From: a virus
Taxonomy: Duplodnaviria; Caudoviricetes
Strand: one strand, 5' to 3'
DNA: 34,782 nt
IMG/VR virus record: IMGVR_UViG_3300020239_000010
Coordinates: 1 to 34,782 of that record
The number at the start of each line of letters is the position of its first letter. Position 1 is the first letter of the stretch. The notes below the pieces were generated by a model. That model was not told where the DNA came from. It saw only the letters and a list, made by a program, of their open reading frames with translations, and did not search any database. Of the stretch, positions 1 through 34,782 are shown piece by piece. The position numbers and the translations under genes were made by a program.

Positions 1-162
1 AAGGACACAGATTCATACCATCGACTGATACGTATGACTGGTGACTCGCAGCTTGCAGCACAATGCAGGCTGCCTGTTGGTGCCTGGTCATGTATCTTCA
101 AGGACGATGGTGGCATCATCTACAATGCCAACTCTGACAACACATTCACTCGAATCAACTAA
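1..162 (+). CDS. Partial early hypothetical protein (5' end outside window)
   Basis: Frame 1 is open from base 1 (KDTDSYHRLIRMTGD...NTFTRIN) to TAA at 160-162, which overlaps the next ATG (TAATG coupling). Confidence 0.55.
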   Translation, partial: KDTDSYHRLIRMTGDSQLAAQCRLPVGAWSCIFKDDGGIIYNANSDNTFTRIN

Positions 163-374
163 TGAAACAAGAGGAATACATCTTGGCTTTTTTCAAGGAC
201 GAGGGGAAACCACAAAGCCCATCAATGGTTTACGATTCTCTTCCTGAGCATTGGCCGATCACCTCTGTCCGCCGTGCAATAACTAACCTAACAACAGCCG
301 GTGAGTTAGTAAAAACTAACAGCACCGTGACTGGTATGTACGGTAAACCTGAACACCTCTGGAGTTTGAAATGA
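162..374 (+). CDS. Small winged-helix DNA-binding protein (early transcriptional regulator-like)
   Basis: 70 aa with wHTH pattern: ILAFF...SPSMVYDSL...ITSVRRAITNLTTAGELVKT followed by a beta-wing (G...HLWSL). Coupled at both ends. Confidence 0.65.
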   Translation: MKQEEYILAFFKDEGKPQSPSMVYDSLPEHWPITSVRRAITNLTTAGELVKTNSTVTGMYGKPEHLWSLK

Positions 375-490
375 TCTGGTCTGAATCTAACATCATCTTT
401 GCCATCGTCGGTATGGTAGGATTGTTCAGCACTGCTGTTATCTGGCAGCGTGCAAATCGTATCACCGGGAGGTACTATGGAAAAAAGTAA
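371..490 (+). CDS. 39-aa single-transmembrane early protein
   Basis: Read manually, below the ORF-track cutoff: MIWSESNIIFAIVGMVGLFSTAVIWQRANRITGRYYGKK. Hydrophobic helix plus basic tail; ATGA overlap with the upstream stop. Confidence 0.6.
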   Translation: MIWSESNIIFAIVGMVGLFSTAVIWQRANRITGRYYGKK

Positions 491-689
491 ATCACTAGAT
501 GACAATTTCTTTATTAAGAATGCCATCCTTTGTTGGCTACACCACTATGGTGATCAAGGTCACAGATGGAATGACATCTACAAGGAGTTAGCTCAACGTG
601 ACACATACATTAACATGGAGTCTAATGATGCAAAGCCCAAGCCACGTCCAGCCAGACGACGCAAACCCAAGGTCGCAACAACCGCTTGA
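477..689 (+). CDS. Hypothetical early protein with basic C-terminal tail
   Basis: ATG at 477 preceded by a GGGAGG Shine-Dalgarno; MEKSKSLDDNFFIKNAILCWLHHY...KPKPRPARRRKPK. Confidence 0.6.
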   Translation: MEKSKSLDDNFFIKNAILCWLHHYGDQGHRWNDIYKELAQRDTYINMESNDAKPKPRPARRRKPKVATTA

Positions 690-705
690 TCTTTCACACT
701 CACCA

Positions 706-852
706 TTGCGCGAGTACGAGATCACCCTGTCAAGTGGCGAGGTCATGTATATCCTCGCCGCCAATTCTGAAGAAGCCGCATGGGATGCTTTGGAATTGTC
801 CATGGACAGAACTTGTAAACTGACTAACGTAAGACGCACCGATGAGTGGTAA
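706..852 (+). CDS. Hypothetical early protein (start uncertain; ORF open from 598)
   Basis: Globular-looking segment REYEITLSSGEVMYILAANSEEAAWDALELS; TTG at 706 is a plausible start; fills the gap before the next gene. Confidence 0.5.
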   Translation: MREYEITLSSGEVMYILAANSEEAAWDALELSMDRTCKLTNVRRTDEW

Positions 853-1156
853 GAAACCCTACTTCCCAAACAACTGGAAGAAGTTCAAGGAGGCACCTGC
901 TGAGTTGTTCGAGCCTCACACGTTTGAAGAGATCATGGATTGGAAGATCGCGGCATGGGAACTACCCTCTGATGTATGCTGTGTCATACGTGCAACTAAC
1001 CTCAAAACTATGAAGGTAAAGGAGCATGTATACAAACGCCAGCACGCTGCTGAAGCCAAGGTCAGGGACTACATGGAGAAGCTTTCACATGAGTTCGTTG
1101 TCTGTACCCATGATACAATCCACTACGTTCACCCTTCCAACATCTACGATGACTGA
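842..1156 (+). CDS. Conserved-looking cyanopodophage hypothetical protein upstream of RNAP
   Basis: 104-aa ORF (YFPNNW...FEEIMDWKIAAWELPSDVCCVIR) overlapping its neighbours, with phage-like codon usage. Confidence 0.75.
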   Translation: MSGKKPYFPNNWKKFKEAPAELFEPHTFEEIMDWKIAAWELPSDVCCVIRATNLKTMKVKEHVYKRQHAAEAKVRDYMEKLSHEFVVCTHDTIHYVHPSNIYDD

Positions 1157-1286
1157 CGCTACTTTCAACTTCCGTCTTGATACGTTGATTGAAGAAATCA
1201 ACATGCATCCACACAAGGATGAAGTGATCCAGCTCCTGCATGAGCAGGTCATGGACGACAAGCAAACCCAATACTTTGACGACTAA
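1149..1286 (+). CDS. 45-aa helical hypothetical protein
   Basis: MTDATFNFRLDTLIEEINMHPHKDEVIQLLHEQVMDD...; overlaps the previous stop and abuts the RNAP start. Confidence 0.6.
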   Translation: MTDATFNFRLDTLIEEINMHPHKDEVIQLLHEQVMDDKQTQYFDD

Positions 1287-3626
1287 TTGGCAACACCCGC
1301 AGAGATCAGTGCTCAGGTTGATCTTGAGCGAGAACAGATACGTCAAGGACTAGAAAAGCTCCACGACAACACCACAAAACTACAGGACAAAGAGTATGCC
1401 AGCGCTACTGCCTATGGCGTGGCTTCTATTGAGCAGCTTATGCCTCTTGTGGTGGCACGTATTCAGCACACTACCAATCGCATAAAAGAGGGCAAAACTG
1501 GTGTTGCCTTTAGGCAGATACAACAGTATCTGGCTGACATTGAGGCTGAAGCTGCTGCTGCAATCTCATGTAAGGTAGTATTTGATAAGGTCTTTGCCAC
1601 AAAGAAAGCATCAGCACTTGTACCAAATGTCACCGATGCTATCGGCCAGGCGGTTGAGAATGAGTGCATGATGCGGCACTACGAGAACAAGGTTCCAGGT
1701 CTGCTACATACAATCAAGCAGAACTACTTCCACAAGGCCAGTGGTACCCACCAGAAAGTCAAGGTCATCACTACATTGATGAACCGTTATGACGTACCAC
1801 ACTGGCAATGCTGGGGACGTGCCAACAGGGTCAAACTTGGTGGCTGGCTGTTGGATTGCATCTGCGAGGTAAGTGGTTGGTTCTTGATAGACATGCGGCA
1901 GCATGGTAACAAGCGTGTGAACTACGTGATCCCATCACCTGAGTTCATGCAGATCAAGGACAAGATCATGGCCCAGGCGGAGCTGTTCAGCCCGTTGGCG
2001 TGGCCGATGCTGATTCCACCTAACGACTGGGACACCGAAAGGCCAGGTGGGTACTTGCTTAACGAGGTCATGCGTGGATACGACATGGTCCGTAGGGGCG
2101 ATCCCACATGTATACAGGGAGAAACACCAATCAGCTTTCTGAACAAGATTCAGAAGGTTGCATACACTCTCAATCCGTTCGTCGTGGGTGTCGCAAAGAC
2201 ATTTATGGAACGACGTATTGAAGTAGGTAAGTTTGTCCCTCAAGTAGAGATGCCTCTACCACCCAAACCTGCTGACATTGATGACAACAAGGACAGTGAA
2301 ATGTCCTATCGTCGTGCAGCAGCAGAGGCATATAACTACAACGCACAAGCGTTTCAGCGGTCATGTCGTACAAGGATGACCATGAACGCAGTGAAAGTAT
2401 TCGAGGATGTAGACAAGTTCTACATTCCTTGGAGCTTCGATTACAGAGGTAGGGCTTACCCTATCCCAGCCTTTCTTACTCCACAAGATACGGACTTCGG
2501 TAAGTCATTACTTAAGTTCCATGAGGGGTCGTTCATGACACCCGAGGCAGAAGATTGGCTAGCCTTCCAGGTCGCCACAACCTATGGCCTGGACAAGGCA
2601 CCCATGCAAGAACGTCTTAAATGGGCAGATGACAACAAAGACCTGATCGAGCGTATAGCTACTGATCCGCTGGGTTGTCTTCACGAATGGGAGGTCGCAG
2701 ATGAACCCTGGACTTTCTTGGCAGCATGTGATGAGTACTTTCATTGCATAATCAAGTGTGATCGTCATTACACGAACCTGCCAGTAGCTGTTGACGCTAC
2801 ATGTAGTGGTCTGCAAATACTTGCAGGTCTTGCACGTGATGCATCGACAGCAGAGCTAGTGAATGTTCTTCCCAGTGATAAACCTCAGGATGCATACAAG
2901 GTTATTGCTGAACAAGCTAAGCCTCATGTACCTGTGTCTATCCGTCCACACATGGATAGGAAGACGACCAAAAGAACGGTCATGACGGTGCCTTACAATG
3001 CTAAACCTTTCTCGAATCGAGGCTACATACGTGAAGCTCTGAAAGAGAAAGGTGTAGAAGTTGAGAAGGATGACCTCACTGCAACTGTCAAGGCTGTACG
3101 TGATGCCATGGACGTCATTGTCCCTGGTCCCATGAAGGTCATGAAGTGGATTGAGAAGGAGGTCGGTAAGGCTATCGACCGTGGCGCTACAAGCCTGACC
3201 TGGATGACACCATCTGGTTTCACAGTCAAACAAAAGCTGATGAAGCCTAAGGTTGCTACTATTGAGTTGCAACTGATGGGTCGTTGTAAGATCAGGGTTG
3301 CCACGGAAGATGGAGACAAGGTAGATAAGAACCACCACAAGAACGCAACAGCGCCAAATCTTATCCATTCCCTTGATGCAAGCCTCCTTCACCTATCTGC
3401 ACTACGCTTCAACGCACCGATTTCCCTCATACACGACTCGGTTTTATGTCGTGCTACTGACATGTCTGTACTTTCAGCCATTGTTCGTGAAACATACATG
3501 CACCTATTTGCGGAGCATGACTACTTGACCACCTTTGCTCACTACATTGAAGCAGAGACAGAACCACCGATCATCGATACGCTGAAACCAGCGAACGTGA
3601 TTGACTCCACCTATTTCTTTTGTTAA
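1287..3626 (+). CDS. T7-like single-subunit DNA-directed RNA polymerase (gp1 homologue)
   Basis: Motifs FDYRGRAYP, DATCSGLQIL (motif A), RKTTKRTVMTVPY (motif B), APNLIHSLDA, IHDS (motif C). 779 aa, TTG start. Confidence 0.98.
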   Translation: MATPAEISAQVDLEREQIRQGLEKLHDNTTKLQDKEYASATAYGVASIEQLMPLVVARIQHTTNRIKEGKTGVAFRQIQQYLADIEAEAAAAISCKVVFDKVFATKKASALVPNVTDAIGQAVENECMMRHYENKVPGLLHTIKQNYFHKASGTHQKVKVITTLMNRYDVPHWQCWGRANRVKLGGWLLDCICEVSGWFLIDMRQHGNKRVNYVIPSPEFMQIKDKIMAQAELFSPLAWPMLIPPNDWDTERPGGYLLNEVMRGYDMVRRGDPTCIQGETPISFLNKIQKVAYTLNPFVVGVAKTFMERRIEVGKFVPQVEMPLPPKPADIDDNKDSEMSYRRAAAEAYNYNAQAFQRSCRTRMTMNAVKVFEDVDKFYIPWSFDYRGRAYPIPAFLTPQDTDFGKSLLKFHEGSFMTPEAEDWLAFQVATTYGLDKAPMQERLKWADDNKDLIERIATDPLGCLHEWEVADEPWTFLAACDEYFHCIIKCDRHYTNLPVAVDATCSGLQILAGLARDASTAELVNVLPSDKPQDAYKVIAEQAKPHVPVSIRPHMDRKTTKRTVMTVPYNAKPFSNRGYIREALKEKGVEVEKDDLTATVKAVRDAMDVIVPGPMKVMKWIEKEVGKAIDRGATSLTWMTPSGFTVKQKLMKPKVATIELQLMGRCKIRVATEDGDKVDKNHHKNATAPNLIHSLDASLLHLSALRFNAPISLIHDSVLCRATDMSVLSAIVRETYMHLFAEHDYLTTFAHYIEAETEPPIIDTLKPANVIDSTYFFC

Positions 3627-4189
3627 TGGCACGCAACACCATCGTAACTGAACAGCCCGTTGTCCTCGAAGGATTCCAGGCAGTACTGAAGCCCGGCAAG
3701 TACGGGTACAACCTGAAGGCCGTAGTCGGCCAGGACGTCGTTGACCAGCTCGAAGCCGAGCGGGCCGATTGTCTGAAGTGGGCTGAATCAAAGCTTGCTA
3801 ACCCGAAGCGTTCGACTCTCAAGCCTGAACCCTGGGAAGAGGTAGCCGAAGGCAAGTATACCGTGAAGTTCTCCTGGAATGAGGAGATGAAGCCTGGTAT
3901 TGTTGATACCGAAGGCACCCCAATCGAAGATGAGAACACACCGCTGTACTCTGGTTGCAAGGTCAAGCTGGCCTTCTTCCAAAAGCCTTACATCCTGAAG
4001 GACAAGGTGACCTATGGCACCAGCCTGAAGCTGCAAGGCGTCCAGGTCGTGACCCTGTCTACCTCTGCTGGTGTTGACACTGGCGACATGGATGACGTGG
4101 ATGTAGCCGAGTTGTTCGGCAAGACCAAAGGATTTAAGACATCTGAACCTGCTGTCACACCCGCACCTGAGGATGACGTAGACTTCTGA
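3626..4189 (+). CDS. ssb: Single-stranded DNA-binding protein (gp2.5 homologue)
   Basis: Position after RNAP; GTSLKLQGVQVV motif; acidic tail ending in Phe (EDDVDF); TAATG coupling. Confidence 0.9.
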   Translation: MARNTIVTEQPVVLEGFQAVLKPGKYGYNLKAVVGQDVVDQLEAERADCLKWAESKLANPKRSTLKPEPWEEVAEGKYTVKFSWNEEMKPGIVDTEGTPIEDENTPLYSGCKVKLAFFQKPYILKDKVTYGTSLKLQGVQVVTLSTSAGVDTGDMDDVDVAELFGKTKGFKTSEPAVTPAPEDDVDF

Positions 4190-4542
4190 TGGCTTTCCGA
4201 TCCGGTCTCGAAGAGAGGATCGCTGATCTTCTCGTAGAACTGGGTGTCAAGTATGAGTACGAAAGTACAAAGGTTCCCTATGTAATCCAACATAATTACA
4301 CGCCTGACTTCATTCTTCCGAATGGAGTTTGGCTTGAAGCCAAGGGTTACTGGGACTCCAAGGACCGAAAGAAGATCAAGTCAGTCATCGAACAAAACCC
4401 TGACATTGATCTTCGGATGGTCTTTCAGGCACCGTTCAATACAATCTCAAAAAAATCGAAGACGACGTACGCACAGTGGTGCGATAAGCTTGGTATCAAG
4501 TGGACGTCCTTCGCAAATATCCCTATCGATTGGCTCTTGTGA
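4189..4542 (+). CDS. Endonuclease I / Holliday junction resolvase (gp3 homologue)
   Basis: FRSGLEERIA, YTPDFILPNG, EAKG, DLRMVFQ, TTYAQWC motifs. Confidence 0.95.
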   Translation: MAFRSGLEERIADLLVELGVKYEYESTKVPYVIQHNYTPDFILPNGVWLEAKGYWDSKDRKKIKSVIEQNPDIDLRMVFQAPFNTISKKSKTTYAQWCDKLGIKWTSFANIPIDWLL

Positions 4543-6134
4543 GCGACTCTGAATTTATCAGGCATATACCTTGCCCGGAGTGTGGATCATCTGATGCAAA
4601 CAGTATCTACACGGACGGGCACGAGTATTGTCACAAATGTAACTATTTCAAACCTGCGGAAGGATCCGCTACAAATCACACTCACCATTCCGTGCAACAT
4701 GTACGACTACAAGGATCAGCCGGAAGGCTGCACTCCAGGGGGATCACAGAGAAAACATGTGAACTCTTCAAAACCTACCGAGACGGAGAACTTCTACGCC
4801 ACTATTACTTCGATGGCACTGGATCGCCTGTTGGCGCGAAAGTAAGGACACCGAAGAAGGAGTTTCGCTGCGAGGGTGAGGTCAAAACCCTCTTTGGGAT
4901 GCAGAACTACCGTCACAAGACGTCTAACAAGACACAAAAGCTTGTGATTACAGAGGGCGAGATGGACGCTATGTCCGTCTGGGAAGCCCAACCACACTGG
5001 GACGTAGTATCCGTGCCAAACGGAGCTGCTGCCGCTAAGAAAGCTATTCAAAACAACTACGAATGGCTCCAGTATTACGACAAGATTGTCCTCTTCTTCG
5101 ATAACGATGAAGCAGGCCACAAAGGCGCTGAGGAAGCTGCCGGTGTGATGCCACCTGGCAAGGTTTTCATCGGCTTCCTAGACGATTACAAGGATGCCTC
5201 AGAGGCTTTACAGGCTGGCGACACCGAAGCAATTCGAGCTGTCTGTAACTTTCAGCACACTCAATACAAACCAGACGGGATTGTTGATGCCAAGTCGTTA
5301 ATCGACGTCATCACAACTCCCTCCCCACCATCAGATCATGACTACCCCTTTCAAGGACTACAAAACAAGCTTCACGGGATCAGGTACGGAGAGCTTGTCA
5401 CGATTACTGCGGGATCAGGGATTGGCAAATCGTCCTTCTGTCGCGACTTATGTACTCACCTGCTTAACAAAGGAGAACGGGTCGGTTACTTGGCACTTGA
5501 AGAGTCAAACCGCCGTACAGCTCTCGGACTTATGTCAGCAGCAGTCGGACGAAGCCTCCACCTTGGAGAGCATGATCGATCTGAGCTAGTTGAAGCGTTC
5601 GATAACACGATCGCGAACTGGAACCTGCATTTGTTTGATGGCTTCGGGTCTTATGACCCTGACCACATCTACAACCGTATCGAATACATGGCAAGCGGCC
5701 TTGAAACCAAGGTTGTTTTCCTCGATCACTTGTCAATCCTGCTATCTGGCCTCGACGGTATCAACGACGAGCGCAAGATGATTGACCAGACAATGACAAA
5801 ACTTAGATCCCTTACTGAGAGGACAGGGATTTCACTATTTCTTGTATCTCACTTACGTAGGACTTCTGGCGATGTCAATCACGAGGAAGGAGCCCGCGTC
5901 ACACTTGGACAGCTTAGAGGATCTGCTTCTATTGCTCAACTCAGCGACGCATGTATTGCGCTCGAAAGAGATCAGCAGAGTGGACCTGAATCAAGCTCTA
6001 CGACTGTGCGCGTCCTTAAAAATCGATATTCAGGCGAAGTTGGTGTCGCCTGTAAGCTGAATTACGACCTATCTACCTGCAAATTCCATGAAACTGCAAT
6101 CGAAGCCGAGTTTGACGCAACAACTGATTTCTAA
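4539..6134 (+). CDS. DNA primase/helicase (gp4 homologue)
   Basis: Zn finger CPECG...CHKC; TOPRIM TEGEMD and FDNDEAG; Walker A AGSGIGKS; LDHLSI; LRGSASIAQLSD; KNRYSG. GTG start overlaps the gp3 stop. Confidence 0.97.
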   Translation: MSDSEFIRHIPCPECGSSDANSIYTDGHEYCHKCNYFKPAEGSATNHTHHSVQHVRLQGSAGRLHSRGITEKTCELFKTYRDGELLRHYYFDGTGSPVGAKVRTPKKEFRCEGEVKTLFGMQNYRHKTSNKTQKLVITEGEMDAMSVWEAQPHWDVVSVPNGAAAAKKAIQNNYEWLQYYDKIVLFFDNDEAGHKGAEEAAGVMPPGKVFIGFLDDYKDASEALQAGDTEAIRAVCNFQHTQYKPDGIVDAKSLIDVITTPSPPSDHDYPFQGLQNKLHGIRYGELVTITAGSGIGKSSFCRDLCTHLLNKGERVGYLALEESNRRTALGLMSAAVGRSLHLGEHDRSELVEAFDNTIANWNLHLFDGFGSYDPDHIYNRIEYMASGLETKVVFLDHLSILLSGLDGINDERKMIDQTMTKLRSLTERTGISLFLVSHLRRTSGDVNHEEGARVTLGQLRGSASIAQLSDACIALERDQQSGPESSSTTVRVLKNRYSGEVGVACKLNYDLSTCKFHETAIEAEFDATTDF

Positions 6135-6228
6135 ACCTAAGCCTCCTACTGAGGAAATGGTTCGCCGTGCTCAGTTTGTGGACAAAACATACCAATGGAA
6201 AAATGCTGGTCTTCGATCTGGAAAGTGA
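6088..6228 (+). CDS. Small hypothetical protein bridging helicase and polymerase
   Basis: Manual read MKLQSKPSLTQQLISKPKPPTEEMVRRAQFVDKTYQWKNAGLRSGK; spans the otherwise empty 6135-6202 gap; start uncertain. Confidence 0.4.
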   Translation: MKLQSKPSLTQQLISKPKPPTEEMVRRAQFVDKTYQWKNAGLRSGK

Positions 6229-6742
6229 CGGACTGTTAGATGATGTCACCTGTATCCACTGTCTTGTTATCTACGATTCGGAGGCTGACAAGACTTATAT
6301 CTACAACGACCAGGGTGATCAGGAACCCATCACTCGTGGTGTTCAGCTCTTGGAAGATGCTGAAATTATTTGTGGTCACAACGTTATTGGTTACGACATA
6401 CCGTGCCTCCGAAAAATTTATGCCTGGTTCAACCCGAAGGGGCTTGTAGTAGACACGCTTCTGCTATCACGCCTGTACCACGCGGACATGTTGGACCTGG
6501 ACCGTGGTCCCAAGTCAAAAGGCAAGTACCTCGGGCGCTGGAAAGAAATGCCCTCATACATGTGGGGTAGACACAGCCTTGAGAGTTACGGCTACCGACT
6601 GAATGAGTTCAAAGGCTCATTCGGTAAGGACACTGACTGGAAAAACTGGTCACAAGATATGCAGGATTACTGCGTACAAGATGTAAACGTCACTAAAAAA
6701 CTATGCGATCACTTCCACCCCTACCTGACTGGGTCGCGTTAG
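6203..6742 (+). CDS. Family A DNA polymerase, 3'-5' exonuclease part (N-terminal gp5)
   Basis: ExoI FDLESDG, ExoII GHNVIGYD, HSLESYGYRL, ExoIII YCVQDV. Stops at TAG 6740-6742. Confidence 0.93.
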   Translation: MLVFDLESDGLLDDVTCIHCLVIYDSEADKTYIYNDQGDQEPITRGVQLLEDAEIICGHNVIGYDIPCLRKIYAWFNPKGLVVDTLLLSRLYHADMLDLDRGPKSKGKYLGRWKEMPSYMWGRHSLESYGYRLNEFKGSFGKDTDWKNWSQDMQDYCVQDVNVTKKLCDHFHPYLTGSR

Positions 6743-7974
6743 AGCATGACGTAGCAACAATTCTCACTAAACAAGAACTACATGGATGGCGATTTGATGT
6801 CGATGCTGCATGGCAACTTGCATCGTCTCTCAGATCAGAGCTTGAGAAAACTTGTCAACTACTACGCAACAAACACCCTTTCGTCAAAGGATCAGAGTTT
6901 ACTCCTAAACGAAATAACAAAACCTCTGGATACGTAGAAGGATGTACGTTCACCAAACTGAAAGAGTTAAATCCAACCTCACGCGACCATATTTCATGGA
7001 TCCTGCAAACATTTCATGGTTGGAATCCAACGGAGATGAGTCCTACTGGGAAGCCCATCATCGACGAAGTGATTCTGAAGGATATTGGGACGGAGATAGC
7101 CCTGGCTTTCTTGAAGTGTCTCGATATTACGAAGAAATTGGGGATGATCTCGGAAGGCACGAACGCATGGCTGAAGCTATGTACGAGTGCTAATCGTATT
7201 CATCATCATTGTTCAGTTGCTACAAACACGCACAGATGTGCACACCGTAAACCAAACCTCGCGCAGTGCCCGAGTGATCATGAATTTAGAGAACTTTTTA
7301 TCGCATCGCCTGGTCAAATTATGGTGGGTGCCGATCTTAGCGGTATCGAGTTACGGATGCTCGCTCACTACCTCGCTCGATACGATGCGGGACGCTATGC
7401 GGACATTCTCCTCAACGGAGACATCCATCAAGTCAATGCAGACAAAATTGGAATCAGTAGACGAGCTGTCAAAACAGTTACCTACGCCTTCCTCTACGGT
7501 GCAGGTGACGCCAAAATTGGACATTCCTTTGACTCTTCCTTAAATGATCGCAATGCGAAATCGAAAGGCAAGGAAATTAGAGAAGCGTTTGTTTCTGCTA
7601 TTGATGGACTTGCGGAACTTTTGGCGGCAATCAAAACGGCGTCTGAGAAGGGCTTTGTCAGGTCTATAGACGGTCGAAAGATCGCTCTGGACAGCCCGCA
7701 CAAAGCTTTGAACTACTTGCTCCAGTCAGGAGCCGGGACCATCGCGAAGCGGTGGCTCCTTATCAATCAACAAACTATTGAATCAACAAAGTTGTGCTGT
7801 GCACAGCTTGCATTTGTACATGACGAACTGCAATTCGAGTGCCACCCTGCCCATGCAGACGACCTATCAGCATCCCTGGTACACAGCGCTGAAGCGGCTG
7901 GCGAGTACTACAAACTACGAGTCCCCATCGCAGCGGAAGCAAAGCAAGGGAAGAACTGGGCGGAGGTCCATTGA
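6703..7974 (+). CDS. polA: Family A DNA polymerase, polymerase part (C-terminal gp5), -1 frame relative to the exonuclease ORF
   Basis: Motif A ADLSGIELRMLAHY, motif B RRAVKTVTYAFLYG (Tyr at the T7 Y526 position), LNYLLQS, motif C VHDE. Confidence 0.95.
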   Translation: MRSLPPLPDWVALEHDVATILTKQELHGWRFDVDAAWQLASSLRSELEKTCQLLRNKHPFVKGSEFTPKRNNKTSGYVEGCTFTKLKELNPTSRDHISWILQTFHGWNPTEMSPTGKPIIDEVILKDIGTEIALAFLKCLDITKKLGMISEGTNAWLKLCTSANRIHHHCSVATNTHRCAHRKPNLAQCPSDHEFRELFIASPGQIMVGADLSGIELRMLAHYLARYDAGRYADILLNGDIHQVNADKIGISRRAVKTVTYAFLYGAGDAKIGHSFDSSLNDRNAKSKGKEIREAFVSAIDGLAELLAAIKTASEKGFVRSIDGRKIALDSPHKALNYLLQSGAGTIAKRWLLINQQTIESTKLCCAQLAFVHDELQFECHPAHADDLSASLVHSAEAAGEYYKLRVPIAAEAKQGKNWAEVH

Positions 7975-8735
7975 TGAAACTACTCATTGATGCCGACTAC
8001 ATTGTCTATAAATCCTGTGCCGGCGCTGAGACAGACATTGACTGGGGTGACGACGTCATCATGGTCGTCAGTAAGTTCAGTGAGGCAATGACAAATGTCC
8101 AACGTGAGCTGACCAAAATCAAAGGTCACTTCATGTGGGACGTGCCTGAACTGATCCTGTTTTTTAGTGACTCTGTAAATTTTCGGAAAAAAATTCTACC
8201 CAGTTACAAGGGTCATCGAAACAGGAAGAAGCCCTGTGGATACAAACGTGTCATCAATGCACTGTCTGAACAGTACGAGGTGATCCGAATCCCTACGTTG
8301 GAAGCTGACGATGCCATGGGTATCTATGCAACAGCTAACCCTGGCAATGTAATTGTCAGTCCCGACAAGGACATGAAACAAATCCCTGGCAAGTTGTTCA
8401 ACATGGATGAACTTGTCGAGATCTCTGAAGAAGAAGGCTATCAATGGCATCTGATTCAGACACTGGCTGGTGACCAGACCGATGGTTACTCAGGCGTGCC
8501 TGGCATTGGAATCAAACGTGCCGTTGCTCTGTTTGATGAGCACGGATACACGTGGGATACAGTTGTCAAAGCTTTCAAAGACAAAGACATGACTGAAGAG
8601 GACGCCCTAATCAATGCCCGACTCGCAAAGATTCTCACCACTAACGAATATGACGGACAAGTCATACCCTGGACTCCCGCCGATGCCGGTGACGGAGCTA
8701 ACGATGGAGCAGAACTTCAAGCTTCGGAGGCTTGA
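7974..8735 (+). CDS. 5'-3' exonuclease (gp6 homologue)
   Basis: LIDADY, YKGHR, LEADD, SPDKD, GDQTDGYSGVPGIG motifs. Confidence 0.95.
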   Translation: MKLLIDADYIVYKSCAGAETDIDWGDDVIMVVSKFSEAMTNVQRELTKIKGHFMWDVPELILFFSDSVNFRKKILPSYKGHRNRKKPCGYKRVINALSEQYEVIRIPTLEADDAMGIYATANPGNVIVSPDKDMKQIPGKLFNMDELVEISEEEGYQWHLIQTLAGDQTDGYSGVPGIGIKRAVALFDEHGYTWDTVVKAFKDKDMTEEDALINARLAKILTTNEYDGQVIPWTPADAGDGANDGAELQASEA

Positions 8736-8880
8736 GGACCTGCTACCTGAGGCAGACAAGCAGGACATCATCACCCTGTTCATGGCACTTCAACGCCAGA
8801 ACTTTTGCCTCGCTAATACTGTTTCAAACCTGGTACAAAAGTGGCCCAATCTCCCACCCACTACACCCGCGGAAACATAG
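8650..8880 (+). CDS. nblA: NblA-like phycobilisome degradation adaptor (start could be 8614, 8650 or 8683)
   Basis: ELTMEQNFKLRRLEDLL...KQDIITLFMALQRQNFCLANTVSNLVQKW matches the NblA two-helix pattern (L-T/S-x-E-Q-x-F-x-L ... L-x-x-Q ... W). Overlaps gp6 and the next gene. Confidence 0.75.
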   Translation: MTDKSYPGLPPMPVTELTMEQNFKLRRLEDLLPEADKQDIITLFMALQRQNFCLANTVSNLVQKWPNLPPTTPAET

Positions 8881-9128
8881 AAGTCTGGGACTTCATCCGC
8901 GATCAAGAACTTAATTATCACCTTGGCAATGCTATTAAATATATTTGCAGAGCCGGTTTCAAAGGTGATAACACAAAGACTGCCGACCTTAAAAAGGCTA
9001 TCCACTATCTTGAAAATGAACTGCTACATACACCCGAGCCTCATGGATCAAGCGGACCAGTTCCGCTTCGCCTACGGCGTCCCGAATGGGGCGAACATGA
9101 GAAGGACTCAGAAGTCTTTGATCGATGA
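8841..9128 (+). CDS. DUF3310 / T7 gp1.7-like protein (putative nucleotide kinase domain)
   Basis: SPTHY..G.IEVWDFI, LGNAIKYICRAG.K, DLKKAIHYL signature; GTG start. Confidence 0.8.
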   Translation: MAQSPTHYTRGNIEVWDFIRDQELNYHLGNAIKYICRAGFKGDNTKTADLKKAIHYLENELLHTPEPHGSSGPVPLRLRRPEWGEHEKDSEVFDR

Positions 9129-9384
9129 AGAATGGTCTGAGTTTCACGAGGCTTATCACTTCGAGGATGAAGAACATCAGCTCAAAGAATTAGCTGACCT
9201 CGTATATGTATGTTTTCAATTCGCCGCGTCCCAAGAATGGGACCTGGACGAAGCGATGATCAGAGTTCATGAATCGAACATGTCAAAACTTGGTGAAGAT
9301 GGTAAGCCCATCTACCGAGACGACGGCAAGGTCCTGAAGGGACCGAACTATAAACCACCTCATCTTTCTGATCTAGTTAAATGA
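9016..9384 (+). CDS. MazG-like / all-alpha NTP pyrophosphohydrolase
   Basis: LIDEEWSEF...LKELADLVYV (EExxE...ELAD), VHESNMSK, GKVLKGPNY. Start 9016 or 9043. Confidence 0.85.
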   Translation: MNCYIHPSLMDQADQFRFAYGVPNGANMRRTQKSLIDEEWSEFHEAYHFEDEEHQLKELADLVYVCFQFAASQEWDLDEAMIRVHESNMSKLGEDGKPIYRDDGKVLKGPNYKPPHLSDLVK

Positions 9385-10760
9385 CCACCGCATCTTATAT
9401 CTCAAGGACTGGCCGTGTTCAGTCCTGGCTTGACGACCCCACCTCCCGCCTACCTGTCAGCTGCACAGTATTTGTTGTCCAAGACTCAATGGAGGGTCCC
9501 AATGGAATCGAGGCGAGCTGGAGATTTGTATCACATGCTCTACGTTTCGGAGCAGGTTGCGCGGTCCACTTGTCGGAACTGCGACCCCGAGGTGAAGAGA
9601 ATGGAAAAGGACTGGTTGCATCTGGACCAGTCTCCTTCGCTAAAATCTACTCAACACTAAATGAAATCCTTCGTCGCGGGGGTGTCTACAAGAACGGTGC
9701 TGTGGTCTGTCACCTCGACCTTTGCCACAGCGATGCTCGTGAGTTTATTAGTACTCCTCGATCCGAACTTCCTTGGGTCAAGCGATGCATCAACATCACA
9801 GAAGATTGGTGGGAGAGGTGTTCGTTTAAGGAGGAACTCCTCTTCGCTATTAAATCGGGAGACGTCTGGCTCAACAAAGTAAAGTATGACAATGAAGGAA
9901 AACGCATCCGAGGGAACGTTTGTCTTGAAGTGTACCTGCCCTCACGAGGTACCTGTCTTTTACAACATATCAATCTCTCTGCCTGTGAATATGACGACAT
10001 TCCAAGAGCTTTCACTGAAGGGATGTCGCAACTGTGCGAACTCCATGGTCGAACTGGGGTTGGCGATTCAGGAGAATATCTGCCAAGCGATACCGACCGA
10101 CAAGTCGGACTCGGAATGCTTGGACTCGCAAATCTCCTACGGAGGTACGGCATAACCTATGAGCAATTCGGAGTTGCTCTGGACAACTTCAATGCAGGAG
10201 AAGTGGTACGCACACCAGCTTATGAATTGGTGTCTGCCATTGCCTCTGGCGTTAATGCTGCCGCCGAAATTGCTCGTGCTAATAATATGGTTCGAGCCTT
10301 TGCTATCGCGCCCACTGCCTCCTGCAGTTATCGAAGCACAGATCTGGATGGCTTTACTAGCACACCAGAAATCGCTCCGCCTATCAGCCGGACGGTAGAC
10401 CGCGACAGCGGAACGTTCGGGGTACAAACATATAACTATGGCGATGTAGAAATCGCCAGCGAAGTCGGTTGGGAAAACTACAAGCGTGTTGCCGATGGCA
10501 TCATGACTCTTCTCAATCGCACTGGGCTTCTTCATGGGTATAGCTTCAACAGTTGGAGTGATGTTGTCACGTATGACAACGCCTTTATCGAGGAGTGGCT
10601 TGCAAGCCCCCAGACTTCTCTTTACTACAGCCTGCAAGTAATGGGCGACGTACAAGACAAGTCAAGTGCATACGCTGCATTGGATGAAGACGACGTCAAC
10701 GATTACTTGGCAGGTCTCCTCGAACCAGAGGAAGAACTTACCTGTGACTGTCAAGAATGA
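9381..10760 (+). CDS. nrdA: Ribonucleotide reductase large subunit (compact cyanopodophage type)
   Basis: PVSCT, GNVCLE (N-x-C-x-E catalytic loop), TCLL, AIAPTASCS, SLYY tyrosine pair, C-terminal CDC. Confidence 0.9.
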   Translation: MTTASYISRTGRVQSWLDDPTSRLPVSCTVFVVQDSMEGPNGIEASWRFVSHALRFGAGCAVHLSELRPRGEENGKGLVASGPVSFAKIYSTLNEILRRGGVYKNGAVVCHLDLCHSDAREFISTPRSELPWVKRCINITEDWWERCSFKEELLFAIKSGDVWLNKVKYDNEGKRIRGNVCLEVYLPSRGTCLLQHINLSACEYDDIPRAFTEGMSQLCELHGRTGVGDSGEYLPSDTDRQVGLGMLGLANLLRRYGITYEQFGVALDNFNAGEVVRTPAYELVSAIASGVNAAAEIARANNMVRAFAIAPTASCSYRSTDLDGFTSTPEIAPPISRTVDRDSGTFGVQTYNYGDVEIASEVGWENYKRVADGIMTLLNRTGLLHGYSFNSWSDVVTYDNAFIEEWLASPQTSLYYSLQVMGDVQDKSSAYAALDEDDVNDYLAGLLEPEEELTCDCQE

Positions 10761-11470
10761 ATCCGTACGAAAAACTACTCAATCGAAAAAGAAAATGGAC
10801 TCCTGTACAAACGACAGCAGGAGCGTGCAAAGAAGGTGCAGAGCAGGCGATCTACCGCGCACTCGCCATGCGTCATATGGAACTTCCCGTTGGAGACTTC
10901 ATCAATGACGCTCTCGCCTCTGACGTACCGAGCAATGCACGGGACGTCCTACTGTCCAATGTCAAAGACGAAGAGAATCACGACATCGCACTTGGTTACA
11001 TCGCCAATGCTTACGGCGTTGATGAACAAGCTGAAGCGGAAGCCCTACGGCTTAAGTCCGCGTGGGAGGCACATCCAGATCACACGATTACCAAGGCACT
11101 TGTTGCCGAGCGTGCGATCTTCTTCGTTCTTCTACCATTCTTTCGCTTTAATGGTGACGCTGGGATGAGAACCGTTTCAGCGGACATCTCACGAGACGAA
11201 CAGATCCATGTGGCGGTGAACTCACTGGCACATACCGAGCTGGGTTACAACATCAGCCCGTCTCTGGACAAGCTTCGCAAAGCCACAATCAACTGGGTGA
11301 TGCAACCCTTGGGTAATCACGCAGACAAATATCTGAACAAACAATTCTGGCTCGATTCCAGCGATCGACTCATGTACGAGGGCAAAGCACCTCAACTGGT
11401 TGAGACCAAAGCTGCTCGGATGCCAGCGTTCTTCGAGCACTCGAATGTCAATCTCCCCCAATACGCTTAA
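10757..11470 (+). CDS. nrdB: Ribonucleotide reductase small subunit (ferritin-like di-metal protein)
   Basis: Two ExxH motifs (DEENH, RDEQIH), coupled directly to the large subunit, C-terminal Tyr. Confidence 0.75.
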   Translation: MNPYEKLLNRKRKWTPVQTTAGACKEGAEQAIYRALAMRHMELPVGDFINDALASDVPSNARDVLLSNVKDEENHDIALGYIANAYGVDEQAEAEALRLKSAWEAHPDHTITKALVAERAIFFVLLPFFRFNGDAGMRTVSADISRDEQIHVAVNSLAHTELGYNISPSLDKLRKATINWVMQPLGNHADKYLNKQFWLDSSDRLMYEGKAPQLVETKAARMPAFFEHSNVNLPQYA

Positions 11471-11627
11471 GTTCCAGTACGAAAAACTGGACATGATTAA
11501 AACTCGGCTTGCGGAAGCTTTCCCTGCCGAGCCAATCAAACCTACAGATCTACCACCCGACATCTACTACAGGGCTGGTCAAGCCAGTGTTGTTTCTTTT
11601 ATCAACCAACTCATAGATGAAGACTAA
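11445..11627 (+). CDS. Small conserved protein preceding the virion module
   Basis: L.EAFP...IYYRAGQASVV motif typical of T7-like marine phages at this position. Confidence 0.7.
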   Translation: MSISPNTLKFQYEKLDMIKTRLAEAFPAEPIKPTDLPPDIYYRAGQASVVSFINQLIDED

Positions 11628-11893
11628 TGTGTGTAAACATTGCAAGCTTGTTGGGCTTTCAACCTGAGACACCAAAAGCTCCAAAGCTTCCTCCTATCCA
11701 GAAGGAATTACCCAAGCAGCCAAAGGAGCGTCCAACGCCTGAAGCTCTAACACCCAAAGACGAAAAACCAAAGGTAGACTTTGCCAAGAAAATGTCTGTC
11801 AAGCAGGCTAAAAGAATTGGTGCAGACAGTCTCAAGGTTCCCCTCCAGCAACAGGCATCTGGTGGCAGCACTGGAGGACTAAATGTCCCATAA
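11627..11893 (+). CDS. Small Pro/Lys-rich virion assembly protein (gp6.7/gp7.3-like position)
   Basis: MC start, Pro-rich, ends SLKVPL...GGLNV, immediately before the portal. Confidence 0.7.
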   Translation: MCVNIASLLGFQPETPKAPKLPPIQKELPKQPKERPTPEALTPKDEKPKVDFAKKMSVKQAKRIGADSLKVPLQQQASGGSTGGLNVP

Positions 11894-13469
11894 CGCGAAA
11901 GAACGGTACAGTCAACTGTCATCTGACAGGCATCAATTCCTTGACACAGCAGTTGAGTGTTCTGAACTGACGCTGCCTCACCTTATTACTGACGACCTAC
12001 GTGTTCGTCAAAACCACAAGAGGCTGATTACGCCATGGCAATCCGTCGGTGCAAAGTCAGTTGTCACTCTCGCAGCCAAGCTTATGCTTGCGCTGCTACC
12101 TCCCCAAACCTCGTTCTTCAAACTGCAAGTACGAGATGACAAGTTGGGAGAAGAACTTCCAGCAGAAGTTAGAAGTGAACTTGACCTGTCCTTTTCCAAA
12201 ATGGAAAGGATGGTTATGGACAAAATCGCTGCTTCAAGTGATCGTGTCGTAGTTCACCAGGCTCTCAAGCACCTGATCGTAGGCGGAAACGCCTTGGTCT
12301 TTATGGGTAAAGATGGCCTCAAAAACTTTCCTCTCAATCGCTACGTAGTTAGCCGTGATGGCAATGGCTACGTCTGTGAGATCGTGACTAAAGAGCTTGT
12401 CAATCGCAAGCTGCTCGGCATTGACCCCATGCCTGACCCTAACTCTGCGTCAGGTAAAACTAACAATGATGGCGATGCTGAGGTCTATACATATGTACGT
12501 CGTCAAGATAATGGCGGCTGGATCTGGCACCAGGAAGTCGATGACATGATCATCGAAGGCTCTCGCAGTACAGCTCCTAAAGACGCAAGCCCCTGGCTGG
12601 TCCTCCGCTTCAACGCTGTTGATGGTGAGGACTATGGACGTGGACGTGTTGAAGAGTTCTTGGGTGACCTGCGGTCTCTCGAAGCTCTTAGCCAGGCATT
12701 GATCGAAGGCAGTGCAGCAGCAGCAAAGGTGGTGTTCCTTGTGAACCCGGCTGCTACTACCAAGCCACAGACCATTGCTAAGGCTGGCAACGGTGCAATC
12801 GTGCAGGGCCGACCGGAAGACGTGAGTGTTGTCCAGGTTGGCAAAACTGCGGACTTTGCTACTGCCTCACAGATGGCACAGCAGATCGAGCGACGCCTTG
12901 GTGAAGCCTTCCTGCTGCTAAACATCCGTCAGTCAGAACGTACAACTGCTGAAGAAGTACGCCTTACTCAGCTCGAACTTGAGCAACAACTTGGCGGCCT
13001 GTTCAGTCTGCTGACTGTTGAGTTCCTGAAGCCTTACTTGGCTCGGACCTTGATGGTTATGCAGCGTAGCGGACAGCTTCCCAAGATCCCCAAAGACTAT
13101 GTCCAGCCACAGATCGTGGCAGGTGTGAATGCACTTGGACGTGGACAAGACCGAGAGAGCTTGACTGCTTTCATCGGAACCATTGCCCAGACCCTTGGAC
13201 CTGAGGCGCTGATGAAGTTCATCGACGCTAGCGAAGCAATCAAACGCCTCGCTGCTGCACAAGGTATTGACGTATTGAACCTGGTCAAGACACCGCAGCA
13301 GATGCAGCAAGAGATGCAGCAAATGCAAGCTGCTGCACAACAGCAAGCGTTGGTTGATCAAGCTGGTCAACTGATGTCAAACCCCTTGATGGATCCGTCT
13401 AAGAACCCTGCGGCTGGTCAGATCTCTGAACAAATCGCCCAACAACAACAACCACCCACCGATGGCTGA
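11883..13469 (+). CDS. Portal / head-to-tail connector (gp8 homologue)
   Basis: PWQSVGAK, LALLPP..SFFKL, GEDYGRGRVEE, ERTTAEEVR, LGGLFSLL motifs. Confidence 0.97.
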   Translation: MSHNAKERYSQLSSDRHQFLDTAVECSELTLPHLITDDLRVRQNHKRLITPWQSVGAKSVVTLAAKLMLALLPPQTSFFKLQVRDDKLGEELPAEVRSELDLSFSKMERMVMDKIAASSDRVVVHQALKHLIVGGNALVFMGKDGLKNFPLNRYVVSRDGNGYVCEIVTKELVNRKLLGIDPMPDPNSASGKTNNDGDAEVYTYVRRQDNGGWIWHQEVDDMIIEGSRSTAPKDASPWLVLRFNAVDGEDYGRGRVEEFLGDLRSLEALSQALIEGSAAAAKVVFLVNPAATTKPQTIAKAGNGAIVQGRPEDVSVVQVGKTADFATASQMAQQIERRLGEAFLLLNIRQSERTTAEEVRLTQLELEQQLGGLFSLLTVEFLKPYLARTLMVMQRSGQLPKIPKDYVQPQIVAGVNALGRGQDRESLTAFIGTIAQTLGPEALMKFIDASEAIKRLAAAQGIDVLNLVKTPQQMQQEMQQMQAAAQQQALVDQAGQLMSNPLMDPSKNPAAGQISEQIAQQQQPPTDG

Positions 13470-14217
13470 AACTTATACGTATGACAACTCACCTGACTCA
13501 GAAGTTCTAACCGCAGAGGAGCAAGACTCCCTTGAGGTAGGTAAACAACTTAGAGCAGAGCAGGAAAACCTGCTGGCTGGTAAGTACAAAGATGCACAAG
13601 AGCTAGAGTCTGCTTACCTTGAGCTTCAAAAGAAGCTTGGTGAAAACAAAGAAGAACCTGCAGAAGAACCTGAGCCTGAGGAACCTGAAAGCAATCCTAA
13701 TGTGGACATGCTTACCTCAGCTTCTCAAGAATATGCAGAGAAAGGTGAGATGTCCAAGGAGACATTTGAGTCTCTTAAAAACATGAGCAGTGAGGATCTT
13801 CTCAATGCTTACATCGAGATGCAAAAGGGCAACACCGTTGCACCTCCTGTTGAATTGAATGACTCTGACATCAGTGACCTTAAGTCATCGGTTGGAGGTG
13901 ATGAAGCTTACGACCAACTTACTGGCTGGGCTTCTGAGTCTCTTTCCGATGCAGAACTTGACGCCTTTAATGCAACCGTTGAAAACGGAACAAAGGCTCA
14001 AATTCAAATGATGCTGTCTGGCATCAAAGCCCGCTATGAATCAGAGAATGGATATGAAGGTCGGCAGTTGCAGGGCAAACCGCCCAGCGATGCTGGTGAT
14101 ACCTTCCGCAGTCAAGCTGAACTTATTGCAGCAATCAATGACCCACGGTATGACCGTGACCCTGCATACAGGAACGACGTCCTGATGAAGCTTGAAAGAT
14201 CTGACCGACAATTCTAA
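13462..14217 (+). CDS. Capsid scaffolding protein (gp9 homologue)
   Basis: Acidic; LLAGKYK..ELE.AY.ELQKKLG, VGG.EAY, DPRY..DPAYR. Confidence 0.93.
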   Translation: MAETYTYDNSPDSEVLTAEEQDSLEVGKQLRAEQENLLAGKYKDAQELESAYLELQKKLGENKEEPAEEPEPEEPESNPNVDMLTSASQEYAEKGEMSKETFESLKNMSSEDLLNAYIEMQKGNTVAPPVELNDSDISDLKSSVGGDEAYDQLTGWASESLSDAELDAFNATVENGTKAQIQMMLSGIKARYESENGYEGRQLQGKPPSDAGDTFRSQAELIAAINDPRYDRDPAYRNDVLMKLERSDRQF

Positions 14218-14408
14218 TGACCACCGTAACTGAAGACAGGGGTCGAATAAACCTCTACGCAAAAGAACCACCCATGGAGATTATCGACGTGTACGAAACA
14301 CACAATGAAAAGGCTGAGAAGCTTAATGGCCGTGTTGCTATGCTTGGCATCATGGCGGCTCTTGGTGCTTATGCAATCACTGGTCAAATTATCCCCGGAG
14401 TTTGGTAA
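14217..14408 (+). CDS. hli: High-light-inducible protein
   Basis: AEKLNGRVAMLG chlorophyll-binding motif and TGQIIPG C-terminus. Confidence 0.95.
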   Translation: MTTVTEDRGRINLYAKEPPMEIIDVYETHNEKAEKLNGRVAMLGIMAALGAYAITGQIIPGVW

Positions 14409-14527
14409 TGCCTGGACATTACGGATCCAAAAAACCTGCCGCTAAAAAAGCTGCAGCAAAGATGAAGAGCAAAGGTGTGCCTGCCTCTGTGCGTAAGGCC
14501 ATCGTCAAAAACATGAAGAAGAAGTGA
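14408..14527 (+). CDS. 39-aa Lys/Ala-rich basic protein
   Basis: Manual read MPGHYGSKKPAAKKAAAKMKSKGVPASVRKAIVKNMKKK; TAATG coupling with hli; fills the gap exactly. Confidence 0.7.
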   Translation: MPGHYGSKKPAAKKAAAKMKSKGVPASVRKAIVKNMKKK

Positions 14528-14528
14528 C

Positions 14529-14786
14529 ATGGCACGTAAGAAGGTCCGCAAAAAGAATGTCAGTCTGAAGATTGGCAAACATAAATCTCGCTCCGGTGGC
14601 TTGACAAAAGCTGGCCGTGAGAAATACAATAGAGAGACAGGATCAAAGCTTAAGGCTCCTCAGCCTGGCGGTGGTCCACGTAAGCGGTCCTTCTGCGCTC
14701 GCATGTCTGGTGTTAAAGGACCAATGAAAGATAGCAAGGGTCGTCCTACACGAAAGGCTCTTGCACTACGCAAATGGAAATGCTAA
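14529..14786 (+). CDS. 85-aa highly basic phage protein (possibly DUF6321-like)
   Basis: GGLTKAGREKYNRETGSKLKAP...RKRSFCARM...ALRKWKC, a family recalled from marine phages. Confidence 0.8.
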   Translation: MARKKVRKKNVSLKIGKHKSRSGGLTKAGREKYNRETGSKLKAPQPGGGPRKRSFCARMSGVKGPMKDSKGRPTRKALALRKWKC

Positions 14787-14787
14787 C

Positions 14788-14943
14788 ATGGCTGCAAAAC
14801 GAGGTCTTTACGCAAACATCCACGCTAAGCGCAAGCGCATTGCTGCTGGCAGTGGTGAAAAAATGAGAAAGCCTGGTAGTAAAGGAGCACCTACCAAAGC
14901 TAATTTTACCCGCTCCGCTAAAACTGCTAAAAAGAAAAAGTAA
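14788..14943 (+). CDS. 51-aa highly basic phage protein
   Basis: MAAKRGLYANIHAKRKRIAAGSGEKMRKPGSKGAPT.ANF..SAKTAK; ATG at 14788. Confidence 0.8.
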   Translation: MAAKRGLYANIHAKRKRIAAGSGEKMRKPGSKGAPTKANFTRSAKTAKKKK

Positions 14944-14950
14944 CACACAC

Positions 14951-15295
14951 ATGAAATCTATTATCGCTTCCGGTCTCCTCCTCGGCATGGCACATGGTGC
15001 CGCTATTGCTGGTCCCTACGTGAACGTGGAATCCAACTCCTCTTACACCGGCTCTGACTACACCGGTACTGCTACTGATGTCCACTATGGATATGAAGGT
15101 GACAACTGGTATGTCCAGGGAGGTACTACTCTCCTGGCTCCTGATGCTGGAGATGGTTCTGTGGAGCTGTCCGGTAAGGCTGGTGGTTCCTACTCTTTGA
15201 GTGAAGAGCTGTCTCTGTACGGTGAAGTGTCCTTCATGGGCGGTGATCCTGACAACTCCTATGGCACCAAGATCGGTGCTAAGTATTCCTTCTGA
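14951..15295 (+). CDS. Secreted small outer-membrane beta-barrel-like protein
   Basis: Signal peptide (MKSIIASGLLLGMAHGAAIA), alternating amphipathic strands, C-terminal beta-signal-like YGTKIGAKYSF. Confidence 0.7.
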   Translation: MKSIIASGLLLGMAHGAAIAGPYVNVESNSSYTGSDYTGTATDVHYGYEGDNWYVQGGTTLLAPDAGDGSVELSGKAGGSYSLSEELSLYGEVSFMGGDPDNSYGTKIGAKYSF

Positions 15296-15304
15296 TTTAC
15301 ACAC

Positions 15305-15393
15305 AGCCCGCCACTGGACGTGAGCCTTGGGCGGGCTTCATTAAAGTGCTCAAATACATACCCTTGGAAACATTTAACCCGCACTTTTAATGA
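15305..15393 (+). promoter_or_regulatory. Structured psbA 5' leader (two stem-loops, the second pairing the start codon)
   Basis: AGCCCGCC 15305-12 / GGCGGGCT 15330-37; TCATTAAAGTGC 15338-49 / GCACTTTTAATGA 15381-93. Confidence 0.55.
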
Positions 15394-16466
15394 CCGCTGT
15401 ACTTCAACAACAACAGAGGTCTACCTGGGATGAGTTTTGCTCCTGGGTAACCTCTACTAACAATCGACTTTATGTTGGCTGGTTTGGTATCCTCATGATC
15501 CCAACCCTGCTGGCTGCTACTATTTGTTTCGTAACTGCATTTATTGCAGCACCACCTGTAGACATCGATGGAATCAGAGAACCAGTCGCAGGATCCCTCC
15601 TGTACGGAAACAACATCATATCGGGAGCCGTCGTTCCGAGCAGCAATGCCATCGGACTACACTTCTACCCAATTTGGGAAGCTGCTACACTTGATGAATG
15701 GCTCTACAACGGGGGTCCATTCCAGCTTGTCGTTTTCCACTTCCTCATTGGCATCTATTCTTACATGGGACGAGAGTGGGAACTTAGCTATCGACTAGGT
15801 ATGCGCCCCTGGATCTTCGTCGCTTACTCTGCACCTGTTGCAGCAGCGAGTGCCGTCTTTCTGGTGTATCCCTTCGGACAAGGATCTTTCTCTGATGCAA
15901 TGCCGCTCGGCATTTCAGGTACCTTTAATTATATGTTTGTCTTTCAGGCAGAGCATAACATCCTTATGCATCCATTCCATATGCTGGGAGTTGCTGGAGT
16001 CTTCGGTGGCTCTCTATTCTCTGCTATGCATGGTAGCCTGGTTACCTCCTCACTTATCCGTGAGACTACTGAAGAAGTAAGCCAAAACTATGGTTACAAA
16101 TTCGGACAAGAGGAAGAGACTTACAACATTGTTGCCGCTCATGGTTATTTTGGTCGTCTTATCTTCCAGTACGCCAGCTTCAACAATAGTCGTAGTCTGC
16201 ATTTCTTCCTGGCTGCTTGGCCTGTGGTTGGCATCTGGTTCACTGCGCTAGGTGTTAGCACTATGGCTTTCAACCTGAATGGATTTAACTTCAACCAATC
16301 CATCCAAGACCGTGAAGGTCACGTTATCAATACGTGGGCGGACATCCTGAACCGAGCTGGTCTCGGCATGGAGGTCATGCACGAACGCAACGCCCACAAC
16401 TTCCCGCTTGACTTGGCTGCTGCTGAGACCACCCCTGTGGCTTTGACTGCACCAGCAATCGGCTAA
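15390..16466 (+). CDS. psbA: Photosystem II reaction centre D1 protein
   Basis: Unmistakable D1 sequence ([50 protein letters not shown]); uninterrupted. Confidence 0.99.
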
Positions 16467-16477
16467 TCATTTTCGTA

Positions 16478-16680
16478 CGTTCATCCTATGTTTGACATCC
16501 GAGTAGATGATGGTGGTGCACGTATTATTCGTGACGCCCTAAGAGAATACAAACGAACCTGGTCTGGTGGTCATCCACAAGAACAGATTGATATTGAGTT
16601 CTTAGAAACACAGTTTACCAAAATGGTACTCGAAGCAACATTGGACGCATGATCGCCTAAGCATGGAACGGGGCTTAGGT
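16478..16680 (+). ncRNA. Glutamine-II (Downstream-peptide) riboswitch with a greatly expanded P2 loop
   Basis: CGTTCA-TCC (16478-86) ... GGA-CGCA-TGAT-CG-CCTAAGC-AT-GGAACG-GG-GCTTAGG (16643-79). P1 CGTTC/GAACG, P2 TCC/GGA, pseudoknot CCTAAGC/GCTTAGG; sits just upstream of a YRG peptide ORF. Confidence 0.8.
16488..16652 (+). CDS. 54-aa hypothetical protein nested inside the riboswitch
   Basis: Manual read MFDIRVDDGGARIIRDALREYKRTWSGGHPQEQIDIEFLETQFTKMVLEATLDA; strand-helix-WxGGxPxEQ-helix pattern that I recall from small cyanophage proteins. Confidence 0.7.
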   Translation: MFDIRVDDGGARIIRDALREYKRTWSGGHPQEQIDIEFLETQFTKMVLEATLDA

Positions 16681-16697
16681 TTATTCCTGTACGAACT

Positions 16698-16814
16698 ATG
16701 TCTGACCTCGAAAAGCGTTACATCATCAATGCTTACAACAAAATGCTCCGTGAGGAGAAAGAGTTGAAGCTTTGCTATCGCGGAACTGCTTACAAAAAAA
16801 CTGTTCTGAACTGA
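16698..16814 (+). CDS. DUF4278-like 'downstream peptide' (38 aa)
   Basis: Manual read MSDLEKRYIINAYNKMLREEKELKLCYRGTAYKKTVLN with the LxYRGxxY motif, directly behind the riboswitch. Confidence 0.8.
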   Translation: MSDLEKRYIINAYNKMLREEKELKLCYRGTAYKKTVLN

Positions 16815-16820
16815 TCTGGT

Positions 16821-16854
16821 GACTCAGGGGGAGGTTCGATTCCTCCCCTCAGTT
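16821..16854 (+). other. tRNA-like minihelix hairpin (T-arm plus acceptor-like stem)
   Basis: GACTCAGG-G-GGAGG-TTCGATT-CCTCC-CCTCAGTT; canonical 7-nt T-loop on a 5-bp stem; no D or anticodon arm. Confidence 0.55.
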
Positions 16855-16855
16855 A

Positions 16856-16937
16856 TTGGCGTTGGCCTTCTACGGAAGATACCCTTCGCCGTCATGACGG
16901 TGGGAAAAGACCACAAAAATTTTGATCGATCGAAAAG
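16856..16937 (+). promoter_or_regulatory. Structured leader / putative regulatory region of the capsid gene
   Basis: CTTC-TACG-GAAG UNCG hairpin 16867-78; perfect palindrome CCGTCATGACGG 16889-900; GTGG..CCAC; TTTTGATCGATCGAAAA near-palindrome. Confidence 0.45.
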
Positions 16938-16968
16938 GTTACATATTTAAGTTTATTTATCCATACAA

Positions 16969-18093
16969 ATGGCACAACAGTCTTCTACGTTGACCACTAG
17001 CCTTACACGGCCTGGTCAAGCTAACTCTGCGGGTAACGCCCGCGCCTTGTACCTTGATCTCTTCTCTGGAGAGATGTTCAAGGGCTTCGAGAATAATGCA
17101 ATCGCTCGTGACCTGGTCATGCGGCGTACCCTGAAGAACGGCAAGTCTCTTCAGTTCATCTACACCGGTCGTACCACGGCTGAGTACCACACCCCAGGCA
17201 ACGCAATCCTCGGTAACACCGACGGTGCGCCTCCGGTGGCCGATAAGACCATCACGGTCGATGACCTGCTGATCAGCTCCGCTTTCGTGTATGAGCTGGA
17301 TGAGACCCTTGCTCATTACGAGCTGCGTGGTGAGATCTCTAAGAAGATCGGCTATGCACTCGCTGAGAAGTATGACCGTCTGATCTTCCGTGCTATCACT
17401 CGCGGTGCTCGTGCTGCTTCACCGATCACCAAGGCTAACTTCCTTGAGCCCGGTGGCACCCAGATCCGTGTCGGTTCTACCACCAACGAATCTGATGCGT
17501 TCAACGCTCAGAACCTGGTGGCCGCCTTCTACGACGCCGCTGCTGCGATGGACGAAAAGGGCATCAGCCAAGACGGACGTGTGGGTGTTCTTAACCCTCG
17601 CCAATACTATGCACTGATCCAAGAGGTCGGTGACAACGGTCTGGTGAACCGCGATGTACAGGGTGACTCCCGTCAGCGCGGACAAGGCATTGTCGAGATC
17701 GCTGGTATCAAGATCTACAAGTCCATGAACATTCCGTTCCTGGGCAAGTACGGTACGAAGTACGGCGGCACCACTGGTGAGACCGATCCTGGTAACACCG
17801 GTAGCTTCATTGCTCCTACTCCTGAAAACGCCTCCGGCGCTACCGCTGGCATCAACAACGACTATGGTACTAACGCCGAATTGGGCGCTAAGTCCTGTGG
17901 TCTTATCTTCCAGAAGGAAGCCGCTGGCGTTGTCGAAACCATTGGACCCCAGGTCCAGGTGACCTCGGGCGACGTGTCTGTGGTTTATCAGGGTGACGTG
18001 ATCCTTGGCCGTCTGGCTATGGGCGCTGATTACCTGAACCCTGCTGCAGCCGTTGAGCTGCACGTGGGCGCTACTGCACCTTCCGCTTTCTGA
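16969..18093 (+). CDS. Major capsid protein (gp10 homologue)
   Basis: ALYLDLFSGEMFKGF, RTLKNGKSLQFIYTGR, ITVDDLLISS, GYALAEKYD, GRLAMGADYLNP; strongly biased codon usage. Confidence 0.98.
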   Translation: MAQQSSTLTTSLTRPGQANSAGNARALYLDLFSGEMFKGFENNAIARDLVMRRTLKNGKSLQFIYTGRTTAEYHTPGNAILGNTDGAPPVADKTITVDDLLISSAFVYELDETLAHYELRGEISKKIGYALAEKYDRLIFRAITRGARAASPITKANFLEPGGTQIRVGSTTNESDAFNAQNLVAAFYDAAAAMDEKGISQDGRVGVLNPRQYYALIQEVGDNGLVNRDVQGDSRQRGQGIVEIAGIKIYKSMNIPFLGKYGTKYGGTTGETDPGNTGSFIAPTPENASGATAGINNDYGTNAELGAKSCGLIFQKEAAGVVETIGPQVQVTSGDVSVVYQGDVILGRLAMGADYLNPAAAVELHVGATAPSAF

Positions 18094-18107
18094 TATTTAT
18101 CTTTTAC

Positions 18108-18135
18108 AAGGGTTCCTTCGGGAGCCCTTTTTTTT
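18108..18135 (+). terminator. Rho-independent terminator after capsid gene (T-phi equivalent)
   Basis: AAGGGTTCC-TTCG-GGAGCCC followed by eight T; cUUCGg tetraloop. Confidence 0.92.
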
Positions 18136-18139
18136 AACT

Positions 18140-18754
18140 ATGGCTACTCCTACTACTATTGATCTCGATACCGAACTATCCGCAGTAAATTCAATCTTGG
18201 GGAGTATCGGTCAGTCTCCAGTTACTAACCTCAATTTCACTAACCCAGAGATTGAGTTTATCTACAACCTCCTTAAAGAAAGCAACGTCGAAGTGCAAAG
18301 TGAAGGTTGGGTTTACAACCGTGAAGATCACTACCCATTCACACCTGACAACAACAAACACATTTTGATTCCTAGCAACGTCCTACGTATGGATGTTTGT
18401 GAGGAAGAAGTTTATCGAACTACTGATGTCGTCAAACGTGACGGCAAGTTGTACAACAAAGTTGAACATACATTCGAGTTTGAAGAACCGCTGGACATGA
18501 ATGTCGTTTGGTTGTTCCCGTTCGAGGACCTTCCTCAACCTTTCAAACGTCTGATCGTCGCCAAAGCTTCTGTTCGTGCTGCTACTCAACTTGTGTCTAA
18601 CCCGACTCTTGTCCAACTCTTAGGACAACAGGAAGCTTATTGCCGTGCAATCGTCACTGAGTACGAATGTAACCAGGGCGATCACAACTTCCTTGGTATG
18701 GGTCAGGGACAAAGTTACCGCTCTTATGAACCCTTCCGTGGATTGCGTCGCTGA
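18140..18754 (+). CDS. Tail tubular protein A (gp11 homologue)
   Basis: TELSAVNSILGSIGQSPV, VQSEGWVYN, FEDLPQPF; position after capsid. Confidence 0.95.
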   Translation: MATPTTIDLDTELSAVNSILGSIGQSPVTNLNFTNPEIEFIYNLLKESNVEVQSEGWVYNREDHYPFTPDNNKHILIPSNVLRMDVCEEEVYRTTDVVKRDGKLYNKVEHTFEFEEPLDMNVVWLFPFEDLPQPFKRLIVAKASVRAATQLVSNPTLVQLLGQQEAYCRAIVTEYECNQGDHNFLGMGQGQSYRSYEPFRGLRR

Positions 18755-21504
18755 TGCCAAGTATTACTCAAACTATTCCTAATTTTTTTGGTGGCATCTC
18801 TAAGGTGCCTGACAGCCAGATGGGTCGGGGTCAAGTCAAAGATGCAGTGAACTGTATCCCCGACCTAAACAAGGGGCTGTATAAACGCCCTGGAGCCAAG
18901 CGTGTAGGTACGTCCGTTTTAGCTAACGCAACGTCTACAGGTGTTTGGTTCCATTACTACAGAGATGAAACCGAAGGTAGCTATATCGGTCAGGTACAGA
19001 CCAACGGTGCAGTGAACATGTGGGATGCCGAAACTGGCAATGCCATTACTGTTTCCTACGAAACTGGTCAGCAATCAAACCTTCAAAACTACCTGTCCAG
19101 TGGAACGATAGGTCCTGAGACATTGCAGTTTACGACTATCAATGACAGCACCTTTGTTGTCAATAGGAACGTGACTGCTGCTATGGAAGCTACGTCTGTT
19201 TCTAAGTCTGCTGAAAGACCCCATACATACTCAGCTTTTGTTGAATTAAAGGTTGTACAAAACGGACGTCAGTACGGACTTAACATTCACGACCCCACCT
19301 CCAACGCTACTACTGCAATCACCACTGCTACACAGATTGCTGCAAACCCAACAGGCCCTGGCTTTGGATATTTCCCTGGTTCTACAGGTCATTGCCCTCA
19401 CACAGGCACAAAACTGTTTACATTAAATAGCGGAACTACTAAAAAAAACCTTGTATTCCGTATCACAACTACTGGACAGCAGGGGCGGGTGCCTAGTTCT
19501 AATGATGACGATCCCGAAGCAGCTGACTTCACTTGCTCTTATTCACACCGTGTGGATCTTTTCCATGGTGGAGAGGGCTGGACTGTCGGCAGTGCAGGTA
19601 CTGTCACAATGGAAGGAGCAAACTATCCTATTGTTGTTGAAAAAGTAGAAACAGTTAATGTACGTGCATCTATCAAAGCTGTACGTCCAGTACCTACTGC
19701 TTTTGATCAACAAACAAATGTCACACCTGACACGATTTTAGGTGGCATACAGGGTGAGCTGGCTGGTCTTACTGGTATCAACGTTGACGTTATCGGCAAT
19801 GGACTTTACATTTACAGCGATACAGTCAACTTTACTGTCGAGGCACAAAACAGTGACTTGATGACAGTCATTACTGACACTGTTAATGATGTAACAGGTC
19901 TACCTTTCCAATGTAAGCACGGGTACATCGTAAAAGTATCTAATAGCAGTAGCGCTGACGATGATTACTATCTGCGTTTTGAAGGCAATGGTGGTGGTTC
20001 CGGTCCTGGATCATGGGTTGAGTGTGCTGAACCTGGCATTGCTAACACCATAAATCCTTTGACTGTACCTCCTGTTATTCAACGTCAAGCTAACGGTCAG
20101 TTTATTGTCAAGCGTTTTACTTATTCGACACGTGACGTTGGTGATGATAATACGAATCCAGTGCCTAGCTTCATTGGCAAAACAATCAACAAGGTTTTGT
20201 TTTTCCGAAACCGTCTTGGATTTTTAAGTGATGAAAATGTCATTCTATCCCAACCAGGTGACCTGGGGAACTTCTTTGTCAACACTGCTCTCACAGTTTC
20301 AGGCACTGACCCCATCGACATTAGTTGTTCTTCTAAGTATCCTGCTATCCTGTTTGATGCTCTTGAAATAAACACTGGTCTCATTGTATTTGCAGAGAAC
20401 CAACAGTTTCTGCTTGCCACTGATTCGGATATTCTTAACCCAGATACAGCACGTTTAAGCAGCATTAGTACGTATAACTACAACACCGCTGTACCACCAT
20501 TTTCATTGGGAACTATTGCTGGTTTCTTGGACAATGCAGGTGCTCATACTCGTTTCTTTGTCATGTCAAATGTGGCACGTGAAGGCGAGCCTAATGTGAA
20601 CGAGCTAAGCAAAGTGGTATCTACTGCTCTCAGTAAAGATATTGACTTACTTGCTGACTCACGTGAAAACACCACCATTTTCTTTGGCAAAAAGAACAGT
20701 GATGAGGTGTTTGGTTACAAGTACTTTAATGTGTCTGATAAGCAGCTTCAATCATCTTGGTTCCGTTGGAAACATACACGACCACTTGCTTATCATTGTT
20801 GTGTAAATGACACGTATATTTTTGTCGATGATCAATTTTTCCTGCAAAGGATCAATTTCCTCAGAGATGATGATACCACATTTACTGAAAACAATAACGA
20901 ATATATTCTCCATTTAGATAACTATGTGGAGATGACAGGTGGTACTTTCAATAGTACTACTAGACAAACCACCTTTACTTTGCCTTGGCTGGCTAACATT
21001 ACAGATAAGTCTGTAGATCTTGTAGCTGTAAAACCAGGCGTTGATGGTCTGATTGTTTTGAACGTTGATGTTCCGACTAGCGGTAACAATGTCACTGTAC
21101 CTGGCAACGAACCAACTCTGACATTTGGGTATAACTACACCATGCAGGTTGACCTTCCTAGGTTCTTTGTTCAAAAAGTCGCTGGTGAAAGAACAGTCAA
21201 TGAAGAACGTGGCAGCCTCGTTGTTCACAGGGTAAAACCTTCCTTTGGTCGGTTAGGTCAGTACCAATCAGTTGTGTCTAGAACTGGCAAGGCTGATTAT
21301 GTTGATGACTTCACGTCAAGTACATATAACCAATACTTTGTAGCTGACGTACAAGTCGAAGACGAGCATACTGGAACAATCCCTGTTTACGAAAAAAACA
21401 ATAACTTTAACTTATCAATCAAATCAACTTCGCCTCTTCCGGCAACACTTATTTCTTTGACTTGGGAGGGTGATTACTCTCCCAAATACTACAAGAATGT
21501 CTAA
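18754..21504 (+). CDS. Tail tubular protein B (gp12 homologue)
   Basis: ITQTIPNFFGGIS, GLYKRPG, PSFIG, FFRNRLGFLS, DPIDI, SSWFRW, WEG C-terminus. Confidence 0.95.
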   Translation: MPSITQTIPNFFGGISKVPDSQMGRGQVKDAVNCIPDLNKGLYKRPGAKRVGTSVLANATSTGVWFHYYRDETEGSYIGQVQTNGAVNMWDAETGNAITVSYETGQQSNLQNYLSSGTIGPETLQFTTINDSTFVVNRNVTAAMEATSVSKSAERPHTYSAFVELKVVQNGRQYGLNIHDPTSNATTAITTATQIAANPTGPGFGYFPGSTGHCPHTGTKLFTLNSGTTKKNLVFRITTTGQQGRVPSSNDDDPEAADFTCSYSHRVDLFHGGEGWTVGSAGTVTMEGANYPIVVEKVETVNVRASIKAVRPVPTAFDQQTNVTPDTILGGIQGELAGLTGINVDVIGNGLYIYSDTVNFTVEAQNSDLMTVITDTVNDVTGLPFQCKHGYIVKVSNSSSADDDYYLRFEGNGGGSGPGSWVECAEPGIANTINPLTVPPVIQRQANGQFIVKRFTYSTRDVGDDNTNPVPSFIGKTINKVLFFRNRLGFLSDENVILSQPGDLGNFFVNTALTVSGTDPIDISCSSKYPAILFDALEINTGLIVFAENQQFLLATDSDILNPDTARLSSISTYNYNTAVPPFSLGTIAGFLDNAGAHTRFFVMSNVAREGEPNVNELSKVVSTALSKDIDLLADSRENTTIFFGKKNSDEVFGYKYFNVSDKQLQSSWFRWKHTRPLAYHCCVNDTYIFVDDQFFLQRINFLRDDDTTFTENNNEYILHLDNYVEMTGGTFNSTTRQTTFTLPWLANITDKSVDLVAVKPGVDGLIVLNVDVPTSGNNVTVPGNEPTLTFGYNYTMQVDLPRFFVQKVAGERTVNEERGSLVVHRVKPSFGRLGQYQSVVSRTGKADYVDDFTSSTYNQYFVADVQVEDEHTGTIPVYEKNNNFNLSIKSTSPLPATLISLTWEGDYSPKYYKNV

Positions 21505-21967
21505 GTACATTTATCCACTCACTAAAGAGGTCGCTATGGAAGTGGCCTCTAATTTACGCCCTGACGACTATAGGGAGGTTACTGAGGGGCATGGTCACAA
21601 CCCCTTCTATAGCCTCCTTACAGGAGCTTCTGTGGGCTACTCAGGAGCTTGGTTGACACCCGACAACAAGTGGGGTGCCGCCTTTGGTATAGGTCCCGAG
21701 AACGGGATCTGGATGTTATGCACTCCTGAGATACACAAACATCCGATGTCATTCGCACGTAAGTGCAAAAGATTTATTGACAGTAGACCAGAGAAGGTGC
21801 TGTGGAACATTGTTGACAAGCGCAACACTACCCATCTAAAGCTCCTTCGTTTTCTTGGATTTAAGTTCTTGCGTGAAGTTACTTACGGTCCAAACAATTT
21901 AACCTTTATAGAATTTTGCCGTGTGCGAACCAGTAACAGCCCTAACAGCAGTAGCTGGAGGAATTAA
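21497..21967 (+). CDS. gp13-like protein (internal virion protein A / acetyltransferase-like fold)
   Basis: NLRPDDYREV, IWMLCT, LWNIVDKRN..HLKLLRFLGF; position after gp12. Confidence 0.85.
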   Translation: MSKYIYPLTKEVAMEVASNLRPDDYREVTEGHGHNPFYSLLTGASVGYSGAWLTPDNKWGAAFGIGPENGIWMLCTPEIHKHPMSFARKCKRFIDSRPEKVLWNIVDKRNTTHLKLLRFLGFKFLREVTYGPNNLTFIEFCRVRTSNSPNSSSWRN

Positions 21968-22640
21968 AGCATTTGGTGGTTTAGCGGCTGCTAGCAGTCA
22001 AAAGAGTGCTGTGGCCCGTGATTGGGAACGTCAAATGGAGTTCCGTAAGCTGAACTTCATGCGTGACCAGGGGCGCTATAAGCTAAAACTTGCCAGATAT
22101 GACCAACAAATAGATGAAAATGCTTTAGCTGCCAGTGCAGCTTTTGCTAAAGAACAAGCTTGGCTTAATGATCAATACAGTTTAGCGTCTGTTAAATACC
22201 AAAATGACTTCATCAACATTGCAAAACGTTTGAAATATGTTGGTGAGGGTAATACCGCAAGGCGTTTGCGTTCTTTGCCGTTTGCTGAGTTGGGTCGTAT
22301 GAAAGCCATGCAAGTTTCCAACCTTATCCGTGCCCGTGAAAAGGTTGATGGCTTTGGACGTAACCTTAAGACAAAACTTCGATCCGCTAATCAACGTGCT
22401 TTTGACGCTGTTGGACCAATTCCAATGCCTGGTATTGCTCCGCCTAAGCCTGATATGGATATGACTGGTGCCTCTATTAACTTCCTTGGTGATATTGCTG
22501 GAACAGCCACTAGTGCTTATGGGGCATATCAAAAGAGCCTGCCGCCAACCGATCCGTTTCGTAAATTAAACACAAGCGAATTAAACATTAGTGGTGTCCA
22601 AGAATACATGCCTAGTACTACCGATTACTACAGTAACTAA
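21921..22640 (+). CDS. Internal virion protein B (gp14 homologue)
   Basis: MCEP start (GTG), Ala/Gly-rich hydrophobic N-terminus, synteny. Confidence 0.8.
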   Translation: MCEPVTALTAVAGGIKAFGGLAAASSQKSAVARDWERQMEFRKLNFMRDQGRYKLKLARYDQQIDENALAASAAFAKEQAWLNDQYSLASVKYQNDFINIAKRLKYVGEGNTARRLRSLPFAELGRMKAMQVSNLIRAREKVDGFGRNLKTKLRSANQRAFDAVGPIPMPGIAPPKPDMDMTGASINFLGDIAGTATSAYGAYQKSLPPTDPFRKLNTSELNISGVQEYMPSTTDYYSN

Positions 22641-25159
22641 TGACTTTTACCTCGTTTAACAGGGGAGGATCCTTTCAACCTGTACAGGTATCAAGTCCCC
22701 TTCAGGCTTACGACGAAAACGTACGTAAACAACAGGCTGCCGAAGCACAATATATGGCAGCCATGCGTGCCAATGATCGAGCACGTCTAAAAGATCTTCA
22801 ACTGGCCTTTAGTGGTCTTGAAAAAATCTCTACTTCTATTACTAAATACGCTGAACAAAAGCGTGACGAGTTTCAAAAGAAAGAGATGCAGCGTGGAATG
22901 TACATCGCCTACAACGGCGGTGTTCCACAAGAAGAACTTGATGACCTTAACGTACAAGAACAAGAAGGCGAAGCTCTTGATCAACAGACACGTGAAGTAG
23001 CGAACAAGGTTGAACAAGACGGTGACCCTTACACCGCACAGAACATCCGCAAGATGTCTGCCTGGGCTCAGTACGGCTATGCCGTGCAGTCCCTTCAAAT
23101 GGGCGGTGCTGCTTACGGTTCACACTTTGCAGAAAAGCGTTCTACTACTAAGGTCAACATTAACGGTGAGGACGTTACTTACGACTCAGCCGTTACACCT
23201 CAACAACGTGCCGCTGTTTCGGCTCAAATCAGACAAGACTATTTAGATCGATTCGCAGAGTTCAACCCTGTGATGGCAGCTAAGTATATGTTTCCCAGCA
23301 TTCAAAAGTTTGAAGAAAAGGAAGCAATTAAATGGTCCGATGCTTACTCCAAACGTTTACAAGAGGAAAGAGTTACTGAAGCCAAGGACCAACTTACTGC
23401 TGGTTTGTACTCAGAAAACGGAGGTCAGGCGTACCTCAGCATGATTACCACCCGAGCATCTGATTTCGGCGGTGCAGGTAAGGCTCGTGAAGCCGCCTCC
23501 AAGATGCTCATCGAAATGATTGACAATGACGAAATTACAGAAACTCAAGTCCGTGCCCTTATGGGTCATGAGTTTGATCATCGTGGCATGGGTCGGACCA
23601 CCATTGGGAAAGCCTTTAAGCGGGACTTTGTAAAGGTAGAAAAGAAGCTACAAGAGGCTCGTGTAAATAGATCGTCACTTGCCGAAAAAGAACTTACTGC
23701 CCGTCGTAACGATTTCAAAAACAAATTCCTCGAACTTGTAAACGAACGCGACGAGAGCGGAGTTCCGCTTACTGATGAACAAATAGATGAACTAAACGTT
23801 TCCTACCGCCAACAGGGTTTAGGATTAAAAAGTGACATGTTGGATAACTACAGGACTGCGGAAGAGCGTGATGCTGATGAAGCAAAGGAGATGTTAGAAG
23901 CCAAGAAAGCTACCCGTGGTTACTACATTGAATCTGACCTTAACGGTATGCCTCAGTCGGTGCGTGCTGCGTATATTGATCAAGTCAAGCAAGACACAAG
24001 CATAACTTCTGCTGGTGAAAGCTTTACTTCTGGTGCTAACAGACGTATCCAGGGTGCTGTCAATGATAGGTTCCAATACCAGGAAGGTAAAACAAAACCG
24101 ACTGGTGGCTTTGAAAAATATGAACGTGTCTTAGAGCGTGCTCAACGTGATTATCAAAAACAGTTCAGGCAGTTAATGCTTTCTGGCAAAGTTGATGCTG
24201 AGGGCGCACATGAGCAAGCTATTGCTAGGGTCGCGACTGCTATCAATAATGGTAGTTATGATACCATAGAAGTTACAAACAACACTACTCGTCAACAACA
24301 ACTTGTAGACCTTCGTCGATCACTCCTCGACCCCCAAGCACCTCCTGCTTCAGGAATGATGGATGACGTGGCCCAAGCTGTTGCTTACTTCCAAACACAA
24401 GCTGGAAACCTTCCTGAAGGTGTTGCTCCTGTTCGGACTTTGCCTGACATATTTGCCATTGCTACGGCTGGTACTGGCTATACTGCTGTTGATGGTGCTT
24501 TGAGTGAACTTGCCAAGCGTGGCTTTGTTGGTTTTAAGAAACCTGCTATTGAACAAAAGGTGGATGAACTCAGTCCTGTTCATCAAACTCTTTTGAGAAA
24601 AAACAATACCACAGGTCGCACACTGCGTGTGCTGCAAGAGATTGGCCTTACTGATGAAGCTGAATGGGCACTTGGACTTACTATGTCTAAGGAATCTGGA
24701 GCAAAGTATGGTTGGTTTAATGCATTTAATCAAGGCGGAGCGGACAACGGCTATACATCAATTAACCCTGGCGATAGCTCTAAAGATCTAAGTCAAGATG
24801 TTTTATCAATGACACTCGGTGAGATCAAACGACGCATGGACTTGCCTAAGGGTCACCCTGAAGCACTATTCGCAACCGGCGCAACTCAATTTACACCAGG
24901 GACATTTCATGAAACACAGCGTCGTTTAGGTCTTCCTGATGACACAATTTTTTCCAAAAAAGTACAAGCTGATTTTTGGTACGAACGTGGTAAGCAAAGA
25001 GTTAGCTGGGGTGGAGGCACCCAAGGTTTAATCAACGAATGGCGTGGTCTCAAATTCGCAAGCGAAGAAGAGCGACAACGTCTTTTAAGGTTTTTCCAAA
25101 ACAGTGCTGGTATTTATCAAAACCCAATCAATACGTTGCCTGGGCTCAAATATAACTAA
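22640..25159 (+). CDS. Internal virion protein C (gp15 homologue) with C-terminal lysozyme-like domain
   Basis: 839 aa, helical; synteny; C-terminal KESG..NAFNQGG..MTLGEI..ATGATQFTPGT..EWRGL. Confidence 0.8.
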   Translation: MTFTSFNRGGSFQPVQVSSPLQAYDENVRKQQAAEAQYMAAMRANDRARLKDLQLAFSGLEKISTSITKYAEQKRDEFQKKEMQRGMYIAYNGGVPQEELDDLNVQEQEGEALDQQTREVANKVEQDGDPYTAQNIRKMSAWAQYGYAVQSLQMGGAAYGSHFAEKRSTTKVNINGEDVTYDSAVTPQQRAAVSAQIRQDYLDRFAEFNPVMAAKYMFPSIQKFEEKEAIKWSDAYSKRLQEERVTEAKDQLTAGLYSENGGQAYLSMITTRASDFGGAGKAREAASKMLIEMIDNDEITETQVRALMGHEFDHRGMGRTTIGKAFKRDFVKVEKKLQEARVNRSSLAEKELTARRNDFKNKFLELVNERDESGVPLTDEQIDELNVSYRQQGLGLKSDMLDNYRTAEERDADEAKEMLEAKKATRGYYIESDLNGMPQSVRAAYIDQVKQDTSITSAGESFTSGANRRIQGAVNDRFQYQEGKTKPTGGFEKYERVLERAQRDYQKQFRQLMLSGKVDAEGAHEQAIARVATAINNGSYDTIEVTNNTTRQQQLVDLRRSLLDPQAPPASGMMDDVAQAVAYFQTQAGNLPEGVAPVRTLPDIFAIATAGTGYTAVDGALSELAKRGFVGFKKPAIEQKVDELSPVHQTLLRKNNTTGRTLRVLQEIGLTDEAEWALGLTMSKESGAKYGWFNAFNQGGADNGYTSINPGDSSKDLSQDVLSMTLGEIKRRMDLPKGHPEALFATGATQFTPGTFHETQRRLGLPDDTIFSKKVQADFWYERGKQRVSWGGGTQGLINEWRGLKFASEEERQRLLRFFQNSAGIYQNPINTLPGLKYN

Positions 25160-25161
25160 GC

Positions 25162-28100
25162 ATGGATCCTACTATTTTGCAGTTGTCCCAAGAGGACACA
25201 AATTTTTTATCTGACCAAGTAGACGTCAATCAACAAGATCTGGTTGAGCAGCAGCGTCTAAAAGAAGAACAAGAGCGTGCTTTACAAGAGGAGCAGCAAC
25301 AAGAACAACAACAAGAGGAAGTACAGACTAATCCACTGCAAGCATTAGGTGATGCCGCCCTTGAGATTGCCGAGGCACGTGAAACAAGTCCAATCGCCAC
25401 TGAATCTAGGAACGCTCTCAACAACGCAGCTTTGCGGTTTGGTGAAAGTGTAACTACTTTCCCTGAGCGCATTAGTGATGCTGCTAAGGGGGAAGACATT
25501 GGTGACCCCAACTACGAACCTGAGTGGAACCCAATCGGTGACTTTGTTGAGTTCAGAGGTGGCTATGCACCTGTCACTACTTGGTGGGGCAACATGGCAG
25601 AAGAGCTTGCTTACTACGGTTCTTACGGTGTTGCCGTCACGGCTGGATCTGCAGCAGCAGGTATTTCACTTGGAGCTGCAGGTGTCAGCATGACCTCTGC
25701 AGGTGTTGCAGCTCTTGTTTCTAAACAGCACGACGATCACAACCTGTCTGGAAAGATTGTCCAGCATGTACCTGAAATGGGCATTGTTCTTGGCCCTCTT
25801 GCTACGCAAGACGAAGACCACCCTCTTCTCAAAAAACTAAAGAACGTTGTTGAAGAGATGGGTATGGCAGGCATCTTTGACCGAGTAATCGGCAAGATGT
25901 TTGGCGAACGTGGTGTTGACAAAGCTTTTGCTCGTGAAGCCAACGTGGCTGAGCAGGTCTTGGAAAAAGGTCAGCAAGAGCTTGACGACGCTATGGCGTA
26001 TGTCCGTGACATCAATCTCGACACACCCCAGTTAGGCGGTGATGTCGTTGATGTTGATGTAATTCCTGATCCCAAACCGCTGCAAAGCGGAGCTGATAAA
26101 GTTCTCCCTCCGCAGCTTGCTTTCCGTGGTCACAAGAACAAGCCTATTGCTGATCCGTGGCAAGGCAGCCCTAACTCGACTGCACCCGCTGGTGACATTT
26201 ACGAACAGCTCAACAAGATCGACGATCCCAACGTTCCTGGTGGCGCTGCAGGTTCTACCGATTCACCGCTTACTCCTGCCCAGGCAGAGCGTATGGCTAA
26301 TGAAAACGGTATTCCTAGCGATGTGTTGCAGGAAAAAGCTGCTGAGCTGCTAGGCGATGCTCGTTATCAGCGTATGGTTCAAGACCTCAAATCTAAGGGC
26401 CGTACTTTCCGCCAAGTCTTTGGACCTGCTTACGAACGTATGCAGAAAGTCATGGGTCGCAACCTAGATAACATGTCCGCCGAAGAGTTCTGGGCACCAA
26501 TCGATGCCTACAACAAAGACGTGGCAAACTTGGGTGACGAGACCTACGAGCTGTGGAGCATGGAAAACGTGGTCGCTGCTGACCTCGTCAACTCTTCACT
26601 GTTCAAGCAACTACGTGACCTGTCTATTGGATCGCGTGAGCTAATGGCACAGGGCGTTGACATCGCTGATATTGACGGTCCACTGAAGACCATCCGTGAT
26701 CGACTGATCATTGGCCTTTCTGAAGTCAAGAAACGTCGTTACCTCTGGGGTATCCAAGGTCAACAACTGCAGCTTGCTCCTGAACAGATTGCTGAACGCT
26801 TTACTCAAATCCATACACAAACCAAGGAAAGCATCGACACTGCTCTTCAGTTCATGGGGCAAACCAAGAACCAAGATGTAATGGAAGCTATTATTGAAGC
26901 TTTTAGCGGTGCCGACAACATCCATAACTGGACTGATCTTGACGCCTTCATGCGTCGTCGTCTGCATGGTATGAGTAATAAAAACCAGACTCTTAAAGAA
27001 CTTGGTGGTGTTTTTGTCAACAGTGTCCTAAGCGGCCTGAAGACCGCTCAGCGTGCCCTTGTGGGTACTGGTGAGATTATGGGTCTTCAAAGCCTTGGTA
27101 AAGGTGTAGGAGGCGCTCTCCTGGGCGATCTTGACACAGCTCGCGCCAGCATGGCTTCGTTTAAGTCACACATGGAAGTGATTCCTGAAGCTTGGACTGT
27201 TTTCACTAAACGCCTCAACAGTTACTGGACTGGTGATTTTGCTGACATGCGTAATCGTTTCAGTGAGTACAACACCACTGACCAGATGTGGGCAATGCAA
27301 GAGCAATGGATTGAGCAACGCGGAACCGTTGGTGACAAGTTCTCCTATGCCATTGGTTGGATTGCGCGGGGCTTGAATGACAACCGTCTGCTGTCCTACT
27401 CACCACGACTGCTGTCGTCCGTTGACGATACCTATAAGTTCATCATGGCACGTGCCAGGGCTAAGGAACGCTCTGTACGTAAAGTGCTTGAGATGAAACG
27501 TGGTGGCGATCTACTGGAAGCTACTGCAGATGATTACAAGCAATATGAAGATCTCTTCTACAAAGAACTTTTGGATGCTGATGGCAACATCGACATTACT
27601 AAAGATGCGTTCCTTGAGGGCATGTACAAAGAAGCAACTCTTACAGAAGAGTTGACTGGCTTTGCTGCAAACCTAGACAAATTGATCGGTCAGTATCCAA
27701 TGCTGCGTCCGTTCTACTTGTTTGCACGCACAGGTATCAATGGTCTTGATATGAATGTCAAGAACATGCCGCTTATCGGTGCGTTCCGTAAACGTACTCT
27801 CGATGTCCTAACTGCTAACGAAGACAACCTTCTTGAGAAAGTTGGCAAGTATGGCATCAACTCTATGGAAGACCTGCGTAACGAAAAGGCTCTTCTTGCT
27901 GGTCGTCAAGCTATTGGCCTCGGTGTGACTATTAGTGGCACACAGATGTACCTCAATGGCAACATGACTGGTGACGGTCCTATGGATGAACAACTGAAGC
28001 AAGCTTGGATTGCTGCAGGTTGGAAACCTAGGTCTATAAAAATTGGTGGTGCATGGGTTAGTTACGACGCCCTGGGTGAACCCTTCTCCATGATCTTGGC

Positions 28101-29001
28101 AAACATTGCCAACGTTGGAGACAACCTGGACCTGATGGGTGCTGAATGGGCAGAGGATCACTGGAAGAAAATGGCTGCAGCTCTTGCAGCAGGACCACTT
28201 AAAAAGTCCTATTTCTCCGGTCTTGACTCTTTGTTCCAACTGGTAAACATGAAACCAGAAGGTTCTGCTCGTGCTATTGGCAGCATCATGAACAACATTG
28301 TTCCGATGTCCAGCCTTCGTAATGAGTTTGGTCGGATTATCAATCCGTACATGCGTGAGCTTAATGCTGACATTTTCGAGTCTATTCGTAACCGCAACCT
28401 TGCTAGTGAGTATCTAGCTACTGATCCACTGCCGTTGAAGTATGACATGTTGACAGGTAAGCCTCTCAACAGTTGGAACTTCCTTCAACGTGCATGGAAC
28501 GCAGTTACTCCATTCCAAATCAACTTTGACGACAACAGTCCTGGCCGTCGCCTTTTGCTTGAAAGTAATTACCCGATTCGTGAGTCTGTCTACAGCGCCA
28601 ATGGTTACGACCTTAGCGATGCTGCAGACGTGCGTTCAATGCTTCAACAAGCAATGGGTAACGCTCAAATTAACTTTGGTGGCCGTACATTTGAAAACCC
28701 ACAAGCTGCACTTGACCACCTTGCAAGCCGTAAGGATGTTCAAGAGTCTATTCAGGACATGCGTCGTGAACTTGAAGCTGGTAACCGATTTATGGATCCC
28801 AGTAAGAGTTTCAAGCATGTTGACCTAATCGAGCTTGTAATGGCTCAAGCTAAAGATAAAGCTTGGGCACAGATCAGCCAAGACCCGGCAGTTCAACTGT
28901 TGGTTGAAGAACAGGATGAAAAAGACCGGCAAGAGGTTCGGACGAGAGCAAACCAAACTATTGAAAACTCCGCCCCTGCTTTGATACTTACCAATAAGTA
29001 A
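25162..29001 (+). CDS. Internal virion protein D (gp16 homologue)
   Basis: 1279 aa, directly before the tail fibre; PFYLFART, TGDGP, GWKPRSIKIG, WVSY..LGEPF. Confidence 0.85.
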   Translation: MDPTILQLSQEDTNFLSDQVDVNQQDLVEQQRLKEEQERALQEEQQQEQQQEEVQTNPLQALGDAALEIAEARETSPIATESRNALNNAALRFGESVTTFPERISDAAKGEDIGDPNYEPEWNPIGDFVEFRGGYAPVTTWWGNMAEELAYYGSYGVAVTAGSAAAGISLGAAGVSMTSAGVAALVSKQHDDHNLSGKIVQHVPEMGIVLGPLATQDEDHPLLKKLKNVVEEMGMAGIFDRVIGKMFGERGVDKAFAREANVAEQVLEKGQQELDDAMAYVRDINLDTPQLGGDVVDVDVIPDPKPLQSGADKVLPPQLAFRGHKNKPIADPWQGSPNSTAPAGDIYEQLNKIDDPNVPGGAAGSTDSPLTPAQAERMANENGIPSDVLQEKAAELLGDARYQRMVQDLKSKGRTFRQVFGPAYERMQKVMGRNLDNMSAEEFWAPIDAYNKDVANLGDETYELWSMENVVAADLVNSSLFKQLRDLSIGSRELMAQGVDIADIDGPLKTIRDRLIIGLSEVKKRRYLWGIQGQQLQLAPEQIAERFTQIHTQTKESIDTALQFMGQTKNQDVMEAIIEAFSGADNIHNWTDLDAFMRRRLHGMSNKNQTLKELGGVFVNSVLSGLKTAQRALVGTGEIMGLQSLGKGVGGALLGDLDTARASMASFKSHMEVIPEAWTVFTKRLNSYWTGDFADMRNRFSEYNTTDQMWAMQEQWIEQRGTVGDKFSYAIGWIARGLNDNRLLSYSPRLLSSVDDTYKFIMARARAKERSVRKVLEMKRGGDLLEATADDYKQYEDLFYKELLDADGNIDITKDAFLEGMYKEATLTEELTGFAANLDKLIGQYPMLRPFYLFARTGINGLDMNVKNMPLIGAFRKRTLDVLTANEDNLLEKVGKYGINSMEDLRNEKALLAGRQAIGLGVTISGTQMYLNGNMTGDGPMDEQLKQAWIAAGWKPRSIKIGGAWVSYDALGEPFSMILANIANVGDNLDLMGAEWAEDHWKKMAAALAAGPLKKSYFSGLDSLFQLVNMKPEGSARAIGSIMNNIVPMSSLRNEFGRIINPYMRELNADIFESIRNRNLASEYLATDPLPLKYDMLTGKPLNSWNFLQRAWNAVTPFQINFDDNSPGRRLLLESNYPIRESVYSANGYDLSDAADVRSMLQQAMGNAQINFGGRTFENPQAALDHLASRKDVQESIQDMRRELEAGNRFMDPSKSFKHVDLIELVMAQAKDKAWAQISQDPAVQLLVEEQDEKDRQEVRTRANQTIENSAPALILTNK

Positions 29002-30896
29002 TGGCAACTACACTTACAACTGAACACTCTTATACAGGTAATGGCTCCACCACCAATTACTCTGTCACATTTGCATATCTCAAAGAAGCAGATGTCAAGG
29101 TAACTCTTGATCATGTTGCTACAACTGCATTCACATTTGCTAACGCCACTACTATCCAGTTCACTACTGCTCCTGCAAATGGAGTCAAGATCCGTATCTT
29201 CCGTGATACTGATGTAGATGCAGCCCGATTTGTTTTTGCTTCGGGCTCTGCTCTTAAAGCAGGCGAACTAAACGAAAACTTGGATCAGCTTTTGTATGCT
29301 GATCAAGAAAGAGCTAGTACTGACAACATTGCTGACGAAGCTGTTACCACAGCAAAACTGCGCGATGGTGCTGTTACATCAGCAAAACTGGCTAACAATA
29401 CAGTTATCGCAACCACCATCAACAATGGTGCGGTAACTACAGACAAACTGGCCGCTGACGCCGTCAACGGTTCAAAGATTGCCGATGACAGCATCGACTC
29501 TGAACACTACGTCGATGGGTCGATTGACACGGCACACATTGGTGATACTCAAGTCACCACAGCCAAGATTGCTGACGATGCTGTAACTGCAGACAAACTA
29601 GCAGACACGGCTGTCACTGCCGGTAGTTACACGGCTGCTGACATCACTGTCGATGCTCAGGGCCGAGTTACTGCTGCATCAAACGGTGTAATTAGCACTG
29701 CTGAAATTGCTAATGATGCTGTAACCACAGCCAAGATTGCAAATTCTGCAGTCACTACAGATAAAATTGCTGACGGTACGATTGTCAATGCAGACATCAA
29801 CGCCTCTGCTGCCATTGACGGTAGCAAGCTTGATGTTGAACTTGATGACCTGTCCAATGTTTCTGCCCCGAGCCCCTCAGTAAACGAGCTGTTGAAATGG
29901 AACGGCACTAACTGGGTCCCCGGTTCTGTTTCTGGTGCAGGTACTGTTACTAGCGTTGCTACAGGCACAGGATTGACTGGTGGTACTATCACCGCTGGTG
30001 GCACCATTTCTGTCGCTACTGGTGGCATTGACACGGCTCAACTTGCTGATGATGCAGTTGATGCAACTAAACTGGCAGACACTGCTGTTACTGCTGGTAG
30101 TTATACCGCTGCTGATATTACTGTTGACGCACAAGGACGAATTACTGCAGCTTCTAATGGTCAGGTTTCTACCTCAGAAATTGCTAGTAACGCTGTAACT
30201 TCTGGCAAACTTGCAGCAGATGCAGTAACGACTGCCAAAATTGCTGACGACGCTGTAACCGCTGCAAAGCTTGCAGACACCTCTGTGACTGCTGGTTCTT
30301 ACGGTTCTAGCACAAGCGTTCCTTCGATCACTGTAGACGCACAGGGACGTATTACAGCAGCTTCTGGTAACACGATTTCTACTGATGTCGTTTCAGACAC
30401 CACGCCTCAACTCGGTGGTGATCTTGACGTTCAAGCTAACGAAATCAATACCAGCACTACTAACGGCAACATCAAACTAAACCCCAATGGAACTGGTGTT
30501 GTCGAAGTAAAAGGTGCTGGTGGTAACGATGGCGTGTTGCAACTCAACTGTTCTGCTAACAGCCATGGTGTCAAAATCAAGTCACCTCCACACAGTGCTG
30601 CTGCTTCTTACACGTTGACGCTGCCAGACAACGATGGCAATGCGGATCAAGTTCTGAAGACTGATGGATCTGGTGCGTTGTCTTGGGTTGACCAAGGCGG
30701 AGGTGGAGCCACTGGCGGAGGCACTGACACAGTGTTCCAAGAAAACAAACTGACTGTCAGCACTAACTACACCATCGGTACAAACATTGGTGGTAGTGCT
30801 TCTGTCGGTACTGGAGCCAGTTGTGTCGGCCCAATCACTGTGGCATCAGGTGTCACCCTTACTGTTCCTGCTAACGCTCGTCTAGTTGTTCTTTAA
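29001..30896 (+). CDS. Tail fibre protein (gp17 homologue)
   Basis: T7 gp17-type N-terminus (YTGNGSTTNYSVTFAYL, IRIFRDT, LNEN..QLLY..QE) followed by AVTTAKIAD repeats. Confidence 0.93.
   Translation: MATTLTTEHSYTGNGSTTNYSVTFAYLKEADVKVTLDHVATTAFTFANATTIQFTTAPANGVKIRIFRDTDVDAARFVFASGSALKAGELNENLDQLLYADQERASTDNIADEAVTTAKLRDGAVTSAKLANNTVIATTINNGAVTTDKLAADAVNGSKIADDSIDSEHYVDGSIDTAHIGDTQVTTAKIADDAVTADKLADTAVTAGSYTAADITVDAQGRVTAASNGVISTAEIANDAVTTAKIANSAVTTDKIADGTIVNADINASAAIDGSKLDVELDDLSNVSAPSPSVNELLKWNGTNWVPGSVSGAGTVTSVATGTGLTGGTITAGGTISVATGGIDTAQLADDAVDATKLADTAVTAGSYTAADITVDAQGRITAASNGQVSTSEIASNAVTSGKLAADAVTTAKIADDAVTAAKLADTSVTAGSYGSSTSVPSITVDAQGRITAASGNTISTDVVSDTTPQLGGDLDVQANEINTSTTNGNIKLNPNGTGVVEVKGAGGNDGVLQLNCSANSHGVKIKSPPHSAAASYTLTLPDNDGNADQVLKTDGSGALSWVDQGGGGATGGGTDTVFQENKLTVSTNYTIGTNIGGSASVGTGASCVGPITVASGVTLTVPANARLVVL
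29571..30368 (+). repeat. Three dispersed ~39-codon internal repeats in the tail fibre
   Basis: ADDAV...KLADTAVTAGSYT..ITVDAQGR.TAAS at about 29571-29687, 30045-30161 and 30243-30368; third codon positions have diverged. Confidence 0.85.
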
Positions 30897-30898
30897 TC

Positions 30899-31117
30899 AT
30901 GCCTCTTACTCTTACTGGTGCCGGAGTTGTCTCTGGCATCGCAGACGCTGGTCTGCCTGATGTCATCGCTGATGGCATCTTCATTAAAAACATTAAGAAT
31001 GTGTCCAGTAACGAAACTCTGAGTGGCACGTATAACTGGGGCTCTTTTGGCCCCATTTCTATTGACAACAACGTCACAGTGACTATTGGCACTGGCGCAA
31101 CCTGGAGTATCGTATGA
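30899..31117 (+). CDS. 72-aa tail-associated protein resembling the tail-fibre C-terminal module
   Basis: IFIKNIKNVSSNETL...GSFGPISIDNNVTVTIGTGATWSIV parallels gp17 VFQENKLTVSTNYTI...SCVGPITVASGVTLTVPANARLVVL. Confidence 0.75.
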   Translation: MPLTLTGAGVVSGIADAGLPDVIADGIFIKNIKNVSSNETLSGTYNWGSFGPISIDNNVTVTIGTGATWSIV

Positions 31118-31521
31118 GCACACTATCAACTGCAAATATCACAAGTAAGGCGGCAAACACACCGCCAGTAATTAAAGATGTAAACGGTACGGAATGTGGT
31201 ACGTTCTGTCGGGCTTGGGTCAATTTTGACGGCATTGGTACTGTTACAATTAGGGATTCATTCAATGTCAGTTCGATTACTGACAACGGTACTGGTGCTT
31301 ATTCAGTAAACTTTGCTAATGCTATGGCTAACGCCAATTATTGTACATCAGTCCTGACTCAATTTGACAATACTAATGCAGTAACTACAGGTGGTTCTGC
31401 CGTATTTCCTGAATATGCAAGAGCCGCATACAGTACAACACAAGTGCATGTAATTATGGGTATTTATACCGGAGCACTGTACGACTGTAAAACAGTATCA
31501 GTTGCAGTTTTCGGGAGTTGA
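31114..31521 (+). CDS. Tail-fibre tip-like protein, paralogue 1
   Basis: RAWVNFDG.GTVTIRDSFNVSSITDNGTGAYSVNFANAMANANY. Confidence 0.8.
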   Translation: MSTLSTANITSKAANTPPVIKDVNGTECGTFCRAWVNFDGIGTVTIRDSFNVSSITDNGTGAYSVNFANAMANANYCTSVLTQFDNTNAVTTGGSAVFPEYARAAYSTTQVHVIMGIYTGALYDCKTVSVAVFGS

Positions 31522-31524
31522 CCT

Positions 31525-31920
31525 ATGAGCACACTTAAAACATCTAACATTCAAGACACTTCAGGCAATAACAATTCAACGCCTGAAGAGATCAATCAGG
31601 GTCGGGCTAAGGCGTGGGTCAACTTTAATGGCACTGGTACGGTTGCTATCCGCGATTCGTTCAACGTTAGCTCTATTACTGACACCGGTACTGGTGCTTA
31701 CACGGTGAACTTTAGTACGGCAATGGCGAATGCTAATTACGTCGCTGTCATTAGTGCAGCGTTTGGGGGTTCCTATAACTTTGCAATGCCGAACACTATA
31801 GGACAAGGAGGTACTTTGGCTGATTCAACAGTAAATTCACACAGATTTTCGGTCGTAGTTTATAACGCTTCAGCCTGGTCTGATAGTCCACATATCCACT
31901 TTGCAGTCTTCGGAGGTTGA
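31525..31920 (+). CDS. Tail-fibre tip-like protein, paralogue 2
   Basis: KAWVNFNG.GTVAIRDSFNVSSITDTGTGAYTVNFSTAMANANY. Confidence 0.8.
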   Translation: MSTLKTSNIQDTSGNNNSTPEEINQGRAKAWVNFNGTGTVAIRDSFNVSSITDTGTGAYTVNFSTAMANANYVAVISAAFGGSYNFAMPNTIGQGGTLADSTVNSHRFSVVVYNASAWSDSPHIHFAVFGG

Positions 31921-31923
31921 CCC

Positions 31924-32310
31924 ATGAGTACACTCAAAGTAGATAACCTGCTTAACGCAGCAGGTAACCAAAGTCCAATCAGTGTCCCTGGTGCGGCTAA
32001 GGCGTGGGTTGATTTTAACGGAAGAGGAACTGTTGCCATCAGAGACAGTTTCAATGTCAGTTCGATTACTGACAATGGTACAGGTGATTACACTGTAAAT
32101 TTTTCAAGCAATATGCCAGATACAAATTATTGCGTATCTGGAACTGTTGCAGACCTTGCTAGTGGTTCAGGTCACAGATGGCTTTCTATTGGCTCTGGTT
32201 CTTATGGTGCTTTTGCAAAATCAGCCAGTTCTATAAGAGTTCATACTGTTTGGGACGCTTCTAACAAGTTAGATGCCGATCACGTTTTTGTTGTTATCCA
32301 CGGCAACTGA
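31924..32310 (+). CDS. Tail-fibre tip-like protein, paralogue 3
   Basis: KAWVDFNG.GTVAIRDSFNVSSITDNGTGDYTVNFSSNMPDTNY. Confidence 0.8.
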   Translation: MSTLKVDNLLNAAGNQSPISVPGAAKAWVDFNGRGTVAIRDSFNVSSITDNGTGDYTVNFSSNMPDTNYCVSGTVADLASGSGHRWLSIGSGSYGAFAKSASSIRVHTVWDASNKLDADHVFVVIHGN

Positions 32311-32336
32311 CACATCCCTTCTATTTATTTTTTAAC

Positions 32337-32744
32337 ATGTCTAAAATTATTTACACTAACTCTGAAGGCGGCGTGTCGGTCGTCCATCCTACTGGTGAAG
32401 TTCCGATTAGTGAGCTTCCTGCACGTCTTGGTTTGACTGATTACGAAATTGTTGACGACGAAGTAATCCCTACCGACCGTACCTTCCGTAACGCCTGGGT
32501 CAAGTCTGGCTCAACTGTTGCAGAAGACCTGCCTAAGTCCAAAGAAATTGCCCATGAGCGTCGTCGTGCCGCTCGTGCAGAAGAGTTCAAGCCTCATGAT
32601 GAAGTGATCTCTAAACAGATCCCTGGTGCTGACGCTACTGCTGCTGAAGCTGCTCGCGCTCAAATCCGTACTAAGTATGCAACCATGCAAGATGCGATTG
32701 AGGCAGCGACCACGACTGCTGAAATCAAAACTGCATTGGGCTGA
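32337..32744 (+). CDS. Putative tail-fibre assembly/chaperone protein
   Basis: IIY....GVSVVHP, IPTDRTFRNAW, helical C-terminus; context in the tail module. Confidence 0.7.
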   Translation: MSKIIYTNSEGGVSVVHPTGEVPISELPARLGLTDYEIVDDEVIPTDRTFRNAWVKSGSTVAEDLPKSKEIAHERRRAARAEEFKPHDEVISKQIPGADATAAEAARAQIRTKYATMQDAIEAATTTAEIKTALG

Positions 32745-33436
32745 TGAGTATTAAACTAACAGGTGCAACGTCTGGTTCTATTGAACTGGACGTTCCCGCC
32801 GCCGTAAGTGGCGGTGATATTTCTTTGACACTGCCTAATGGTGTAGGCACTGCTGACCAAGTTCTTAAAAACGGCAGCACTCCTGGAACGCTTGAGTTTG
32901 CACAACCGAAAGCTCAACCTGGACAGGTTATTGAAACGATTGCAGGGCTTTGCAACGGAGTATCCCAAACTGTTGGCAGCGGAACTTATACGTTTGCCAA
33001 TGTAACTGCTGCTCAAGACTTGACAACATCTTATGCAGATGTAACTGGATCTTCATTTACTTACACACCTCCAAGTGAAACAAAGGTCGTTGTTTATGAT
33101 TTTCAGGTGCAAGTTGCTTATGCCGGAGCTGGTTTGCCATTGTGCCACTTCAAATTTTTTGTAGACAGTTCTGAGGTCACAAGAGCTAGAACTTCTGCAT
33201 TTCCATACTACGATGGGCAACACCGCATTAGAGTGCCCTTAAGTGTTGGCAATGCCACTGAGGATATTGCAAACGGTAAAATTGGTACTTGGACTAGCGA
33301 CAAAACTTTGAAGATTCAATGTAGAGAGTACCACGCTAGCGCTAATCCAGCCAAATTACATCACAATTACCATTGGGATGGAACCGCTGGCAACATCTTT
33401 AACGGTCCAAGCCTTTCAATTACATCTATTGCATAA
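32744..33436 (+). CDS. Tail-associated beta-rich protein
   Basis: MSIKLTGATSGSIEL..P...LTLP..GTADQVLK N-terminus resembles the gp17 segment YTLTLPDNDGNADQVLKTDG. Confidence 0.75.
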   Translation: MSIKLTGATSGSIELDVPAAVSGGDISLTLPNGVGTADQVLKNGSTPGTLEFAQPKAQPGQVIETIAGLCNGVSQTVGSGTYTFANVTAAQDLTTSYADVTGSSFTYTPPSETKVVVYDFQVQVAYAGAGLPLCHFKFFVDSSEVTRARTSAFPYYDGQHRIRVPLSVGNATEDIANGKIGTWTSDKTLKIQCREYHASANPAKLHHNYHWDGTAGNIFNGPSLSITSIA

Positions 33437-33438
33437 TT

Positions 33439-33609
33439 ATGGAACTTCCTTATCAATGCGACCGCCGGATGTCTTACGGCACATTCGGATCACAACTTGA
33501 CATGCTTTGGCACGCTATCGACGCTGACGAAGATCTCAAAGTAAAGTTTGCAGAGTTCTATAACCACTGCAAAGCTGTAAAAGAACAATACCCTGCACCG
33601 GAGGGTTAA
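33439..33609 (+). CDS. 56-aa tail-module helical protein (chaperone-like)
   Basis: Manual read MELPYQCDRRMSYGTFGSQLDMLWHAIDADEDLKVKFAEFYNHCKAVKEQYPAPEG; fills the gap exactly. Confidence 0.7.
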   Translation: MELPYQCDRRMSYGTFGSQLDMLWHAIDADEDLKVKFAEFYNHCKAVKEQYPAPEG

Positions 33610-34782
33610 ATGAGCGTAATTAAAGTAAATAAAATGGAATCCACTGGCACAACTGCCGGTGGTGTTGAGGTTGATTCAAGTGGGCACGTAACAGTTGATG
33701 GCGTGCAGATGCCGTCTGCTGGGGCGTTGAGTAACAGAAACCTTGTCATAAATGGCGGGATGACTGTATCGCAACGCGGAACTAGCAGTTCATTTGCTCA
33801 TGATGGAACAACTACTGGGTATTCACTGGACAGGATGTCGTTTGTAACGGCAAACCTAGAGTCGCTTGACTGTACGATTACTCAAAGCACTGACGCTCCT
33901 GCAGGGTTCTCAAAAAGCTTAAAGTTCACTACAGGAACCCCAGAAGCAGCGATTAACGCTAACGATATTGTCTATATTCAAACACTTATCGAAGCGCAAA
34001 ACCTTCAGCATTTACAGTACGGAACATCCTCTGCGCAAACACTTACTCTGTCTTTCTATGTAAAGTCGTCAGTAACTGGCACCTATGGATGCAGCTTTTT
34101 TCAAGATGACGGTTCTCGCAACAGAACAGCTACTTATACGATTAACACTGCTAACACCTGGGAACGCAAAGAAATAACTTTGACAGGTGATACTGGTGGA
34201 ACTATTAACAACGACAACGGTGTTGGTTTCCAAGTTGCTTGGAATTTAGCAACAGGATCTGATTGGGACTCAACAGATTCAACTGCTTGGGGCGCTTATG
34301 TTTCTTCCAGATGGGGGTATGGTCATGCTCAAGATGGTGTGATTACAACCGCTGGTGCAACTTGGCAGATCACCGGCGTCCAACTAGAAGTTGGCGAGAA
34401 GGCGACAACGTTTGAGCACAGAAGCCACGGTGATGAGCTGGCTAGGTGTCAAAGGTATTACTACCGTCATACTGATGGCAGCGTACTCAATACCCATCCA
34501 GTGATGAGTGGAATGTGGTACGCCACAACGTCGGTTTACGGCGTTGTTCATTTTCCCACAGAAATGCGAGCTGCGCCAACATTACAGGTTTCTACAAACG
34601 GCAACGCTGCGGCATTTAGATGTTGGAAGCCTAGTGCTTACGGTACTTCTAGCACTGTGGGTGTTCAAAATGTGGGAAAAACTTGTGGAGCCCTTTATTT
34701 TTCCGCCATTTCATCAGCAGGAGTGGCTGGACACGGAGCGTGGGGAGAAATCAATTCTGACTCTGGTGTCCATGTTTCATTT
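33610..34782 (+). CDS. Tail fibre / receptor-binding protein with carbohydrate-binding-like domain (3' truncated by window)
   Basis: MSVIKVNKME...NRNLVINGGM.VSQRGT...TLSFYVKS...ITGVQLEVG.KAT.FEHR...EL.RCQRYY; frame appears open to the window end. Confidence 0.8.
   Translation, partial: MSVIKVNKMESTGTTAGGVEVDSSGHVTVDGVQMPSAGALSNRNLVINGGMTVSQRGTSSSFAHDGTTTGYSLDRMSFVTANLESLDCTITQSTDAPAGFSKSLKFTTGTPEAAINANDIVYIQTLIEAQNLQHLQYGTSSAQTLTLSFYVKSSVTGTYGCSFFQDDGSRNRTATYTINTANTWERKEITLTGDTGGTINNDNGVGFQVAWNLATGSDWDSTDSTAWGAYVSSRWGYGHAQDGVITTAGATWQITGVQLEVGEKATTFEHRSHGDELARCQRYYYRHTDGSVLNTHPVMSGMWYATTSVYGVVHFPTEMRAAPTLQVSTNGNAAAFRCWKPSAYGTSSTVGVQNVGKTCGALYFSAISSAGVAGHGAWGEINSDSGVHVSF

Follow-up and report, generated by a model that had tools for sequence, protein, structure and literature searches.

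Organization of the locus

The window, by which we mean the whole stretch of DNA that was analyzed, is a 34.8-kb record (34,782 nucleotides) of a marine T7-like cyanophage. Its gene order is portal, scaffold, hli, a Phage_OMP gene, psbA, a split aptamer and the major capsid gene. The psbA gene (PF00124; 15390..16466, plus strand) stops 11 nt 5′ of the first aptamer base, C1, and 21 nt 5′ of the ATG of a small gene enclosed by the aptamer, and the T7-like major capsid gene (PF21703) follows at 16969..18093 on the same strand. The segment 5′ of psbA (14217-15295), with hli (phrog_178) and the Phage_OMP β-barrel gene (PF24653), is ordinary cyanopodovirus content. Extra small ORFs such as gp31 of S-SBP1 come and go in the gap between psbA and the aptamer (loci L002, L010 and L015, and RNA contig 20 of run X19), a region named genomic island II in passages of PMC7885011. 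A promoter scan returned a single weak site at 16443-16470, with 2.8 sites expected by chance.

The aptamer elements, all on the plus strand, are distributed over both sides of the enclosed gene. Using the numbering in the available passages of the glutamine-II crystal paper (PMC6698751), the 5′ core CGUUCA (16478..16483) corresponds to C1-A6, the first strand of the pseudoknot helix, and occupies positions −10 to −5 relative to the inner ATG. No Shine-Dalgarno sequence is visible ahead of this ATG in the window sequence. The core is followed by the 5′ strand of hairpin P1 (16484..16492), consisting of UCC (TCC, 16484-86), which pairs with GGA at 16643-45, and an extension U-AUGUU that includes the start codon. 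The nested gene (16488..16652) encodes a 54-aa protein of family phrog_628, predicted to be a two-helix hairpin with a W-x-G-G-x-P-x-E-Q turn. Its codons 50-53 form the 3′ strand of P1, AACAU-U-GGA (16637..16645, with AACAT at 16637-41), and the linking strand C17-G18-C19-A20 (CGCA, 16646-49) is the end of the Asp codon GAC plus the Ala codon GCA, directly followed by the TGA stop (16650-52; together 16646..16652). Hairpin P2 (16656..16679) pairs CCTAAGC (16656-62) with GCTTAGG (16673-79) around the loop AUGGAACGGG (16663..16672), which represents A33-G42 and the second pseudoknot strand and reads ATGGAACGGG in the DNA at 16663-72. A predicted outer helix, P0, joins TTCGTACG (16472..16479), which includes C1 and G2 of the aptamer, to TGTACGAA (16688..16695). 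The latter covers positions −10 to −3 of the next ATG and is the likely expression platform for a downstream peptide of 38 aa with a YRG motif (16698..16814), which is DUF4278-like (IF17-like).

A first-pass annotation made from the sequence alone had described this arrangement, and all the aptamer elements and the ORF were found where it had placed them, including both strands of the proposed ATGTT/AACAT extension (16488-92 and 16637-41). It had called the gene-bearing hairpin P2; in the passages of PMC6698751 this hairpin is P1, and P2 is the second one.

Identity and conservation of the aptamer

Comparison of the whole window with Rfam at gathering scores gave no match to any family. Below the gathering cut-off of 33 bits, the glutamine-II model (RF01704, Downstream-peptide) found only the 3′ half of the aptamer, at 20.6 bits, as had been anticipated for a split form. 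At 20.6 vs 33 bits it does not score as a compact aptamer, and we class the split aptamer as a variant of RF01704, outside its canonical membership. Instead of deleting the insert in silico, we used a natural unsplit allele, L104, which differs at 1 of 46 bases from the two halves in the window and reaches 44.2 bits. The ligand-contact and core bases C1, G2, U3, G18, C19, A33, G35, A38, C39, G40, G41 and G42 are all present in the window; the glutamine contacts given in passages of PMC6698751 include C1, G18, C19, C39 and G40.

To score conservation independently of the aptamer, loci were chosen by the nested protein alone. This set, drawn in part from the best 80 of 384 confirmed relatives, comprises 157 loci in 80 distinct regions, of which 77 were assessable. 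The 5′ core occurs in all 80 regions and both halves are exact in 75; the remainder are explained by a U34>G change (2 regions), a contig end (2) or truncation (1). In the 77 assessable regions the 12 core and ligand-contact bases are invariant, CGTTCAT and GACGCA occur in 77/77, and ATGGAACGGG is exact in 75, the other two being the U34>G variants. P2 retains at least 6 contiguous pairs around the AUGGAACGG loop in 75/77, with several pair types per position. The aptamer bases inside the reading frame are fixed down to synonymous sites: codons D53 and A54 are GAC in 73/73 and GCA in 73/73, compared with 102/380 and 120/310 for the same codons elsewhere in the ORF, and interior codons of the nested gene show mixed synonymous sites under conserved residues.

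P1 was examined in a pool of 123 distinct split sequences, taken from loci selected either by the protein or by the pattern. Pairs 1, 2 and 3 are formed in 123, 123 and 122 of them. In pair 3 a non-coding base is matched with the third position of a codon some 155 nt away; the pair is C-G in 61 sequences, U-A in 53, U-G in 6, G-C in 2 and mismatched in 1. On a tree of the ORF interior it underwent 12 changes: 7 double changes, 4 to or from a wobble pair and 1 to the mismatch. A crude null model expects 1.1-1.7 shared branches; a test on independent pairs was not significant with its 4 well-supported pairs, and recombination of the cassette as a unit could inflate the number of double changes. 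End-to-end pairing had a mean energy of −10.0 kcal/mol vs −5.1 kcal/mol under synonymous resampling. It was stronger than the resampled sequences in 117 of 120 cases, 76 of them at p up to 0.05 (p 0.03 for the window), and in the MYEI and MYQI groups it was no better than the synonymous null. An in-frame stop lies within two codons of GCA in all 120 in-frame split sequences vs 40 of 59 unsplit ones, and TAA is used at this site in 32 of the 123 split sequences and in none of the 59 unsplit ones.

Judged from these sequence patterns, both aptamer halves and the nested gene are under selection, and the split aptamer very probably remains able to fold and to bind glutamine. The construct crystallized with ligand had its P1 loop swapped for UUCG (PDB 6QN3; passages of PMC6698751), so this hairpin is peripheral.

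The nested gene and its protein family

The nested ORF has 63 clusters of close relatives in the protein collection, and a wider library yielded 205 representatives (E ≤ 0.001). In cultured phage S-SBP1 it is annotated as gp32, contrary to the earlier concern that gene callers might drop it. The parts left unannotated are instead the aptamer and the downstream YRG peptide, both missing from the GenBank entries of L002 (S-SBP1), L003, L004 (S-RIP1) and L005 (P-SSP7). The protein encoded in the window matches phrog_628 over its whole length (E 1.7e-4), and all 43 of the aligned nested proteins match this family, with a best E of 6.8e-19.

Purifying selection on the inner ORF, for which the first-pass annotation had proposed a test, was clear. 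By the Nei-Gojobori method, applied to 63 sequences and 878 non-independent pairs with dS between 0.05 and 1.5, the median dN/dS was 0.10 and all pairs were below 1; two distant subfamilies gave 0.06 and 0.10. The structure is predicted with confidence as a two-helix hairpin (pLDDT 90), and the homologue of phage P-RSM1 shares this predicted fold (TM 0.90). Searches of the nested protein gave no Pfam family, no match among PDB sequences and no Foldseek hit in the PDB better than E 1.3. Fold comparison with VIA returned generic helical hairpins (best Z 7.4), and the matching ESM Atlas clusters and viral folds are unnamed or uncharacterized. No nuclease or maturase domain was detected by Pfam or PDB sequence comparison, and the fold matches were generic helical hairpins only.

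Nested-gene subfamilies diverge down to 26% identity, and in every case seen the start codon lies 3-11 nt from A6; in the group of L226 and L542 the AUG is just outside P1. A few loci differ in detail at the other end or in the interior. In L226 and L280 the usual frame is closed by a TAG inside the 3′ strand of P1, the nested gene of L321 ends in another frame, and that of L082 has lost about 11 codons in frame while both halves of the aptamer are retained.

Abundance and exchange of split and unsplit alleles

For an estimate that is unselected for the insert, 120 viral matches to a glutamine-II pattern were read by eye. Genuine aptamers accounted for 58 of them, 7 of which are split. Scaled to an estimated total of about 4100 matching stretches, this suggests that a glutamine-II aptamer may be present in roughly 2000 of them. 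Where enough flank was available, 212 of 252 glutamine-II aptamers precede a T7-like capsid gene. A search with the split pattern covered 120 of about 250 estimated viral stretches, and 106 of these loci were genuine, carrying the same W-x-G-G ORF family. Two further ranges of insert size contributed 6 loci of a 60-aa subfamily (a sixth type) and 10 loci with a non-coding extension of P1; the three size ranges scanned yielded a single gene family in the P1 loop. Unsplit aptamers with P1 enlarged by about 30 or 50 non-coding nt were seen at L101, L147, L151, L155, L528-L531, L533, L536-L539 and L541, and L528 and L529 still score above the Rfam cut-off.

A scan for the split aptamer in 4 of 64 parts of a host genome collection was dominated by chance matches (0 of 120 loci genuine), and 48 viral loci matching a split glutamine-I pattern included none with a convincing aptamer or a phrog_628-type ORF.

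Versions with and without the insert coexist among related phages. Of the cultured phages, S-SBP1 carries the split aptamer and S-TIP37 an unsplit one; S-TIP37, S-TIP28, S-RIP1, P-SSP7 and MedDCM-OCT-S04-C24 score 46.5-54.5 Rfam bits, and unsplit phage relatives overall 44-56. On a capsid tree of 123 rows split and unsplit alleles interleave with 15 changes, 43 of the 120 forks being without resolution, and in DNA run X13 an unsplit allele is joined to the same flanks. The end of psbA adjoins the aptamer in 160 of the 231 split loci in which psbA was found upstream. In the five cultured T4-like phages examined, the distant relatives whose gene context was covered, the phrog_628 homologue is free-standing, after uvsY or a gp53-like gene, and no glutamine aptamer lies within 1.2 kb of it. 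As to the origin of nesting, the best protein tree requires 2 changes, and a single clade is compatible with the data (p-AU 0.32, 49 columns). The P1 loop behaves as an exchangeable cassette that is empty, holds non-coding hairpins, or holds diverged members of one gene family.

Contigs from four metatranscriptome studies cover parts of the split form, and one of 714 nt runs from psbA through the whole aptamer. Since RNA libraries can hold DNA, these contigs are modest support for transcription, and their depths do not rank expression.

Downstream peptide and outer helix

A short ORF is indeed present downstream, as the first-pass annotation stated; its label as a DUF4278 peptide is less firm, because the match to PF14105 (E 0.013, 16.3 bits) is below the Pfam cut-off of 25.3 bits. 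The downstream peptides of 10 of 15 relatives match the same model at E 0.003-0.03, none reaching the cut-off. The YRG motif is present in 18 of the 18 downstream peptides shown, a set that was selected for YRG.

The predicted helix P0 (16472-79 with 16688-95) brings C1 and G2 together with the start region of this peptide. Its strands match each other better than permuted pairs in both split (78 combinations) and unsplit aptamers (54 combinations), with 0 of 300 permutations as good in each case; kinship is not accounted for in these permutations, and the script mispicked some of the downstream starts. In the subfamilies of 59 and 60 aa P0 is weak, at about −1 kcal/mol. The geometry fits two published ideas: the proposal that the pseudoknot competes with a structure hiding the ribosome binding site (passages of PMC6698751), and the ON response of a glutamine-II-class aptamer from MED4, whose reporter rose after ammonium addition (passages of PMC6212724).

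Beyond the downstream peptide, 16815-16925 holds a hairpin with a tRNA T-arm-like loop, GGTTCGATTCC, at 16833-16843, and, ahead of the capsid gene, non-coding sequence that is conserved, with a 78-82% match to several cultured podoviruses. Comparison with Rfam gave weak matches at chance level only.

Folding model

Folding was modeled at equilibrium; pseudoknot geometry is outside the model, and the bound state was mimicked by a constraint. For the window, P1, P2 and P0 are all predicted to form without ligand. The P1 probability is 0.73-0.86 in the free state, and the bound-like constraint hardly alters P1 or the AUG; P1 is predicted at >0.5 in 94 of the 123 split sequences. P0 stays 0.83-0.99 formed with 6 pairs. 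The inner AUG is predicted to be unpaired at 0.09 in the free state vs 0.07 in the bound-like state, which tempers the suggestion of the first-pass annotation that glutamine-stabilized folding could hide this codon. Withholding the pseudoknot bases opened the −12 to −1 region of the downstream gene from 0.39 to 0.51 in the model and left its AUG unchanged, whereas holding the ORF and its start region open raised the predicted unpaired fraction of the downstream AUG from 0.05 to 0.68. Taken as a whole, the window did not fold better than shuffled sequences (z −0.38).

P1 and P2 are also described as present without glutamine in passages of PMC6698751. Given this and the model, which pairs P1 and the AUG without ligand, if the inner gene is controlled at all, a kinetic contest is more probable than a simple equilibrium switch. 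A long P1 is required anyway to close a loop of 150 nt, so conservation of P1 is no proof that the AUG is regulated.

Proposed mechanism and alternative explanations

The 5′ core and P1 contain the start region of the nested gene, whose last codons and stop codon are spread over P1, the linking strand and the linker. By geometry, ribosomes on the inner ORF must traverse P1, the ligand-contacting C17-G18-C19 strand and the linker, as the first-pass annotation had reasoned. The size of the ribosome footprint makes an initiating or terminating ribosome incompatible with a folded aptamer. Aptamer folding and translation of the nested gene are therefore likely to be mutually exclusive.

We lean towards a contest between ribosomes and RNA folding that glutamine would bias, with high glutamine lowering expression of the nested gene and raising that of the downstream DUF4278-like peptide. 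The AUG would be accessible while the following ~150 nt are transcribed, so that a first ribosome could load, and ribosome traffic would then hold P1 and the linking strand open. Between ribosomes P1 would close and glutamine could lock the pseudoknot. The locked pseudoknot would hold bases −10 to −5 and keep P1 shut, so that re-initiation would fall; at the same time it would remove C1 and G2 from the P0 helix over the downstream start region, as proposed for the ON switch of the host. The architecture is well supported, and two-output switching is what we infer from it. The full reading is that a single aptamer forms a two-output switch whose own core shuts the enclosed gene and turns the next gene on, that nested translation gates the sensor, and that the aptamer halves serve as recombination arms of a cassette moving among cyanophages. 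Taken as a whole, we consider this plausible, at slightly less than an even chance.

The main competitor to this contest, which seems to us rather unlikely, is that the gene is a passenger, picked up by the only loop of the aptamer that tolerates an insert, within a recombining genomic island. The aptamer would then control the downstream peptide only, and the rate of nested translation would depend on ribosome loading during transcription or on coupling to psbA, and little on glutamine. The prediction that P1 is shut with or without ligand is in keeping with this idea, as are the non-coding inserts accepted by the same loop (L528 and L529 passing the Rfam cut-off), the interleaving of alleles on the incompletely resolved capsid tree, the unsplit X13 allele at the same flanks, the free-standing T4-like homologues (5/5, no aptamer nearby) and the frequent position of psbA directly beside the aptamer. 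A purely neutral site, however, would be expected to collect other island genes too, whereas all long inserts found belong to one family, down to 26% identity, with the start region in the core or P1. The constant spacing of 3-11 nt between A6 and the start codon also counts against it, since an initiating ribosome and the pseudoknot cannot coexist there, a point that rests on geometry and general knowledge of the footprint. A different possibility, which we regard as improbable as the sole explanation, is that translation gates the sensor, the nested gene acting like a leader ORF: its translation would block the aptamer and P0 so that the downstream peptide is made, glutamine would be sensed only on messages with an idle inner ORF, and the downstream response would be damped or even inverted. 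The modeled release of the downstream AUG by an opened ORF, far above the bound-like effect, agrees with such gating, and so does the stop codon, which in 109 of 123 sequences is placed where the P1-P2 linker begins; a ribosome terminating there would reach into P2. Against a leader function alone, the dN/dS of about 0.1 and the free-standing homologues show that the protein itself matters. Gating is compatible with the ribosome contest, and both can hold together.

Two further explanations concern whether the aptamer is functional at all in its split form. If the insertion had broken the riboswitch, the halves would be leftovers or chance matches, and a sub-threshold Rfam score is what one would see. 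The invariant core, the frozen synonymous positions and the compensatory changes in P1 and P2 across subfamilies with 26-30% identical proteins make decay very improbable, and chance is countered by the single difference from L104 (1/46, 44.2 bits) and by the recurrence of the same ORF family in 106 of 120 split-pattern loci. Removal of the insert from the RNA in an intron-like manner would restore a short aptamer, and P1 does hold the insert ends together. The window has no Rfam intron or ribozyme match, and contigs of the four metatranscriptome runs contain no joint that skips the insert, a weak argument as contigs drop rare forms; we give excision practically no weight.

Relation to known systems

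The closest known system is the compact glutamine-II riboswitch (RF01704, type 2; PDB 6QN3; passages of PMC6698751, PMC6212724 and PMC2864571), which has the same core, the same order of P1, pseudoknot and P2, and the same place ahead of a short ORF, here putatively DUF4278-like. The difference is that here the P1 loop houses a whole gene, which shares its start codon, last codons and stop with the aptamer. Long variable insertions at tolerant sites of aptamers are described in passages of PMC2258182 as non-conserved stem-loops, whereas the insert found here is a conserved gene with its own start region buried. The same passages report aptamers that hold a ribosome binding site in the core and attenuate translation directly, and the survey discarded aptamers overlapped by an ORF over >60 nt as mostly annotation errors.

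Protein genes within the loops of functional RNAs occur in group I introns, whose peripheral loops can carry homing endonuclease ORFs, and in HEARO RNAs. In the present case the host RNA is a metabolite sensor in an mRNA, the 54-aa protein is without a nuclease match, and no splicing is indicated. Small RNAs that fold across a long intervening stretch include the fungal long-range TPP riboswitch and the split mammalian hammerhead ribozymes; their intervening RNA is intron or UTR, whereas here it is a translated gene of bacterial type whose translation must melt the core.

The usual view of riboswitch aptamers is that they are compact and located outside genes. The first-pass annotation knew of no description of this layout, and our literature search, which covered subscription journals and supplements thinly, likewise turned up no publication in which a gene lies within an aptamer of the glutamine or any other riboswitch class. 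Glutamine riboswitches in a few phages, or non-coding insertions in aptamers, are treated in PMC2864571, PMC12379486, PMC9004378, PMC7885011, PMC9964418, PMC5473149, PMC2258182, PMC12695635 and PMC9602691, and the available passages of these papers do not mention a nested gene. Ames and Breaker 2011 is cited in passages of PMC6698751. According to passages of PMC5473149, a survey from 2017 reported only two glutamine aptamers in cyanophage genomes. An aptamer enclosing a conserved gene is common, with ~250 viral stretches matching the split pattern and 106 of the 120 examined being genuine, and it exposes a blind spot of covariance-model searches. If the two-output reading is true, ocean phages would commonly carry a novel riboswitch architecture that standard RNA scans fail to see. 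Switching of this kind would link the nitrogen status of the host to two phage proteins, likely with opposite signs, and would imply a role for the phrog_628 family at low glutamine.

The same protein family, with the same predicted fold, is known from T4-like cyanophages as phrog_628 or cluster 876 (SSM2_123 of S-SM2, gp7 of syn9, SWZG_00136 of S-SKS1). The T4-like members examined stand free in their genomes, whereas the T7-like members are nested in the aptamer.
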